Assembly (NCBI GenBank): GCA_018304615.1
Contig: JAGVVV010000006.1
Location: forward strand, 1 to 58,926
DNA: 58,926 bases
Source: Candidatus Aenigmatarchaeota archaeon
Lineage (GTDB): Archaea > Aenigmatarchaeota > Aenigmatarchaeia > CG10238-14 > SCSR01
Reading direction: 5' to 3'
A program made the translations under genes and the position numbers. The notes below the pieces were generated by a model. That model made no database searches. It had not been told where the DNA came from and was given only the letters and a program-made list of their open reading frames with translations. Positions 1 to 58,926 of the stretch are shown here, one piece after another (positions within the stretch are counted from its first letter, which is position 1; every line of letters starts with the position of its first letter).

Positions 1-185
1 TAAGAAAATTTCTGAAAAATTGGATAAAAAAAATGGAATAATATACTATAAATCTATTCTATAGTTTTGATATTTTACTTCCATCTGTCTTGCGTCTTAA
101 ACTTCTTTTTTGTAGATCTTCTGTTTCTGATTCTTTGTTTTGCAGTTTTCATTAACTCTAAATTGGTTTTTTGTTAATAACCTTA

Positions 186-196
186 TGCGGGAGGTG
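186..196 (-). repeat. Copy of the tRNA-Leu(GAG) 3'-terminal 11-mer (CACCTCCCGCA), followed by an imperfect hairpin
   Basis: tgcgggaggtg is identical to 21865-21875; ctctc..gagag stem at ~199-225. Confidence 0.7.
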
Positions 197-277
197 TGCT
201 CTCTGGCTGGACTACAGACCGAGAGTATTAAAGTATGTGTTAAAACAAATATCAAAAATAGAAAATAGGATGGAATA

Positions 278-610
278 ATGAAAACAAAAAGAGAAACTGC
301 AAATGTTCCTCAAGCTACTGTAAGAAAGAAGTTTCTAGGTCTAATCCTTAGTCTAGTTTCATTTGGGATAGCGCTGAAGACAATGGATGAAGTGTTCGAG
401 AGAGCCATCGACAAGTGGATCAACTGCTATCAATGGCCTGTGGTATTCAATGCATCATACCAATCGTGGTACACCGTTCAAGGCTGTATGAATCTGTGGG
501 GGGCTGAGATAATATCTTTCATATGGATTGGATTGAGTACAGTTGCCGCCGTAACATTTGCCTATCTTCTAGGAAGAGAAGACAGTGATTCCGTTGCTCG
601 AAAAAATTAA
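278..610 (+). CDS. Hypothetical membrane protein (2 TM)
   Basis: 110-aa ORF with two hydrophobic segments; no family recognised. Confidence 0.6.
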   Translation: MKTKRETANVPQATVRKKFLGLILSLVSFGIALKTMDEVFERAIDKWINCYQWPVVFNASYQSWYTVQGCMNLWGAEIISFIWIGLSTVAAVTFAYLLGREDSDSVARKN

Positions 611-657
611 CAGACCGTTTTCTGACTTATTTTTTGAGCCTCGAGCGGGAATAGAAA

Positions 658-764
658 AGCCCCAGAGGGGAATTGCACCCCTGACCTTGTCTATAAGACT
701 TAGTCTGCTTACCATGCTTACGCCGACAATGTCGTACACGCTCTACTAACTGAGCTACTGAGGC
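658..764 (-). tRNA. tRNA-Thr(GGU) with two non-canonical BHB introns (29/30: 718-735; 40/41: 691-706)
   Basis: Acceptor GCCUCAG/CUGGGGC, U73. Removing the 18-nt and 16-nt introns gives a 73-nt cloverleaf with anticodon arm UGUGC-AU-GGU-AA-GCACA; each junction has a 4-bp helix and 3-nt bulges. Confidence 0.88.
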
Positions 765-830
765 ATAAAAATTAGATAGAAATTCCAATAATTTAAACTA
801 AAGGAAATTAAATTCCAGCTCTAGTTTTCC

Positions 831-1304
831 TCATTTCATCTTCCAGTTCATCAGAAGCATTGGTATTCCGAGTAAGATTGCTGCGGCAAGGAAGTAATTG
901 TCAGGGAACCAGCTTGTGACCAAAAGGCCAAAGGCTATGTTCGTCAAGCCAAATGCAGTCGCTTGTGACATCTTCATCTCATGCCCTGTTGCGAATCTGG
1001 CAGCACCGAAAGTTAGGAAATAAACTGCTAGTATCGCAGACATCGGAGCCTGAACATAACCTGTCAATATGGCGACAGAAAGAACTACGAACACTCCTGT
1101 TGCAGCTCTCCAAGCCATCATAACAGAGTCAGGCATCTTCTTGCCCCATGATTTCCCAATACTCCATGTGGATATCAAGATCACTACAATCCAGATAGCC
1201 CATGCGAAAGTTTCAGAGAATCCTTGTTGAACGAAGAAGTTAGTTGCAGCGAATCCAACAAGGTACACTAGAGCCCAAAGCATCCTAGTTTGTTCACCTG
1301 TCAT
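831..1304 (-). CDS. Hypothetical polytopic membrane protein
   Basis: 157 aa, about six hydrophobic helices. Confidence 0.75.
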   Translation of the reverse strand: MTGEQTRMLWALVYLVGFAATNFFVQQGFSETFAWAIWIVVILISTWSIGKSWGKKMPDSVMMAWRAATGVFVVLSVAILTGYVQAPMSAILAVYFLTFGAARFATGHEMKMSQATAFGLTNIAFGLLVTSWFPDNYFLAAAILLGIPMLLMNWKMK

Positions 1305-1366
1305 TAAAACTGATTTGATTTGACCCCTTAAAAAGATTTTCGGCGCTTCTAAACGATGGAAAATAT

Positions 1367-2038
1367 TTATTCGATAACAGTACCGTGATGTTTACCTTTA
1401 ACAGCAGAAAGAATCTCACTGGGTTTCTTTCCGTCCAATATGATTGTCCTTATCTTCCATCTTTTAAGCGACTGGGCAGCCCTCAGGTCAAAAAGCTTGT
1501 ATTTCCCAGGCGTCTGCTCATTTTTCGACATTATCTTCAGGAATTGGTTGTAAGTCAGTCTGGAAAATTTCTTCGCGTTTCTGTTTTTCTTAGGATCCGC
1601 AGAGTAAACTCCGTCAACATTCGTCGCTTTAATGATAAGGTCGGCTCCGACTACGTGAGCATACAAGGCCAAGTCATAATCAGTGGAATGTCCAGGTTCG
1701 AAAGCACCGCAGACAAGAATCTTCCTTCCGAATTCACGCTTTATCCGGCGGAGATTTGTCAGAACTACGGGAAAAGCTTTTTTTCCAAGTGCGGCAACCA
1801 ATGTCATGGCGGTGAGCTTAGTCGCAGCTATCCCAACCCAGTCTGTAGAAACACCGTCAGCACCTAATGATCTGGCAATATTCTGATAGATTCTAGAAGT
1901 AGACCCTCCGCCTGTTACCACAAGCAACTTATGGCCGTCTCTCTTCAGTTTTCTCAGAACATCCACATATTTTTTGAAATTCCGTGTGTCAAGCTTCCTA
2001 GTGAGAAGAGAACCGCCAATGCGGATTGCGACTTTCAT
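1367..2038 (-). CDS. pyrH: Uridylate kinase, archaeal type
   Basis: IGGS, VVTGGG, PGHSTD, TNVDGVYSADP motifs. Confidence 0.93.
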   Translation of the reverse strand: MKVAIRIGGSLLTRKLDTRNFKKYVDVLRKLKRDGHKLLVVTGGGSTSRIYQNIARSLGADGVSTDWVGIAATKLTAMTLVAALGKKAFPVVLTNLRRIKREFGRKILVCGAFEPGHSTDYDLALYAHVVGADLIIKATNVDGVYSADPKKNRNAKKFSRLTYNQFLKIMSKNEQTPGKYKLFDLRAAQSLKRWKIRTIILDGKKPSEILSAVKGKHHGTVIE

Positions 2039-2104
2039 AAAAATAATTTGTTTCAGTCCCTATTGAAGTTAATTTATTTATCGTCAAGTAAATAAATTGA
2101 TTAA

Positions 2105-3076
2105 ATGTTCGAATCTGATGCTCCTGAGTTCAAAGGAACCACTGATTGGATAAACTCGAAACCTCTAACGATGAAAAGTCTGAGAGGAAAAGTTGTATTT
2201 CTAGATTTCTGGACATACTCCTGCGTGAATTGCATAAGAACTATTCCTCATCTGAAAGAGCTTCATGATAAATATTCATCGAATAATTTGGTGATAATTG
2301 GAGTTCACACGCCTGAATTCGAATTTGAAAAGGAGACGAAAAACATAAAGGAAGCAGTGAAAAAGCACGGATTGAAATATCCGGTTGTCAATGATCCTGA
2401 GAATATCACTTGGAGGGAGTATGGAAATCAATACTGGCCAAGACAGACTTTGATAGATTCGAAAGGAATGATCAGGCTTGAGCATGTGGGTGAAGGAGGT
2501 TTTGATGAATTGGCAGGCAAAGTGATAGAACTGCTCGAAGAAAGTGGCAGTAAAATTAATGTTATTACAAAGGTAATGATAAAGAAGGAGAACATGACGA
2601 GCAGGATGATGACCGCAGTTTCACCGACGCCAGAGACTTATCTGGGCGAAGAAAGAAGTCCTGGCTTCGGAAACGGAGCTGTTTGCGTTCCAGAAGGTTG
2701 CGACAGGTATGTGGACATTCCAACCCATGAGAAAGACAAGGTCTATCTGAGCGGAGATTGGATCCAGGAAAAAGAGTTCATCAAGCATGTAGGAAAGGAA
2801 GGCTATGTTGCCTTGAAGTATTCTGCCCGTTCTGTAAACATAGTCCTGAAACCATTGGGAACAAAGCCATTCAAAGTGTGGATTCAGTTGGATGGAAAGT
2901 TTCTGACAAAAGATAATGCTGGAAAAGATCTCAAGTTTGAAAAGGATAAGAGCTACATACTCGTAGACAGGCCGGACATGTACAATATAGTTAATACTCA
3001 GAATTTCGAAACTCACGAAGTGAAAATAGTTACTGATTCGAAGGACTTTTCAATGTACACCTTCACGTTCGGATAA
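2105..3076 (+). CDS. DipZ-like thioredoxin (redoxin domain plus DipZ C-terminal domain, no CcdA part)
   Basis: DFWTYSCVNC, GVHTPEFEFEK, NQYWP, TPETYLG, terminal YTFTFG. Confidence 0.9.
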   Translation: MFESDAPEFKGTTDWINSKPLTMKSLRGKVVFLDFWTYSCVNCIRTIPHLKELHDKYSSNNLVIIGVHTPEFEFEKETKNIKEAVKKHGLKYPVVNDPENITWREYGNQYWPRQTLIDSKGMIRLEHVGEGGFDELAGKVIELLEESGSKINVITKVMIKKENMTSRMMTAVSPTPETYLGEERSPGFGNGAVCVPEGCDRYVDIPTHEKDKVYLSGDWIQEKEFIKHVGKEGYVALKYSARSVNIVLKPLGTKPFKVWIQLDGKFLTKDNAGKDLKFEKDKSYILVDRPDMYNIVNTQNFETHEVKIVTDSKDFSMYTFTFG

Positions 3077-3155
3077 ATTTTTTTAATTAAAATAATGAAT
3101 CATGAGAAAATATATTAAGGACAAAGTGGATATAATATTTTACGCGGGTGGAAAT

Positions 3156-3392
3156 TTGAAGCATAAGATTATCGTTTATGGTGCTCCTTGGTGCCCTTGG
3201 TGCCACAGGGCGAAGGATTTTCTGAATGAGAGCAAGATAGAATTCGAGGACAGGGATGTCGACAAAAGGCCTGAATACGCTCAGGAAGTGATCAACAAAT
3301 CGGGACAGATGGGCATTCCTGTTATAGACATTGACGGCAACATTATAATTGGATTCAATAAGGACGCAATAAAGAAAGCCCTAGGACTCTAA
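3156..3392 (+). CDS. Glutaredoxin/NrdH-like redoxin
   Basis: WCPWC and SGQMGIPVI; TTG start at 3156 preferred over 3102. Confidence 0.9.
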   Translation: MKHKIIVYGAPWCPWCHRAKDFLNESKIEFEDRDVDKRPEYAQEVINKSGQMGIPVIDIDGNIIIGFNKDAIKKALGL

Positions 3393-3430
3393 CTTCAGGC
3401 AAAGCTCACTCAACAGTAAAATATATAAAG

Positions 3431-3442
3431 TAGGACGTCCTA
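3431..3442. promoter_or_regulatory. Perfect palindrome TAGGACGTCCTA, putative operator
   Basis: Resembles sites at 10891, 27661 and 27711. Confidence 0.45.
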
Positions 3443-3504
3443 TATATAGAGTGCCTGTTTCTCTAACTTTCATAGTTAGCCGATCCTATAGATAGGTGAC
3501 AAAA

Positions 3505-3654
3505 GTGAGAGGTAGAAAGAAATCAATGGAAACCCTGAGAAGGGGAACTAAAAAGGTAAAGACTAGGCAGAATATCTCAAACAATCTGAGAATGAATTTG
3601 ATGAAATATTACAAGTTCGACACGCTTCCTGAAAAGGTTACAGAAAAGAAGTGA
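3505..3654 (+). CDS. Small basic protein (49 aa; not in ORF track)
   Basis: AGGTGA SD then GTG; MRGRKKSMETLRRGTKKVKTRQ...; stop lies just before the next gene. Confidence 0.55.
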   Translation: MRGRKKSMETLRRGTKKVKTRQNISNNLRMNLMKYYKFDTLPEKVTEKK

Positions 3655-3661
3655 AAGCTGA

Positions 3662-4162
3662 ATGAGGTTTTTCGAAAAGAAACTGAAAGAAGCAAGAACG
3701 ATGCCTGAGATATTCGAGGTAGTCAAGCTTGCAGTAGTCGAATCCCTGGGGATGGAGAGGGGAGGGTTGATGCTAGGACTGGCAGAACTCGGGGCTGGAA
3801 GAGACTTTCTGCTAGGAGCTTTCTATCCTGTCGGATCAAACATCATTGTCATGAACAAAACTCCTCTGAAGAGAATCACAGAAACTAATCCAAAATTATT
3901 CAAACCATATGTCTTTCATATCCTTCTCCATGAATACCTGCACACACTTGGATTCATTGACGAACAGGAATGCCAAGCTTATGCTTTCTTTATTTCAAAA
4001 GAACTATTCGGAGAAGATCACATCACCACAAGAATAGCTTACAACATGAAAGAATTCTTGCCAGAATTGTCTTATCCTGTTTATGGATGGTATCCGCCAA
4101 ACAGATTCAGCGTGGAGATAGTCGACGGCTTCGACCATTCGAACGTCAGTTACATCATGTAG
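3662..4162 (+). CDS. Zincin-like hypothetical protein
   Basis: HILLHEYLHTLG (HExxH). Confidence 0.75.
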   Translation: MRFFEKKLKEARTMPEIFEVVKLAVVESLGMERGGLMLGLAELGAGRDFLLGAFYPVGSNIIVMNKTPLKRITETNPKLFKPYVFHILLHEYLHTLGFIDEQECQAYAFFISKELFGEDHITTRIAYNMKEFLPELSYPVYGWYPPNRFSVEIVDGFDHSNVSYIM

Positions 4163-4982
4163 TTAGAAAATTTTCGTCAGAACTTCTTCCAATGGGGTGA
4201 GCTTTAAATTAAATTCCTTCTCGAGAATTTTCTCAGCGCCTTTCGATACTTCATTTGATACTCTGACAACAAACTCCTCAGCAGAAGTCATTTTCTCATT
4301 CCTCAGTGCTTCCTGGATTCCCTTCTCCAACTCTACAAACTTTTTCTTCGGCATCTTCCTAATCAGTTTCTTCTTAATCATTACCTTTGACACCATGTCC
4401 GCATACTGGTTGAATGAAAGCACTTTCGGACCGACCAAATCAAAAATCTCTTTTGTTTTCGTCCTGTCAACTACGGTCTTGAAGAATATTTTAGCGACAT
4501 CACCAATAAAAATAGGCTGCATAACATATTCTCCAGAGCCATAAACTGTCAGCAAACCTCTCTTGATATCTCCTATCAGTTTCGGAGTGAATTCATCGTT
4601 CTTTCCAATGATGTAAGAAGGCCTGAAGATTGTATAGTTCAAACCAGAGTTAATGATTTCTCGTTCGCCCAACCATTTGGAATAGAAATATGCTTCAAAA
4701 TTATTTTCCCTCACACCGAGTCCGCTGTTTGTGACTATTTTCTTTACTCCTGAATCTTTGCATGCGTCGACGATCTCCTTGACAAGGTGCCACGGCAAAG
4801 GCTTCACTGAAAGTTTGCCTGTCCATGTCTTCTAAAATCCTTATCTCAGAACCCAGATTTTTTATCAGATTTGCTGATTTCTCTGATCTGACGACAGCTA
4901 GAGTCCTAATCCGACCTTGAATCAAAGTAGGGATTATGCTCCTTCCTATGAACCCACTTGCACCGAGAATCGCTACTCTCAT
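4163..4982 (-). pseudogene. NAD(P)-dependent epimerase/SDR-family gene, frameshifted near 4790
   Basis: GASGFIG Rossmann motif in ORF 4701-4982; YFYSK and IFRPS in ORF 4163-4807, a different frame. Confidence 0.75.
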
Positions 4983-5039
4983 AAAATTAGTTTGGTTTCA
5001 AAGGAAAATATATTAGCACTTTTAACCAATTCTCTTTAG

Positions 5040-5156
5040 TTGGTAAAAAAGCCGAAGACCCAAGAAGAATACTATTGTCATGCCTGCAATAGGACATATC
5101 CGGATTCAGGAATCTGTTCTGTCTGTGATGTTGCTCTAAAGAAGAAAGGCGGTTAA
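5040..5156 (+). CDS. Small zinc-ribbon protein (38 aa; not in ORF track)
   Basis: TTG start; MVKKPKTQEEYYCHACNRTYPDSGICSVCDVALKKKGG has two CxxC. Confidence 0.7.
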   Translation: MVKKPKTQEEYYCHACNRTYPDSGICSVCDVALKKKGG

Positions 5157-5161
5157 CTGAT

Positions 5162-5842
5162 TCAAATTGGAACTCCAAAAGTATTTCTATAAATCAACCA
5201 CAATCCAACTCCAATTAGAATTAAGGCATTTATTTTTGACATATGCGGAAGAAGTCTGGTCAAATGTTTCATTGTATATTCCTTTGAAGTTGCAAGAATG
5301 ACAGTAACTCCGATCATCATGATTCCCATACCCAATGCATATGAAAGAATAACAATTGATGCTGATAATAATCCGGAGGCTGCTATTGCAGCTACTACTA
5401 CAGATAAAAATATTGGAAGAGTACATCCGAATGAAGCTAGAGAATACATAATCCCATATTCATAAAATGAAAGTTTGCTTTGAAGTTTGAAGCCTTTTCT
5501 GACTGAAAAATGAATTCCAAAATTCCTATTGAAAAGTACAGCAATACCTACCACAATTAACAGTCCCCCTAAAATGGTTATCAAAGACGGAATATACCCA
5601 AGTAATTCTCTACCAAAAAAGGTGATTATCAAACCCAAAAGAACGTTCACTGAAATGAATCCTAACATAGCAAGAAAACCTGAACTCGCTCCTTCATACA
5701 AACCACTGACCAATCCTCTCTTTTTTTCTTTTTTTGTGAAATAGTAGGAAAGATAGGAAGTTAGGACTGCATAACCGCATGGATTTAGAAAAGAAACTGA
5801 TCCAGCCGCAAAAGCAAATCCGAGAAGTACTGGGTCGACCAT
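5162..5842 (-). CDS. ccdA: CcdA/DsbD-family transmembrane electron transporter
   Basis: SFLNPCG and SFGCTLP redox cysteines, about six TM. Confidence 0.88.
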   Translation of the reverse strand: MVDPVLLGFAFAAGSVSFLNPCGYAVLTSYLSYYFTKKEKKRGLVSGLYEGASSGFLAMLGFISVNVLLGLIITFFGRELLGYIPSLITILGGLLIVVGIAVLFNRNFGIHFSVRKGFKLQSKLSFYEYGIMYSLASFGCTLPIFLSVVVAAIAASGLLSASIVILSYALGMGIMMIGVTVILATSKEYTMKHLTRLLPHMSKINALILIGVGLWLIYRNTFGVPI

Positions 5843-6430
5843 TCACACTTCACCTAGAGCTGTCTTGAATGCCGTTTGCCACTTGTCAGCAGATATTACT
5901 CCCACGCCTTTGGTTACAATGATACCGTTCTGATCAATTATGTATTTTGTTGTTGTAGCTCTCACATTGTAGTCCCTAAGAACATCTATGTTTCCGTTTG
6001 TGAATGTCCAATCGTGAGCATGCTGATCTTTATAATTCTGAATCTGTTGCAAAGTTTCTCCGGTATCCAAATCAACAGCTATAAGTTCCACTCGCCCTTT
6101 GTATTGAGGATAAATCGAATCCAAAGTCTCGAATTCGTCCCTACAGAAAGGGCACCAAGTAGCCCAGAAATAAACAATAACAGGTTTTTTCTGATTTGTA
6201 AAATCACTCAGTCTCAACGTCTTACCATCACTTGTAGTAACAGTGAAATCAGGAGCCTTATCCCCTATATTCAAACCCACGCTAGAACCAGTTCCTGAAA
6301 CTTGAGAATAACCTCCCAAAACCTGATGAGAACTAAAATAACCAGTAAAATTAAGAATAGTAAAAACGGCGAAACCAGCAGCTGCTACAAGAACTAAAAC
6401 AGAAAGCAGGATGCTGAGTTTCATTTTCAT
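5843..6430 (-). CDS. Membrane-anchored TlpA/ResA-like thiol-disulfide oxidoreductase
   Basis: N-terminal TM, GDKAPDF, FWATWCPFC; ATG at 6430 preferred. Confidence 0.88.
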   Translation of the reverse strand: MKMKLSILLSVLVLVAAAGFAVFTILNFTGYFSSHQVLGGYSQVSGTGSSVGLNIGDKAPDFTVTTSDGKTLRLSDFTNQKKPVIVYFWATWCPFCRDEFETLDSIYPQYKGRVELIAVDLDTGETLQQIQNYKDQHAHDWTFTNGNIDVLRDYNVRATTTKYIIDQNGIIVTKGVGVISADKWQTAFKTALGEV

Positions 6431-6538
6431 ATTAACCTTTACAAATAATGTAAAACTGGAAGCATTTAAGTCTTTTCCCACCAGGCAAAATTTAAGAGCC
6501 AATTGATGTCATTATTCTACATAGACAATAGTGATAAG

Positions 6539-7651
6539 ATGGAACTTGAAAACTTTTCTGATGAATTTGGTCCTGAGATGATTGTCGAAGTGTATGACAC
6601 CAAGACTAATATGAAAGGCGTTCTTGTCATTCACAATACTGCGCTCGGGCCAGGGAAGGGCGGAATCAGAATGACTCCTACCGTAAACGTGGAAGAAGTT
6701 TTCAGACTGGCTAGTACAATGACATGGAAGACTGCCCTAGCAGAACTGCCTTTTGGTGGAGCAAAATCAGGAATTATTGCAAATCCGAAAGAAATAACAA
6801 AGGAGCAGAAATTTGAACTGATAAAATCATTTGCCCGTGCGCTAAGATATCTTTCGCCGAGCAAGTATGTTGCAGCTCCAGACGTTAACACTGCCGAAGA
6901 AGAGATGGCCGTTTACGCAAAAGAAAATGGTTCGATGAAATCGGTCACAGGAAAACCAACGGACCTCGGTGGAATCCCGCATGAGTTAGGTTCAACTGGA
7001 TTTGGTGTCTATCATTCAACAAAAGTTGCAGTCGAACATATGGGAATGAGCCTGAAAGGAATCAAGTTTGCAATTGAGGGGTTCGGTAATGTTGGAGTCT
7101 TCGCCTCGAAATTCTTAACCGAAGGAGGAGCAAAATTAGTTGCAGTTTCTGATTCTAAAGGAGCGATTTACAATGATCAGGGAATTGACTTTGAAAACTT
7201 GAAAGAAGTGAAAGAAAAGACCGGCTCAGTCACTAATTACAGGCTTGGTGAAGTTTTGGATGGGAAGAAATTGTTTGAACTGCCTGTGGAAGTCCTGATT
7301 CCTGCAGCTCTTCCAGATGTGATAAACAAGTCGAATGTCAACAATGTAAAGGCAAAGATAGTAGTTGAAGCAGCGAACATACCAATGAAAGAGGACATTG
7401 AAGATACTTTGCACTGGAGGAAGATTCTAGTTGTCCCTGATTTTGTTGCAAATGCGGGTGGAGTAATCTCTTCGTATATTGAATTTGTTGACGGAACACC
7501 TCAGGACATGTTCAGGACTGTTGAAGAAAAAATAAAAAGGAACACGAAGCTTGTTTTGGAAAGAGCCGACAAAGATAAAGTCAAACCTAGGGATGCTGCA
7601 CTCAAGATTGCCAAAGACAGAGTGCTAGAAGCGATGAAGAGGAGAAAATGA
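6539..7651 (+). CDS. gdhA: Glu/Leu/Phe/Val dehydrogenase (likely glutamate dehydrogenase)
   Basis: GPGKGGIR, GGAKSG, APDVNT, EGFGNVG, PDFVANAGGV. Confidence 0.9.
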   Translation: MELENFSDEFGPEMIVEVYDTKTNMKGVLVIHNTALGPGKGGIRMTPTVNVEEVFRLASTMTWKTALAELPFGGAKSGIIANPKEITKEQKFELIKSFARALRYLSPSKYVAAPDVNTAEEEMAVYAKENGSMKSVTGKPTDLGGIPHELGSTGFGVYHSTKVAVEHMGMSLKGIKFAIEGFGNVGVFASKFLTEGGAKLVAVSDSKGAIYNDQGIDFENLKEVKEKTGSVTNYRLGEVLDGKKLFELPVEVLIPAALPDVINKSNVNNVKAKIVVEAANIPMKEDIEDTLHWRKILVVPDFVANAGGVISSYIEFVDGTPQDMFRTVEEKIKRNTKLVLERADKDKVKPRDAALKIAKDRVLEAMKRRK

Positions 7652-8322
7652 GAGTTGCAGTTGTAGGCAAGCATAGGAGATACATAGAAGAGGAACTGCC
7701 AGAGTACGGGCTAAAACTTTCAAAGAAAAATCCTGATGTTGTCATATCATACGGAGGTGACGGGACGATTCTCAAATCTGAAAGAATGTATCCTGGAATT
7801 CCAAAAGTATTCATCCGGCATAGCTACCTCTGCGTCAAATGCCATGGTGACGAATACAGAAAGTATTTGAAGTATCTGAGCAAGAAAAAGTTCAAGACCG
7901 TGAAAGGGATCAAAGTAGAAGGTTCAGTGAAAGGGAAGAAATTAGGTGGGATGAACGAGATAAACATAGTCTCAGAAAAACCCATATTCGCAGTAAGATT
8001 TGACCTAATTGTTAACGGAAGATTAATCGCAAGAAATGTAATCGGAGACGGAGTAGTAGTCGCGACACCATTTGGCAGCCACGCGTACTTCTATTCGATT
8101 ACAAGGAAGACATTCAAGAAAGGTCTTGGAATAGCATTCAACAATCCAAGGAAAAAAATGAAAAATCTTATAGTGAAAGACAATTCTATAATCAAAGTAA
8201 AGATTTTGAGAGACGCTGGATGGATGATTGCAGACAACAATCCCAAGTTTGTTCACCTTAATGAAGGAGATGTCATCACAATAAATAAATCAAAGGGAAC
8301 TGCAAATATAATAAAATTTTAA
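7648..8322 (+). CDS. nadK: NAD kinase
   Basis: GGDGT, NE, GDGVVVATPFGSHAY. Confidence 0.88.
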   Translation: MRVAVVGKHRRYIEEELPEYGLKLSKKNPDVVISYGGDGTILKSERMYPGIPKVFIRHSYLCVKCHGDEYRKYLKYLSKKKFKTVKGIKVEGSVKGKKLGGMNEINIVSEKPIFAVRFDLIVNGRLIARNVIGDGVVVATPFGSHAYFYSITRKTFKKGLGIAFNNPRKKMKNLIVKDNSIIKVKILRDAGWMIADNNPKFVHLNEGDVITINKSKGTANIIKF

Positions 8323-8778
8323 TTACCGATTACGCATTTTTGTTTTATAGACTTGTATGGTGATTACGATAACTAAAAAAAGTAAATTGGTCAAAATAAT
8401 GTCCTGAAGAGTCAGAAATAGAGGATTTCCAAGGAGGCCATTGAATTCGTATTTAGTTTTCATTAGATAGTCAAGTGATATGAAATTCAATCTTACCGCA
8501 TCGAGACGATGAACGAATACGGCCAAATTATAAACAAGTAAACTGAGTAACACAACTTGAACGAGTTTTAATTTATCCTTGAGAAGTGATTTCCCATAGA
8601 TCAAAAATATTCCAATCAAAAAATAAATTGAAAATAAGGATCCCCAGAAAGATTGGTATTCGATTGGGAAAATGTTCTTTCTTACTATGTCTATTCCAAA
8701 TAGTCCGTCAAAAATTCCAATAGTGAACGAAAGCCAAATAAGTAAGAGAGTTTCCTTTTTTATTTTAAAAAATTTCAA
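8323..8778 (-). CDS. Hypothetical membrane protein
   Basis: Four hydrophobic segments; GGTGA SD before TTG. Confidence 0.65.
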   Translation of the reverse strand: MKFFKIKKETLLLIWLSFTIGIFDGLFGIDIVRKNIFPIEYQSFWGSLFSIYFLIGIFLIYGKSLLKDKLKLVQVVLLSLLVYNLAVFVHRLDAVRLNFISLDYLMKTKYEFNGLLGNPLFLTLQDIILTNLLFLVIVITIQVYKTKMRNR

Positions 8779-8855
8779 TTATCTCACCAATTATATTTAT
8801 AATCCAAAATGAATCTGATTTTTAAGCAGTTAAATTCAAATAAGAAATAGAGAGC

Positions 8856-9470
8856 GTGCCCAAAAAACCACAAAAGCATCATTACATAACAAGCGAAAGG
8901 GCCAACAAAATTTCATTCTTATCTGCAGTCATCGTCTTCTTTTCAATCATGTTTTATTTCGTAGTCCTTAGAGGCCAGCCTTTTGATCTGGCTTTTGCTA
9001 ATCGGGCGTTTGCAATCGGAGCAGTGTTCCTTATCGGAGCATCGTATTTTCTCGGTCCTTTGGCAAGATTTGCTTGGAACACCTTTTCACCTAAACTAGA
9101 ATATAGAAAACCCCTTGGGCTCTACGGATTCTATTTTGCGATAATCCACATTCTTCTATCTTTGCTGATTGTCCCAGGAGAAACTCTTGGGAGCAATGGG
9201 CTGTCTCTTTTCTTCGGCATGATAGCGATATTGATATTCACTTTGGTAGCATCTACATCGATGACGAAGTCGATCGAAGCTCATGGATTTGACAGATGGC
9301 AGAAAATCCAGAGAACCGGCTACCTGGCATTCCTGCTCGTGATCTTGCATTTCGTGGTTCTTGGGAATGGCAGCTTCATCAACAGGCAATTGGGACAACT
9401 CACGCTCGCATTTGCCGCACTAGTTCTCCTAGCAAGACTTCTCGTTTTGGCGTTCAAGAAAAGCAGGTAA
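8856..9470 (+). CDS. Ferric-reductase-like transmembrane protein (MsrQ/YedZ-like)
   Basis: RKPLGLYGFYFAIIH, ASTS, WQKIQRTGY...LH. Confidence 0.8.
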   Translation: MPKKPQKHHYITSERANKISFLSAVIVFFSIMFYFVVLRGQPFDLAFANRAFAIGAVFLIGASYFLGPLARFAWNTFSPKLEYRKPLGLYGFYFAIIHILLSLLIVPGETLGSNGLSLFFGMIAILIFTLVASTSMTKSIEAHGFDRWQKIQRTGYLAFLLVILHFVVLGNGSFINRQLGQLTLAFAALVLLARLLVLAFKKSR

Positions 9471-9520
9471 ACACTTTTATATCAGCAATCCAAAGTAATT
9501 TCTGTAAGGAGGTTGTTGAC

Positions 9521-9676
9521 ATAGCAAAGAAACCATTCGGAGGATATTCTGTAAGTTTCAAGAAGGTAGCCAACTGGCCTATTACAAAAATCTTCGGAAC
9601 AGGAAATCTTCCACCAAGCCAAATGACAAAGAAGCTTTGGCAATTTATAAAAAAGAACAAGCTCGCTAAAAAGTAA
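9521..9676 (+). CDS. Small SWIB/MDM2-like domain protein, probable AUA start
   Basis: AGGAGGT SD before ATA; KIFGTGNLPPSQMTKKLWQFIKKNKL matches the SWIB pattern. Confidence 0.7.
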   Translation: MAKKPFGGYSVSFKKVANWPITKIFGTGNLPPSQMTKKLWQFIKKNKLAKK

Positions 9677-9707
9677 AATTTAGAATTTTTGTCTTTTCAG
9701 TGATTCA

Positions 9708-10487
9708 ATGGTACGCGTAATAGGAATTAGCTCAGGGAAAGGCGGCGTCGGGAAAACGACTGTCGCCACGAATTTGGGAATTGCTCTTTCTAACTTCGGG
9801 AAGAGGGTGATACTCGTAGACTGTAATCTATCCACACCGCACATGGTCCATTATCTTGGAGACACGAAATTTTCAAAAACTCTTAATGACGTGTTGAAAG
9901 GAAAGATTGAGATCACCAGTGCTATCTACCATCACAACGGCGTGATGTATGTCCCAGCTTCAAATGATTTGGAAGATTTGGTGAATTTGGATGTTGCGAA
10001 GTTGAAAAAAGCTATCAAAAAACTTTCAGACACAGACATGATAGATTATATAATTTTGGACTCAGCACCTGGCCTTGGTAGAGAAGCTGTTTCTGTCCTT
10101 GATGCAAGCGACGAAGTCGTTTTTGTATCTCAACCACTGGAATCTGCGCTTACTGATGTTGACAGATGCAATCAAGTAGTCAAACAGATGGGAAAGAAAA
10201 AAGTCAGTTTAGTAGTGAACATGGTGAAAAACAAGAAATATGAACTGAAACAGAAAGACATACTAGAATCTGTAGGAATTCCGATTGTGGGCAATATCCC
10301 ATTCGACAAGAATGTGGAAAGAGCTTTGGTTCAAAGAAAACCTATTGTCACTTTCAAACCCTACTCGCAGGTGAGTGTCAATTATCATAAGCTTGCCGCG
10401 AATGTCCTTGGAATAAATTTCAAACCATCGTCAGGGGCAAAACTTTTCAGGTTGATAGATTCTATGAGAGATATTCTTTCTAGTTAA
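9708..10487 (+). CDS. minD: MinD/ParA-family ATPase
   Basis: SGKGGVGKTT deviant Walker A, LDSAPG, IPFD. Confidence 0.88.
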   Translation: MVRVIGISSGKGGVGKTTVATNLGIALSNFGKRVILVDCNLSTPHMVHYLGDTKFSKTLNDVLKGKIEITSAIYHHNGVMYVPASNDLEDLVNLDVAKLKKAIKKLSDTDMIDYIILDSAPGLGREAVSVLDASDEVVFVSQPLESALTDVDRCNQVVKQMGKKKVSLVVNMVKNKKYELKQKDILESVGIPIVGNIPFDKNVERALVQRKPIVTFKPYSQVSVNYHKLAANVLGINFKPSSGAKLFRLIDSMRDILSS

Positions 10488-10531
10488 CGAGTTTTAGTTT
10501 CTCAGAAATAATAATAAAATAAAAAAGAAAA

Positions 10532-10798
10532 TTACTCGATTACCTTGAAGACAACGTCCTTCTCTCTGACTGCGCCGTTGACTTTCATTCCGACAGACTG
10601 GCCCGGCTTTGCTACCTGGACCTTTTTGTGTTCAATCTCCATAGAATTCACAGTCTGGGTGACTGAAGTACCTGGACCTTCTATGCTGATAGTGTCTCCA
10701 ACAGCAAGCTCTTCCTCAAGCTCGAGTACTGCAACTCCTAACTTGCCATAGTAGTGGCTAATCCATCCAATCCTCATCTTTTCAGCGTCTTCTTCCAT
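10532..10798 (-). CDS. Small EF-Tu-domain-II-like beta-barrel protein
   Basis: IGWISHYYGKLGVA...VNSMEIEHKKV...PGQSVG. Confidence 0.75.
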   Translation of the reverse strand: MEEDAEKMRIGWISHYYGKLGVAVLELEEELAVGDTISIEGPGTSVTQTVNSMEIEHKKVQVAKPGQSVGMKVNGAVREKDVVFKVIE

Positions 10799-10890
10799 AA
10801 TTAACCTTCGAATGTCTAGAGTTTATACTTTTCCTTTATAGGGCAAAAATAAGTTTTAACTTTGAGAAACTTTGTTCCAGAAGCTTTATA

Positions 10891-10902
10891 TAGGGTGTCA
10901 TA
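10891..10902. promoter_or_regulatory. Putative operator TAGGGTGTCATA adjoining a TATA box
   Basis: Follows TTTATA; 11/12 match to 27661-27672. Confidence 0.45.
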
Positions 10903-10925
10903 CTAATTCCTTGTAAGTGTAGCGA

Positions 10926-11396
10926 ATGAATAAACAAGTCACATGGGTTCTAGCTATAGTTGTTGTTGCCCTGATAGGACTTTCTGTCTATTATTCCCAG
11001 AGCGGTAATCAAGGGTACACATACACCACAACTACGACAACTCAAACTTCCGCTTTAACGACAACCACAACTACAACTACTACTTCCACAACTTCCACTG
11101 GTGGTGCAACTATTGAAATAACTGCATCTGGTTTTAGTCCTAAGGCAGTGACAGTAAAATCTGGTGATACTGTGACTTGGATAAATAAGGATTCCGTAGC
11201 TCATTGGACTGCATCTGCTGTCCATCCTACTCACGCAGTTTATCCAGAACCAGGCGGATGTATTGGTAGCAAGTTTGACGCTTGCCGTGGATTAGCTCCT
11301 GGAGAAAGCTGGTCGTTCACATTTACCAAAATAGGATCATGGATATACCACGACCACCTCTTCCCGTCAAACACTGGAACAATAGTTGTCCAGTAG
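10926..11396 (+). CDS. Membrane-anchored cupredoxin/plastocyanin-like protein
   Basis: TM, Thr linker, GFSP...GDTVTWIN.D...H, GSWIYHDHL. Confidence 0.8.
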   Translation: MNKQVTWVLAIVVVALIGLSVYYSQSGNQGYTYTTTTTTQTSALTTTTTTTTTSTTSTGGATIEITASGFSPKAVTVKSGDTVTWINKDSVAHWTASAVHPTHAVYPEPGGCIGSKFDACRGLAPGESWSFTFTKIGSWIYHDHLFPSNTGTIVVQ

Positions 11397-11398
11397 AA

Positions 11399-12193
11399 TC
11401 ATGCTGTTTTAGCAAGATAATTTCTGTATAGAAAATAGATAAGGTTTCCAATTAGTAAGGCAATGAAGAGCGCGAATTTAATACTGTAAAATGAAAGAAC
11501 AAAAGTTAATATTCCTACGAATAATCCGAATGCAACTTGCTGTTTAGTTTTGAAAGGAGAGGTCTTCGGCTCAGAGACCATTATGAAACCGAAATAGTAT
11601 GGCATGGCTACAAGAAAACTCACTATTCCCTGAACAGAATTCGAAGAAATTGTTATGAATCCAGTGAAATAATACAGAAGTCCAACAATTACCAGAAATG
11701 GAATTGAAACTGCTAATTTCCTTGCTTTGAAATTAGGTAAAATCAAGAGTGGTGTGAGAGTTAAAGTATAACCGAGATAATTAAAACCAATTGCTGCCCA
11801 CCATTCGTCTCCTAAAGAGAAAGCAAATAAAGAAACCAACAGTCCTAAAGTAGCAGGATTAAAAATATGGGATCCTTTTATTCTAATCAAATATTTTGAA
11901 AGAATGGCGACAAATGAAGCTAACAGGACGACTAAGAAAGAAGAATTAATAGGAGCGATTGAACCAATTATAAGACCTGTGATTATAGCAGAAGATGGGA
12001 AAGAGATTGCTCGTTTGAGAAAGAATTTTTTCAACAAAACATCTAAGACCGAGGTCGTAATCACTGCGATGAAAATGTTTAAAGGGAAAGTTCTGTAAAT
12101 GTAGCTGGCTACAACAACTAGCAATGACAGGAAAATAATCGCCCAAGTGTACATTGAGTAAGCATATTTCATATTTTCTATTTCTTTATCCAA
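11399..12193 (-). CDS. RnfD/NqrB-family-like membrane protein
   Basis: SAIITGLI, SKY...HIFNPA, MVSEPKTSP. Confidence 0.8.
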   Translation of the reverse strand: MDKEIENMKYAYSMYTWAIIFLSLLVVVASYIYRTFPLNIFIAVITTSVLDVLLKKFFLKRAISFPSSAIITGLIIGSIAPINSSFLVVLLASFVAILSKYLIRIKGSHIFNPATLGLLVSLFAFSLGDEWWAAIGFNYLGYTLTLTPLLILPNFKARKLAVSIPFLVIVGLLYYFTGFITISSNSVQGIVSFLVAMPYYFGFIMVSEPKTSPFKTKQQVAFGLFVGILTFVLSFYSIKFALFIALLIGNLIYFLYRNYLAKTA

Positions 12194-12252
12194 AATATTT
12201 ATAAGCAGGAATCTCAGCCAATCTTTAGATGAATTGGATCAACTGAAATAAT

Positions 12253-12609
12253 TTATGTAGGAAATACTCCTGGAGGCAAAGTAGTCGAAGTTGTAGTGGT
12301 AGTTGTGGTTGTTCTTGTCGACCTGCAGCAAAACATGTTATCTCGTTCGCAGGAAGCCTGCAATAATTCGTCTCCAGGGGAACACTGAATTTTGCATTCT
12401 CCTTTGAAAAGGTTGCAAGGAGAGTTTGTGGTGGTGGTTGTAGTTACAAAAAACGTCGTAGAAGTAGTTGTTGTAGTTCTTGTTGTTATCCTAGTAGTTG
12501 TTGTAGTCGTCGGAGGAGTATAGACAGGGGTTTTCGGCACAACGAAAAATGCGATTAAAATTCCAGATATTGCAATCGGTATCAGAATCAAAATCCAGAG
12601 CCAGTTCAT
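12253..12609 (-). CDS. TM-anchored Thr-rich protein with a six-Cys module
   Basis: CNLFKGECKIQC...C...CC between Thr tracts. Confidence 0.75.
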   Translation of the reverse strand: MNWLWILILIPIAISGILIAFFVVPKTPVYTPPTTTTTTRITTRTTTTTSTTFFVTTTTTTNSPCNLFKGECKIQCSPGDELLQASCERDNMFCCRSTRTTTTTTTTSTTLPPGVFPT

Positions 12610-12642
12610 AATATTACATTAGAGCCAGAATAAAAAAGTGTT

Positions 12643-14022
12643 TTAACCTATCAGTTTGCCTTCCCTGATTATCAGTTTCCCGTCGACGAAAACATTCGGC
12701 TTCTCTATCACTCCGTCTTCATGGAAAGGAATCTTGATTATTCCACCGATGTTGTAGTTGCTGCCGAAACCGAAATGAACTGCGCCTAGGACTTTTCTGT
12801 CCTCGAAACTCCCAAGGAAAGAAGCTTTGGGGTTGCATCCGATTCCGAATTCTCCGACAGTTCTCGCTTTCTCCCCAATCTCTTTGAAATATTTGGAAAG
12901 TTTTATGACTCTACCTTTTGTTTTTTTGATCAGCCCGTTTTGAACGTGGAATTCTGCTGGAGGTTTTGTCAGTCTGCAGTGATCGAAAACTATCCTGCCA
13001 TTGACACTTGTTTCTACAGGTGCGATGAAGACTTCTCCTGCAGGAAAGTTTGCCCACTTACCCCTTCCTATCAAGCCGTCTTCAGCATGCCACCTTCTGC
13101 CTTCGACACTGAAAGAAACATCTGTTCCGTTTCCAGAGGTAACTTTGATTTTAGTTACTGGCTTCAAAGACGAATAGACTTTCTGCACAAGTGTTGAAAT
13201 TTGGAGATAAGGAGCAATGGCTCCGTTTTTCAATGATTCTGAAGAAAAACTTGGGATTGACAGGAATCTTGCTCCGGCAAGAAGTGACTTGTGTATTGCA
13301 TCTGTGTATGCGAGAGAAGACGAGGTGATTGCGATGATGATTGATGCTCCTGAAAGCGAATTCGCCACTGATTCGTCAGGCTCCTGGCCGTGCCTGCTCA
13401 TCTTTTCTGTGATGATCATGTACACTTTGCTGCTCAACTCTGTGGCCTCCTTGTAGAACATCTTCGCATACCTCATGTTCGGTTTGTCTGAAATAATTAT
13501 GATTTTCTCTCCAGGAATCATCCTCAGGCTCTCTTTCAAGATTCTAGAGAAAACTGACTTGTCGATGAGAATTTCCCTGCCCGTCCTGATTTTTTGTTTC
13601 GACAAGGTCATCTTCAAAGTCTGGATTAGTTCTGCCATATCTGCCTTTGTCACTAATTCTCTCAAAACCTGGTCTGTGGGGACGATCTCTTTCTGCAGTT
13701 CTTGCCTGAGCTTGTTTATGTTGTCGTTTGTATACTTCAGGAATTCAGAAATTTCAGTAGGCTTGGCAGGATGCTCTTCTCTGATTGTGGTCTTCGTTTC
13801 CGAGACTTGGGATTTGCTCAGCTCATTCCTTAAAGTTATGATGTTCTTGTTCAGTGTGGAAAGCCATTCCCAAACCTGCATCTTATCTTCATTGCTGAGA
13901 TGGACTGCATGAGCTTCCTGAGGGACGTCTGTAGGTTCTACGCCTATGGGTTTCCCAGTGTCGTCGTAGATGATTTTTACATACTTCGGGAGGCTCTCGT
14001 AAACGATGTCTTTCTGCGGCAT
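12643..14022 (-). CDS. M29-family (AmpS-like) aminopeptidase with N-terminal extension
   Basis: GTDVSF, NFPAGEVFIAP, GEFGIGCN, HFGFG, HED. Confidence 0.8.
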   Translation of the reverse strand: MPQKDIVYESLPKYVKIIYDDTGKPIGVEPTDVPQEAHAVHLSNEDKMQVWEWLSTLNKNIITLRNELSKSQVSETKTTIREEHPAKPTEISEFLKYTNDNINKLRQELQKEIVPTDQVLRELVTKADMAELIQTLKMTLSKQKIRTGREILIDKSVFSRILKESLRMIPGEKIIIISDKPNMRYAKMFYKEATELSSKVYMIITEKMSRHGQEPDESVANSLSGASIIIAITSSSLAYTDAIHKSLLAGARFLSIPSFSSESLKNGAIAPYLQISTLVQKVYSSLKPVTKIKVTSGNGTDVSFSVEGRRWHAEDGLIGRGKWANFPAGEVFIAPVETSVNGRIVFDHCRLTKPPAEFHVQNGLIKKTKGRVIKLSKYFKEIGEKARTVGEFGIGCNPKASFLGSFEDRKVLGAVHFGFGSNYNIGGIIKIPFHEDGVIEKPNVFVDGKLIIREGKLIG

Positions 14023-14063
14023 ACTATAGAAATGTTAGCTTTTAATAAAAATAACCTTTCTTT

Positions 14064-15086
14064 CTAGATTACTGCCTCCCTGTTAGATGGGAAAGTAGTG
14101 CTAGCCCTTATGTCGTTGGAGTTTATCACAAATTGCGTCACTCTATTCAGACCGAAGCCGCATCCTGAATGTGGGACTGCCTCGTGGTTCTTGTAGAAGT
14201 CTAGGAACCAATCGAAATCCCTTATGCTCCCGCCTCTCTGCTCGAGCAGTTTCAGCATTGTCGACTGGCTTAGCCTGTCCCTGAGTTTTTCATACTCATA
14301 TTCTCTTTCTGCAGCTCCGACAGCTTCTCCGGAGAATGGCAATATGAGATCCGCACTCTTCACCACTTCTGAGTTTGTGTCGTCCTCTTTCATGTTAAAG
14401 AATTTTATAGACTTGGGAAAATGGGTTATGAACAGTGGTCTGCCAAACATTTCAACCAAAAATTTTTCGTGTTTGCTCTTCAAATCATCCCCCCAATTAA
14501 CTCCAAATTCAGATAAGAGATCCACGGCCTTTGTATAGGTGATTTTTTCGAATGGTGGTTTCACCATTTTCAACATGCCTATGTTCGATCCTAGGAATTC
14601 CAATTCATGCATGTTCCTGTTCAGTGTTTCTTGGACCATTGATGTGATAGTTTTTTCGATATGCTCAAGAAGCTCCTTGAAATACCCCTGATGCTCGATT
14701 TCCAGAAGAGGAAATTCAATCAGATGCCTGTCATCGACATCAGGCTCGGCTCTGAAACTAGGACCAGCACACCATACTCTTTCAAAGAAAGGTGTCATAG
14801 TCTCGAGATAAAGCTGTCCTGTCTGAGCCAGGTATTTCCTTCCTCCGAAAAACTGAACTTCGAATACTGTCATGAAATTCTCGCATGCGCCTGTTGCTTG
14901 AGTCAGATGAGGGACTACAATTTCAGTGAATCCAGAGTCTTCAAAATATTTTCTAGCTCCTCTGAGAAGAGACGCCTCAATCTTCGAAACCGACTGAAGC
15001 TCCTTTGTCTTTAGCAAATTGTATCTATTCTTAGTGTCAGTCAAAATCTGTAGATTTGACTTTTCTATTAAATCTGTTCCATCCAT
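14064..15086 (-). CDS. AsnRS-like catalytic domain only; archaeal asparagine synthetase type
   Basis: GACE, LAQTGQLYLE, FRAE...RHL.EF, HSGCGFGLNR; no anticodon-binding OB domain. Confidence 0.8.
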   Translation of the reverse strand: MDGTDLIEKSNLQILTDTKNRYNLLKTKELQSVSKIEASLLRGARKYFEDSGFTEIVVPHLTQATGACENFMTVFEVQFFGGRKYLAQTGQLYLETMTPFFERVWCAGPSFRAEPDVDDRHLIEFPLLEIEHQGYFKELLEHIEKTITSMVQETLNRNMHELEFLGSNIGMLKMVKPPFEKITYTKAVDLLSEFGVNWGDDLKSKHEKFLVEMFGRPLFITHFPKSIKFFNMKEDDTNSEVVKSADLILPFSGEAVGAAEREYEYEKLRDRLSQSTMLKLLEQRGGSIRDFDWFLDFYKNHEAVPHSGCGFGLNRVTQFVINSNDIRASTTFPSNREAVI

Positions 15087-15228
15087 GTGTTTGCCTCCAT
15101 TTTTTTAAAGAAGAGGAAACCTTGCGTTAAAACCTTAGGATTTGATAGGTTTTGTTTTAACAAGACCCACTACCAATTTGTTCGGGCTGGCTTATAAAGT
15201 TTTTTATGATGTAGAATATAATTTGAGT

Positions 15229-15432
15229 TTAAATTAGAACAATACCGAAATTATCTGAACCAGTAAAGTGAGGATGTTCTCTCTTTAACTCAACTCGCTC
15301 TCTTCTTTTTTCGGTGTGGGATTTGTAAGAGTTCATGGCCGAAACATAAATTCGGTGTGCAAATCCAGAATACGACAGAGCTAGCAGAGCAATAGTAGGA
15401 TAGGCAAGTTGAATCAAATACGAATCTGCCAT
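15229..15432 (-). CDS. Small hypothetical protein (1 TM)
   Basis: 67-aa ORF. Confidence 0.5.
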   Translation of the reverse strand: MADSYLIQLAYPTIALLALSYSGFAHRIYVSAMNSYKSHTEKRRERVELKREHPHFTGSDNFGIVLI

Positions 15433-15485
15433 GAAATTAAAAATTGTTTAAAAATTCAAACTTATAGTTTGAACAAGGGAAAACT

Positions 15486-15501
15486 GTGGGAATTGAACCC
15501 A
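15486..15501 (-). repeat. tRNA T-arm fragment
   Basis: gtgggaattgaaccca, 15/16 match to 21873-21888. Confidence 0.55.
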
Positions 15502-16199
15502 TCATAACAATTTCTTTCCTTTTCTAATTAACCAGATTGCACTTACAAGTATTACGAGTTCGGACCAGAAGTCCCAGTGGAACCAGTATGCGGTAAGGAG
15601 CTCCATCCTGGTTAGCCCAGCGTATATTGAAACTCCTATTTCAGATACGAAGAACGTGACATAATTCATAAGGAAAACGATCACTTCAAATGCGGCTACT
15701 CCAATCAACATTATCTTATAACTCTTCGAGATTTTGTCATGAAAAGGAACCCAAACAACAAACTGAAGCTCGTCGTTTCCATAGAAATTGTGGTAAGAAA
15801 ACCCCATAGAAGATTGGACCATGTATAGAAATGCCCACTTCCTCGTGGGAATTCAAAAGTTCTTGAGCCTAAAACAGAGTAGTTTGATTCGTATGGCTTC
15901 CAAATCATATCGACAAAGATTACTGTTATCGCTATAGCAAAAAGGAAAATTCCTATTGAAATCCATTTCCAATTTTTATCAAATTTAAAGTTCAAAGTTG
16001 GACGGTATACTTCATATAACAGGCCGGCAAGAACAATGAGAAAAGCAGCGTTAAAAGGATGGATATAATTAGAATATGGATAAGGTGGAAGATTTGCATC
16101 TTTGCCAATGACATTTGTCCATACAGGCTGCCAGAGAACCCAAAGCAAAATTACTACAAAGAAGAAAAATGCGAAGATACGGTTTTTAATCTTTTCCAT
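15502..16199 (-). pseudogene. Polytopic membrane protein split by a frameshift near 15725
   Basis: Overlapping same-strand ORFs whose hydrophobic parts join at FLFMTKS/SKSYKIML. Confidence 0.6.
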
Positions 16200-16232
16200 T
16201 AATTTTAATTTTATTTTATCGGGATAAAAGTA

Positions 16233-16256
16233 TGCGCGTGTAGGGATTTGAACCCA
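16233..16256 (-). repeat. tRNA 3'-end fragment (T-loop plus acceptor strand), att-like
   Basis: tgcgcgtgtagggatttgaaccca, 20/24 match to 21865-21888. Confidence 0.7.
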
Positions 16257-16313
16257 TTAAGAATCAATTTAATTATATAAGTTGCAAAATTTAAATTTAA
16301 TTTAAGCGGTGGA

Positions 16314-16955
16314 TTGAACATGGCGGACACAAAAAAACCAACTTCAAAGAAACCAACACTTGTTGTTGTGCTTCCATTCATAATTATCGGAGCCATTTTT
16401 GCAGTGTTCGTTTTAGATCAAACGGGATACATAGATATTCCTTTTGTGGATATCCCTAATTTTATGGACGTCGTTTTGGAAATGAAGAGTGAAGCATGCA
16501 TCGGCGTTCCATATGCTGGTTTTGATTTTGCTCCTGGATTAATTCCTTTGCTGAATCCTGACTGGAACGGGGTACGTTCTGGGTACACTTTCTATCTCGG
16601 CTCAGGAAAAGGATTTCCTCCCATGGGACTAATCCTTGGCATTGATGGTATGTTGAGAGGAACGCCAACGGGAGCAGGTGATAATTTCGAAGTCTGTGTA
16701 AAAGACGTTGGCGGAAATTCTATATGCAGACTAGTCCATCTGGAAGTGAAGTCTGGATGTACCACTACAACTACCACTACTAGCACAGGAAAATGTCCAA
16801 CCGTGTTAAATCCACCATGTCGTTCAACACAAGGCGGCGTTGGGGTATCTGGAGGCATTGTACCTGCTTCATGCAATTGCCCAAGCGGCACTACTTATGC
16901 GGGGATGGACAACATGGCACCGGGCGGTCCCTATAAAATCTGCACATGCAACTAA
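16314..16955 (+). CDS. TM-anchored protein with putative Ig-like domain, Thr linker and Cys-rich C-terminus
   Basis: GFPPMGLILGIDGMLRGTP (putative-Ig-like); six-Cys tail. Confidence 0.75.
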   Translation: MNMADTKKPTSKKPTLVVVLPFIIIGAIFAVFVLDQTGYIDIPFVDIPNFMDVVLEMKSEACIGVPYAGFDFAPGLIPLLNPDWNGVRSGYTFYLGSGKGFPPMGLILGIDGMLRGTPTGAGDNFEVCVKDVGGNSICRLVHLEVKSGCTTTTTTTSTGKCPTVLNPPCRSTQGGVGVSGGIVPASCNCPSGTTYAGMDNMAPGGPYKICTCN

Positions 16956-16999
16956 ACTGAAGATTCAACATAGAATTTGAATTATTGTGTGCAGTATTG

Positions 17000-17036
17000 T
17001 GCGGGAGGTGAGAACGACGGTTAACCGTAGTGCGTA
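17000..17036. repeat. 37-bp direct repeat, copy 1 (tRNA-Leu 3' 11-mer plus ACGGTTAACCGT palindrome)
   Basis: Identical to 20175-20211. Confidence 0.9.
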
Positions 17037-17060
17037 GTGACTGCTCCAACATTTGGCTGT

Positions 17061-17091
17061 TTGTTTACAGCTGTAAATAATGCGGGAGGTG
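17061..17091. repeat. 31-bp direct repeat, copy 1 (20-bp near-palindrome plus tRNA-Leu 3' 11-mer)
   Basis: 30/31 identical to 17841-17871. Confidence 0.9.
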
Positions 17092-17224
17092 TGCTACTCT
17101 ATAAAAAGAGAAGCGGATATACTGCTTCGTTTTTCATAGCGATGCGGACTTTGTGTTTCGGCTGAAAAATAATATAGTAAATGGACATTGGAAAGTAGTT
17201 AAATGCGGAAAATCTTAAAAAATT

Positions 17225-17713
17225 TCATTGTTGGTATATTTCTTGATACATTTCTGCTTTCTTTTCTAACCTTGATACATTTTCTTTAGTAAGAGTTCCT
17301 TTACCAAACACTGATTCCCAGCGGGTTTTATGAGTGTCAGGATTCCTATTCATCAAATAGCCTGCCGTACCGCCATATACAAAAACAGGAGCGCCGATAA
17401 TTTCAAAGAACAAAAGCCCTAATTTAGAATTACCAGTTATTACATCATAAATCAAACCAATTGCAAGAGGAATACCAACTGCCATCATTGCAAGGGCTTG
17501 TTTTCTCTTACTCTTCTTACTGAAGTAAAGTTGACCATCTTCTACAAGACTTTTCGCAAAAGTATACCTTGAATTGTTTATAGCTTGCATTTTCTGTGTT
17601 TGAAATATTCTTTCTTTTTCGATTGAAGACAAAACTGATGGTCTTTCTTCATCCAATTCCGACACTAATTGTTCGTATGACAAGATATGCTGTTGCATAA
17701 TTTCACTAATCAT
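17225..17713 (-). CDS. Hypothetical 2-TM protein (cassette cargo)
   Basis: 162 aa; AGGTG SD upstream. Confidence 0.7.
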   Translation of the reverse strand: MISEIMQQHILSYEQLVSELDEERPSVLSSIEKERIFQTQKMQAINNSRYTFAKSLVEDGQLYFSKKSKRKQALAMMAVGIPLAIGLIYDVITGNSKLGLLFFEIIGAPVFVYGGTAGYLMNRNPDTHKTRWESVFGKGTLTKENVSRLEKKAEMYQEIYQQ

Positions 17714-17744
17714 AATTAAGCACCTAAAAGTATTTTACATTATT

Positions 17745-17871
17745 ACCGCATCGTTTTCCGTAGAGATGCGGGAGGTGTGTCTTCTCACGGTATTCCAGTG
17801 CGGACTTCACGCACATACATACCGTGGTGATGCGGACTTTTTGTTTACAACTGTAAATAATGCGGGAGGTG
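17745..17871. repeat. Cluster of hairpin modules with two tRNA-Leu 3' 11-mers (17767-17777, 17861-17871)
   Basis: ccgcatc/gatgcgg, cacggtat/ataccgtg and gtgcg/cgcac stems; second 31-bp repeat copy. Confidence 0.85.
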
Positions 17872-17890
17872 GGCATTAGACTTTAGTCAT

Positions 17891-18790
17891 ATGCTTTGCT
17901 TTTTGACAGCATTTAACCAAAGTCATATGCGGAACACCAGGGACAGAAACACTTTAATCTTTATCAGCCATTTGTTATTTCATGGAAACAAAATACCACT
18001 ATTTAGAGGAACTAGCACACGACAAGAAATCGAAGATCTAAAAAGATATTTAATAGAACATTTTGATATGAACACTGCACAAACAAAAGGTTTTTATAGA
18101 CTGTCTGAAATTTCTAAGTCATCCTTATATCCTATGGTAGAGGCAACAAATGTTCAGTTAACACTCGGTGTTCCTTTACAGTTTATAGCTTATGCAATCT
18201 CTTATCCTGGCAAGCGAACTATAGGATTGGAGACATTTAATGATTTTGATATGGCTGGTGATCATCCTTTTAGTTTTGACTTTATAGATTATTGTCGAGT
18301 AAGAGATAGGACTGAGACTTTAAAGCTTGGAGGATCAGATTGGTTTAATGGTGACAATAAATCTAATTCTGAATTTTATGCTAAAGTTATAGCACCTTTA
18401 CTTCATTCGACATTACAATCTGTTCTACCACCAGATCTTATAAAAGAAGAAAGTTTAGCTCATGAATTACAACATCAAAGAGATTTTGACGAAATAGTTT
18501 CAAGATTTCCGTACCCTTTAAATGAAATTGTTTATGTTTATTTGTTTCAGGAAACTGAAATTGGCGAAGATAGAGCTGTAGAATTTGGGAGTCATATAAA
18601 GAAAAAAGATTATTCTTCATTACAAACATTAAAAGAAAAATATGAAAAAGACGAGCTTCTTGAATATTTTAAAGGTGCATTAAGAAAGCATAGATTAAAA
18701 ATTTTCAAGAGATGGGGTATTAGACTTTTCCTTCGTATGACTGGTGACAGATTTCAGTATTTGCATGATTTACTGCAAGCCTATTTCTAA
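17891..18790 (+). CDS. Hypothetical protein with HExxH (cassette cargo; start uncertain)
   Basis: LAHELQH; AT-rich; annotated 5' end overlaps repeat modules. Confidence 0.6.
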   Translation: MLCFLTAFNQSHMRNTRDRNTLIFISHLLFHGNKIPLFRGTSTRQEIEDLKRYLIEHFDMNTAQTKGFYRLSEISKSSLYPMVEATNVQLTLGVPLQFIAYAISYPGKRTIGLETFNDFDMAGDHPFSFDFIDYCRVRDRTETLKLGGSDWFNGDNKSNSEFYAKVIAPLLHSTLQSVLPPDLIKEESLAHELQHQRDFDEIVSRFPYPLNEIVYVYLFQETEIGEDRAVEFGSHIKKKDYSSLQTLKEKYEKDELLEYFKGALRKHRLKIFKRWGIRLFLRMTGDRFQYLHDLLQAYF

Positions 18791-18804
18791 CATTTTTGAT
18801 TATT

Positions 18805-20028
18805 TTAGAAAAATAATAAGCTATCAACTAATTCATAAAGAGCATCTTTTTCTCTTACAGATTCAGGAACTTTTACTTGTCTTATTGTAGACCAAGGAAC
18901 TAGACTATTTCCACTTTTCAACATAATTATTTCATCGCTTTTCTTTCCTCTTACTAATTCTTCGTCCCATCCTTCTCTAACATCAGGCTTTCCTTTTAAC
19001 CATTTTATATCTGAATATCCTTCTCGTTCCAAATCTTCAGGAACCATGACAAATCCGTAATCTATTGTCACATGCCTTGGGTTACCAACTCTGAGAGCAG
19101 TTTCAGTTGCAAGTCGTATGAACTTATTTCTGTATGTTTGAATAGCTTCTGAATCTGCAGAAGGTCCTTCAGGAGCATATTTATTGTAATGGCTAAATTC
19201 ATTTGTAAAAATTCCAGCCGAATAAGAATGTCCATAATATGCTGATTGCAAATTTCCATCTTTGTCAATAAATGGAAAGTGATGACCATTAGGATTATGT
19301 TCAGATTTATCTACCCAAACTCTTCCTCGTCCATTAGGAAGTTGCGGACCATAAAATCTGGCCCATTGTCTTAAATCCATATCCCAATAAGCAACTATTT
19401 GGCCAATTTCATTTTGCTCTAATGGTTTGTCCGCATCCTTATATTCACCTTCATAATTCCAATCACCAACAGCACATGCACCTACATGTCTCACTGGTTT
19501 TGATCTTGTTATTCCTAATGTTCGCATAATAAGTTCGTCAGACACATCAATTTCCTCTATATCACCTGAACGAATATTACAAGTCTGCAACAATAATGAA
19601 AGCAATTCCTGCTTTGAAAGGCCAATGAGAAAATGTTTAGATCTTTCATAATCAAACGGTTCTCTTTGAGGTGGTATGAATTTATCGCTATTTTTCTCTC
19701 TGAAGTAGTTTGCCGTTCTAACAATCTCATCTCTAGACAAATTTCTTACAACATAAGAAGTTGAAGGTTTAGGATAACCCAAATAAAATCGATTTTCCAA
19801 CCAACATGACCAAAGCCCAACCAAACCATCTAAAGTACCATCGTGAATAGATAATTCCCAACCAGATTTATGATACATTGGCATTCTTCTTTCTGAACCT
19901 TGTGCTTGTAGTTCTGCTTGGCTAAGAGTTGCATTTGCAGCTACCATTAACATGGCTCTCATTGGATCGTACTGTGCTGTCTTTTCTATTATTTTTCCAG
20001 GAGTTTGTTTGTACATTTCTTTTGTCAT
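18805..20028 (-). CDS. Hypothetical soluble protein (cassette cargo)
   Basis: 407-aa ORF; no family recognised. Confidence 0.75.
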   Translation of the reverse strand: MTKEMYKQTPGKIIEKTAQYDPMRAMLMVAANATLSQAELQAQGSERRMPMYHKSGWELSIHDGTLDGLVGLWSCWLENRFYLGYPKPSTSYVVRNLSRDEIVRTANYFREKNSDKFIPPQREPFDYERSKHFLIGLSKQELLSLLLQTCNIRSGDIEEIDVSDELIMRTLGITRSKPVRHVGACAVGDWNYEGEYKDADKPLEQNEIGQIVAYWDMDLRQWARFYGPQLPNGRGRVWVDKSEHNPNGHHFPFIDKDGNLQSAYYGHSYSAGIFTNEFSHYNKYAPEGPSADSEAIQTYRNKFIRLATETALRVGNPRHVTIDYGFVMVPEDLEREGYSDIKWLKGKPDVREGWDEELVRGKKSDEIIMLKSGNSLVPWSTIRQVKVPESVREKDALYELVDSLLFF

Positions 20029-20174
20029 ATATTCACTAACAGAAAAACACGATAGTTAAAGATTTAAGCTTTGTTTGAGCCGATTTTGGAGAGCATGCTG
20101 CAAGTGATATTGGACGCTTCATAAAAACTAATTTCGATTGAATTGAATCAAAACCTATTGAATTAAATCAATTA

Positions 20175-20232
20175 TGCGGGAGGTGAGAACGACGGTTAAC
20201 CGTAGTGCGTATTTCTTTACAGTTGTAAACAA
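20175..20232. repeat. 37-bp direct repeat, copy 2, plus inverted copy of the TTGTTTACAACTGTAAA module
   Basis: 20175-20211 equals 17000-17036; 20216-20232 is the reverse complement of 17841-17857. Confidence 0.9.
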
Positions 20233-20255
20233 TATGTTCCCAAAAACTCTTAAGG

Positions 20256-21788
20256 TTGTGCTCTGTCAGAAATCAATCCATAGTACAAGATTTAAAGCTT
20301 CTTATTCATTGTATTTTTATGATTTTTGAAGCTGTCGAAAAAGTCAATGAAAAATTACAGAGATTCGTTCCAGATTTATATACGGATATCGATGCTTCAT
20401 ATTTCCTTAAGAAAACAAAGGACAAGGAATTTCTTTTTGGTTCCAGCGAACTGGATGTAAAAAAATTGGAAGACAGGGCGAAGATATACGGAATTTCTCC
20501 AAAAGTCCTTGAAGATATTAGAGGTATAGCTGAGAAATCCGGACATTTCAAGTATTGGCCATTCATTCTAGGGACATATTATGTCGATGGAAAGAGAATG
20601 TCAATGAACGACATAAACGCGACAGATCTCATATTCATTGCTTCACAATTGGGTGCGCCCAATATAATTTTTTATGCGTTAAATTTACCTCCTCTCTCAC
20701 CACAGTGGTACTTATCCGGTGTCTTGCCACTCAGAGCAATGTATTTTGCCGCGAGGAGAGGATGGTGGAGGCATGAATCAACACATGCCAGACATCATCA
20801 TTCCATGGCTGAGTATATGGCAATCATGAAAGAGCAAAAAAATCTCAAACATGCAATATCAAAAAATCCTAGATTTTTTACTCAGTCGAGATCAAATACA
20901 AGATTGGAAGATCAACTGAGTGCAATGCAGTCCAGTTATTACAGGGAAAGTTTGTCAGATGCAGGACTCACAATACATGAGGCCGGTAGCGAGGAGCTTC
21001 TGACGAGATGGCAGAGCCTTAAGGAAGCAAGAGGTCCTAGAGAGAAAGCATTGGCAACTTTTGCACTTGGCTTGTATTTCGAATATGCTCCTTTCAAGGG
21101 GTTGCAGAACTTGCTCATAGATTTCAAGGACAAGGTGGATGAAAAGTTTCCACATGATCCTCGCTTAAGGAGGGCGGTAAAAGTAGGATCCGTTGCCTCG
21201 ATGCTCGCTTTGCCTTTTTACGGACTTGTTACATATGCTCCCGCAGCAGCCCAGCAATTGCATGACATTCTCGTTCAAGAATACAAGTATGCAGACATAG
21301 ATCCTGAGAGAATAGACAGCGCACTTTGGCGAGGCTTTGCATATTATTTCGTCACAGTTCTGGCAGCGTTTTTCAGTTCGCATAGAAAAGGTATTTTGGG
21401 ACAAAAGAAGCAGAAGGTATTAGAAAAGACTGGAAAGCATTTGAGGACCCGCGAGTACAAATTCCCATACACATACAATCCTGCGAAGTCATTTTACAGG
21501 CATGTAAAGACAGCGCTTTACCTAAACAAAGTCTGGGGCAATATCCCAAATTACAGACAGCTTCAATCGAGCAGCGATGTAGATGGTGTCATCTCGGAAG
21601 TCGATGCAAGACTGCGTGGAAAGATGGGCGACAATGACAGAACATTTACAATAAATACATTGGGAGACTCTTTACAACCATATACAAGAGCTCATGAATA
21701 TCAATTTCCAGTCGACATTTATCCAAAGGAACTTTTCCTTGCAAATGTTTATCTCAACTTGAAAGATTTGTTTGAAAAGATGCAATGA
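20256..21788 (+). CDS. Hypothetical protein with HExxH and TM segments (cassette cargo)
   Basis: WWRHESTHARHH; probable ATG start at 20319. Confidence 0.7.
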   Translation: MCSVRNQSIVQDLKLLIHCIFMIFEAVEKVNEKLQRFVPDLYTDIDASYFLKKTKDKEFLFGSSELDVKKLEDRAKIYGISPKVLEDIRGIAEKSGHFKYWPFILGTYYVDGKRMSMNDINATDLIFIASQLGAPNIIFYALNLPPLSPQWYLSGVLPLRAMYFAARRGWWRHESTHARHHHSMAEYMAIMKEQKNLKHAISKNPRFFTQSRSNTRLEDQLSAMQSSYYRESLSDAGLTIHEAGSEELLTRWQSLKEARGPREKALATFALGLYFEYAPFKGLQNLLIDFKDKVDEKFPHDPRLRRAVKVGSVASMLALPFYGLVTYAPAAAQQLHDILVQEYKYADIDPERIDSALWRGFAYYFVTVLAAFFSSHRKGILGQKKQKVLEKTGKHLRTREYKFPYTYNPAKSFYRHVKTALYLNKVWGNIPNYRQLQSSSDVDGVISEVDARLRGKMGDNDRTFTINTLGDSLQPYTRAHEYQFPVDIYPKELFLANVYLNLKDLFEKMQ

Positions 21789-21864
21789 ACGTTAGAACAA
21801 TATTTCAATTCTATCAATGGCTGTGAAATTATTTATCGAACCTACGAACTACGAGAAACCGTTG

Positions 21865-21950
21865 TGCGGGAGGTGGGATTTGAACCCACGTATGCACTAA
21901 GCAACTGGCACCTCAAGCCAGCGGAATTGACCAGGCTATCCGACCCCCGC
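21865..21950 (-). tRNA. tRNA-Leu(GAG)
   Basis: GCGGGGG acceptor, CUGGC-UU-GAG-GU-GCCAG, long variable arm, GUUCAAAUC, A73. Confidence 0.95.
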
Positions 21951-21985
21951 GTGCTGATAATTAATATAAACAAGCTGATAAATGT

Positions 21986-22603
21986 TTGTTTATGAAAGAT
22001 TTGGAATCTCAAATAAAAGAACACTGGGATTCCGCCTACAGGTCAACACCATACAAGAAGCTCCCATGGGAAAGCGTCAAGCCTGACGAAGAACTTGTCA
22101 AGTATGTTGCTGAAAGAAGAATAAAAAAAGGAAAGGCGCTGGAAGTATGCTGCGGAGCAGGCACTCAGTCTATATTTTTGGCAAAGAAAGGTTTTGATGT
22201 GACGGGTATCGATATCTCACCTACTGCAATCAAGATAGCAATAAAACGTGCGAAGGAAGAGAAGGTTAAAATAAATTTCATGACCGGAAACTCTTTCGAT
22301 TTGAAATTAGATGCCGAATCATTCGATTTGGTTCTAGACAGGGGCTGCTTCCATCACATCCCGCCAGAAGCCAGAAGCAGGTATATAGAAGGGGTAGCAA
22401 GAGTGCTGAAAAAGGGAGGGAAATATTTCAGCAAGTCGTTCAGTAAGAAAAATGGGTGGAACATAGAAAAGGAATTCACTCTGGAAGAAGTGGAAAACAT
22501 ATTTTCCCAATATTTTGATGTCGAAGTTTCAAGAGAAGTGGTTCACACACAGCCCGAAGGCGGAGATGTGATAATGAACGCAATTCTCATGAAGAAGAAA
22601 TAA
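21986..22603 (+). CDS. Class I SAM-dependent methyltransferase
   Basis: ALEVCCGAG, GIDIS, FDLVLDRGCFH. Confidence 0.9.
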   Translation: MFMKDLESQIKEHWDSAYRSTPYKKLPWESVKPDEELVKYVAERRIKKGKALEVCCGAGTQSIFLAKKGFDVTGIDISPTAIKIAIKRAKEEKVKINFMTGNSFDLKLDAESFDLVLDRGCFHHIPPEARSRYIEGVARVLKKGGKYFSKSFSKKNGWNIEKEFTLEEVENIFSQYFDVEVSREVVHTQPEGGDVIMNAILMKKK

Positions 22604-22627
22604 TAACTTCAAAACCGAGTTGAATTT

Positions 22628-23074
22628 ATGACCCTTACAGAGCTTATTGCCGTTTCAATTGTAGGGATAGCTCTTGTAATAATATTCTTCAACTTCTACA
22701 ACCCCGAATACAAGACGGTGAAAGTAAAAGTAGGGAATTACACAGTAACTGCCGATATAGCTGATTCCATACCGAAAAAGACGAAAGGTTTGATGGGAAG
22801 GAAGAGTCTACCTGAAGACAAAGGCATGCTTTTCACTTTTCGAGATAATGACAAGCCTTCTTTTTGGATGATGAACATGTCTATACCCATTGACATGATT
22901 TGGATCAGTTCTGATGGGAAAGTCACATACATAGCCAAGGATGCACAGCCATGCTTAGTAAATTGCAAACTGTATTCTCCTGACAAGGAAAGCAAATACG
23001 TCCTGGAAGTCGCTTCAAATTTCACAGACAGGCACAATGTGAAAATGGGGACAAAGGTCGAGATTAATCTTTAG
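22628..23074 (+). CDS. DUF192-family protein
   Basis: GLMGR...GMLF...FWM.NM.IPID...YVLEV. Confidence 0.9.
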   Translation: MTLTELIAVSIVGIALVIIFFNFYNPEYKTVKVKVGNYTVTADIADSIPKKTKGLMGRKSLPEDKGMLFTFRDNDKPSFWMMNMSIPIDMIWISSDGKVTYIAKDAQPCLVNCKLYSPDKESKYVLEVASNFTDRHNVKMGTKVEINL

Positions 23075-23108
23075 GAAAACTTAAATAGTTTTGTTTTAAT
23101 CAACAATC

Positions 23109-23378
23109 ATGAAAACAAGAAGAATCGCTGCCGAATTGGGATTAGGAGCAATTTCTCTATATTCATTTGGACAATTAGTTCCTTACGTAAATAATAATGT
23201 CAAACAATCTTTGGGAAATGTATTTCAAAATTACAGAGATCCAATTGGTTTTGTGTATAGCCTTGCTAATTTAACAATTCCTAATTTTGCATTAGGCTTT
23301 GCCGAAATGGGTCTGTTACTTTTATCTGCATATTCATTTTACAGTGCTGTAAAAAATATTGTCAAATCCCAAATTTGA
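23109..23378 (+). CDS. Hypothetical membrane protein
   Basis: 89 aa, hydrophobic. Confidence 0.55.
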   Translation: MKTRRIAAELGLGAISLYSFGQLVPYVNNNVKQSLGNVFQNYRDPIGFVYSLANLTIPNFALGFAEMGLLLLSAYSFYSAVKNIVKSQI

Positions 23379-23405
23379 TTCCACTTTAAATTTCTTTGCC
23401 TACAT

Positions 23406-23990
23406 ATGTTTTTCATGAGAAAGTTAATCACCTTGCTCACAATGTTGTTCTTAATACCTCTTGCCTCAGCCCAGTTTGAAATAACTCACCCAAACCTGAA
23501 CATTACAAATTATCAAAATACTTTAACCCAATCACAAGGAACAACACAGGCATATTCAGTCATTGTGATGAACACAGGAGATGTCAGATTGGATAAAGTC
23601 TATCTCAGTCTGTCCTTCCTCCCGTCCAGTTGGTACGAGATTGTAGATTCGAAACCTTTGGATGTTGGAGAGTCTGGAACATTCGCTTATACCATAAAAC
23701 TTCCACATGATACAGTTGGAAAATTAGATCTTGATTTAACGGCTCATGGAATGAAAGGTTTTGGTGAAGTGACGAAAACTTCAGTAAAGGTAAAACTGGA
23801 AGCAGGAATTTCTCAACCTACACAATCTACTAGTGTTCCAGAGACAACTTCTGCAACAACAACAGGCACAAGTTCGACTATGACTTCGATTCCGGCAGAA
23901 ACTGATTTCCTTTCCAAGAATTCCAGCTACATTGTAATTATTTTGACAGTTGTGATTGCGGTAGCACTGGCAGTTCTTTTCAAGCTTTAG
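23406..23990 (+). CDS. Secreted Ig/CARDB-like protein with C-terminal TM
   Basis: Signal peptide, VMNTGD, Thr linker, TM. Confidence 0.75.
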   Translation: MFFMRKLITLLTMLFLIPLASAQFEITHPNLNITNYQNTLTQSQGTTQAYSVIVMNTGDVRLDKVYLSLSFLPSSWYEIVDSKPLDVGESGTFAYTIKLPHDTVGKLDLDLTAHGMKGFGEVTKTSVKVKLEAGISQPTQSTSVPETTSATTTGTSSTMTSIPAETDFLSKNSSYIVIILTVVIAVALAVLFKL

Positions 23991-25303
23991 ACCTTGTAAA
24001 GTTCCTGTTGCTGTTTGGGTTTCCTGATGAAGAAGAAATAGATTGATGGAACCAAAAACGCTATCACTGCTACAATTAAAAGAAGGTAGACGTTGTTGAA
24101 ATCAAAACCGCCGCACTTCTCGCCTGGACAGCATCCTATTTTTGTTGTTGTGCTGTTGCAAACCTTGTATCCTTTCTGAGAATCGGTCTTGCAAGCAGGA
24201 GATGTTTGGGTCCCATTGGAACAAGTGGAAGATCCACAATCCGAATCTTTTGAGCACTGGTCAAGTGTCGTGGTTGTAGTAGTTGTCGTAGTAGTTGATG
24301 ATGTAGAGGAAGTTGTCCCACCGCCAATAATTGTTTTGGTTGCGCTGGTCACAGGGAGTCCGTTAACGACAGCCTTGGATAGTGTGTTCACACCAGCGGC
24401 AGTGATAGAGACAAGTTGAACTGTAAATGTTTGTCCTGAAGAAATTTGACTGCTCATGGTATACTGGACTAGTAAATTGACGGTTGTGTTAGTCTGAATC
24501 TTGTATGGTGAAGACGAGAGATCCAACCTCAAGACACCGTCGTCTGACAGGAACTGCCCATAGCCTAAAAGTGGCTCTCCCTGATCAACAACTCCATTTG
24601 AATTAGAATCATCAAAGACTTTTACAATTGTAATTCCATTCCTGTCATCTCCGGCTCCTGATGGAATGAAATCCAAGGAAGTTATTTGTATTGGTTCGGC
24701 CTGATCTCCGGTAATTCTGATCTGAAGCATGACATTGTTCCTGATGTTCGCGTCGTATGAATAAGTGTGGCTAGGAGGAGATTGAGAACCGACCGAGAAG
24801 CCCAAAGTCGGGATGGGTGCTCTGATGACTGAAATTCCGCCTCCTCCGCCGCTGTAATTACAGTCCCCTCCGTTCCCGCAACTTCCTATGTCAAAAAGAT
24901 TGTTGTTATTGACGTCTGCTATCAAATCATAGGTTCCGGCAATCAAGACCGGAGTCCAGAAAGACCTGACATCGAAACCACCAGAAGAATTTGTCGTTAT
25001 CGACACAGGACCCAACACCTGGCCGGAATTCAGAACTGTGAGGTTGGCAATGCTCGCATTATGGTTTCTCAAATAGACGTTGACTGTAGCAGATGCATTT
25101 GTTATGTTGTTTGCTACGATGTACATGGTCTCGTTTGTCATGAATGACACTTGCTGAGTTCCGTTAGAGCTTGTTGTCATTATAACTTGAGCAGTTGAAA
25201 GACTAGCAAATGACAGAAATGATAAGGTAAAAATGAACAGGAAATTCAACTTTCCCATGTAAATTCTATGATGATATTTAATAATAAACCTAGGAAGCTC
25301 CAT
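23987..25303 (-). CDS. Cell-surface glycoprotein (Thr linker, Cys-rich module, C-terminal TM)
   Basis: Signal peptide, DSNSNGVVD Ca-like motif, CSKDSDC. Confidence 0.8.
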   Translation of the reverse strand: MELPRFIIKYHHRIYMGKLNFLFIFTLSFLSFASLSTAQVIMTTSSNGTQQVSFMTNETMYIVANNITNASATVNVYLRNHNASIANLTVLNSGQVLGPVSITTNSSGGFDVRSFWTPVLIAGTYDLIADVNNNNLFDIGSCGNGGDCNYSGGGGGISVIRAPIPTLGFSVGSQSPPSHTYSYDANIRNNVMLQIRITGDQAEPIQITSLDFIPSGAGDDRNGITIVKVFDDSNSNGVVDQGEPLLGYGQFLSDDGVLRLDLSSSPYKIQTNTTVNLLVQYTMSSQISSGQTFTVQLVSITAAGVNTLSKAVVNGLPVTSATKTIIGGGTTSSTSSTTTTTTTTTTLDQCSKDSDCGSSTCSNGTQTSPACKTDSQKGYKVCNSTTTKIGCCPGEKCGGFDFNNVYLLLIVAVIAFLVPSIYFFFIRKPKQQQELYKV

Positions 25304-25553
25304 TGCCTACCCCCACAGGTATTTTAGGAGGGGTGCGAATCCGATATCCATTTTTTCTGAAAATTTCTGCACTGTACAGTTTGTTCTTAATCTTTATCTC
25401 CCTATTGATATCCTGTCGTCTGTGAGCATGATCCCAATATTCGACAACAAATCGTTCAGCATAAAATTTAATATTAACAAACTCGCCCCTATATTTCGTC
25501 ACTACTTTTTTTGCCATATTCACATATTTTTCTCGTTCTTCTGCAGATAACAT
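25290..25553 (-). CDS. Hypothetical protein
   Basis: 87-aa AT-rich ORF. Confidence 0.5.
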   Translation of the reverse strand: MLSAEEREKYVNMAKKVVTKYRGEFVNIKFYAERFVVEYWDHAHRRQDINREIKIKNKLYSAEIFRKNGYRIRTPPKIPVGVGNGAS

Positions 25554-25678
25554 GGAATTATCTTTGTAACAATAACTATTAAAATGTTTTAGAAAATATT
25601 TTTTTGTTGAAAAAATTTAAGAAAAAAATTCTTATGAAACTTTTTAAGTAAGGAATGCAATATATCTTATAAGATTAA

Positions 25679-26743
25679 ATGAAAAATAATTTCGTAGAAA
25701 AAAAATTAGAGCCCATCGAAGTCAATAAAAAAACGATTTCAGAACTTCTTTCTTCAATGGCAAAAACTGGATTTCAGGGAAAAAGTTTAGGCAGAGTTGT
25801 TGACATTTGGGAAGAAATGGTGAAGGACAAGAATCTTACAATCGTAATGGGATATGCAGGATCATTGAGCACGACTGGACAATGGACGATTGTTAAATGG
25901 TTGATGGAACACAGGTATATTGACGTTTTGGTCTCGACCGGAGCAAACATTTCTGAAGATATTATTCCAGCCATGGGATTCAATTATTATCAGGGAACTA
26001 CAAATGTCGATGACACTGAACTTTTCAAAAGTGACATTAACAGATATTATGACGTCTACGGCAAAGAGCAAGATTACATCAAGATGACTGAGTTTATTGC
26101 AGATTTTATTGTCACACTTGACGAAGACCACGCATATACCTCAAGAGAATTTTTATATCTTTTTGGAAAATGGTTGACTAAAAAAGGGATTCACAGCATT
26201 GTCGCAGCTGCTGCCGAGAACGGCGTTCCTGTGTTTTGTCCAGCGATTATAGACAGCCCGTACGGAGATGCTGCACTGATAGCAAAAGCCCGTGGCTTCA
26301 ACCTTAAACTCGATTCGATAAAAGAATATGCAGAATTCATGTCAATGCCAGAACATTTCAAAGATGTCGGAGTCATCTATATCGGCGGAGGAGTTCCAAA
26401 AGACATAATTCAACTTTTGGCCGTTACTGCTGACCTGATGTACAAGGACAGAAAAGTTCCAAACAGGCCAGGCAAGATGTCTAGATCAGGCGCAACCAAC
26501 GAGAATTACTACCCTCACAAATACGCGATTCAGATCACTACAGATTCCCCCCAATGGGGAGGATTGAGCGGATGCACGTTCGAAGAAGCAACCAGCTGGG
26601 GCAAGGAAATTAAAGGAGGGAAGAATGTTGCTTGTTATGTAGATGCTACTATCGCATTGCCTCTGATTTCTCATGCACTCAACGAAAGGATTGGAAATAG
26701 AAGGAAGCACGCGACTGACTTTTCATGGATGTTTAAACAGTAA
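25679..26743 (+). CDS. dys: Deoxyhypusine synthase family
   Basis: GFQG, VSTGAN, IGGGVPK, GGLSGC.FEEA.SWGK, DATI. Confidence 0.92.
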   Translation: MKNNFVEKKLEPIEVNKKTISELLSSMAKTGFQGKSLGRVVDIWEEMVKDKNLTIVMGYAGSLSTTGQWTIVKWLMEHRYIDVLVSTGANISEDIIPAMGFNYYQGTTNVDDTELFKSDINRYYDVYGKEQDYIKMTEFIADFIVTLDEDHAYTSREFLYLFGKWLTKKGIHSIVAAAAENGVPVFCPAIIDSPYGDAALIAKARGFNLKLDSIKEYAEFMSMPEHFKDVGVIYIGGGVPKDIIQLLAVTADLMYKDRKVPNRPGKMSRSGATNENYYPHKYAIQITTDSPQWGGLSGCTFEEATSWGKEIKGGKNVACYVDATIALPLISHALNERIGNRRKHATDFSWMFKQ

Positions 26744-26753
26744 TTCAAATGAA

Positions 26754-26990
26754 TTAATAGAAAGAAATTTCATAAGGTAATTCTTTTTCAGGAATCGGAG
26801 TAGTTATCTTAACATATTCTCTCTTTATTTGAACGTCTCTTTTTTTTCGTGTTCTATTTTCAAAATATGTTATTACTTGATCACGAGTCATTCCAGTCAA
26901 ATTTGCAAAATACCCAAAAGTTTGAAAATTATTAGATAGCAATTCTTCAATGGTCCAAATTTTAGGTTCTATTTCTTTTACCCTAGTCAA
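26754..26990 (-). CDS. Hypothetical protein
   Basis: 78 aa; AGGTG SD. Confidence 0.45.
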   Translation of the reverse strand: MTRVKEIEPKIWTIEELLSNNFQTFGYFANLTGMTRDQVITYFENRTRKKRDVQIKREYVKITTPIPEKELPYEISFY

Positions 26991-27093
26991 CTAAACACCT
27001 ATCTTAATGTGATACGTTAAAAATTTAAATGTGTCAATTCACCGGAAATCTACTTACCAATAGATGTTAACCTCACAATAATTTCTAGAATTC

Positions 27094-27348
27094 ATGCTGG
27101 TGCATTGTGATAACTGCGGAGAGGAGATGATAGTTGCCAGTTTCACCCGTACAGTTGAAAAGCTCAAGATACTTCCGAGAGCAGAGACTAGATTCTGGTT
27201 GGTGAAATTCGTATGTCCTTTCTGTTATTTTGTAAAAACATTGTCAATAGACCTTCTTTCAGGAAACCGATATTTCACTACACTGGCTGCAAACACTCTC
27301 TGGTATTATTGCATTCTGAAAGGAAAATGGAAATTATCTCAGAAATAA
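27094..27348 (+). CDS. Zinc-ribbon hypothetical protein
   Basis: CDNC...CPFC. Confidence 0.6.
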   Translation: MLVHCDNCGEEMIVASFTRTVEKLKILPRAETRFWLVKFVCPFCYFVKTLSIDLLSGNRYFTTLAANTLWYYCILKGKWKLSQK

Positions 27349-27351
27349 AAT

Positions 27352-27651
27352 TCATGACCTGAAAACATCGGCAAAACATCTGATGAAATATTCCCTTGCG
27401 TATTTCACTGACTTCTCCCCATCCGAAGTAAGCGAGTAAACAATGGTCTTTCCTTTCTTTATTCCTTTGATAAGATTCTTTTTTTTCAGGTCTTTCAATG
27501 CCGGATAAATCGTTCCCGCCTTGGGTTTTTCTCCACGCCTTTTGCCAATCTCTTCAGCAATCGCATCACCGTGCATGGATTTTTTCGATAATAAATAAAG
27601 TATCTGAAAAGAGAGCATCCCCCTCATGTCGCATCCACAATTTCCTTGCAT
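27352..27651 (-). CDS. PadR-family transcriptional regulator
   Basis: MRGMLSFQIL..L...HG...GTIYPAL...YSLT..G. Confidence 0.9.
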   Translation of the reverse strand: MQGNCGCDMRGMLSFQILYLLSKKSMHGDAIAEEIGKRRGEKPKAGTIYPALKDLKKKNLIKGIKKGKTIVYSLTSDGEKSVKYAREYFIRCFADVFRS

Positions 27652-27660
27652 AATAATACA

Positions 27661-27722
27661 TAGGGTGTCCTATATATTTAAATACCTGCAGATTCAATTA
27701 ATTTGTAATATTGGATACCCTA
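27661..27722. promoter_or_regulatory. Two putative PadR operators in a divergent promoter
   Basis: TAGGGTGTCCTA (27661-27672) and TTGGATACCCTA (27711-27722), in inverted orientation. Confidence 0.6.
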
Positions 27723-27744
27723 TAACGAAGGAGGTGTGATAAAA

Positions 27745-27888
27745 ATGTGCGGTGAATTCGGAAGTGGAATGAGAGGCTTCTTTACAAAGGAAGAAAGGAT
27801 AGAGATGCTCAAGGAGTATAAAGAATCTCTAGAGAGCGAAGCCAAAGGGGTTTCTGAAAGGATCAAAGAGTTAGAAAAGAATAATTGA
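27745..27888 (+). CDS. Small coiled-coil protein, DUF5320-like (47 aa; not in ORF track)
   Basis: GGAGGTG SD; MCGEFGSGMRGFFTKEERIEMLKEYKESLESEAKGVSERIKELEKNN. Confidence 0.8.
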   Translation: MCGEFGSGMRGFFTKEERIEMLKEYKESLESEAKGVSERIKELEKNN

Positions 27889-27923
27889 TCCTTTTCTTTC
27901 TTATTTTTTTAAAAAGTGATGAG

Positions 27924-28532
27924 ATGGATTGGACTAAACTACCAGAAGATATTATAATAGAAAAAACTTCGAACAACCTCAAACAAAGAGGTGTAGAGAC
28001 ATTCATTGTTAACACGCGCGACGAAGCGAAGAAAAAAGTTTTGGAGCTGGTTCCTGAAGGGTCGGAAGTCATGAACAATACATCAGTTACTCTGGATCAA
28101 ATTGGGGTGTCAAAAGAAATCTTGGAAAGTGGAAGGTACAACGCATTAAGGAAAATTATTATGTCAACCAGTGATAAGGAACAAAGGCAGAAATGGAGAA
28201 AGATTACAGCTACTGCAGAGTATTCTATTGGCAGTGTTCAAGCTGTCACAGAAGATGGACAAGTTGTCATTGTGTCAAACACCGGTAGTCAATTATCACC
28301 TTACGCTTCAGGTGCAGCAAATGTTGTCTGGGTCGTCGGAACGCAAAAAATAGTTAAAAATTTGGATGAAGCTTTTAAAAGAATAAGAGAATATACGCTT
28401 CCTTTAGAGAGTGAACGAATGAAGAAAGCTTACGGAGTTGGAAGCAACATAAGCAAAATTCTGATAATCGAAAAGGAAGTCGTACCTGGAAGAACAAAAC
28501 TGATTTTTGTAAAAGAAAATCTTGGATTCTGA
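27924..28532 (+). CDS. LUD-domain (LutC/YkgG-like) protein
   Basis: SVTLDQIG, AVTEDG...SNTGSQ, VVGTQKIV, ENLGF. Confidence 0.88.
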   Translation: MDWTKLPEDIIIEKTSNNLKQRGVETFIVNTRDEAKKKVLELVPEGSEVMNNTSVTLDQIGVSKEILESGRYNALRKIIMSTSDKEQRQKWRKITATAEYSIGSVQAVTEDGQVVIVSNTGSQLSPYASGAANVVWVVGTQKIVKNLDEAFKRIREYTLPLESERMKKAYGVGSNISKILIIEKEVVPGRTKLIFVKENLGF

Positions 28533-28618
28533 TTTATAAAGAATGTTTTTCAAATAAAATGAATGGTTGAAATTTTAAAAAAGGTTCGAAGCGAGACTTG
28601 AACCAGATGGGTATATCT

Positions 28619-29638
28619 TTATCTAAATGTTAAAGGTTCAGAGAAATCCAATAAATCTTCCATAAGCAATTCTACCATCACAACCGCCGTGTCTCCTAGA
28701 TTGAGAGGAATATCAACTTTATCGATACTATCGACATTAAACATCTTATCAACATTATCAAGTTTTTCCTTGCTTCTAGGAATTATGGCACCACTGTAAA
28801 TCACCTTTTTGCCCTCTGGTCGCAATTCTTCATATGTCCAATCCGTCTCTTCCTTCAATTTTTCCCTGATCATTTTAGGAGTTAAAAAAGGTTCTTCACT
28901 AATTCTCCACTCACCTGATTTCCATACTGCTGTACCAATCGAATACTCATAAATTCTGTCATGGACTTGAACCCCGTGTAAAATAAAAAGTTTTGATTCA
29001 TCTGATAGTTCTATAGGTAATCCGGTAAATCCTATATTTTGAGATGCCCAATAAGGCCTGTGTTTAATTTCCTCATCCCGAGTTTCTGTTTTTCCACCGG
29101 ATTTTTTAATATATCTAAAAACAGGAGTGTGTTTGACAAGTCTAAATACTACTTCCCTTTCATTTTCATTTCTACTCAAAGGAAGGACATTTTTACCGAT
29201 CTGATTTCCATATACATCCACATCCTCCAGTTCCTTATACGGTGGTTTTAAAGTCGCTCCTACAGGACCTGGGAGGGTCTCTCCATTTTCTCCACGGCGT
29301 AAATAATTATAACAAACATAAGTTTCACCACTTTTATCAGGCAGTCCTGCGCGAACGTCTTCAACAGGATTTACAATATTTTTATCGTTCATTTCAGGAA
29401 ACATTAAATCTCCTTTATGTTTGATATTCTGAAAATCCCAATCCATATGATATACTCCGATCCTTTCGGTTGGATCATAACTATTTTGACGGTAAGATAT
29501 CCATCTTACTATAAGTTCTACTCCTTCCTCTCTAGGTATAGCAGCAGGATTTAGGGGATATAATTTTTTTCCTTTAGATTCATCATAACAGGGAACTAAA
29601 AGCGGAATAGGGCCTACAATCTCAACTAGCGATATCAT
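28619..29638 (-). CDS. Divergent beta-propeller glycosidase/phosphorylase (GH130-like)
   Basis: NPAA, EDVR, KN..P, LHGV...Y.IG, EPFLTP...E, KVIYSG, GDT. Confidence 0.55.
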   Translation of the reverse strand: MISLVEIVGPIPLLVPCYDESKGKKLYPLNPAAIPREEGVELIVRWISYRQNSYDPTERIGVYHMDWDFQNIKHKGDLMFPEMNDKNIVNPVEDVRAGLPDKSGETYVCYNYLRRGENGETLPGPVGATLKPPYKELEDVDVYGNQIGKNVLPLSRNENEREVVFRLVKHTPVFRYIKKSGGKTETRDEEIKHRPYWASQNIGFTGLPIELSDESKLFILHGVQVHDRIYEYSIGTAVWKSGEWRISEEPFLTPKMIREKLKEETDWTYEELRPEGKKVIYSGAIIPRSKEKLDNVDKMFNVDSIDKVDIPLNLGDTAVVMVELLMEDLLDFSEPLTFR

Positions 29639-29754
29639 AAGATCTCCTAACGAATACCCACCTAATAAAAATATCGAAAGATAAGAATTTACTATTGTAT
29701 CTGATTGAAAAATTCTTTGAGAAAAATCCAAGTGCATTTAACTAAATAAAAAAG

Positions 29755-29909
29755 TGCTCCCACCGGGATTTGAACCCGAGTTTGCTGCTTTCGTCTCAGC
29801 CTGTCTTCGTCTGCTTTCATCTTTGCATCAAACCTTTCTGAGCAAAACTCGAAAGGGCCTTAGACGGTCTTAATGACCTGTATCCTTGACCGGACTAGAC
29901 GATGGGAGC
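29755..29909 (-). tRNA. tRNA-Glu(UUC) with three BHB introns (27/28: 29860-29879; 37/38: 29803-29849; 45/46: 29782-29794)
   Basis: Removing 20+47+13 nt gives a 75-nt cloverleaf: GCUCCCA acceptor, CGGCC-CU-UUC-GA-GGCUG. Confidence 0.88.
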
Positions 29910-29975
29910 TTGAAACAATTCATTCTCATCTCTTTATTTAAATCTAACTTAGAATTCGTTCCATTTAATAATGAG

Positions 29976-30596
29976 TTATTGCAGTCCTAGGTTGTCTTTG
30001 ACAATATTCCAAATCTCTTGATGTATCTCGTTCAATTCCTTTGTTCCATCTATAATAAACCATTTGGTCTCTTCGTCTGGATTATTCTCTGCCAGGTGTA
30101 AATAGGTCTCTCTTATTTTCTCCTGCATCTCCCTCTCGATCTGCAGTTTGGATATGAGCTCTTTCTTGGTGAAATCCTCTATGTTGGCCTGCTGGACTCT
30201 TCCTATGCTGGTCTCAATCGGAACGTCAATGAAGAAAACTAAATTAGGTTTTATAATGTTTTTCTCTATTGTCATAAGCCAGTCAAGTGGAACCCCTCTG
30301 GAACTTTGGTATGCGAAGTTGCTGTAGCAGTATCTGTCAGAAATGACGATCTCATCTTTGTCAAGAAGTGCCTTGATTCTCTCCTGATACTGGCTCCTGT
30401 CAGCAGCGTACAGAAGAGCAAGTGTAAAAGGATCGAAACTTCCTCTCCTGGTTACTTTGGCGATGTCAGTCTCGAAATTCGGAAAACTAATCATGGTTAC
30501 TATTTTACCTCTTTCTACGAGTTTTTCAGATAAATTCTTGATCTGGGTTTTTTTTCCAGAACCAGTGATTCCCTCGAACACGATGAATGTTGGCAT
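29976..30596 (-). CDS. tmk: Thymidylate kinase
   Basis: FEGITGSGK, LYAADR, DRY..S..AYQ. Confidence 0.92.
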   Translation of the reverse strand: MPTFIVFEGITGSGKKTQIKNLSEKLVERGKIVTMISFPNFETDIAKVTRRGSFDPFTLALLYAADRSQYQERIKALLDKDEIVISDRYCYSNFAYQSSRGVPLDWLMTIEKNIIKPNLVFFIDVPIETSIGRVQQANIEDFTKKELISKLQIEREMQEKIRETYLHLAENNPDEETKWFIIDGTKELNEIHQEIWNIVKDNLGLQ

Positions 30597-30630
30597 AAAA
30601 CATAGTTTGAGACTTAAATATTAATCTCGA

Positions 30631-31296
30631 CTAAAGATAGAACCCCTGCTGAGAAGTAGGGAAAATTTTACCTATAGAAACGAGAATACCTGCTGGAACA
30701 GGTACTTGATTTAACGAGTTGTAAATCTCCTTGTACCCCTTCAGAAACAAAACATCAAAGCTCTTCAGGACAACGACGACAACCTTTCCCTCCTTGTAGT
30801 AGTCCAGAACATCCTTGTTCATGCTCTTTGAAGTCAGGATATTCACCAACGTATCCTTGTCAACGACAATCCTCAAATCCGGGCTGTCAGCTTTTCTCTC
30901 AGATGTGTAAGGCACGTTCCTTTCTACTGTCACGTCAAAATACTGCCCTGTGTCAGATACTACAACCTCTATCTCAGGCTTCTCTCCATTCAGGGGATTT
31001 GTATGAAGAGAATAAGCTCCTATTTCGTTGGCCAGATAGTTGATGTCGCTTTCAAGGATCTTGGAATCTCCGCCGCCCAGAGGAAACAGATGGTTGATGG
31101 CTGAATTTATGATGTTTGGTTTTGTCGGCTTGCCAAATATCGCAGACGAAAAAATAACCAAAATGAGAGCCAAAACTACAACAATCACGATTGCTAGAGC
31201 GATAATCAACTTTTTCCTTGAATGTTTTGGAGGTGGAGTTGGTTGCGGCGGTTGAGGAGGGAGTGTTTGAGGATAGGGCGTCTGGAAGATTTCCAT
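30631..31296 (-). CDS. Membrane-anchored hypothetical protein (Pro-rich N-terminus)
   Basis: PQPP tract, TM, globular C-terminal domain. Confidence 0.7.
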   Translation of the reverse strand: MEIFQTPYPQTLPPQPPQPTPPPKHSRKKLIIALAIVIVVVLALILVIFSSAIFGKPTKPNIINSAINHLFPLGGGDSKILESDINYLANEIGAYSLHTNPLNGEKPEIEVVVSDTGQYFDVTVERNVPYTSERKADSPDLRIVVDKDTLVNILTSKSMNKDVLDYYKEGKVVVVVLKSFDVLFLKGYKEIYNSLNQVPVPAGILVSIGKIFPTSQQGFYL

Positions 31297-31326
31297 AAAC
31301 GATATTTAGAAAATGATGTATAAATT

Positions 31327-31404
31327 TGGTGGGCCCGGAGAGATTTGAACTCTCGACCTCCCGATTATCAGTCGGATGCTCCAACCAGGCTAAGCTACGG
31401 GCCC
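31327..31404 (-). tRNA. tRNA-Ile(GAU), CCA encoded
   Basis: GGGCCCG acceptor, UCCGA-CU-GAU-AA-UCGGG, ends ACCA. Confidence 0.96.
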
Positions 31405-31462
31405 TCAAATAACTAATATTTTATTACTCTACTTAAGTCTTTTATTAGTTAGAATTCAAAAA

Positions 31463-31534
31463 GGGCCGGTAGATCAACGGCAGATCGCTTCGTTCGCAAC
31501 GAAGAGGCTCTGGGTTCAAATCCCAGCCGGTCCA
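31463..31534 (+). tRNA. tRNA-Ala(CGC)
   Basis: G3:U70, CUUCG-UU-CGC-AA-CGAAG. Confidence 0.95.
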
Positions 31535-31794
31535 TTAGTCTCGTTACTGCTTTCACTAGGATTATTTTGACTAGGATTATTTTCACCAGTTTTAGAAGAT
31601 TTGAAGACGAATTTGTACAGGATTATCGAAACCATCAAAGCGAGTAGTATGAAAACTACTGAATACTGGGTTGACGGCAAGAAGAGAAACCCTGTTACTG
31701 CTGAAAACGGATTTGCACCAGCCATCACAATGATAGCCAATACAGCGCTAGGCAATGTCTTGCCCAATACTCGGATGTTCTTTGGAAATTTCAT
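31516..31794 (-). CDS. Small membrane protein, possibly an internally deleted surface protein
   Basis: Signal-like N-terminus joined directly to a TM anchor; 3' end overlaps tRNA-Ala antisense. Confidence 0.5.
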   Translation of the reverse strand: MKFPKNIRVLGKTLPSAVLAIIVMAGANPFSAVTGFLFLPSTQYSVVFILLALMVSIILYKFVFKSSKTGENNPSQNNPSESSNETNGPAGI

Positions 31795-31806
31795 TTTCTC
31801 ACTGTA

Positions 31807-31825
31807 TTTACTATCAAATAGTAAA
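31807..31825. promoter_or_regulatory. Palindrome TTTACTAT-CAA-ATAGTAAA, putative operator
   Basis: 8-bp perfect arms; related sites at 31836-31848 and 36027-36041. Confidence 0.5.
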
Positions 31826-31878
31826 GTATTTAGTCACTACTAAATAGTACTAATTAATATTATAGAATTATAACGGCG

Positions 31879-32970
31879 TTATTTTTTCATGAATTTGGAA
31901 AGAGAACCCTCTTTCTTCCTCTCGAAAGACCCTATTCTAACCCCGATCCTGCGGACGTCGATATCGACATTATGCAGGAACTCGCGCAGCAATTCCCTCG
32001 AGACCTTTTTGACAATTTTGGCGTCATTTGTGTAGCTTTCGATGGTTCTAGATTTGCTTCTACTCTCTAGGTTTTTCATGAATGCTATGATTCCTATGTT
32101 TTTGAACAAAGTTTTTTCTTCTTTTGCTCGCTGGGCAACTTCTACACAGAGCTTGTCTGTCACTTCAGAAATTAAGTTGAAATCCCTAGAATCCTCTTTC
32201 AGAGTTTCTATTTTGCTCATCTGCACGTTGTCAGATCTAATTTCGACAGGTTCTTCATCAATCCCGTTGGCAGCATCGAAAAAATATTCACCTGTCTTAT
32301 TTCCGAACATGCCTTTCAATTTTTGAAGACCTACTTTTGACAAATCCTCTATGGTATTCACCCCAAGTTCCTTCATCTTCTCCTCGCTTTTCTTCCCAAC
32401 ACCAGGTATATCAGTCACTTTCAAAGGATTCAAGAATTTTTTTACTTCTTTTGGTTTCACCGCAGTCAAACCGTCTGGCTTTTTGAAACCTGATGATATT
32501 TTTGCAACAAGCTTGTTCGGACCTATGCCTATTGAGCAAATCAACTTTTCTTTTAATCTCAATTCCTTCTTTATGTCAGTTGCAAGTTTCACAGCATTGT
32601 CAAAATCCCCGTCAGTTCTCTTCGTGACATCCAAATAAGCTTCGTCTATGCTCCTCACTTCTAGTATGTCTGCGTGTTTTCCTAAAATTTCCATTACCCT
32701 GTTAGAAGTTTGAGAATAAAGCTCCCTGTCTGGAGGGAGGAAGTACACTTCTTTGTCTTTCATGATTCTTTTCGCGAAAACTATCGGCATCCCAGCTTTC
32801 ACTCCTGATTCTCTTGCCAGATAATTTGCAGAAGCAACAGCTCCTGAATCTTCAGTTCTTCCAGAATAAACACATACGATGACTGGTTTTCCAATGAGAG
32901 AAGGATTTTTTATTTCTTCGCACTGCGCAAAAAAATAGTTCAAATCTACATGCATGACAACTCTGGACAT
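31879..32970 (-). CDS. dinB: Y-family DNA polymerase IV (Dpo4/Dbh type)
   Basis: HVDLNYFFAQCE, ANY.AR, SIDEAYLD, KPDG. Confidence 0.95.
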   Translation of the reverse strand: MSRVVMHVDLNYFFAQCEEIKNPSLIGKPVIVCVYSGRTEDSGAVASANYLARESGVKAGMPIVFAKRIMKDKEVYFLPPDRELYSQTSNRVMEILGKHADILEVRSIDEAYLDVTKRTDGDFDNAVKLATDIKKELRLKEKLICSIGIGPNKLVAKISSGFKKPDGLTAVKPKEVKKFLNPLKVTDIPGVGKKSEEKMKELGVNTIEDLSKVGLQKLKGMFGNKTGEYFFDAANGIDEEPVEIRSDNVQMSKIETLKEDSRDFNLISEVTDKLCVEVAQRAKEEKTLFKNIGIIAFMKNLESRSKSRTIESYTNDAKIVKKVSRELLREFLHNVDIDVRRIGVRIGSFERKKEGSLSKFMKK

Positions 32971-33039
32971 GCTAAAATAATTGTTTTTCAACAAATTAAT
33001 TTAAATCTTTCACTATAACATTATCTTTAGGTTAAAGTT

Positions 33040-33297
33040 ATGAGCGCTTTAGAAAGTTTGGATCGTATGAAAGATAAAACAACTGTTCAGAAAAAAATAC
33101 AAGCGACAGCTGTTATGACTGTCTACTTGGATCTGGAGAGATTTGGTTTAGACAATGGAATTCGACCTACTCCAACAATGGATGCAAAATATGAAAATGC
33201 AAATAGGATGATTGAAGAAGGAAATTATCTTGATGCCTTTTTATTTTTCCAAGATCTTAATGCAGAATATAGTAAATTAATAAGAAGACGTTTGTAA
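33040..33297 (+). CDS. Hypothetical protein
   Basis: 85-aa ORF. Confidence 0.5.
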   Translation: MSALESLDRMKDKTTVQKKIQATAVMTVYLDLERFGLDNGIRPTPTMDAKYENANRMIEEGNYLDAFLFFQDLNAEYSKLIRRRL

Positions 33298-33328
33298 AAA
33301 ATCCAAGTTTTTGGCCGGTAATGAGATT

Positions 33329-33679
33329 TTAAAATTTCATCAGACTATCGACTAGTTTCTGTGTGGCTTCTTCCTGTTCAGGGTTAGGCTTTATCATTTG
33401 TCTGACCATGTCTTCTACTGCCTTCCTTTTAGCTGCTTCTCCTGCTTCGACTATCGCTTTGAAAGGAGCAGCCAATTTCTCAAGAAGCGACTTCATGTCA
33501 TCAACTTCATGCTTCAACTCCACGAGCGCTGTCCAAACCTGAGCGACCTTGACGTCGTCAGCCTGCATGTAAGCTCCTTGATGTTTTTTGGATCTTTCGA
33601 GAATCATGGAAAGAGTTTCTTTAGCCTCATCGTTCAAGTGGTCTTTCCAATCCCCTTCCCCAGAGCCTTGTCCCAACAT
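33329..33679 (-). CDS. Hypothetical helical protein
   Basis: 116 aa; AY..ADDVKVAQVW segment. Confidence 0.7.
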   Translation of the reverse strand: MLGQGSGEGDWKDHLNDEAKETLSMILERSKKHQGAYMQADDVKVAQVWTALVELKHEVDDMKSLLEKLAAPFKAIVEAGEAAKRKAVEDMVRQMIKPNPEQEEATQKLVDSLMKF

Positions 33680-33732
33680 GAAATATCAATTCAATAATAG
33701 ATTCGAAAATTTAAATGTTTGAAAAAACGACG

Positions 33733-35952
33733 TTAATTCTTTTTAGCCATCACTTCAGGCTCGCCTGGCAGTTCTCTTTCCTTGAACCAGACCCATCTCT
33801 TACCTTTCCCGTTTCTCTTCCACAGAATGTAAGCGATGATTATGAAGAGTATGAGGATCAAAACAAGCAATCCAAGTATGTAAACATTCGTCGGACTGAG
33901 TTCTGGGAATATCAACATCCCGATCAAGCTTCTTCCGTCAACCACTCTCAATGAAGTAGTCTGAGCTGATGTGGTCTTGTCCTTCGCATTTATCGTGAAA
34001 GTGTAATCTCCAACCTGGGCAGAACATGGAACTGCGGCAACTCCGTTCACAGTCACTCTGTCACCTGCATCTACTGTCACAGTATCAGGGCTGAAGTGGA
34101 CCCAATCTTTTGCCGGGCCAGATGCCCAGACCGTGAAGGTCTCCTTTGCTTTTCCTACGTTCATCAAATCAAAAGTGAACGAATTGATTTCGCATCTATT
34201 TGCTTCGTACTGAGCTTTCACTGCCAGAACAGGCTGACCGAATAGTATGTCGAAAGTTTTTTCCGCGATCAGTGAGTTGTAAGAGTTCGAGACTTCTAAA
34301 ACTGCCTTCTCCTTTCCAGCAGCATCGCTTGGCACGTTAATTGAAATCGAAGAAGATTTAGTTTCTCCTGGTGCTAAAGATGATATCGTCGCATCTGAAC
34401 TTGTCCCGAACATCTTCAATTTTGTACTGACCGAAGATTCGGTGAAGGTTCCACAATTGTTTATCGAAGCCTTGAAAGTCTCTGAATTGCCAGCTTTTAT
34501 TTCACCGTCGCCTGTCAGACTTGTAACTTTCAGACAGTGTTCACCAGCAGGTTGAGTTGCAGTTACTGTGTTTCTGTTCAAGCATAGATCATAAGAAGTT
34601 TGCTGGCTGTAGTAGACCGTCGCAGACCCTGATTGTGTGCTGTAACCAGGAGCTGAAGCTGTCATAGTATAAACACCTTGCCCGATTCCATAGAACATCA
34701 CAACCCCTGTTGAAGAGTATTGTGAATTTCCGCCAGGCCACACTTGGACAGTAGCAGGAACATAGTTGTTGTTGGAACAGTCTCTCACGTTAACAGCAAG
34801 AGTTCCGTAACCTGAACCGTAATAATAATTGTTGTTGTAATAGTACGGATATGTCGGATAATAAGTTGGATAATAATATTGTCCAGTGCAGTAACCTCCG
34901 CTGCAGTATGTTGCTGATGGGCATGAGTTGGTTATAGTCTGCCAGTAGTTTCCGTAGCAGTACTCATAAGAGTAAGATGTTGAGGAATAGCACTGGTAAT
35001 TTCTTGTCTGTCCGTATGTGCAAGTAGAAGAACAGCAGTATCCGTTGACACATTGGTTATTTCCGCAGTAGTTTGTCAATGTTTGCCAGGTCGTTCCGTC
35101 AGAACTGCACTGCTCGTACTGTGAAGTGTAAGAATTCACACAGTATTGGTTTCTAATCTGGCCAGGCGTGCAAACTTGGTTGTTGTTCACAGTGAAAGTG
35201 GCGTATGCGACTGCCTGGTTGCAGTTTGAAGATGTTGCTGTCGCAGTAACTGTATGTCCGCCTGAACTCAATCCTGAAACCCAGTAAGTGCGAGAATAAT
35301 AACCGCTGGAATCAGGGTAGACAGTTGCAATAAAATTGTTATCGACCATCAGACTGACTTGCGTGTTTTGATAGCCTGAATAATAAGATTTAGACACGTA
35401 TCCAGAAATTGTGACGTAATTGTTCATCTGGACTACATTAGGAGACACTTGAACTGAAACTTGCAGGTTGCATACAACTGGAACGCAGCTTCCGATGCAG
35501 CAGCTTGATGTGTCAGTAGCATAAGTGTAATAGCCGGAACAATATGAATTGGATCCGCAAACTACTCCGCCTTTGTTGTAGCAAGTCTGTGGATAGTAAG
35601 TTTGATAGTAAGTGGTCGTGTATGTCGGATAATATGTCGGGTAGTAGGTTGGATAATAAGTGGAAGTGTATGTCGGATAATATGTTGATGTGTATGTTTG
35701 GTAATATGTGGTTGTCGTAGTAGCTGGTCTACATGGCCATGCAGGATAAACAGAAGAACCGTAACATATCTCCAAATTTGAACACCATCTCTTGTCTTCA
35801 ATTATGGTGTTACCGTCTTTGCATACGAAGTGGTTATGACTTTCTCCGCCACCTGGTTCGTCACAAGTACAAATAGTGGCCGAAGAAGCAAATGATGGAA
35901 TTAAAACAAATGATATTGCCAATATTAGGAAAATAGGAATCAGATTCTTCAT
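33733..35952 (-). CDS. Large Cys/Tyr-rich multidomain surface protein (Ig/CARDB-like domains, C-terminal TM)
   Basis: Signal peptide from MKNLIP; YYPTY repeats, Cys modules, SAPGY, TM. Confidence 0.85.
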   Translation of the reverse strand: MKNLIPIFLILAISFVLIPSFASSATICTCDEPGGGESHNHFVCKDGNTIIEDKRWCSNLEICYGSSVYPAWPCRPATTTTTYYQTYTSTYYPTYTSTYYPTYYPTYYPTYTTTYYQTYYPQTCYNKGGVVCGSNSYCSGYYTYATDTSSCCIGSCVPVVCNLQVSVQVSPNVVQMNNYVTISGYVSKSYYSGYQNTQVSLMVDNNFIATVYPDSSGYYSRTYWVSGLSSGGHTVTATATSSNCNQAVAYATFTVNNNQVCTPGQIRNQYCVNSYTSQYEQCSSDGTTWQTLTNYCGNNQCVNGYCCSSTCTYGQTRNYQCYSSTSYSYEYCYGNYWQTITNSCPSATYCSGGYCTGQYYYPTYYPTYPYYYNNNYYYGSGYGTLAVNVRDCSNNNYVPATVQVWPGGNSQYSSTGVVMFYGIGQGVYTMTASAPGYSTQSGSATVYYSQQTSYDLCLNRNTVTATQPAGEHCLKVTSLTGDGEIKAGNSETFKASINNCGTFTESSVSTKLKMFGTSSDATISSLAPGETKSSSISINVPSDAAGKEKAVLEVSNSYNSLIAEKTFDILFGQPVLAVKAQYEANRCEINSFTFDLMNVGKAKETFTVWASGPAKDWVHFSPDTVTVDAGDRVTVNGVAAVPCSAQVGDYTFTINAKDKTTSAQTTSLRVVDGRSLIGMLIFPELSPTNVYILGLLVLILILFIIIAYILWKRNGKGKRWVWFKERELPGEPEVMAKKN

Positions 35953-36141
35953 ACTTGAAAGATTTTCACTAAAAAGATTAATCTGTGTTTGGTTTTCTTT
36001 TTGTCTAGACATAGTGTTACCTGTTTTACTATCTAATAGTAGATACAAGGGAAATCTATTTAAATCCCTACTAATACCAAAAAGACGAGAATCTAAATTC
36101 TATATACTGGGAAACCCCTAAATCAAGGAGAAAGTGACAAC

Positions 36142-36852
36142 ATGATAATAGCTGCTATTTCAGATGTACACTCTCCACAGTACTTTGACGAGTTTGTGAG
36201 AGCCGTAGATTGGATGAAAGTAAAACCAAATTTGTTCCTGATAGCCGGAGATATGGTAAACAGGGGAGAATTACCAGAATATGAGAAGGTATACAATGTC
36301 TTTTTCGGAAAAATCAACTGCCCGATCGTCGCTTGCTTCGGGAATAATGAGTTCCAACAGCTTAGGGATCAGCTGAAGACTAGATATCCTGACATAAAGT
36401 TCCTGGACGACGAGACTACTGTCCTTAACATAGGTGGAAAAGCAGTCGGGATCATTGGAACAACCGGAAGTCTTGAAACTCCGACCCCGTGGCAGAAAGC
36501 AAACATGCCAAACATACAGCAAATATTTGAAAGCAGGATCACTTTTGTTGAAAGATATCTTCAAAGGCTGAAAGTAGACTTTAAAATCGTCCTCTCCCAT
36601 TATGCTCCGACGTTCAAAACACTCGAGGGAGAAAATCCAAGGTTCTACACCAGTCAAGGGACGCAGCTTCTAGAACCAATACTTGTAAACAACAAGGCTA
36701 ATCTTGCTCTCCACGGCCACTCACACAGAGGAATCAAAATGGCATGGATAGATTCTGTCCCAATCTACAATGTCGCATTCCCAGTGAACAAGGAAGTTGT
36801 CATCATAGACACAGAGAAGGATTTGAAACCTGGAATCTCCAAGTTCGTCTGA
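36142..36852 (+). CDS. Calcineurin-like metallophosphoesterase
   Basis: SDVH, AGD, GNNE, SH, HGHSH. Confidence 0.9.
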   Translation: MIIAAISDVHSPQYFDEFVRAVDWMKVKPNLFLIAGDMVNRGELPEYEKVYNVFFGKINCPIVACFGNNEFQQLRDQLKTRYPDIKFLDDETTVLNIGGKAVGIIGTTGSLETPTPWQKANMPNIQQIFESRITFVERYLQRLKVDFKIVLSHYAPTFKTLEGENPRFYTSQGTQLLEPILVNNKANLALHGHSHRGIKMAWIDSVPIYNVAFPVNKEVVIIDTEKDLKPGISKFV

Positions 36853-36893
36853 TTGCCTCTACAAAGAGATATTAATTCTTTCTCATAGAAAAC

Positions 36894-37052
36894 ATGAACA
36901 TGAAATCCTGTCCAAAATGCACGCGGGAATTTATCGACCAGTTCAACTTCTGCCCTATTGATGGGGAGAAGCTTTCCGCACAGAAATATGAAGCTGAGTC
37001 AGAAGAGAAAAATTCTAGAAGAGAGATTGACACGGAAGAATACGATTTTTAG
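36894..37052 (+). CDS. Small zinc-ribbon protein (52 aa; not in ORF track)
   Basis: MNMKSCPKCTREFIDQFNFCPIDGEKL... Confidence 0.7.
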   Translation: MNMKSCPKCTREFIDQFNFCPIDGEKLSAQKYEAESEEKNSRREIDTEEYDF

Positions 37053-37075
37053 TTAGAGGATTCTAATAACAAGTA

Positions 37076-37678
37076 ATGAAGAAAGAAAAAATAATCGATT
37101 TCTTGATTGAAGCGAACAAGCTGAAAGACTTGAAAAGAACAGGATGGGTCGCTCTGAAAGTGAAAAATTCAGAACATGTAGGAGATCATGTTTACTCTAT
37201 GATCATGCTGGCATCAGTCCTTGCAGACAAGCTGAAAGTAAACAAACAAAAATTGATGGAAATGATTTTAATTCATGAATTGCCTGAACTTTACGTTGGC
37301 GACATTGCTACTATTTTCGGAACAGGAACGATACACAAAACTGGTTACATGTATACACTTGATAAAAATGGGAAAATAAAAGAGTTCAAGGGAAACAAAC
37401 GTAGGCTCGAAGAAAACGCAATGAAAAAAATTTTAAACATGTTGCCAACAAATGTAAGGAAGAAATATTACAGGCTTTGGAAAGAGTTTGAAAAAAATAA
37501 AACTCCGCTTGCGCACGCCGCTCACGATTTAGATAGACTGGATCATACCGTTCTTGCATTGCTGTATAAAGACAGGACAAAAATAAAACTCGATGGTTTC
37601 ATCAATGTTGAAAGCAGGTTGAAAACAAAATATGCCAAAGAACTTCATAAGTTAATCAGAAAAAGATTTTACAAATAA
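37076..37678 (+). CDS. HD-domain phosphohydrolase (HDDC2/YfbR-like)
   Basis: LKRTGW, EHVGDH, IHELPE..VGD, DLDRLD. Confidence 0.88.
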   Translation: MKKEKIIDFLIEANKLKDLKRTGWVALKVKNSEHVGDHVYSMIMLASVLADKLKVNKQKLMEMILIHELPELYVGDIATIFGTGTIHKTGYMYTLDKNGKIKEFKGNKRRLEENAMKKILNMLPTNVRKKYYRLWKEFEKNKTPLAHAAHDLDRLDHTVLALLYKDRTKIKLDGFINVESRLKTKYAKELHKLIRKRFYK

Positions 37679-38782
37679 TTACATCTGTTCAGGAATTCTC
37701 ATCAAGTTCTTTCTGCCGAAGTGGTTTATCCCAAATCCAAGTGCAATCAATCCTGCCAGAACAGCTAGAGCAATCATAATGATCACTGATTCGCTGATAC
37801 CTGCAGCAGGAGTTACAGCAGTACTATAATGAGATTGAGATTCCCATGGAGGAGCATCGCCTTGGACTGCTATTCCGATAGTCTGTGGTGCTGCTGGCAA
37901 TGGAGAAGCTCTGTTCAAGCAGGTAGAACTAAGGCTTGTCGCGTCTGGAGAGACTGAAACAGAACCCTGTCCGGTAGTGTATCCGCCGGCGTATGCCCAA
38001 TAATTGTAATCTCCAGGCTGGATGTTTGAGAACAGAATCTTTCCGTTTACGGAAGATTGTGCATAAGCTCCGTTCCCTAGGACAGCCCATGATGGGAGTT
38101 GCTGGCCATTCGAACAGTCAGTTACATTCAACCACAAGGACGCGACATTAGTCTGGTACTGGTATGGGTATGGAAGATTTTGAACTGGCCCTTGGACATT
38201 AACTCTCTCAGTCCATATTCCAGGCTCACACCCATCTATAGAAGCGTTCACAGTCACCCAGTGCGGGCCGCTGTACAAGAAAGGAGATACAGGGAAGCTT
38301 GCATAATAATAACCATTCCAATCACCCTGAACAGTCGAGACCAGGCTACCATCCCAGTAAATAGAGGCTTTAGGATTGACGATTTGGTATCCGATCGCTG
38401 ACGTCCACATTCTTCCGTAAATAGTTAGCTTTGATCCGGCTTGGACTGTGGACCTGTCTATTGGAACTGTCACATTGGTGTAGCATTTGGCTGTGTTGAC
38501 AGTCCACGGCAATCCGTAATTGGTTGAGAAAAGAATCAAAGGATATTGCTGATTTGTCCAAGATCCCCATGGAGCCCAATTCCACTGCCATTGCTGTGGT
38601 ACCCATCCCCAAGGCCCTGGAACATTCTGGGATTGCCAGTTAGGATAGTACTGGGCAAAAGAAATTTGTGTGAAAACTTGGACGAAAACGAATAATGAAA
38701 CTGCGAACAAAACTAGTTTTCCCACACTCTTCATACCATTTCTTTGAATGTGAAAATACTTAAGTGATTGGGAATTTTTCAT
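37679..38782 (-). CDS. Surface protein with Trp/Gln-rich N-terminus; partial paralog of 33733-35952
   Basis: Signal peptide, NVTDCSN...CLNR module, C-terminal TM. Confidence 0.8.
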   Translation of the reverse strand: MKNSQSLKYFHIQRNGMKSVGKLVLFAVSLFVFVQVFTQISFAQYYPNWQSQNVPGPWGWVPQQWQWNWAPWGSWTNQQYPLILFSTNYGLPWTVNTAKCYTNVTVPIDRSTVQAGSKLTIYGRMWTSAIGYQIVNPKASIYWDGSLVSTVQGDWNGYYYASFPVSPFLYSGPHWVTVNASIDGCEPGIWTERVNVQGPVQNLPYPYQYQTNVASLWLNVTDCSNGQQLPSWAVLGNGAYAQSSVNGKILFSNIQPGDYNYWAYAGGYTTGQGSVSVSPDATSLSSTCLNRASPLPAAPQTIGIAVQGDAPPWESQSHYSTAVTPAAGISESVIIMIALAVLAGLIALGFGINHFGRKNLMRIPEQM

Positions 38783-38914
38783 GAAATAGAAAATTTAAAT
38801 TCATTTCTTGAAAACAGACATGAAATCAACTTTCTCATGGCAGTATGCGCAAAGTATGTTCATCATCCCGTCGTTCTGCATGAGAACAGGTTTCCCTTTG
38901 GATTTGTCGCATGA

Positions 38915-39364
38915 ATGAAGTTGTCTGAAGTCAATCACTTTTTCACCAAAATGAATATACCCTTGCTCCGTGCATCTGGATCACAGCAAGCTTGTGCAAA
39001 CTCAACAGAGGCTTTTGAGCAAGGTAAAATTAATATAACCCTCAACCCTAAAATACTTTCTATGCGACCTCTGGAAAGGCAAATAACTTCTCTCCAGGAC
39101 CTGAAAAATCAGTGGAAAGATCTAGACCAAGACGCAGGTATCAGGATAATACCAAACTGCAAGATATTCCGTCCTCAGACAAGAATTTTCCTATTCTTCT
39201 ATGACGGCAAGTACTGGATAAACATTTCAAATGATAATAAAAAGCAGAAAGAGTGCCCTGTTGGAAATAAGAATGAAGTAATTTTCGAAATCAAGGATTT
39301 CGACCGTGCATGGAGCGCGGTTCAGAAGATAATAGACCATCCTCTGCAGGCGTGGGCATACTAG
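38915..39364 (+). CDS. Hypothetical protein
   Basis: 149-aa ORF; start uncertain. Confidence 0.5.
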   Translation: MKLSEVNHFFTKMNIPLLRASGSQQACANSTEAFEQGKINITLNPKILSMRPLERQITSLQDLKNQWKDLDQDAGIRIIPNCKIFRPQTRIFLFFYDGKYWINISNDNKKQKECPVGNKNEVIFEIKDFDRAWSAVQKIIDHPLQAWAY

Positions 39365-39483
39365 TTTTTTAAGCATAGCTTCCTAAATGATTCAAGGTGT
39401 TCGAATTAGGTGGCTGAAGGGTTTACGAGTTCTGGATTTTTATTGTACAGTCTCCTTAAATTAGAGATAAAAGGAAGCTTTAG

Positions 39484-41814
39484 ATGAGATTCACTCCGAA
39501 GATAAAAGAAAAGGTCTGGGAAATAAAACTCGAGAAGAAGATTTTTGACAAGTGGACAAGCGAGAAGATCCATGTTTTCAATGTCAAGAGCAAGAAGAAG
39601 ATATTTGCCATAGACACTCCTCCTCCTTATCCGTCCGGAAGGCCGTGGCACATAGGTGCTGCCGCTCATTATTCTCAGATCGACATGATCGCTCGAACGG
39701 CGAGGATGATGGGAAAAGAAGTTTACTTCCCGATCGGGATAGACAGGAACGGAGTCCCTGTGGAGAATTACACTGAGAAGAAATTCAACATAAGAATGCA
39801 AGATACTCCCAGAGAAAAATTCCTGGAATTGGCGAAAACTGCTCTGGACGATCTGGAAGCAGAGATGATCGGGATAATGAAATCGATGGGACTGAGCGGG
39901 AATTTCGAGAATTATTACAGGACCGATTCCACTGAATACAGGAAATTAACGCAGACGACATTCATAATGATGTGGAAGAAAGGATTGATCTACGAGGACA
40001 TGAGGCCGAATAATTTCTGCATCGATTGCGGCACTACGATTGCTGACGCAGACATAACTTACGAGGATCTGCCTGCCCAACTCGTCTATATGAATTGGAA
40101 AGTGAAAGATTCCGATGAAAACATAATCATCGCCAGCACGAGACCGGAACTTATCTGCGCATGCCAGACTCTTATTGTAAATCCAGATGACGAAAGATTC
40201 AAGCATCTGCACGGAAAGTTTGCGACCATTCCAATTTACAACAGGGAAGTCAAAATAATTCCTCACCCTGCAGCTGATACTGAGTTCGGTAGCGGTGCGC
40301 TGATGATCTGCAGTTATGGTGATTACGAGGATGTCAGGCTGTTCAGGGAATTGGGGTTGAAAGAAGTTGTCGCCATAGATTCTAAAGGAAGGATGACAGA
40401 CAAGGCTGGAAAGTATGCCGGATTGAAGATAAAAGAGGCGAGGATGAAAATTATCCAAGATTTCGAGAATACTGGGATTATAATAAAAAAAGAGAACATA
40501 ACGCACAGGACACCTATCTGTGACAGGAGCAACACTCCGATAGAAATAATATCGATGAAAGAATTTTACCTGAAGCAGCTGGACTTTAAAGGAAAAATAA
40601 AAAAGGCTTCAGAAAAGCTGAAATTCCATCCAGAGGAACACAGGCAGATTCTCAACAACTGGATTGATGCTATTTCTATCGACTGGCCGATTTCAAGGAG
40701 AAGATTTTACGGTACAGAAATTCCAGTCTGGTTTTGCAAGTCCTGCAAGAAGGCTGTGGTTCCGGAGCCGGGAAAATACTACCAGCCATGGAAGGAGAGA
40801 AGCCCGGTTAGGAAATGCCCGTCATGCGGAGGAAGATCTTTCACAGGAGATGGTAGAACTTTCGACACATGGTTTGATTCAAGCATCTCCCCTCTGTTCA
40901 TAACAAAATTCATGAAAGACAAAACATTCTTTGCAAAAACCTATCCGTGCAGCATAAGGCCGCAGGCGAAAGACATAATCAGAACTTGGCTGTATTACAC
41001 ACTTTTGAGATGCTACCAGATCACAGGGAATCTCCCGTTCGAGCATGCGTGGATCCAGGGATATGGGGTGGACGAGAAGGGGGAGAAGATGAGCAAATCG
41101 AAAGGAAATGTCATCGATCCAATTCCCATTTTGGAAAAATATGGAGGTGACAATTTCAGATTCTGGGATGCGGCAGAAGCATCGCTCGGTTCAGATTTCA
41201 GATCTTCTGAGCAGAGGGTGATAGGATCATCCAAATTTTTGACGAAACTGTGGAATGTTGCCAAATACATCTCCATGTTTCCACAATCTCCAGAAGTGAA
41301 ACTAACTCCAACAGACAGATGGATTCTCGCAGAGTTGAACAAGGTTATCGAGGATTGCATGAAAGGATACGAAGATTTCAATTTCTTCATCCCCGCAAAC
41401 AGGATTAGGGAATTCGTGTGGAATGTCTTCGCACCGCACTATCTGGAGATGTCGAAGGCAAGGGCGTATGGGACTAATTTTTCAAAGGAAGACCAGAAGG
41501 CAGCATGGTTCACTCTGAACGAATGTTTGAAATCAATCCTTCTCTTGCTTGCTCCGATCACTCCGTTCCTCAGCGATTTTGTGTGGAGGACTCTGTACGG
41601 AAAGAAGAGCATCCACATAGAACAATTTCCAAAGACAAGATGGAAGAGCGATCTAGGAAAATTGACACAAGACATAATCGATTTCAACTCTGTTGTCTGG
41701 AACAAGAAGAAAGAGAAGAACATATCTTTGAAAGATCCGATCAAGATTGAAATACCGAAAGACCTGAAGGAGTTCGAAAAAGATCTCATAGTCATGCACA
41801 ATGCCAAATCTTAA
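39484..41814 (+). CDS. valS: Valyl-tRNA synthetase, archaeal type
   Basis: DTPPPYPSG, HIGA, STRPEL, DWPISRRR, DTWFDSS, KMSKS. Confidence 0.95.
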   Translation: MRFTPKIKEKVWEIKLEKKIFDKWTSEKIHVFNVKSKKKIFAIDTPPPYPSGRPWHIGAAAHYSQIDMIARTARMMGKEVYFPIGIDRNGVPVENYTEKKFNIRMQDTPREKFLELAKTALDDLEAEMIGIMKSMGLSGNFENYYRTDSTEYRKLTQTTFIMMWKKGLIYEDMRPNNFCIDCGTTIADADITYEDLPAQLVYMNWKVKDSDENIIIASTRPELICACQTLIVNPDDERFKHLHGKFATIPIYNREVKIIPHPAADTEFGSGALMICSYGDYEDVRLFRELGLKEVVAIDSKGRMTDKAGKYAGLKIKEARMKIIQDFENTGIIIKKENITHRTPICDRSNTPIEIISMKEFYLKQLDFKGKIKKASEKLKFHPEEHRQILNNWIDAISIDWPISRRRFYGTEIPVWFCKSCKKAVVPEPGKYYQPWKERSPVRKCPSCGGRSFTGDGRTFDTWFDSSISPLFITKFMKDKTFFAKTYPCSIRPQAKDIIRTWLYYTLLRCYQITGNLPFEHAWIQGYGVDEKGEKMSKSKGNVIDPIPILEKYGGDNFRFWDAAEASLGSDFRSSEQRVIGSSKFLTKLWNVAKYISMFPQSPEVKLTPTDRWILAELNKVIEDCMKGYEDFNFFIPANRIREFVWNVFAPHYLEMSKARAYGTNFSKEDQKAAWFTLNECLKSILLLLAPITPFLSDFVWRTLYGKKSIHIEQFPKTRWKSDLGKLTQDIIDFNSVVWNKKKEKNISLKDPIKIEIPKDLKEFEKDLIVMHNAKS

Positions 41815-41984
41815 TGCTTATGCCGATAAACAAACCATGGCATGAAAAAAACAGGATGCCGAAAAATCCTAATTTAGGACATAGAATTAAATGGCATCTA
41901 GAACATTCTAAAAACTGCGGTTGCAGAGAAATTCCTCAAAAGCTTTTAAGAGAGATGAAGAGGAGATCGACGAATAAAATTTAA
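41814..41984 (+). CDS. Small His/Cys-containing protein (not in ORF track)
   Basis: ATG overlaps the valS stop; MPINKPWHEKNRMPKNP...WHLEHSKNCGCREIP. Confidence 0.7.
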   Translation: MLMPINKPWHEKNRMPKNPNLGHRIKWHLEHSKNCGCREIPQKLLREMKRRSTNKI

Positions 41985-42011
41985 ATACGGGCGACAAACT
42001 ATAAACAGTCG

Positions 42012-43221
42012 GTGACTTGCATTTAATGAAGAACAAATCTACAGGCTTAGAAAGCTCATCAAAGAGCTAGATTCTTATAGAGGTAGGCATACCGAACTTG
42101 TTTCTGTTTACATTCCTGCTGGATATCAAGTTTCTGATGTCATCAACCAACTAACCAATGAAAAATCCACTGCAAGCAACATCAAGAGCAAGACCACTAG
42201 AAAGAACGTCCTCACTGCCTTGGAAAAAATAATCCAGCATCTGCGATTGCTTAAGCAAACTCCGGAGAATGGTTTTGTAGTTTTCTCTGGCAATGTCTCT
42301 CCGATAGAAGGAAAGGAAGACATAAGAATCTGGTCTTTCGAACCGCCGATAAAAATGAACCAGAAGATGTACTGGTGCGACCAGAAGTTTGTTATAGAAC
42401 CGTTAAGAGATTTCATCCAGGAAAAGGAAGTTTACGGTCTGATAGTTTTGGATGCAAAGGAAGCGTACATAGGACTGTTGAAAGGAAAATCTATTGTAGT
42501 GGTCAAGCATGACGACTCTACTGTCCCATCTAAATCTGTGAAAGGAGGAATGTCAGCCCGCAGATACGACAGGATCAGAGAAGATGCTCTGAACGAATTT
42601 TTCAGGAAAATTGCTGAGCTTGCATCTCAGGCATTCTTGCAGGAAAAAAATATCAAGGGTGTGATAATCGGCGGACCGGGCCCGATAAAAGAAATGTTCT
42701 ACAAAGGAAACTACCTCCATTACGAAATCCAAAACAAAGTTTTGGGAGTGAAAGATACGAGTTATACAGACGAGACTGGGTTGGAGGAGATTGTTCATAG
42801 GTCAGAAGACTTGTTGAAGGAAACTTCAATCGCCAAAGAGAGGGAACTTTTGAACGCATTTTTCACTGAACTCCAAAAAGACGGAAAGATTACTTATGGG
42901 TTGAAGGAGGTAGAGAAGGCCCTTGAGATGGGGGCTGTGGAGACTCTTTTGATTTCTGAGGAATTCGACAAAATAAGAGGAAAGTTCATCTGCCAGAACG
43001 AGCATGAGTTTGAAAAAGACGCGAAGAAGGATATGGATGTTAAATGTCCAGAATGTCTTGCACCTGCTAAACTCCATCAATTCAAAGATCTCAATGAATA
43101 TCTGATCGAACGTGCGAAAACTTTAGGCGCGAAGGTCGAAGTGATCTCGACCCAAACTGGTGAAGGAAAACAATTCAAAGAACTTGGCGGAATAGCTGCT
43201 TTTCTGAGGTACAAAATCTAG
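42012..43221 (+). CDS. prf1: Peptide chain release factor aRF1; start out of frame (candidate +1 frameshift); GGM in place of GGQ
   Basis: The frame of ORF 42220 extends upstream through RGRHTELVSVYIP and NIKS to TGA at 42013 with no ATG/GTG/TTG; YWCD, GPG and GGIAAFLRY motifs. Confidence 0.93.
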
Positions 43222-44036
43222 ACTTTCTGATAGACTCGATACTTTGGCCTTTTCCATTTGTCGTAGAGTTTCTTCCAATCGTCTTTCTTCCTCTTGAATA
43301 TGAAGAAGAACACGAACAGGGGAATCAATACTACAATCAACACGATAGCAAGAATCAATCCCCATGGGAATTCGTTACCTGTTTCCTGTGGAGTAGTTGT
43401 ACTTATCTCCTGGCAGTTGTTCGCAACGCATTCAAATCCATCTGAGCAGGACTTGTCAAAGAAAGAGTCTTCATTCTGGCAGCAGTCAAATTGACAATCT
43501 TGTTTAGAAATAGTTGTGGTTGTTGGAGTGGGAGTTGAAGTTGTAGTCGTAGTGACAATCAACGGTGCTTGGCAGATTCCATTAACACATTGAAGACCGG
43601 GGCAGCAGATACTGAAAGCGGTGCACACATTTCCAAGCGGACGGCAACTGATACCTCCGCCACCGCCACCACCTCCTCCGCTAGTCGTTGCTGTAGTCGT
43701 TCCAGAAGTGGTTGCTGTAGTCGTAGATGTTGTTGGAGCTGATGATACGCTAACTGAGCTGCAGGAAGTGACTATTGATGTGTTGTCGCAGAAAGGTTTA
43801 GCGTAAAAGGTTCCAGTTGAAGACGGGTACCATGTCGCAGATCCAGAAGTGATGTAAGGGTTGTCAGAAGGCGGACCTGAACATGTATTTGTAGGATAAA
43901 TGAGAAGTTTTCCAGAAGAACAATCTGATACAGTGCAATTGCATGAATTGGTGTCGCATGTCGAGCATGAGACTGAACCGTAGACTGCCGAAGGGATGAA
44001 GAGTAAAAATGCGGCGATAATTATAATTTTTTTCAT
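43218..44036 (-). CDS. Cys-rich, Thr-linker surface protein with C-terminal TM
   Basis: Signal peptide, several Cys modules, TM followed by a basic tail. Confidence 0.8.
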   Translation of the reverse strand: MKKIIIIAAFLLFIPSAVYGSVSCSTCDTNSCNCTVSDCSSGKLLIYPTNTCSGPPSDNPYITSGSATWYPSSTGTFYAKPFCDNTSIVTSCSSVSVSSAPTTSTTTATTSGTTTATTSGGGGGGGGGISCRPLGNVCTAFSICCPGLQCVNGICQAPLIVTTTTTSTPTPTTTTISKQDCQFDCCQNEDSFFDKSCSDGFECVANNCQEISTTTPQETGNEFPWGLILAIVLIVVLIPLFVFFFIFKRKKDDWKKLYDKWKRPKYRVYQKV

Positions 44037-44040
44037 ACCA

Positions 44041-45366
44041 TCAACAGGTCAAAGTTTTGTCTTGTGAAGTTGTGGAATATGCAATCGGAGTTGTCAAGTC
44101 AGTGTCGCTCTTCTTGTAGGCAATCCATGAGATCTTGTATGTCCCGGTTCCGTATGTCGAGCAGTAGAAGTTGAAGATTAGAATGTCTCCCAATGTGGAA
44201 GTCGCCCCTCCGCTGCTGATTATTTTGCTTTTTGAATTTGAGACAAGGAACAGGACGTTGATACTCTCCAGATAGTTGGAGTTGAAGTCGAACATGCACT
44301 GGTAACCTATCGAGAGCGGCGAGCATGTGAAGTTCAGAGGAACTATACTCTGCAATACATTGATTTTGAAGTTGGCAAATCCGGAATGTGAGGAATCACC
44401 TGAGTCCGAAGCGGTTGCGTTCAGTGTGTAGTTGCTTGGTAATGCGAAGTTGGTATGGTAGCTGAAATTCACCAATCTCGACTGGCCAGGTGCAAGATTG
44501 AAAGTGCTGGAATCAGACGTGATGTCGAACATGTTGAATGATCGATTGAATAAAGTGAACGATTCTTGGGAAGTGTTGAAAATGAATTGGGTGCTGCCGC
44601 AGGCCGTGTCGTCCATGTTTGTGACATTGGCTGTGAAGTTGACAGTCTCTCCGAGTTTAAGGGTGGCAGAAGTAGGATTGACGGTTATATCTGGTTTATT
44701 TCTTATACAGCCTGGTTGAGAAGTTGTAGTGGTGGTGGTTGTTCCACAAGCTCCAGGGCATGACTGAATAGCTGCTCCAAATTGATTACAACTAACATTT
44801 AGTAGAAAACAATTCGCAGAAGGTGCTGTTGGACATCCGCCTGAAGAAATCAAACAACAACAGAACTGTTCAGTACCAGTGGTTGTGGTGGTTGTCGTAG
44901 TTGTTGTGGTGCTTGTCGTAGTAGTTGTGGTGGTCGTGGTTGTACTTTTAATTTGAATCAGAGGGCTGCCTTCCTTAGTTTGAATCAGAGGGCTGCCTTC
45001 TTTGATGATCATCAATGGGCTGCCTTCTTTGATGATCATCAATGGGCTGCCTTCCTTAGTTTGAATCAGAGGGCTGCCTTCCTTAGTTTGAATCAGAGGG
45101 CTGCCTTCTTTGATGATCATCAATGGGCTGCCCTCCTTCTCTATAATCAGAGGGCTGCCTTCCTTAATTTGGATTAAGGGACTGCCTTCCTTAATTTGGA
45201 TTAAGGGACTGCCTTCCTTAATTTGAATCAGAGGGCTTCCCTCTAATATCATACCTAGTTGAGGTCCACGCTCGATATAATTCGAGATAAATGAATAATT
45301 TGACACAACAACAGCGACTGCAAAAATAGCAATCAGAATAATTACATATGTAATAAAAGGCTGCAT
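44041..45366 (-). CDS. Membrane-anchored surface protein with 11 x 9-aa repeats
   Basis: (EGSPLxxxK)11, Thr tracts, Ig-like domain, many NxS/T sites. Confidence 0.85.
   Translation of the reverse strand: MQPFITYVIILIAIFAVAVVVSNYSFISNYIERGPQLGMILEGSPLIQIKEGSPLIQIKEGSPLIQIKEGSPLIIEKEGSPLMIIKEGSPLIQTKEGSPLIQTKEGSPLMIIKEGSPLMIIKEGSPLIQTKEGSPLIQIKSTTTTTTTTTTSTTTTTTTTTTTGTEQFCCCLISSGGCPTAPSANCFLLNVSCNQFGAAIQSCPGACGTTTTTTTSQPGCIRNKPDITVNPTSATLKLGETVNFTANVTNMDDTACGSTQFIFNTSQESFTLFNRSFNMFDITSDSSTFNLAPGQSRLVNFSYHTNFALPSNYTLNATASDSGDSSHSGFANFKINVLQSIVPLNFTCSPLSIGYQCMFDFNSNYLESINVLFLVSNSKSKIISSGGATSTLGDILIFNFYCSTYGTGTYKISWIAYKKSDTDLTTPIAYSTTSQDKTLTC
44947..45243. repeat. Coding tandem repeat, 11 x 27 bp
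   Basis: In-frame units IQIK x3, IIEK, MIIK, IQTK x2, MIIK x2, IQTK, IQIK. Confidence 0.95.
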
Positions 45367-45404
45367 ATTAAAAAATTGGTTTTCAAGATTATAAATCTGC
45401 TATT

Positions 45405-46433
45405 TTAAGGGTTCATGTAATTAACTTTGAACAAATTAATCGCAATACTGGCCCTTAAAGTTGTCAATATTCTATATCTACCGTCAGATCCGATATTCCA
45501 ACTGCCGTCAGCGTTCTGTACTGCCAATATTTTTCCTGCCAAATCCTGCAAGAAAGTTTTATCTTCGTAACCACTTTTCGCAAGGGAGTAAAGAGAGTTG
45601 TGGTATACATCGAGGGGATATCTAAGTTTTCCGTTTTTGATTTGATCGACAATGTAAGATTTCGTGAATTGAATCAGGTCAAAATATTCTGAAATGTCAT
45701 AGCCATAGCTTTCCAGTCTGTCAAACATAAGTAGAATGTGATTCCCGGCAATGATTTTCCTGTCCAAATAGTCAGAACTGTTTATATAGGAAATGAACTC
45801 TTTTGATTTTAAATCAACTTGTTGTTTTAATACTTTCTCGTCCTCGTGATTTTCTGCAAGTAGAGAAATGCACCAGGTCTCATCAATGACTTTTCTCCAA
45901 AACTGGGTTTCGTTGGGATTCGTCCAGCCATAGGGTTTTAGTTCATTCCTGATTATTCTGTAAACACTAGTATCATTGTAAGTCCAACCAAGAATACAAT
46001 AAAGATCTAATGCAAAATCTCCGGGCTCCCTGCTTTTGTCAATATAACTATAATCGATTGAGCGATTTGGAAGGATTCTGAGCACTCCTCTTAAAAATGA
46101 GTTAGCATCATCAATCTTTCTCTCAAGGCCAGAAGTACTAAAATTTTCATCCTTCAAAAAAACAAAGTCTAGACTGGCGTCGATTCTCTTATATATGTAT
46201 GTCCCATCAGGGACCGTGCATTTTGATTCGTCTTTCAAGCAATCTTCATAGGCGTTTCCCAGAATATCCTTATCCAGATTTTGGTTTACTAAGAAAACCT
46301 TTGCTTTTATCAAAGAATTATCAATACGCTCATTCAGAGGTTTGGGTAACAGGACAATTATCGAAATCACAACAAAGGCTATCGGAATAGCTCTGCTCAA
46401 AATGAATTTTGTCAAATCCTTTTTCCGTGGCAT
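45405..46433 (-). CDS. TM-anchored helical protein with a prenyltransferase/QW-like repeat
   Basis: ILAVQNADGSW. Confidence 0.65.
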   Translation of the reverse strand: MPRKKDLTKFILSRAIPIAFVVISIIVLLPKPLNERIDNSLIKAKVFLVNQNLDKDILGNAYEDCLKDESKCTVPDGTYIYKRIDASLDFVFLKDENFSTSGLERKIDDANSFLRGVLRILPNRSIDYSYIDKSREPGDFALDLYCILGWTYNDTSVYRIIRNELKPYGWTNPNETQFWRKVIDETWCISLLAENHEDEKVLKQQVDLKSKEFISYINSSDYLDRKIIAGNHILLMFDRLESYGYDISEYFDLIQFTKSYIVDQIKNGKLRYPLDVYHNSLYSLAKSGYEDKTFLQDLAGKILAVQNADGSWNIGSDGRYRILTTLRASIAINLFKVNYMNP

Positions 46434-46469
46434 AACATATAGAATTTGTTACTAGAGAATAAAAAGAGT

Positions 46470-47333
46470 CTAAACAACAAATGTTAAAAATAGAATTGTT
46501 AATAAAGAAAAGATCGATAACAGAGCGACAAGGAGTTTGTCTGAAACATTTTCCAATTTTCTGGCCTTTGCAGAATCGAATCCTTTTCTTAACAAATTAA
46601 TTGCAATTGGGGATAATAAAATAAAGTAGATTCCCCATAAAATCCAAAGGATCAATTCATAAAAGATTTGATTGTTTATGTGGAATACTATTTGGAAGGA
46701 TGAAATTACGTTGACCAGTAGATGTGTCGTAATTGTCAAGAAAATATTTTTTGTGTAATAGAATAATATTGCTAGAAACATTGAATACGCTAGCACTGTA
46801 AATAAAATTATAAGAAAACTCGTCAGGTCTACATAGAAAAACCAGCCGAAATGAATGAGTGCGAAATTTGTTATTGTTATGTAAATTGCCCATCTGTCGC
46901 TAAAAACAGACGAAAGTTTACTTTGCAACAAGGATCTCATTCCAATTTCTTCGACAACGATAGCTATAGGGATTGAAAAAATTAGGAAGGTTGACAAATT
47001 CTGATAATCTAATCCCAAAGACTTGGCATAGAAAATGTCAAAATTAGGAAAGAAGACCCTGCTGATTATTGAGATGGGAAAAAATAGAGCTAATAAAACA
47101 AAAGCCAATTTTATATCGTTTTTATTTGGCTTCTTTATACCATAGTAATTAAGCTTCTTTTTAGACAGAACAGAATCGAAAATAACTAGTCCGAAAAGGA
47201 GAAATGCCAAAAGATATTCATTGAAGGGGGAATTGAAGAAATTTCGTATTAAAAAAAGTCCGAGTCCAGAAACAATTGCATTATAGAACAGAATTCTGAT
47301 TATCTGGTTATTCATCAAATTTCTTCCTGACAT
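46470..47333 (-). CDS. CPBP/Abi (type II CAAX) intramembrane protease
   Basis: EE...R, FALIH, H...N. Confidence 0.88.
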   Translation of the reverse strand: MSGRNLMNNQIIRILFYNAIVSGLGLFLIRNFFNSPFNEYLLAFLLFGLVIFDSVLSKKKLNYYGIKKPNKNDIKLAFVLLALFFPISIISRVFFPNFDIFYAKSLGLDYQNLSTFLIFSIPIAIVVEEIGMRSLLQSKLSSVFSDRWAIYITITNFALIHFGWFFYVDLTSFLIILFTVLAYSMFLAILFYYTKNIFLTITTHLLVNVISSFQIVFHINNQIFYELILWILWGIYFILLSPIAINLLRKGFDSAKARKLENVSDKLLVALLSIFSLLTILFLTFVV

Positions 47334-47374
47334 TTATATCACTTTTCTCGAATAAAAGATGAAATTTAAAAAAA

Positions 47375-48346
47375 TCAACTGAAAAATTTATTTGGATTCT
47401 CTTCATATATTTTCCTCAGGGTCTCCTCTGGTAAATTTAAACCGTCAAGGAGAGTTGAAGGCTCTAAAAAGCAATAAAACTTTTTCATTTCTAACAAATC
47501 CAAATGGCATTTCAGAAAATTGAAAATTTGCTTTTCATCTTGGCTTCCAATAACAATGTCAGAACCCCACATTATCCTGTCTTGATATCTCAGGATAAAT
47601 TCTCTGAAACTTTTCGTATCTTTTGTGGCGAAAGTGCCAACTCTTTGCCATGCACTTATATCCGTGTATAGATTTGGATACCTATCAAAAAGATTTCCAA
47701 GAACTTGCAAATTCCTTTCAACTGTGCAAAAATGGGCGCAAATGAATTTAATATTTGGGAATTCCTTTAAAACATCTTCGAATTCATCAAGTTGGTATGT
47801 CGATGACTCCACATGAATGATCACAGGCAATCTTGCTTTTCCGGCAATTTTAAAGACTTCTTTCATTTGAGAAGAATTGATCGGTCCGTACAAAGAAGTT
47901 ATATTATATTTACCTTCCCAAAAATCCAGGGTTTTCGAGAGGTTTTCCTCATTAGTTTTTTCCCAAATGACGCCATGATAAAATTTAAGTCCGTCAATTC
48001 CTTGTGAAATTCTTTCGTTTAACATTTCAAGAGAGTCTGGGAGATTGGGGTCCAATGTGTAAAAAACTAAAAATCGGTCAGGATATTCTTCCTTGATTCT
48101 TAAAAGATCGTCCATGTTTTCCTCATTCACGGATGAATCTGACAAGGAATTCAGTAAAACCATTTTTGAAATTTTCAAAGAATTCATGACATTGATAATT
48201 TGCGGGATTTCAGAACGGTTTAAAAGATGTTCATGAACATCGATAATGGAGAATTTTCTTTTCAATAGCCATCCTTGGTTTGAGAGAAATATGGAAATGG
48301 CAAACATTGAAACTACAAGTAAAATCGCAAAGTTTGTTTTATTCAT
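47375..48346 (-). CDS. Amidohydrolase-2 family protein with N-terminal TM
   Basis: IDVHEH, GLKF, IIH, AH, YTDIS, WGSD. Confidence 0.88.
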   Translation of the reverse strand: MNKTNFAILLVVSMFAISIFLSNQGWLLKRKFSIIDVHEHLLNRSEIPQIINVMNSLKISKMVLLNSLSDSSVNEENMDDLLRIKEEYPDRFLVFYTLDPNLPDSLEMLNERISQGIDGLKFYHGVIWEKTNEENLSKTLDFWEGKYNITSLYGPINSSQMKEVFKIAGKARLPVIIHVESSTYQLDEFEDVLKEFPNIKFICAHFCTVERNLQVLGNLFDRYPNLYTDISAWQRVGTFATKDTKSFREFILRYQDRIMWGSDIVIGSQDEKQIFNFLKCHLDLLEMKKFYCFLEPSTLLDGLNLPEETLRKIYEENPNKFFS

Positions 48347-48375
48347 TATTTAATATTAGAAATTTTATTTATAAA

Positions 48376-49137
48376 CTAAGATTTTAATTCCAGACGAAGT
48401 ACCTTCTTGGCGTTCTCAGTAGTGATTCTATCAACTTCCTCGAATGTTGTGTTTCTCAACTCGGCAATCTTCTTTATAGTCAGTTCGACGTTCTGAGGGA
48501 CATTGGTCTGGTTAGGAATTGGAGAGGAAAATGGAGAGTCAGTTTCGGTGAGAAGATTATCCAGAGGAAATTTCCTTGCTATGTCCTTCAAATTGCTGGA
48601 ATGATCTAAAGTCGTTGGGACCGAGATATAGTAATTTTTCTCTACTATTTGTTTTGCCAAAGAGATGTTTCCTGAATAATAATGAAAAATCACGTCCTTC
48701 ATTCCTTGCTCGACTACAGTATCGAATCCCTCTTGCTCGGCTTTTCTCAAGTGGAGGACTACAGGTTTGTCAATCTCCTTCGCCAACTCCAGTCCCTGTA
48801 TGAAGACTTCCTTGAATCTATCCAAGTCTTTCTCTTCATTAAACCATTTCTTCTCTAGTCCAATCTCACCGACAGCCACGATCTCATCAGCATGGCTTCT
48901 TATCACATCAAAATAATCTTGGACCTGCCTGTCTGTCATTTCCTTTATGTCAATCGGATGTAGACCTATTGTAAGAAAAACAAATCCGTGAAATTTCTTC
49001 GCCAACTCGAGATTCTTTTCCCAATCCTTAGGATAGCCACATGTGACTACAGCGTCCATCTTCTTTTTTGCATCGTTTAGAACTCTGTCAGTATCCCCTA
49101 TTCCTTCATAAACCATGTGGCAGTGAACGTCAATCAT
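48376..49137 (-). CDS. tatD: TatD-family nuclease
   Basis: IDVHCH, GLHP, GEIGL, LH.R, FH, TETDSP. Confidence 0.92.
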   Translation of the reverse strand: MIDVHCHMVYEGIGDTDRVLNDAKKKMDAVVTCGYPKDWEKNLELAKKFHGFVFLTIGLHPIDIKEMTDRQVQDYFDVIRSHADEIVAVGEIGLEKKWFNEEKDLDRFKEVFIQGLELAKEIDKPVVLHLRKAEQEGFDTVVEQGMKDVIFHYYSGNISLAKQIVEKNYYISVPTTLDHSSNLKDIARKFPLDNLLTETDSPFSSPIPNQTNVPQNVELTIKKIAELRNTTFEEVDRITTENAKKVLRLELKS

Positions 49138-49252
49138 TATTTCTTATTCTGCTGGGGAAAATATATAAGATGTAGAGATTGAGGAATCTAACCCATTCAC
49201 TGAAAAGCCTATATCATCTCACTTCTTCTCTTCGACTATTGAGACAGATATT

Positions 49253-51244
49253 TCATTTTGATCCGAATAAACTTTTAAAGAAATCGATAATCTTCTGCAT
49301 TAAATCTGCACTAATACATTTTCCATCTACACATACATTTGAAGAACATTCAAAATTATTTTCGCATGCCCCATCTGCTTTTAATTGTTCTGTAAACATT
49401 CCATTGTCTGAACAGAATTTACCTTCTTTTCTATACCCAAATGGATAGCATTTTCCTTCTGACGGACAGCTATCTTTGCAAAACAAAGTTTTTTCTTCGC
49501 TTGATAGAACTCCTCCTTCCTCTGAAGGAAGCGGGACTGGCTGAACTGGAACTGCCGGAATTTGAGACGGAGAAATGAAAACTGCTTGTCCAGATCCAGC
49601 CTCGACATAACATTCATTCGAAACGCTGAAGGAATTTACTCCACACTTGCCTGTCTCCGATGAACAGTGACTACTGCAAGATCCCTTAGCAACATCCTGC
49701 CAAATTTCTGAAGATTTGCATGGAGCATCCGCGTTCAGTGCAGTTTTAGTTTCAGTTCCGTCATAGCATTGCCAATACGCATACCTAAACCCTTTTCCGC
49801 TGATTTGCTCTGCTGTAACATTTGTTGAGGGAGTACATTTGAACTCTACCTTCTCATGGCCTCCATCGATAACGCTGTAGGCGTAACCACCGCAGCTGCT
49901 CTTCCACGTCAGCTTCTGGCCCCTGTTTCCAGAAACTTCTGATAAGCAATCAGGATATCTATATCCAGTCTCGTCAGTTACCACGCCACCATCCCAAACG
50001 CATTCAAACTTTCCATCGTCTGTATAACATTTTTCTGTTGATGTGTGAGGATTAATGAGAACATCTGAATTATGAAATATACATATTACCTGCTCTCTAA
50101 TTCCCTCGCCGTAGAGCACTTCCCCTTCCGCCTTCACGCATGCACCATCCTTACAGATGTTGCTCGGACATCTTCCAACTGCTGCTTGGGCTGTTTGAGA
50201 GGATGAGCACGATCCTTCAAGCACCCAGCAGTTTTGCCCGCTGCAGTCAGCCGTGTCGTAGTAGTCTGTGTTCGAGTTTATCACCCTGCAAGTGTCATAA
50301 TCTTTGCGCACAAGGGCGCCGCCATATTGAGTTTCGACATATCCTTTCACATAGTAGTTAAGTCCGTCAGAATCAGTACATGTTTGAGCTGGAGTAGATG
50401 TTTGAAGTGTTGTACCAACTTGGATTTCAGCCTTGCTAGGAGTTGCAGTTGAAATTTGTCCACACTTGAATTCAGCATACTCACTTTTGCCGTCCATAAT
50501 TGTGTAGGCGTAACCACCGCAAGTGCTCTTCCAAGTAATCATCCTACCTTTTTCCGCAGATATTTCAGCCACGCAGCTCCCAACACCCGAACAGGTTGCA
50601 CCTTCTGAACTGCTGCACCTTTGGACTGAATCCGAATTTACAAAAATGCATTTAACCTGTTCGTTTATAATTTCAGCAGGAGTTGTTGCAGTGACAGTTT
50701 GAGTTGCTGCTTGCGCAGTCGGCTGAGGAGTCATGCACTTAAATGCAAGATATTTGGTGTTGCCATCAATCGTAGTTTCTGCATAACCTCCATCGGGGCA
50801 AGAGCTTTTCCATACAATTCTCGTTCCCACTTCCCCTACATAGCACTTTTGCTCTGAAGACGTGTCAGTAAAAACACATTTCACCTGCTCTTTGACAGAA
50901 GGTTGTGTTGTTGTAACTTCTGTAGTTGTTGTGGTTTGCTCTGGTATTGGAGCAGGTTCAGAATTGCAATAGCCATTGGTGCAGCCGTACTTGCAGGTGG
51001 TAGATATAACCCAGTTGCCATTAATGCATTCTGCAATGACATCTGCAAGACATTTTCTACTCGCCTCTGTGCATACTGCAGCAGTTGTTGTGGTAGTTTC
51101 ATTCTCAAGAACCTGATAGCCAGTAATTTTGAAAATGTTTGATACCCAAGAAACAAAATCTTCAAAGGAATATGCATAAGCAGAAGAACTAAAAATTAAT
51201 AGCAAAGAACATAAGAAAAAAGTTACAAGAACATTAAATTTCAT
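49253..51244 (-). CDS. Large secreted Cys-rich repeat protein
   Basis: Three EQV.C.F...WKS.C.GGYA...DG...FKC domains; CTDSDG..Y..KG module. Confidence 0.85.
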   Translation of the reverse strand: MKFNVLVTFFLCSLLLIFSSSAYAYSFEDFVSWVSNIFKITGYQVLENETTTTTAAVCTEASRKCLADVIAECINGNWVISTTCKYGCTNGYCNSEPAPIPEQTTTTTEVTTTQPSVKEQVKCVFTDTSSEQKCYVGEVGTRIVWKSSCPDGGYAETTIDGNTKYLAFKCMTPQPTAQAATQTVTATTPAEIINEQVKCIFVNSDSVQRCSSSEGATCSGVGSCVAEISAEKGRMITWKSTCGGYAYTIMDGKSEYAEFKCGQISTATPSKAEIQVGTTLQTSTPAQTCTDSDGLNYYVKGYVETQYGGALVRKDYDTCRVINSNTDYYDTADCSGQNCWVLEGSCSSSQTAQAAVGRCPSNICKDGACVKAEGEVLYGEGIREQVICIFHNSDVLINPHTSTEKCYTDDGKFECVWDGGVVTDETGYRYPDCLSEVSGNRGQKLTWKSSCGGYAYSVIDGGHEKVEFKCTPSTNVTAEQISGKGFRYAYWQCYDGTETKTALNADAPCKSSEIWQDVAKGSCSSHCSSETGKCGVNSFSVSNECYVEAGSGQAVFISPSQIPAVPVQPVPLPSEEGGVLSSEEKTLFCKDSCPSEGKCYPFGYRKEGKFCSDNGMFTEQLKADGACENNFECSSNVCVDGKCISADLMQKIIDFFKSLFGSK

Positions 51245-51296
51245 TTTTATCTATTATATATTTCGTTATTAATAAGAATAACGGTATCTATCTAAT

Positions 51297-51686
51297 TTAT
51301 TTTGCTTTCTCTAAAATAATTGCAGAAACAGTTCCGTGTTGAGAAGGTCGTGAGGTAATTCTTGCATTTCCCAATTCAGTTTTAATTATCGTTCCTTTGG
51401 TAATAATTTTTCTTCTGACCCACTGAGGGTTTGCTGGGTTCTGTAAGACATCTAAAATCTTGACTTTCTTAATCTGTCTTGAGGAAGGGTCCAAAACATT
51501 GACCATCTGTGTCTGGAAGGTTTTTACTTTGATGCCTCCGCCTTTGGTTCTTGCAATCTTCCTCTCTTCTTTCTCTATCCTCGTGTGGACTGGAGGACTT
51601 CCTAATTCGGACTTCCTCTTCTTCCTGTTAATCTTAATCAGGCCTCCTGTGTGTTTTCTTCCTTTTTCACCATGCCATACTGACAT
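51297..51686 (-). CDS. rps8e: 30S ribosomal protein S8e
   Basis: RKHTGG...KRKSELG, ITKGTII, TSRPSQHG. Confidence 0.96.
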   Translation of the reverse strand: MSVWHGEKGRKHTGGLIKINRKKRKSELGSPPVHTRIEKEERKIARTKGGGIKVKTFQTQMVNVLDPSSRQIKKVKILDVLQNPANPQWVRRKIITKGTIIKTELGNARITSRPSQHGTVSAIILEKAK

Positions 51687-51732
51687 AAAATCACTTATAT
51701 TCTTTCAATGGATTCGGATTTATATGCTTTTG

Positions 51733-52569
51733 TTATTTCTGTTTCCAGAAAGGAGCTCCTGCCAAAGTCGTGCTCTCGATCTTTCCATATTTTTCTAGAG
51801 CTTCAAGTTTCTTTTTTGCTTCTTCAGTTTTCAAATCGAACACTCGCGAGACTTCCATGAGCGGAGTCGGACCATGTTCTTTCAAATATCCGAGTATGTC
51901 CGACGGTTTGTTTTTCTTCAATTTCCCGCCAGCAATATAATCAATTGCCTCTTCTACAATCTTTGGATTAAACGCATGGTCGAGTAGGACCACTCTGTTT
52001 GCTCCGTCAGTAACGACAATATTATAAAAGTTCAGAGGAAGATGATGAGGAAATTCCTCCTGCTGGTGTTCATAATCATGATGTCTTGCTTTTTTGTCAG
52101 CGAAATCTTTTTTGAACTTTGCAACATCAAGACCGGCAGATTTTGCAGCCTCAAACAAAACCTTGTCCTGTGAAATGTCCTGCATCTCTACATTGCATCT
52201 CCTTAAAGTTTCCCTGGACATTCTCTCGGCTTTCTCGTGACCCTGAAGCATGGCTGCCATAACAGCAATCGATGCGGGCATAGCAGTCTTCGGAATTTGA
52301 TCCCTCTTTTGATTTGTCTCGAATGGAATTTTCATCAAATCAAAGGCTTCTTTTGCCCAATCTAAAAACTCTTTCCAACTTTTTATTTCGTATTTTTCCA
52401 TCCAGTCATTGAAATCTTCATACACGCAGAGTGTGAGAAGACGAATGTCGATTTGATTACCATAAACAAGTCTCAGTTTGTTCAGAACAGACTCATATCC
52501 CCAGGACCACCAGCAAGTCGGAGCGGTGGCATGAAGGACAATCACCTTATTTGAATGTTCGTGCGGCAT
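51733..52569 (-). CDS. DsbA/FrnE-like thioredoxin-fold protein with C-terminal helical (wHTH-like) domain
   Basis: PTCWWSWGYE, PASIAV.AA, AGLDVAKF. Confidence 0.7.
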   Translation of the reverse strand: MPHEHSNKVIVLHATAPTCWWSWGYESVLNKLRLVYGNQIDIRLLTLCVYEDFNDWMEKYEIKSWKEFLDWAKEAFDLMKIPFETNQKRDQIPKTAMPASIAVMAAMLQGHEKAERMSRETLRRCNVEMQDISQDKVLFEAAKSAGLDVAKFKKDFADKKARHHDYEHQQEEFPHHLPLNFYNIVVTDGANRVVLLDHAFNPKIVEEAIDYIAGGKLKKNKPSDILGYLKEHGPTPLMEVSRVFDLKTEEAKKKLEALEKYGKIESTTLAGAPFWKQK

Positions 52570-52685
52570 AAATTTCTTAGAAATATCTTGATTTTAACCG
52601 CTTATATATCTAAACTCAAATACGATTTTCTACCTGAGATAAACCTTATAAATGCTACTGTACTATAAGTAATGAAGTGAATTCA

Positions 52686-52904
52686 ATGACCGATAGACCA
52701 ATAGACGCACTAGACAGAGCCAAGGGCAAAAGAATTATGGTCAAGCTGAAGAACGGTGAGGAAATCACTGGAATTCTGAAAGCTCTTGACCTGCATTTGA
52801 ACCTGTGGTTAGACGAAGCTGAAGTTCAGAAATCAGAAACCAAGGTAAGAATGGGAACAGTCCTCGTGAGAGGAGATACAATAGTCTACGCTTCTCCTGT
52901 GTAA
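52686..52904 (+). CDS. Sm-like archaeal protein (Lsm/SmAP)
   Basis: RP.DAL, D.HLNL.L, VRGD; adjacent to rpl37e. Confidence 0.95.
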   Translation: MTDRPIDALDRAKGKRIMVKLKNGEEITGILKALDLHLNLWLDEAEVQKSETKVRMGTVLVRGDTIVYASPV

Positions 52905-52954
52905 GCCAACTTTAAGTTTAATAAAGTCCAAAATCTAAACAGAAGAGTGGTCGG

Positions 52955-53140
52955 ATGACAAAAGGAACTCCATCGATGGGTAAGAAGAGGAAAATTACCC
53001 ATATAAGATGCAGAAGGTGCGGAAGACACTCCTACAGACTCGACAAGAAATACTGCTCAGCATGCCATTACGGATTGACTACTAAAATCAGGAAATACGC
53101 ATGGCAGACGATAGGTGCGTTTTTAAAATATTCAAAATAG
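52955..53140 (+). CDS. rpl37e: 50S ribosomal protein L37e
   Basis: [10 protein letters not shown]...CRRCG...CSAC. Confidence 0.96.
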
Positions 53141-53202
53141 TAGATTAATACCACTTATAAAAGTTCTATAACTTTTTTCTGTTATAAACAAAAATTTTAA
53201 AA

Positions 53203-53895
53203 ATGAAAGTTACAAAGGAATCTGTTAAATTTATTAGAAAATCGAATTTATCTTACACTAAAATTCAAAAAGAAGTAAAAAAGAATTTTGGTATAGTAAT
53301 CTCAAAATCCCTTTTAAGTTATTATAAAAGGACTAAAGATAGGTTAAAAATAATAGATTTTAAAAATGCTTCGATAGAAGAAATAGATTGGCTAAACGGA
53401 ATTTTTCTAGCTGACGGATGCAAATACAAAAACAGAAATTATCTCTATACAATAAAATTTGCACTTGACAATGAAAAAGATCAAAAGATAGTAAAAAAAC
53501 TCTGTTATATTTTAAAGAAATTGGGTAGTAAATACTCTTTTAGCTATCAAAAAAACTCAATAATAATTAAGACATATTCTAAATCACTATTTGATAGATT
53601 ACCAAATAAGGAAAGATTATTTATACCAAAAAACGAGCTAGCGTTTCTTTCTGGTTTAATTGATGGAGATGGTTGTAAAAAAGGAAATGCTGCAGTCTTA
53701 GTTCAATACAAGAACTGTCAAACTATGAACTATCTTTCGAAATTCTTCAAATTAACGAAAAAATCTTTCCCAGTTTTAACAAATTTTGGATTATCAAGAA
53801 GGCGCCAATATTATATTAACAAGAGAACATGCGATTTGATTAGGAAAGGAAATCTTTCTATAAAGTTAAAAACACTATTAACTAATCAAATATAA
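53203..53895 (+). CDS. Free-standing double-motif LAGLIDADG endonuclease-like protein
   Basis: WLNGIFLADGC and FLSGLIDGDGC; AT-rich. Confidence 0.85.
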   Translation: MKVTKESVKFIRKSNLSYTKIQKEVKKNFGIVISKSLLSYYKRTKDRLKIIDFKNASIEEIDWLNGIFLADGCKYKNRNYLYTIKFALDNEKDQKIVKKLCYILKKLGSKYSFSYQKNSIIIKTYSKSLFDRLPNKERLFIPKNELAFLSGLIDGDGCKKGNAAVLVQYKNCQTMNYLSKFFKLTKKSFPVLTNFGLSRRRQYYINKRTCDLIRKGNLSIKLKTLLTNQI

Positions 53896-53907
53896 ATTAT
53901 TATTCAG

Positions 53908-54001
53908 GGGCCGTTAGCTCAGCATGGTAGATGAAATCAGCCAAAAGCAGCTGGCTTTTAAAGTTGATTTAAAAGCTTTGATGCCAACTGAGGACACCAG
54001 A
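53908..54001 (+). tRNA. 5' part (positions ~1-43) of tRNA-Lys(UUU) with two BHB introns (53931-53945, 53961-53995); T-arm and 3' acceptor strand absent
   Basis: Spliced product GGGCCGUUAGCUCAGCAUGGUAGAGCAGCUGGCUUUUAACCAGA parallels the neighbouring Lys(CUU) gene. Confidence 0.75.
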
Positions 54002-54035
54002 GTAGAGTAAAATATGAATTCGGAGTTTTATTGTC

Positions 54036-54344
54036 GTGAACAAAGTTCTTGAAAAATTGAACAGAAAAGACTGGAAGTATCACAAGGCCAGGATGCAAGT
54101 GCATTCTGAATTCGGAGGATTTGCGAAACACTTGAAGCAAAATTTCTGGACGCTGGCAATTTCCACCTTCGGAATTGCAACAGGCCTTTTATGGTATGAC
54201 CTTGTGAAAGCAATTATAGACGACTTCTTCCCAAACAGAAGCACGCTGGACATAAAATTTTATGTGGCTATTCTCATAACCTTTGTTTCCATCACTGTCA
54301 CCTACATAATTACCAGATTCCAGAAGAAGAATGGAACTTCGTGA
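54036..54344 (+). CDS. Small 2-TM protein, DUF5654-like
   Basis: STFGIATGLLWYDLVKAII...YVAILIT. Confidence 0.7.
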   Translation: MNKVLEKLNRKDWKYHKARMQVHSEFGGFAKHLKQNFWTLAISTFGIATGLLWYDLVKAIIDDFFPNRSTLDIKFYVAILITFVSITVTYIITRFQKKNGTS

Positions 54345-54381
54345 TATATTTTTAAATAAACTAATTCTTGTATATACACAC

Positions 54382-54475
54382 GGGCCCATAGCTCAAGGAT
54401 TTAAAATCCGGCAAAGCATGGCAGAGCAGCTGGCTCTTAACCAGATGGTCGAGGGTTCAAATCCCTCTGGGCCCA
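54382..54475 (+). tRNA. tRNA-Lys(CUU) with a 20-nt D-loop intron at 14/15 (54396-54415)
   Basis: GGGCCCA/UGGGCCC acceptor, CU-CUU-AA loop; intron hairpin GGAUU/AAUCC. Confidence 0.9.
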
Positions 54476-54486
54476 CTTATTGAACT

Positions 54487-56097
54487 TCAAATTCTTTTTG
54501 CGAGTTTCAGAACTAGCACGACGGCTACAATCAAAGCAGCAATTCCAGCGATTAGATAATAAACAAAAAACGATTGCTCAATTCCAACTTGAGTTTGAGC
54601 ATTCAGATTGAACTGCATCTCCTGAACTTTCAGTGTGTATCCTCCGATAGAAACGCTGGTTGGAATTTTCAGATTCCCAGAATAGCTGCCAGAAACATTA
54701 ACTTGGCTGGATGCTAGAAGCTTGTCAGAGCTGTCTACCAAATAAACAATCATATTCCCAGAAAGAGGGCCGCCATTGGCATCTGTATATCTGACATTGT
54801 ATTTCAAATCCGAACCTGGAGAACCGTTCCCGCTGGTTATCGACAAAGTCCTTTGAACGCCAGCAAATTTAGAATAGTCGTACAACAATTCAACAGTGTC
54901 AAGAGTAGTTCCGTTTTCATCTTTCAAAGTGGCTCTTTCAAAAAGTTTAGTATATGATTTTGATGGATTGAAATCTACTTTCCATCCCTGAGGTGGTGAT
55001 GGGAAAACTTCCACTGGGCCGTAATCTTTTTTGAATATCGAATTTCTGTCTTCGTCCAGAATTTCTATGCTGCCAGTTCCGTTGAAGGTAGTCGCGTAAT
55101 CTGAGCTGGTAGCCAGACAAAAGAACGCAGTTACTGGCTTGCCTTGCATTGCCGGGAATTTGTCCAAGCCCAAATAAAGGAATCTTCCTTTGACTCCTGT
55201 GATTGACAATCTTATTTTCATAATAGAAACTGTTTGGCCGTCTTTAGTCTGAGCAGACAGAACAACAAGGTAAGAATCCGGAGATAATCCACTAATTTGA
55301 TAATCAATGTTTTGACTTTGGCCAGAGACTAAGCTTAAAGAAATGGTTTTTCTCAAATCTGTGATTTCGTTGGACTGGAGGGAATCGTCCCACCTGTAAG
55401 TCCTGATTGTAACATCCAAAGAAGATTGTCCAAGACTTCCTTCCTTCAATATGCCTGTCTTAATTGTCAACGGAGTGTTCGGTTCATCGATAGTAGTGAA
55501 TCCTGTAAATTCGTATTTTCGATCATTGACAAAGGTTGATGATTTGTCAAAATGAATGAAATTGTAGTTTCCGGAATTTGCGACCGTAAAGGTAGTTTCA
55601 ATGCCTGGGACGCTGTCAAGAAAGTTGATTCCAGCGAGGTTGAACTTGTTTGCTACGGTGAAGAAGGCTTTGATTTTATATTCTCCTGGTTTAGCGTCAG
55701 AAGGTATTTGGAACTTGAAGGCTTGGTTTGATGTTCCACCTTTCAAAAGATAAATGTCCTTGGCTGCAACAAACTGATTGACAATATTTTCAACACCATT
55801 GTCGTCATAGTAAACTCTCAAGATGACAGAGCCTTGAACGATAGGAGCGGCCATGTCACTGGACAACGTATAGCTCATGAGCACATTATCACCCGCATTG
55901 TAAGATATTTTGTCTGTATGGAAATTGTCAAAAGTCACCCCAGTCTGGAATTCATAGTAAGAAAAACAATCTGTTTCTGTGACTTGGGCAAAAGAAATTA
56001 CAGGAATAATTAAAAGAAAAATAAATGATAAAAACGGCAATAAGAATTTTTTATCCATAATTCTAAATGTCGTTACTCGGTATAAAAACGTGCTCAT
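54487..56097 (-). CDS. Secreted multi-Ig-like surface protein with C-terminal TM
   Basis: Signal peptide, IPSDAKPGEY, terminal TM. Confidence 0.8.
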   Translation of the reverse strand: MSTFLYRVTTFRIMDKKFLLPFLSFIFLLIIPVISFAQVTETDCFSYYEFQTGVTFDNFHTDKISYNAGDNVLMSYTLSSDMAAPIVQGSVILRVYYDDNGVENIVNQFVAAKDIYLLKGGTSNQAFKFQIPSDAKPGEYKIKAFFTVANKFNLAGINFLDSVPGIETTFTVANSGNYNFIHFDKSSTFVNDRKYEFTGFTTIDEPNTPLTIKTGILKEGSLGQSSLDVTIRTYRWDDSLQSNEITDLRKTISLSLVSGQSQNIDYQISGLSPDSYLVVLSAQTKDGQTVSIMKIRLSITGVKGRFLYLGLDKFPAMQGKPVTAFFCLATSSDYATTFNGTGSIEILDEDRNSIFKKDYGPVEVFPSPPQGWKVDFNPSKSYTKLFERATLKDENGTTLDTVELLYDYSKFAGVQRTLSITSGNGSPGSDLKYNVRYTDANGGPLSGNMIVYLVDSSDKLLASSQVNVSGSYSGNLKIPTSVSIGGYTLKVQEMQFNLNAQTQVGIEQSFFVYYLIAGIAALIVAVVLVLKLAKRI

Positions 56098-57404
56098 TTA
56101 AATGGAACCCAATCTAAAACACCGCTACCACTCAGATCTCTGCAAACTCCCTTGGCAGGGTCTCTGCAATGGCCGGCGCAACAAAGATTAGACGGACATT
56201 GGCTGTTGTCGGAGCATGCTGGTGTCGTAGGCACTTTTATTTCGGAAGCAGAGCAAAGAACTCCGCTTGACAAGTAAACAGGTGTGAACGATATGTCTGA
56301 ATTGTCAGATGACTTTACAAACAAGTCCACTGAATCGCCTGGTTTAATAGTTACAGGCAGCTTATTCTGAACTGCGAAGTTACTTTGAGAATTTATTCCA
56401 ACTAAGCTTGCTGAGCTGTCTCCATTATTGGTTATAGTTAGTTTCGTGATGTCGCCTGCGACTGACGGTGAAATTTGAAGGTTGGGACCTTTCACTTGGT
56501 TGACGATGTTAAAGCTGGTGGATGAGTAAATGGGTTTCATGGCCAAGGCGTCCATGAAATTGTGGGTTTGGTTTATTTGAGTTTTTGTAATGTATTTTGA
56601 ATTGAGCAGCAGGATGTCGTATAATGGCTGCTCTATGACTTGATTTTGGAAGGGCACTGATGCACGCCATGGTTTACTTACTGATTTTTCTAAATAGAAA
56701 ACACATTTCCTATCATAGTTTATGGTGACATTGGCAGAACCGGTGGCCGATGGGGTAAAGGTATTGCCTGAAACAGTTCCAGTATTAGAAGAGATACCGC
56801 CGCCTGATGCGCAGATAACAGTCCCATAAGTGTAGAGGAACTTAGTTTGTCGGGGAAGCCAGTTGTAAATTGAGGATTTGTAAATAGTTATACCTGGAGC
56901 AACTTCAGGATCAGCGTTCATAGAATCTGGTGGAGTATATTGTTGACCCAAGCCAGTAATATTTCCAGCGATAGGGCTGGCTCTCTTTTGGTTGGCCTTT
57001 AAAATTATGTTTTTGAATTCATCTTCGCTCACAAAACTTATTGGTGGCGAATCCTGAGGACCACCTTTACCATACCATTCACCTTTCGGTACAGTGGATT
57101 GCAAAGTAATAGGTGTGCCGGCACAAACAGAACCAGAAGAAGGAATAACTTGATTGCCTACAGAAAAAACAGGATTAAGATAAGTGCTTAATCCAAGTTC
57201 AATAACTGAGTTGAAACCCAAAGGTTTAATGTTGGCGAAACAACCGCCCATTTGATTGCACAATTCTGCAGAAAAAGTTGCGCTTGTTGGACTTGGAGGC
57301 TGCTGGTCATTCGTCTGGGGGGAAGATGCTGAAAAAACCAGAGCAACTATAGAGAAAAAACTTATAAGAATCATGGAGAATGTTAGGAATAGTTTGATTT
57401 TCAT
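56094..57404 (-). CDS. Secreted protein with Cys-rich C-terminus
   Basis: Signal peptide; CSDNSQC...CC..HC. Confidence 0.75.
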   Translation of the reverse strand: MKIKLFLTFSMILISFFSIVALVFSASSPQTNDQQPPSPTSATFSAELCNQMGGCFANIKPLGFNSVIELGLSTYLNPVFSVGNQVIPSSGSVCAGTPITLQSTVPKGEWYGKGGPQDSPPISFVSEDEFKNIILKANQKRASPIAGNITGLGQQYTPPDSMNADPEVAPGITIYKSSIYNWLPRQTKFLYTYGTVICASGGGISSNTGTVSGNTFTPSATGSANVTINYDRKCVFYLEKSVSKPWRASVPFQNQVIEQPLYDILLLNSKYITKTQINQTHNFMDALAMKPIYSSTSFNIVNQVKGPNLQISPSVAGDITKLTITNNGDSSASLVGINSQSNFAVQNKLPVTIKPGDSVDLFVKSSDNSDISFTPVYLSSGVLCSASEIKVPTTPACSDNSQCPSNLCCAGHCRDPAKGVCRDLSGSGVLDWVPFK

Positions 57405-57462
57405 CTAAAATTAATTCATTTTTTTAATATTTTAATCTTTGTTATTATTTTAAAGAATCAGT

Positions 57463-58422
57463 TTAGCCGCAACCGCCCGATGCTACAGTTCCAGAGCTTG
57501 AAGTGATAGTTTGAGAGCACTCGGCTGGTGGGGTAGTGAAGCCATTACATATCGCCTGCTTGAATGAATCCGAAGATCTGCCTCCATTATACAGAACATT
57601 GTTTATGAGAAGAGTTGGCGACCCTGAGATTCCGTATTGGTTAACAAGTTTTTCATCTGCTTTCAACAGATCTAAACCTTCACTTCCACTCGAACAGATC
57701 TGAATCTTTGAAGCGTCTATTCCCGCATTAGTCGCTGCGGTCTTCCAACAGTTTTCAAGCGCTGTCTCGTCGCTTCTGACAGAAGGACAATCAGTATTAA
57801 ACTTCTCCAGGTATTTCCAATAAGTCTTCGAGTCGTAGTATTTCATGATGCAGATTTGCCTCAAATCCTCTTTTGCCTCAGTCGAGCCGTGAAGGGATTG
57901 TATCGAATCGATTGTATTTCCTCCGACACTGGCGATGAATCTAATCTTGAAGTCTGCCTTATCTCCAAGGATGTCGAATACAGGCTTCATCAAACTCTCG
58001 GCTTGAATTCCGTAAGGACAGAAGCTCATCACATACAAATCGACAGTAGGCTTGGATGTTTTAGGAACCTCAGTTTGAGTCTGCGTGGCATTAGAAAGCT
58101 GGTTCAAATCAAGAGGCTGTGAGATGAACAGGAAGTTTCCGTCCTTGGTGATGTAGACAGGAATCTGTTTTCCTTGGTAGAGTGTAGTCACTTTGTAAAG
58201 ACCGCCACTTTCCTGGACAGAAACAAGCGAACATGAACCAGATTCGATCAGATTTTTATTGATGTAATTGACAACTCTGTTTCCAGCTTCCTCACTTCCT
58301 ATTCCAGGACCGACAAATGAAACTTTTCCGAAAAGAACTCCGAGGAAAAGAGACGCGAAGACCAGAGTCAAGAGTTGCCATACGATCACTTTCTTAAAAA
58401 CAGAATGTTTTTCCTCAGGCAT
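57463..58422 (-). CDS. Membrane-anchored thioredoxin-fold (DsbA/GILT-like) protein
   Basis: YVMSFCPYG, SLHG..E...D.RQ.C, GSPTL. Confidence 0.8.
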   Translation of the reverse strand: MPEEKHSVFKKVIVWQLLTLVFASLFLGVLFGKVSFVGPGIGSEEAGNRVVNYINKNLIESGSCSLVSVQESGGLYKVTTLYQGKQIPVYITKDGNFLFISQPLDLNQLSNATQTQTEVPKTSKPTVDLYVMSFCPYGIQAESLMKPVFDILGDKADFKIRFIASVGGNTIDSIQSLHGSTEAKEDLRQICIMKYYDSKTYWKYLEKFNTDCPSVRSDETALENCWKTAATNAGIDASKIQICSSGSEGLDLLKADEKLVNQYGISGSPTLLINNVLYNGGRSSDSFKQAICNGFTTPPAECSQTITSSSGTVASGGCG

Positions 58423-58494
58423 TTACATCCGATTTACATTTCATCTCGTTATTATTTAAAAATAGCAGTTTTTTCATAAGCCTGTTATATTTTT

Positions 58495-58818
58495 CTAGCC
58501 GAACGTGAACGTGTAAAGCCTGAATGCAATTATGACTATACCACCTATTCTTCCCGCCCAAATCTTCACATCATACGCCACATCGGAAAGCACGCTATTC
58601 AATGCTATCCCGAAGGCTGCGAAAATCAGGGAAAATCCTAATACAAAGAATGCGGCGTTCAGAAAAACTTTCAATCTCGTTTTCGTTTGTTTCTTGATCT
58701 CCTCGATGCTGATTCCAGAGAGATATGAGAGATAACCAGGGATGAGAGGCAAGACGCAGGGGGAAAAGAAAGAGAGGATTCCTGCGATGAAAGATATCGA
58801 AACCGAAAGATCTGACAC
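58495..58818 (-). pseudogene. Truncated CcdA N-terminus fused to a DipZ-type terminal YTFTFG
   Basis: AGILSFFSPCVLPLIPGYL present; second redox Cys and C-terminal half absent. Confidence 0.7.
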
Positions 58819-58926
58819 AAGATCACTATCTATAAAAGATTTTTCAAATGCTTAAATTATTAATTATATACCTGATACTATGGACGATTTGGAAAAAGAG
58901 GCCGACAAGGAAATAAAAAGAATAGA

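Follow-up and report, generated by a model that had tools for sequence, protein, structure and literature searches.

An array at tRNA-Leu(GAG) in an Aenigmatarchaeota genome: a probable tRNA-seeded, integrase-less island formed by serial integration

The array at the tRNA-Leu(GAG) gene

The window, that is, the whole stretch of 58,926 nucleotides analysed here, comes from a Candidatus Aenigmatarchaeota archaeon, a groundwater organism with a very small genome that is presumably DPANN or Nanoarchaeia-like. Its interval 15486-21950 contains an intact tRNA-Leu(GAG) gene at one end and, downstream of it, a row of displaced fragments of the 3' end of that gene. The features are as follows, from the tRNA outwards:

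21864-21950, - strand: intact tRNA-Leu(GAG) (ARAGORN; Rfam tRNA model, 48 bits; core match)
21865-21875, + strand: reference att core, the last 11 nt of tRNA-Leu(GAG)
21803-21863, - strand: tRNA-proximal arm (trailer) of the innermost unit, from sequence comparison with relative G009
20319-21788 (open frame from 20256), + strand: cargo gene, 489 aa, all-helical
20175-20229, + strand: junction module, with core 20175-20185, hairpin 20186-20211 and palindrome 20216-20229
18805-20028, - strand: cargo gene, 407 aa, with no family match in Pfam, PHROG or PADLOC
17891-18790, + strand: cargo ORF of up to 299 aa, true start uncertain (ORF list)
17767-17871, + strand: gene-less unit, with core 17767-17777, long hairpin, palindrome 17844-17857, 3 nt, and core 17861-17871
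17225-17713, - strand: cargo ORF, 162 aa (ORF list), with no family match in Pfam, PHROG or PADLOC
17000-17091, + strand: gene-less unit, with core 17000-17010, hairpin 17011-17036, arm 17037-17080 (palindrome 17064-17077) and core 17081-17091
16314-16955, + strand: cargo ORF, 213 aa (ORF list), with no family match in Pfam, PHROG or PADLOC
16233-16256, + strand: remnant of the final 24 nt of tRNA-Leu at 83% identity (an old distal att, now decayed)
15502-16199, - strand: outermost cargo, a hydrophobic protein in two overlapping ORFs (15502-15822 and 15711-16199)
15486-15501, + strand: T-arm-only tRNA fragment, matching the T arm of tRNA-Leu at all but one of 16 nt, and possible outer limit of the island
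186-196, + strand: further exact, co-oriented core close to the start of the contig, with a hairpin and then a 110-aa ORF after it

The repeated 11-mer, TGCGGGAGGTG on the + strand, is the reverse complement of the last 11 nt of tRNA-Leu(GAG), and comprises 3 nt of the T stem, the 7-nt acceptor strand and the discriminator. Sublocation classes at tRNA genes were reportedly described by Williams in 2002. Exact copies, all on the + strand, start at 17000, 17081, 17767, 17861, 20175 and 21865, with a seventh at 186. The five displaced, co-oriented copies that an earlier note on this DNA had listed are all confirmed, and the copy at 186 is additional. These seven matches compare with 0.30 expected in the window, and none of 100 shuffles gave seven. 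From 17000 to 21865, consecutive cores are spaced by 81, 686, 94, 2314 and 1690 nt. The array as a whole has ORFs in both orientations between the copies (three on the + strand and three on the - strand), or only hairpins and a palindrome. Genome-wide, the core occurs 13 times, two of these being the ends of tRNA-Leu(GAG) and tRNA-Leu(TAA).

The two T-arm-containing fragments claimed at 16233 and 15486 are also present, the first with 2 mismatches in 16 over its T-arm-like part (16241-16256). T-arm-like matches in the window amount to five, against 0.06 expected, although two of the five lie within true tRNA-Ala genes. The arrangement typical of a tRNA-integrating element or genomic island is found here: an intact tRNA and, downstream, five exact 11-nt repeats and two decayed longer fragments, all co-oriented.

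Cargo genes

The six ORFs of the array have no Pfam match over the cut-off and no PHROG match, in keeping with their earlier description as unrelated ORFans. However, that term does not suit the two longest, for which 15 (489 aa) and 65 (407 aa) homologues were retrieved. One homologue of the 489-aa protein is labelled as a CPR bacterium, and the source names for the 407-aa protein include Nanoarchaeia, Aenigmarchaeota and a CPR bacterium. The 489-aa protein has no PADLOC match either; its AF2 model (pLDDT 85) gave no PDB fold match at E values of at most 0.001. For the 299-aa ORF there is only a Flavodoxin_5 match below threshold (17.3 bits against a cut-off of 27). By eye, the translation of the 213-aa ORF has an N-terminal hydrophobic stretch and a tail rich in Cys and Thr. 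In the outermost cargo, 13 extra nt follow position 15729 in the Logan contigs of all four runs compared.

The cargo ORFs are rare accessory genes: the 489-aa gene is present in one of 117 other genomes of the order, and the 407-aa gene in two of 370 other genomes of the class.

Junction modules and a second array on tRNA-Glu

The cores are embedded in conserved modules. A 37-nt core-plus-hairpin is 100% identical at two junctions (20175-20211 and 17000-17036), and 17840-17871 is 97% identical to 17060-17091. All three sites of the palindrome TTTACAGNTGTAAA in the window lie within the array (6 strand-matches, where 0.14 would be expected). On another contig of the genome, C8, positions 37195-37234 have 93% identity to the arm 17037-17077 and are preceded by a core of tRNA-Glu type; the palindrome is common to the Leu and Glu core types.

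The Glu-type cores belong to a second array, of greater size, whose core is the terminal 11 nt of tRNA-Glu. Copies of the tRNA-Glu(CTC) end are found on contigs C8, C9, C12 and C20, followed by a GGGGATTTT box and then by TTTACAGNTGTAAA, with single genes between them. Some Glu-type cores also lie 5' of the tRNA-Glu gene on C8, and C12 has a Leu core at a distance of 95 nt from a Glu core. Intact-looking palindrome-core-box-palindrome sites occur within the arrays at C20 4437-4501, C8 45304-45404 and C12 9606-9686. The C8 genes between modules include those for a rhomboid protease, a GTPase, a P-type ATPase, a GNAT protein and TBP, the last being a second copy; eight of the 12 ORFs are on the strand opposite to the modules, as against three of six in the window. 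Both flanks of the C8 array have syntenic counterparts on the related contig L036, with 6.5 kb of other content between them instead of 18 kb.

The full Glu-type module is present in three of 118 genomes of the order (with 11, 4 and 1 copies), and a 27-nt stretch of it is identical in another genus. One C8 module carries a 33-nt deletion relative to locus L034. At locus L042, the modules lie between co-oriented genes, with the core just past a stop codon and the palindrome about 100 nt ahead of the next start. Folding of both DNA strands of three window modules and one C8 module gave only local hairpins and no attC-like end-to-end pairing, with z-scores from -0.1 to -1.7 for the window modules and of -2.4 and -2.7 for the C8 module. 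No Rfam family besides tRNA was found.

Recombinases in this genome and in its relatives

Six-frame profile searches of the whole genome covered Phage_integrase, SSV-type integrase, resolvase, Y1 transposase and TnpB models. The contig of the array matches none of these, which, as far as these models go, bears out the earlier statement that no integrase or transposase is visible in the window. In the genome, the sole match over the cut-off with any of them is a tyrosine recombinase, an Xer-like 276-aa frame on contig C11. SSV-type integrase (PF16795) and TnpB (PF07282) gave nothing over the cut-off and Y1 (HUH; PF01797) no match at E values of at most 0.1, so that the search for tyrosine recombinase and HUH genes suggested earlier yielded the former, in this one instance, but not the latter. 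Neither an SSV-type (partitioning) integrase element nor an IS200/IS605-type element or one of its hairpin-ended derivatives is supported by these results.

A tyrosine integrase of about 400 aa is widespread among relatives of the same order, with homologues at E values of at most 1e-40 in 22 of 60. Its gene starts downstream of a tRNA or T arm in 14 of 20 loci (13 within about 50-250 nt and one at about 660 nt), and no tRNA was detected in the other six. Six loci with at least 10 kb of sequence were searched for repeats. Four of them have one further copy of the terminal 11 nt of the tRNA on the same strand, 5.2, 7.6, 10.1 and 10.5 kb away (the last with 1 mismatch), and the other two have no repeat. 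The integrase-bearing elements span 5-10 kb, and in one of those bounded by the 11-nt repeat, GGGGATTTTAC is found inverted in both arms. In the metagenomic locus L033, the start of an integrase gene (Phage_integrase, 71 bits, with a zinc ribbon in addition) lies some 50 nt from the core of a Glu-type module.

The window is tied to these elements by the trailer of its tRNA. Positions 21803-21863 are identical at 60 of 61 nt to the trailer of tRNA-Leu(CAG) in G009, a genome of another genus, where it lies ahead of a ~400-aa integrase gene, whereas the two loci are only 87% identical overall. The trailer has no similarity to those of G001, G018, G012 and G004. In three relatives with tRNA-Leu(GAG/CAG), the 3' end is present only once in 10 kb, and arrays are thus not general.

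No homologue of the relatives' integrase, intact or fragmentary, was detected in this genome at E values of at most 1e-10. An integrase inside the element, as seen in 14 of the 20 loci of relatives, is accordingly missing here. With no such integrase in this genome, which is 89% complete, any current activity would have to come in trans.

Comparison with metagenomes and a genome of the same genus

Each of five runs, from four studies, contains 82-93% of the words sampled from the stretch, and for all cargo genes and most junction flanks there are contigs at 99-100% identity. In all four runs compared, the Logan contigs break at the repeated 37-mer (around 17029/17037 and 20204). In run X1, one contig joins 16228 to 20201 (depth 4.6, shorter side 58 nt, 90% likeness), and another enters 17037 from a Glu-type core, that is, from a different module. 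Runs X6 and X7 have a contig with an intact core before 16243 and a different left flank. These core-bounded variants are single assembled metagenome contigs placed at a likeness threshold below 95, and other organisms or repeats may be their source. As regards the strain comparison proposed earlier, the sequence of G001, of the same genus, differs from the first base after tRNA-Leu, on a contig of only 3.2 kb, and the metagenome contigs just described hint at breakpoints at cores.

Origin of the array

The repeats are best explained as tRNA-derived att cores at which material accreted, and the interval 15486-21950 is probably a tRNA-seeded island that arose by serial integration and is now integrase-less, with cargo-bearing units and solo att arms. 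Elements with a ~400-aa tyrosine integrase would recombine through their attP with the 11 nt that end a tRNA gene. Every integration would restore the tRNA and displace the earlier 3' end, together with the earlier insert, outwards, so that a succession of co-oriented cores would result from repeated events at tRNA-Leu(GAG). The distal att arm of such an element may correspond to core, hairpin, GGGGATTTT box (in Glu-type copies) and palindrome, and the palindrome 3-7 nt ahead of a core may represent the proximal arm. The integrase genes and most of the element content would have been lost since, leaving six cargo ORFs in five cargo-bearing units, and the two gene-less units may have lost their cargo between two palindromes. 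The serial accretion put forward earlier is supported by the integrases at tRNA ends, by the 11-nt bounds in relatives and by the shared trailer, and it is presumably the relatives' integrase family that made the array.

For the 81- and 94-nt units, in which there is no gene, solo att arms are a better reading than cassettes. Considering that the integrase elements of relatives are of 5-10 kb, the units may be small because content was lost, and not because they follow another logic. Several observations fit serial integration less well. A remnant of the integrase would be expected but was not detected, which would require that every trace has gone or that the copies sit in the roughly 10% of the genome that is missing. 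The arms (the identical 37-mer and the 27-nt Glu stretch) are very well preserved, for which constraint or recent activity is a better fit than debris of long standing. Random deletion would not be expected to yield gene-less units with an end precisely at a core, and neither the Glu cores 5' of tRNA-Glu nor the adjacent Leu and Glu cores on C12 are explained by simple accretion at one tRNA.

An alternative is a platform that is still active, in which non-autonomous units (one or two genes plus an att module of about 65-95 nt with a tRNA-derived 11-nt core) are captured, excised and reshuffled by an integrase acting in trans. The enzyme would be supplied by a co-resident element, a virus or the DNA of a neighbouring cell, and the tRNA gene would replace attI, akin to a chromosomal integron or CALIN. 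This is possible, although doubtful. Arms that are conserved while the cargo is unrelated, units of none to two genes, the same arm after either core, the intact-looking sites within the arrays, the L033 element at a module core and not at a tRNA, the contig-level hints of variants in X1 and X6/X7 and cargo families common to CPR bacteria and other DPANN all speak for it. On the other hand, no integrase of the required kind was found in the genome, no circular junction was observed, the read evidence consists of the single metagenome contigs placed at a likeness threshold below 95, the genes do not share one orientation and decay is plain in several fragments (16233, 15486 and the C8 module with the deletion). 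Moreover, segments of 81 and 94 nt are generally too short for tyrosine recombinases to excise as circles. The broader proposal, that an ultra-small archaeal clade has a tRNA-anchored counterpart of the integron, with arms interchangeable between tRNA-Leu and tRNA-Glu, cargo common to DPANN and CPR and a ~400-aa integrase in trans, is equally tentative.

If the modules were small intergenic repeats, either MITE-like near a sequence resembling a tRNA 3' end or a shared terminator, promoter or operator block, the genes between them would be ordinary chromosomal ones and would never have been mobile. The ordinary cell functions between the C8 modules and the placement of modules at L042 would suit this, as would the palindrome, since a 14-bp perfect palindrome is a typical site of a dimeric DNA-binding protein. 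It is nevertheless very unlikely: module orientation is independent of gene orientation in both arrays, the cores equal the ends of adjacent tRNAs and follow the same 11-nt rule that bounds the relatives' elements, the C8 TBP is a second copy, and no transposase was found with the Y1 and TnpB models. A module confined to three of 118 genomes is also unlike the pattern of a conserved regulatory site. Less probable still is an assembly artefact in part, by which a metagenome contig was stitched over short exact repeats, mixing strains or loci. Contigs do break at the 37-mer, the X1 contig does enter 17037 from another module and two further cores sit at the ends of contigs (C17 186 and C20 9320), but the recovery of the stretch from five runs, with its cargo and most junction flanks, speaks against it, and chimerism may alter the order of units while it cannot create cores, arms or the same architecture on four other contigs.

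Significance and comparison with known systems

DPANN archaea have tiny genomes. A literature search found no paper on tRNA-anchored arrays in them and little on their mobile elements, and the main text of a review of archaeal tyrosine recombinases (PMC8371274) contains no mention of DPANN or Nanoarchaea. The locus and its sister arrays link an integrase family found widely in the order with an att rule of 11 nt and show where rare accessory genes shared with CPR bacteria sit in such a genome, and the core, box and palindrome are defined DNA sites for a direct recombination assay. Were the units truly mobile in trans, they would represent a second, independent route to integron-like gene capture.

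The closest parallel is found in the tandem arrays at tRNA genes. Elements with tyrosine recombinases are described as building arrays by re-use of one site, with thaumarchaeal att sites as short as 8 bp (PMC6563490), and loss of the integrase following integration is documented (PMC8371274). As in these arrays (PMC6563490, PMC8371274), the tRNA is intact at one end, displaced 3' fragments are co-oriented and the att identity covers only a short stretch; relatives have the integrase beside the tRNA, and content seems to vary between them. Unlike them, the units here measure 81 nt to 2.3 kb and hold none to two genes, as against 5-10 kb in relatives, no integrase fragment remains, and arms with a shared palindrome are conserved over two tRNA cores.

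In the Tycheposon islands of Prochlorococcus, tRNAs likewise seed islands with scattered partial tRNAs (bioRxiv 10.1101/2020.12.28.424599). They share with the array a streamlined genome, older material pushed outwards, degenerate elements and niche or accessory cargo, and most islands have no intact element. However, Tycheposons are bacterial, with another integrase lineage, replication modules and att sites of about 40 nt, and the passages available from that preprint do not describe a conserved arm module of about 65 nt or gene-less units.

Finally, integrons and CALINs, including archaeal ones (PMC9668308), resemble the array in having mostly single-gene units with recombination-site-like modules of about 60-100 nt between them, in existing without an integrase and in carrying cargo of unknown function that is common to several domains. 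The 'integron-like logic' of the earlier note survives as an analogy only, and membership was rejected: the modules do not fold like attC, no IntI was found and the ORFs are evenly divided between the strands. The recombining core is instead the 3' end of a tRNA, and the integrase of the relatives targets tRNA genes and is encoded within the element, not as a fixed IntI beside attI.

The tRNA-Leu array and its junctions

The genome (785 kb in 22 contigs, of which the window is C17; ~39% G+C, 89% complete) contains tRNA introns and TBP genes, both archaeal features; related genomes span 0.3-1.2 Mb, and groundwater and soil metagenome runs contain the window sequence. With the Nanoarchaeia-type names among the homologues of one cargo protein, these features suggest a probable DPANN-type archaeon. 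The array is anchored on tRNA-Leu(GAG), whose last 11 nt (the Leu core, TGCGGGAGGTG as reverse complement) occur exactly and co-oriented at 186, 17000, 17081, 17767, 17861, 20175 and 21865. These seven copies, against 0.30 expected (0 of 100 shuffles gave seven), confirm the repeated tRNA end described in the earlier note, the copy at 186 lying beyond its list. Its observation that unrelated genes in either orientation, or only hairpins, lie between the cores also held, as the six cargo ORFs split 3/3 between the strands and the 81-nt and 94-nt units are gene-free. G+C along the array ranges from 0.31 to 0.43.

Features of the tRNA-Leu array in the window
21864-21950, minus strand: tRNA-Leu(GAG), array anchor
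16233-16256: longer but decayed tRNA 3' fragment, 83% over 24 nt
15486-15501: decayed tRNA T-arm fragment, 15/16 of the T arm
15502-15822 and 15711-16199: cargo between cores, hydrophobic protein in two overlapping frames
Cargo between cores: 213-aa Cys-rich protein
Cargo between cores: 162-aa ORF
Cargo between cores: 299-aa and 407-aa ORFs in one common unit
20319-21788: cargo between cores, 489-aa ORF

No tRNA in the genome ends like the variant at 16233. In all four metagenome runs compared, position 15729 is followed by 13 nt that the window lacks; by arithmetic, these would fuse frames 15502-15822 and 15711-16199 into one gene of ~236 aa, so the window copy would either be a variant with a frameshift or reflect a slip in assembly.

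Every Leu core in the array is followed by a hairpin, and at three junctions the 14-bp palindrome TTTACAGNTGTAAA, perfect or near-perfect, comes next, completing what is referred to here as a module. Palindrome sites are found in the window only at 17064, 17844 and 20216 (0.14 expected), and in both gene-less units the gap to the next core is 3 nt. The 37 nt at 17000-17036 and 20175-20211 are 100% identical, 17060-17091 and 17840-17871 share 97% identity, and 17037-17077 matches at 93% a site on contig C8 of the same genome, where the copy stands behind a different core. Judged by these identities, the junctions of the Leu array are mosaics.

Sister arrays in the genome and beyond

Genome-wide, the Leu core is present 13 times. 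Two copies belong to tRNA genes, as the ends of tRNA-Leu(GAG) and the intron-bearing tRNA-Leu(TAA), one lies, judged from its context, inside a coding region on C8, and the other ten are intergenic (six in the window, two on C9, one on C12 and one at the end of C20). The tRNA-Leu(TAA) gene (C11, ~15801-15957, with a 71-nt intron) was called by relaxed ARAGORN only and falls below the Rfam gathering score; it shares its last 11 nt with tRNA-Leu(GAG), yet has no array behind it.

A second core family corresponds to the last 11 nt of tRNA-Glu(CTC), whose gene lies at C8 38132-38219, and is found on C8, C9, C12 and C20. Behind most Glu cores come a short hairpin, a GGGGATTTT box and then the same palindrome as at the Leu junctions, with one gene between successive copies. 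Their cargo includes a GNAT acetyltransferase, a rhomboid protease, a second TBP, a P-type ATPase, a GTPase, DsbA/DsbB and MerT. Modules are co-directed within each contig regardless of gene strand; on C8, 8 of 12 ORFs are opposed to them.

Related arrays on other contigs
C8 37100-49700 (locus L013): tRNA-Glu(CTC) array, larger than that of the window, with cores flanking the tRNA gene on both sides
C12 9532-9686 (locus L015): composite junction of Leu core, hairpin, palindrome, Glu core, box and palindrome, with the cores 95 nt apart

The tRNA-end array is real and generalises across the genome. Among 118 genomes of the order, three contain the complete Glu-type module (11, 4 and 1 copies); it is also present in 15 metagenome stretches, where the genes around it are unrelated, and a 27-nt stretch of the module is identical in another genus.

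Two further observations concern the same contigs. At window 29755-29909 (minus strand), tRNA-Glu 5' and 3' ends lie ~150 nt apart, the latter bearing the Glu core, which suggests a long-intron tRNA-Glu gene not called by ARAGORN. At C8 33967-35454 (L013 1968-3455), beside a DEAD-box helicase, a gene bordering the variable region encodes a 495-aa protein with the eukaryotic-type topoisomerase IB domains Topoisom_I_N, Topoisom_I and Topo_C_assoc.

Cargo genes

The proposal that the cargo consists of ORFans stands in part: no cargo gene matches PHROGs, but the 489-aa and 407-aa proteins have homologues, labelled CPR bacteria and other DPANN, and those of one cargo protein bear source names such as Nanoarchaeia. 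The 489-aa gene was found in 1 of 117 other genomes searched and the 407-aa gene in 2 of 370. The 489-aa protein yields a confident all-helical model (pLDDT 85, pTM 0.84) with no PDB fold match, and in its alignment W, R, H and E residues around WWRHE and HA.HH are invariant, so that it may represent an undescribed fold or enzyme. This ORF (489/510 aa), which lies beside the tRNA, was considered as a divergent integrase from a tblastn lead (E=1.4) to the catalytic part of an integrase from metagenomic locus L033, and was rejected, having no PDB sequence match and, for its model, 0 Foldseek matches at E<=0.001. For cargo function, nothing usable came from the protein atlas, and the one PADLOC match, a 35-residue, Cas10-like hit in a hydrophobic protein, was taken as spurious.

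Integrases in the genome and in its relatives

The statement that the window holds no integrase was borne out, as the sole tyrosine-recombinase match in six-frame genome searches lies on C11. The proposed search for tyrosine recombinase or HUH genes thus returned this one Xer-like frame and no Y1 transposase over the cut-off; SSV-type integrase, resolvase and TnpB were likewise absent over the cut-off in these searches.

In L033, a 431-aa frame with a Phage_integrase domain (71 bits) and a zinc ribbon begins ~50 nt from the core of a Glu-type module. Homologues (E<=1e-40) are present in 22 of 60 related genomes, with none at E<=1e-10 in the source genome, the same-genus genome G001 or the related genome G019. 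At 14 of the 20 genomic loci, a tRNA gene or T arm precedes the integrase gene, which points away from it across a gap of ~50-250 nt (13 loci) or ~660 nt (one). The partners are tRNAs for Leu (two), Phe, Asp, Asn (two), Arg, Thr (three), His and Ser, plus two T arms; ARAGORN called no tRNA at the remaining 6 loci. At L048 (G053:C2 23443-25889), two family integrase genes stand back to back, and no tRNA was detected in their vicinity; in a relative, three tandem tRNA-Leu-like genes at 215-nt spacing (L068, G002:C4 1666-2247) are whole genes and not att fragments.

Six relatives were examined over 10-20 kb beyond the integrase. Four of them contain a single same-strand repeat of the tRNA's last 11 nt, at distances of 5.2, 7.6, 10.1 and 10.5 kb (one mismatch in the 10.5-kb case), and the other two contain none, so the att site of the family is an 11-nt core at the extreme tRNA 3' end. 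In one relative's element both arms bear GGGGATTTTAC, in inverted orientation, and another has a 12-nt arm repeat in four copies, so the GGGGATTTT box of the source genome is plausibly an arm-type site. Behind the window tRNA-Leu, 61 nt are 60/61 identical to the trailer of a tRNA-Leu(CAG) in G009, from another genus, where an integrase gene comes next. The two loci share only 87% identity overall, and four other relatives compared show no trailer similarity; a shared element arm, recent in its common origin, is the best reading of this trailer.

Variability between relatives and strains

A related contig, L036, aligns with the C8 array on both flanks at 69-77% identity, with 6.5 kb of other content against 18 kb in C8, and G001, on a short contig, departs from the window at the first base after tRNA-Leu. 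Locus L039, a metagenome contig, matches the window at 97% to ~28577 (28520-28580) and continues into two box-plus-palindrome modules and genes absent from the window, by its sequence a further strain difference bounded by a module. In public metagenome runs, one X1 contig joins 16228, a few nt from the old fragment, to 20201, inside the module of the 20175 core; in another, a Glu-type core leads into 17037; an X1 contig also shares the window sequence from 21762 onwards and differs to the left. An X6/X7 contig (one data set, with identical tables) has an intact core before 16243 and a different left flank. The X1 and X6/X7 joints are single contigs at 90% likeness that may stem from other organisms or repeats, and these variants are hints only. 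Uncovered bins in X6/X7 and the low shares of runs X8/X9 carry no weight in this comparison.

Origin of the array

Serial site-specific integration at the tRNA, with the integrase and most content lost afterwards, explains the array most economically. Elements would have integrated repeatedly at the tRNA gene, the module starting at each core being the distal arm. The proximal arm would be the palindrome 3-7 nt before a core, which the true tRNA-Glu gene also has. If all that lies between two palindromes were lost, exactly both gene-less units would result. The serial accretion at a tRNA-derived core proposed earlier fares well; its small unit size may instead reflect content loss, as the 11-nt repeats of relatives lie 5.2-10.5 kb apart. 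A bolder and less probable reading would make the units non-autonomous cassettes mobilised in trans, given that the arms are excellently preserved and interchange between Leu and Glu cores, and that intact-looking palindrome-core-box-palindrome sites lie within arrays, all contrary to pure decay.

Other roles for the module fit less well. As promoter or terminator, it is a minor rival only, its orientation being independent of gene orientation in the window and on C8. A possible likeness of box and palindrome to archaeal origin-recognition boxes was set aside for a polarity mismatch and the many dispersed copies. A reading as attC or integron site was rejected, with no attC-type fold on folding and no support from Rfam, and a viral origin was rejected, as viral_contigs gave 0 stretches with the module pattern and no relative of the integrase.

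Comparison with published systems

A literature search, with supplementary material outside its scope, found no published description of such arrays in DPANN archaea. Archaeal integrons are, in an excerpt of PMC9668308, mostly CALINs; the window array differs from integrons in lacking an attC-type fold and in its mixed gene orientation, and the "integron-like" label of the earlier note is an analogy only. Excerpts of other studies describe components of the integration account: tyrosine-recombinase elements re-use one att site in tandem, and short att sites are known (PMC6563490), integrase loss following integration is documented (PMC8371274), and tRNA fragments mark integration (PMC9897764). 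The tRNA-seeded islands of Prochlorococcus, with scattered partial tRNAs (bioRxiv 10.1101/2020.12.28.424599), resemble the window array, as far as the excerpt describes them, in their tRNA seed and partial tRNAs. The array is probably a variant on tRNA-seeded islands, with cassette-like mobility as a testable possibility.

What the first reader, a model, noticed from the sequence alone, without database searches (positions are those of the whole stretch)
41980..42070. Candidate autoregulatory +1 frameshift at a stop codon in archaeal release factor aRF1
Seen: the conserved aRF1 N-terminus (NEEQIYRLRKLIKELDSYRGRHTEL) has no in-frame ATG/GTG/TTG and is closed upstream by TGA at 42013. About 25 nt after a TATA-like box (41980-41987) lies GTG ACT TGC ATT TAA (42012-42026); a +1 slip AUU to UUU at the UAA enters the aRF1 frame (AAT GAA GAA...). 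Established: bacterial prfB uses CUU-UGA +1 frameshifting for feedback control. Inference: an analogous circuit, which I do not know to be described for archaeal aRF1. Alternatives: a one-base assembly error (e.g. TTG-[G]CA) or a non-canonical start such as ATC at 42037.
Basis: partly seen in the sequence, partly recalled or inferred. Interest (0 to 1): 0.9.

Follow-up and report, generated by a model that had tools for sequence, protein, structure and literature searches.

The report
Frameshift switch starting archaeal release factor
In one group of tiny archaea, the gene for the protein that ends translation has no normal start and can only be read if the ribosome slips one base forward at a stop codon, much as bacteria do to keep their own release factor in balance.

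Summary
The aRF1 frame (42022-43221) is closed upstream by TGA 42013-15. It has no ATG/GTG/TTG before 42220. It is entered only by a +1 shift at ATT(42021)-TAA(42024).

It is not an assembly error. Contigs of four public DNA runs match the site without indels. The same signal, GGTG-N6-ATT-stop-(C) with aRF1 in the +1 frame, heads 58 of 106 aRF1 genes in the window's order (Aenigmatarchaeota, 23 genera). The other genes start with ATG (47) or TTG (1).

ATT is invariant (58/58). The stop is TAA 36, TAG 21, TGA 1. The next base is C in 45, the base that follows real stops least often in this genome. No in-frame near-cognate start is conserved and no RNA structure is conserved. In the own genome the motif occurs only at aRF1.

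I read it as a programmed +1 recoding site that senses aRF1, convergent with bacterial prfB. The feedback itself is inferred.

One step is open. A GTG three codons upstream could start a four-codon ORF (45/58). Ten sites have no canonical 0-frame start, and the GGTG sits at start-codon spacing, so I favour initiation on AUU itself. My literature searches found no description for archaeal aRF1.

The parts
41980..41987 (+). TATA-like box TTTAAATA, 41 nt upstream of ATT. It predicts a transcript that starts at or just before the GGTG. This is inference only.
   Evidence: Sequence. TATA-like 8-mers show only a weak cluster at -41 to -39 in 10 of 58 relatives, with no fixed distance.
42011..42015 (+). 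Shine-Dalgarno-like GGTGA, exactly 6 nt (from GGTG) upstream of ATT.
   Evidence: GGTG sits at spacer 6 in 45 of 58 frameshift-type genes, and G-rich variants sit at the same place in the rest. It is complementary to the 16S 3' end (GGATCACCTCCT) read in 4 relatives. In the own genome GGTG peaks 5-6 nt before the ATG of long ORFs.
42012..42014 (+). GTG in frame with ATT-TAA. It is a possible start of a four-codon ORF0 (GTG ACT TGC ATT TAA).
   Evidence: An in-frame open GTG lies three codons upstream in 45 of 58 sites and is absent in 13.
42013..42015 (+). TGA that closes the aRF1 reading frame upstream.
42021..42023 (+). ATT, the codon that sits in the P site when the shift occurs. It is either the last sense codon of ORF0 or itself a near-cognate initiation codon.
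   Evidence: Invariant in 58 of 58 sites, at 1.74 bits per position.
42024..42027 (+). 0-frame stop TAA plus the following base (T here, C in most relatives). It is the sensor of release-factor activity.
   Evidence: Stops are TAA 36, TAG 21, TGA 1. The following base is C 45, G 6, T 4, A 3. C is the rarest base after real stops in the own genome, 53 of 477.
42025..43221 (+). aRF1 coding sequence in the +1 frame, from AAT (the first codon decoded after the shift) to the stop at 43219-21.

Best explanation
The aRF1 gene is expressed through a programmed +1 recoding event at its very 5' end. A Shine-Dalgarno-like GGTG(A) places the ribosome so that AUU (42021-23) is in the P site and the stop UAA (42024-26) is in the A site. 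If aRF1 is plentiful it recognises the stop and the event is aborted, so no aRF1 is made. If aRF1 is scarce the A site stays empty, the frame moves one base forward (A-UUU-AAU), Asn-tRNA decodes AAU, and full-length aRF1 is made. This gives negative feedback, convergent with bacterial prfB.

Shown: the gene has no other way to start. The signal is conserved in 58 genes of 23 genera and is specific to aRF1.

Inferred: the shift itself, the feedback, and the route by which AUU reaches the P site. On the route I favour direct initiation on the near-cognate AUU, with Met-tRNAi and an empty E site (about 55%). The alternative is translation of a GUG-started four-codon ORF followed by an Ile-tRNA slip from AUU to UUU (about 35%). 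These odds are conditional on the recoding being real.
For: (1) There is no in-frame canonical start before 42220, and the frame is closed at 42013. The protein is otherwise a complete aRF-1.

(2) The site is identical, without indels, in contigs of 4 DNA runs.

(3) Of 106 aRF1 5' ends in the order, 58 have ATT-stop with aRF1 in the +1 frame, 47 have ATG and 1 has TTG. The split is clean. The 58 come from 23 genera in 4 families, including 18 of 18 in family f4.

(4) Sequence information is confined to GGTG (-10 to -7) and ATTTAR-C (0 to +6). The 6 nt between them are nearly free.

(5) ATT is invariant, although ATC and ATA are 60% of Ile codons in this genome.

(6) The overlapping triplet is always a stop in the frameshift genes. 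Only 33 of 46 ATG-type genes have a second codon that would form one, and in 20 of those it would be TGA.

(7) The base after the stop is C in 45 of 58 sites, against 53 of 477 real stops in the own genome.

(8) No near-cognate start is conserved in the aRF1 frame.

(9) The own genome has one such site, and it holds one eRF1 M-domain gene.

(10) A strict-pattern scan of one genome per species across 185,579 species gave 41 hits, of which 40 are such aRF1 genes.

For the AUU-initiation route: 13 of 58 sites lack the in-frame GTG, and 10 have no canonical 0-frame start. L044 has a 0-frame TGA directly before ATT. G263 also has no 0-frame start. The GGTG-ATT spacer of 6 equals the GGTG-ATG spacing of ordinary genes (5-6; 5-8). 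It does not equal the 3 nt of prfB. If an elongator slip sufficed, CTT or TTT as in prfB (YTT_TRA_C) would be expected at some sites, but A is invariant.
Against: No expression data exist: no RNA run holds the locus, and there are no peptides. Feedback is argued only by analogy. After a +1 move, initiator tRNA would keep only the middle base pair on UUU, and I know of no precedent for frameshifting by an initiator on a near-cognate start. The core xTT-T-stop-C is nearly the prfB heptamer, which fits an elongator slip and therefore the GTG route. In 45 of 58 sites a GTG lies in frame, and only 1 of 45 GGTG-N6 spacers contains a stop. The own site has T, not C, after the stop. The own genome lacks a 16S gene, so the anti-SD sequence is read from relatives. 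Related genomes are not independent samples. The aRF1 tree needs 11 changes between the two states, but only 3 are forced by well-supported branches.
Confidence: 0.8

Rival explanations
1. Translation starts at GTG 42012 (leaderless or nearly so) and reads GTG ACT TGC ATT. Ile-tRNA(GAU) then slips from AUU to UUU at the UAA, as Leu-tRNA does at CUU-UGA in prfB.
For: An in-frame open GTG lies exactly three codons upstream in 45 of 58 sites. Only 1 of 45 GGTG-N6 spacers holds a 0-frame stop. The own TATA-like box lies 41 nt before ATT, so the transcript may begin at the GGTG. The core xTT-T-stop-C matches the prfB consensus YTT_TRA_C. A tRNA-Ile(GAT) gene is present.
Against: Thirteen of 58 sites lack the GTG, and 10 have no ATG, GTG or TTG in the open 0-frame stretch. 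L044 has TGA between GTG and ATT. With the spacer fixed at 6, the GTG inside GGTG falls in frame automatically. ORF0 length never varies, which fits a distance rule better than a frame rule. The first base A is invariant although C or T would slip better. TATA distance is not fixed across relatives.
Confidence: 0.28
2. There is no frameshift. aRF1 starts at a non-canonical codon in its own frame, for example ATC 42037, or UUU as a decayed TTG. The ATT-stop is then incidental.
For: A single change from TTG to TTT in A-TTG-AAx would create ATT-TAA-x. One relative (L024) starts with TTG at that position. The own gene has ATC five codons downstream.
Against: No near-cognate codon is conserved. Twenty-one of 58 sites have none upstream of TTT, and 11 of 58 have none up to +5 codons. 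This reading cannot explain A in 58 of 58, a stop in 58 of 58 (against 33 of 46 stop-forming second codons in ATG genes, mostly GA), the C bias after the stop, or the fixed GGTG spacing. UUU differs from AUG at two positions.
Confidence: 0.07
3. The recoding is real but constitutive. It sets a low, fixed aRF1 output or acts as a leaky start, without sensing aRF1.
For: Nothing here measures any response to aRF1. The switch has been exchanged for ATG many times (11 changes on the tree), so it is dispensable.
Against: The signal is found only at the gene whose product reads the stop. A stop is required rather than just any slow codon. The weak-context C is selected. prfB is also lost repeatedly, judging from the title and abstract of PMC13245932 seen in a search listing.
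Confidence: 0.1
4. It is an artefact or a dead gene: a one-base assembly error in the window, or a pseudogene.
For: The window comes from a metagenome-assembled genome of 22 contigs, 89% complete.
Against: Contigs of 4 runs from 3 studies agree without indels. The same architecture appears in 58 genomes assembled by many projects. The ORFs are intact at about 400 codons. It is the only aRF1 found in the genome.
Confidence: 0.01

Closest known systems
Bacterial prfB (RF2) autoregulatory +1 programmed frameshift
   Same: The gene encodes the class-I release factor that reads the stop at the shift site. The main ORF is in the +1 frame. The core is xTT-T-stop-C (prfB consensus YTT_TRA_C in passages of PMC3711429; here ATT_TAR_C). 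A Shine-Dalgarno-like element lies upstream. C after the stop is conserved (passages of PMC12421855). Within its clade the feature is patchy and repeatedly exchanged for an ordinary start.
   Different: aRF1 is not homologous to RF2. In E. coli the stop is codon 26 of a translated ORF, whereas here ORF0 is at most 4 codons or does not exist. The SD lies 3 nt before CTT in prfB and 6 nt before ATT here, which is start-codon spacing. The P-site codon is ATT, never CTT or TTT. The stop is TAA or TAG and almost never TGA.
Mimivirus/Megavirus eRF1-type release factor (R726/mg280), read through a frameshift plus a readthrough
   Same: It is an eRF1/aRF1-family release factor whose own mRNA needs recoding at stop codons, and it was proposed to be autoregulatory (abstract and passages of PMC3521657).
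   Different: The viral genes have two internal recoding events, not one at the start. They are viral, not cellular. That paper states that such mechanisms are absent from eukaryotic and archaeal homologues.
Antizyme +1 frameshift at a stop codon
   Same: A +1 shift at the codon before an ORF1 stop serves as sensor and effector of a feedback loop (abstract of PMC1874602, seen in the listing).
   Different: It senses polyamines, not a release factor. It is eukaryotic. According to that abstract, stimulatory signals flank the shift site, whereas no conserved structure was found here.
Euplotes +1 frameshifting at internal stops
   Same: A +1 shift occurs at UAA or UAG preceded by a U- or A-rich codon. 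The motif details are recalled; only listings and abstracts were seen.
   Different: It is genome-wide in Euplotes and tied to an altered eRF1. Here it occurs in one gene per genome.
Plant eRF1 autoregulation by readthrough and nonsense-mediated decay
   Same: An eRF1-family factor controls its own mRNA through the efficiency of termination at a stop (abstract of PMC5397192, listing).
   Different: It works by readthrough and mRNA decay, not by a frameshift at the start.
Bacterial infC (IF3) AUU start codon. This comparison is recalled and was not checked in any call.
   Same: A translation factor gene uses the weak start codon AUU as part of self-control.
   Different: AUU is in frame there and is sensed by IF3. 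No stop or frameshift is involved.

Membership tests
prfB-type autoregulatory +1 frameshift | The gene product is the release factor that recognises the stop at the shift site. | tested here: met
   aRF-1 equivalog TIGR03676, 487.9 bits. The NIKS and YxCxxxF stop-recognition motifs are visible in the translation. That it recognises UAA and UAG is inferred from family membership.
prfB-type autoregulatory +1 frameshift | A short ORF0 ends in a stop, and the main ORF lies in the +1 frame with no start of its own. | tested here: met
   Fifty-eight of 106 relatives show the same arrangement.
prfB-type autoregulatory +1 frameshift | ORF0 is translated from its own canonical start (25 codons in E. 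coli). | tested here: not met
   ORF0 is at most 4 codons. Ten of 58 sites have no canonical 0-frame start.
prfB-type autoregulatory +1 frameshift | The slippery P-site codon is YTT, which re-pairs fully on TTT. | tested here: not met
   ATT in 58 of 58 sites. After the shift, Ile-tRNA(GAU) would keep 2 of 3 pairs and initiator tRNA 1 of 3. This is reasoning, not measurement.
prfB-type autoregulatory +1 frameshift | An internal SD lies 3 nt upstream of the shift codon. | tested here: not met
   An SD-like GGTG is present, but 6 nt upstream (45 of 58 sites). prfB spacing comes from passages of PMC12421855.
prfB-type autoregulatory +1 frameshift | The stop has a weak termination context (C after the stop). 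| tested here: met
   C in 45 of 58 sites, against 53 of 477 real stops. The own site has T.
prfB-type autoregulatory +1 frameshift | Frameshift efficiency responds inversely to release-factor level. | not testable with these tools
   No culture, no RNA run, no proteome.
prfB-type autoregulatory +1 frameshift | Homology to RF2. | tested here: not met
   The protein belongs to the eRF1/aRF1 fold family. The resemblance to prfB is convergence, not descent.
aRF1/eRF1 class-I release factor | The three eRF1 domains are present with full-length coverage. | tested here: met
   Pfam eRF1_1, eRF1_2 and eRF1_3. TIGR03676 profile positions 2-403 of 403. PDB 4af1 matches at E 2.6e-84.
aRF1/eRF1 class-I release factor | The catalytic GGQ motif is present. 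| tested here: not met
   The own protein has GGM aligned to the GGQ of 4af1 and of human eRF1. All 30 loci examined in the order, the own gene included, have GG followed by M, W, Y or F.
Mimivirus-type recoded eRF1 | [quoted passage not shown] | tested here: not met
   There is a single event at the 5' end. The +1 ORF is open for 401 codons.

The most novel reading that the evidence does not exclude
The switch works at initiation. The SD puts the near-cognate AUU in the P site with initiator tRNA and an empty E site, and the very first A-site event is a contest between aRF1 on the stop and Asn- or Ser-tRNA on the +1 codon. That makes it a start-stop frameshift sensor with no ORF0 peptide at all. 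It evolved in a clade whose aRF1 has also replaced the catalytic glutamine of GGQ, otherwise treated as invariant.
Probability: 0.4. Interest if true: 0.92.

Novelty: new variant of a known kind. Interest (0 to 1): 0.85.

Why it matters
Self-control of a release factor by frameshifting at a stop codon has been treated as a bacterial speciality, with giant viruses as the one oddity. Jeudy et al. 2012 state that it is absent from archaeal and eukaryotic homologues. If this reading holds, an unrelated release factor in Archaea has arrived at nearly the same seven-base signal. That is a clear case of convergence, and it says the xUU-U-stop-C design is close to optimal on very different ribosomes.

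There are practical consequences too. In at least 58 species genomes a gene caller limited to ATG, GTG and TTG would place the aRF1 start downstream. In the own gene the first such in-frame codon is at 42220. The minimal form of the signal (SD, six free bases, AUU, stop) would be a compact test bed for how the P-site tRNA, the E site and SD pairing set the reading frame in archaeal translation. If initiation on AUU is confirmed, it would be a frameshift made by an initiating ribosome, a mechanism I do not know to have been described.

Tried and rejected
Expression: the look-up of sequencing runs listed no RNA holder. This says nothing either way about expression.

Conserved RNA structure: RNAalifold gave no structure (energy 0.0) for 18 one-per-genus frameshift sequences in three windows, and none for 14 ATG-type controls. 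The own 90-nt stretch folds with z = -2.2 against mononucleotide shuffles, but that fold is not conserved. I therefore dropped the idea of a downstream stimulator.

Promoter distance: TATA-like 8-mers sit at no fixed distance from the site. Leader length, and so the leaderless-GUG idea, could not be settled.

Anti-SD in the own genome: no 16S 3' end is present in the assembly. I read it from 4 relatives instead.

Phylum-level pattern search: it returned the same 371 genomes as the class-level search and added nothing.

ATG at 42026-28: this opens a third-frame ORF of 14 codons ending at TAG 42068-70. It is not conserved, since relatives mostly have C, not T, after the stop. I rejected it as a start plus -1 shift.

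Other ideas rejected: transcriptional slippage on TTT (the run is too short, and this rests on general knowledge); an mRNA intron (no conserved structure); coupling to the upstream valine-tRNA ligase gene (adjacent in only some relatives, and separated by a 56-codon ORF here); stop-codon reassignment (TAA, TAG and TGA all end long ORFs).

Outside the order: G338 (a GTG falls in the aRF1 frame) and G272 (an in-frame GTG follows the site) were left as ambiguous.

Failed step: a first regex for the GGQ region found nothing. I replaced it with tblastn.

Rows not used: two secondary partial aRF1 hits (G100:C86 at a contig start, and G062:C14, a fragment with two stops) were not fetched. L206 gave no hit.

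Papers: supplementary files were not opened. Supplements of PMC3711429 (frameshift cluster lists) and PMC12421855 might hold archaeal cases that I could not see. The library holds open-access papers only. Cobucci-Ponzano 2012, 'Translational recoding in archaea', was seen only as a reference and was not read.
Full report
WHAT IS THERE. Around 42000 the window reads TTTAAATA (41980-87), then 23 nt, then GGTGACTTGC ATT TAA T GAA GAA (42011 onward). The frame that encodes aRF1 is TTT(42022) AAT GAA GAA CAA ATC and onward. It is open from 42016 to the stop at 43219-21, 401 codons, and TGA at 42013-15 closes it upstream. ORF listing with ATG, GTG and TTG starts finds the first usable in-frame start only at 42220. 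That start would remove 66 residues of the N domain.

The product is a complete aRF-1. NCBIfam TIGR03676 scores 487.9 bits against a cut-off of 234.7, covering profile positions 2-403 of 403 from residue 8. Pfam finds eRF1_1, eRF1_2 and eRF1_3. The solved Halobacterium aRF1 (4af1) matches at E 2.6e-84. The gene upstream (39484-41814) is valine-tRNA ligase. The window is contig 17 of a 785-kb, 22-contig genome that is 89% complete.

NOT AN ERROR. Logan contigs of four public DNA runs from three studies (groundwater and soil metagenomes) cover the site. They show no letters left out or put in. The only substitutions are at 41758, 41778, 41876, 41882 and 42075. One of those runs may be the source of the window, so the stronger argument is comparative.

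COMPARATIVE EVIDENCE. I searched the aRF1 N domain in all 118 held genomes of the window's order. A match came back in 105. I read 106 5' ends in total: 30 loci and 76 regions. One genome contributed two copies, and two partial secondary hits were not fetched.

I measured from the conserved GRHTEL block. Each gene was classified by whether an in-frame ATG precedes the block, or whether A-TTT-A[AG] or A-TTT-GA sits there with TTT in the aRF1 frame. The result is a clean split: 58 have ATT-stop and no ATG, 47 have an ordinary ATG, and 1 has TTG. TTT lies at codon -20 in 42 of the 58, and ATG lies at codon -20 in 29 of the 47. The two kinds of start therefore occupy the same place.

The 58 come from 23 genera in four families. 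In family f4 all 18 are of this type. In f1 the count is 30 frameshift-type, 34 ATG and 1 TTG. In f5 it is 9 frameshift-type and 8 ATG.

A FastTree of the 106 N domains, with the site itself excluded, needs 11 changes between the two states. At least 3 of these are forced by well-supported branches. Label shuffles need 35 on average. The state is thus clustered but has switched repeatedly.

THE SIGNAL. A position table of the 58 sites shows information in only two blocks.
- GGTG at -10 to -7: G 50, G 57, T 49 (otherwise G), G 54.
- ATTTAR at 0 to +5: A, T, T, T each 58 of 58; then A 57; then A 37 and G 21.
- C at +6: 45 of 58.
The six bases between the blocks carry 0.2-0.7 bits each.

The stops are TAA 36, TAG 21 and TGA 1. 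In the own genome C is the rarest base after the stops of 477 long ORFs (53, or 11%). TGA ends 170 of those ORFs. The recoding stop therefore sits in the context that genuine stops avoid, as in prfB.

ATT never varies, although ATC plus ATA are 60% of Ile codons. TTT never varies either, although TTC is the commoner Phe codon. ATG-type genes offer a control. The base before their ATG is A in 18 of 46. Their second codon would form a stop with a preceding T in 33 of 46, and in 20 of those the stop would be TGA. The invariance in the 58 is therefore not inherited from protein constraints.

No near-cognate start codon is conserved in the aRF1 frame. Twenty-one of 58 sites have none upstream of TTT. 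Eleven of 58 have none from the upstream stop to five codons past it. No RNA secondary structure is conserved around the site.

SPECIFICITY AND RANGE. The own genome has 2285 ATT-stop sites, 262 of them followed by a +1 ORF of at least 100 codons. Only the aRF1 site has GGTG six bases upstream. The aRF1 gene is also the only eRF1 M-domain gene found there.

I built a pattern of the site plus the GRHTE anchor. It recovers 53 of the 58 sites and 0 of 47 ATG genes in frame. In the phylum it hit 65 of 371 genomes, against 2 hits of the reversed control pattern. Nearly all hits lie in the window's order.

Outside the order there is one clear case, G263. It has a GAGGGGAT element followed by TAT, then ATT TAA G, and no start in either frame. 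Two further cases are ambiguous. Twenty of 20 sampled aRF1 genes from nine other families start with ATG.

A stricter pattern was run over one genome per species for 185,579 species. It gave 41 stretches, and 40 of them are aRF1 genes of this type. By record title, 23 are Candidatus Aenigmatarchaeota or Aenigmarchaeota, 15 are uncultured archaeon, 1 is Micrarchaeota and 1 is a contig binned as Gammaproteobacteria. The one chance hit is in a haloarchaeon and is not aRF1. These records largely overlap the genomes already counted, so they are not independent evidence.

HOW IT MOST LIKELY WORKS. The only reading that fits every one of the 58 genes has AUU in the ribosomal P site and a stop in the A site. 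The reading frame then moves one base forward, so that AAY, AGY or AAR is decoded next. The stop is read by the product of the gene itself. It follows that plentiful aRF1 ends the event and scarce aRF1 lets the shift happen. This is the prfB logic. It is an inference, and nothing here measures it.

The route by which AUU reaches the P site is open. A GTG is in frame and open in 45 of 58 sites, and the core resembles the prfB consensus YTT_TRA_C.

Several observations argue against that route being general.
- Thirteen sites lack the GTG. Ten of them have no ATG, GTG or TTG anywhere in the open 0-frame stretch.
- L044 has TGA directly before ATT.
- The conserved element behaves as a Shine-Dalgarno sequence rather than a codon. 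Where T is replaced (GGGG, AGGG, GGAGGG), the G-rich pairing potential to the 16S tail remains, often extended by ATC.
- The 16S 3' end of four relatives reads GGATCACCTCCT.
- The spacer of 6 nt is the spacing between GGTG and ATG in ordinary genes, 5-6 in this genome and 5-8 in ATG-type aRF1 genes. It is not the 3 nt that strains the ribosome in prfB.
- With a fixed 6-nt spacer, the GTG inside GGTG is in frame automatically.
- An elongator slip would work as well or better on CTT or TTT, yet A is invariant. A and U at the first two positions are exactly what a near-cognate start codon needs.

I therefore favour SD-directed initiation on AUU, with roughly 55:35 odds against the GTG route. The weak point is that an initiator tRNA would keep only one base pair after the move. 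An empty E site is recalled from prfB work to favour +1 shifts, but I did not check that paper.

COMPARISON WITH WHAT IS KNOWN. The closest system is prfB. The logic, the xTT-T-stop-C core, an upstream SD and the patchy distribution are shared. The protein family, ORF0, the SD spacing, the P-site codon and the choice of stop differ, so this is convergence, not membership.

Within the eRF1/aRF1 family, the giant-virus factors need a frameshift plus a readthrough. That paper states that such control is absent from archaeal and eukaryotic homologues (PMC3521657, abstract and passages). Plant eRF1 uses readthrough and mRNA decay (abstract).

My searches for aRF1 with frameshift or archaea, for programmed frameshift with release factor or DPANN, and for Aenigma* with frameshift or with release factor found no paper describing this. 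The large 2016 recoding review does not mention aRF1 in its first 300,000 characters. The 2013 GeneTack survey used 77 archaeal genomes over 1 Mb and does not mention aRF1. The library is open-access only, and supplements were closed.

VERDICT. It is a new variant of a known kind of circuit, and to my knowledge the first in a cellular aRF1/eRF1 gene.

Noticed in passing
window 42544-42552 (GGM); relatives L003-L031; L187-L205: The catalytic GGQ motif, usually treated as invariant, is not present. The own aRF1 reads KGGMSARRY, aligned to the KGGQSAQRF of PDB 4af1 and the RGGQSALRF of human eRF1. All 30 loci examined in the order, the own gene included, have GG followed by M, W, Y or F. Most of them have a Gln two residues later (GGxSQ, the form reported for Vms1-like factors in a passage of PMC6514570), but the own protein and L024 do not. 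Elsewhere in the phylum, 16 loci from 14 families keep GGQS, while families f27, f34, f38 and f39 have GGW. All frameshift-type genes seen lie inside the GGQ-less group. No second eRF1 M domain exists in the own genome.
   Followed up: partly
relatives, e.g. G016:C48, G022:C7, G004:C4, G095:C23: Many aRF1 genes of the order carry an in-frame insertion of intein size. Their open frames run 540-980 codons, and the match is split near residue 180. The insertion sits directly after GGM or GGW, and the sequence continues with Cys (GGMC, GGWC).
   Followed up: no
L141-L144 (16S genes of G114, G074, G006, G073): The 16S rRNA matches span 1877-2575 nt for a model of 1478 positions, so these genes carry large insertions.
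   Followed up: no
window 42026-42070: An ATG overlaps the recoding stop (TAATG) and opens a 14-codon ORF in the third frame. It is not conserved in relatives, which mostly have C after the stop.
   Followed up: yes
window 41814-41984: A 56-codon ORF lies between the valine-tRNA ligase gene and aRF1. It is rich in His and Cys (HLEHSKNCGC) and matches no NCBIfam family. Its last codons overlap the TATA-like box. In many relatives aRF1 follows the ligase gene directly, and the TTTAAA of the ligase's C-terminal KDLK codons lies about 30 nt before the GGTG.
   Followed up: no
window 43218-45366, minus strand: Two adjacent ORFs (272 and 441 codons) have an N-terminal hydrophobic segment, long runs of Thr and Cys-rich blocks. 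The second carries about eleven tandem copies of a KEGSPLIQ-like unit.
   Followed up: no
L155 (record titled uncultured Gammaproteobacteria bacterium): This contig carries a frameshift-type aRF1 71% identical to the window's N domain. It is probably archaeal DNA placed in a bacterial bin. G096 likewise holds a second aRF1 copy typical of another genus.
   Followed up: partly
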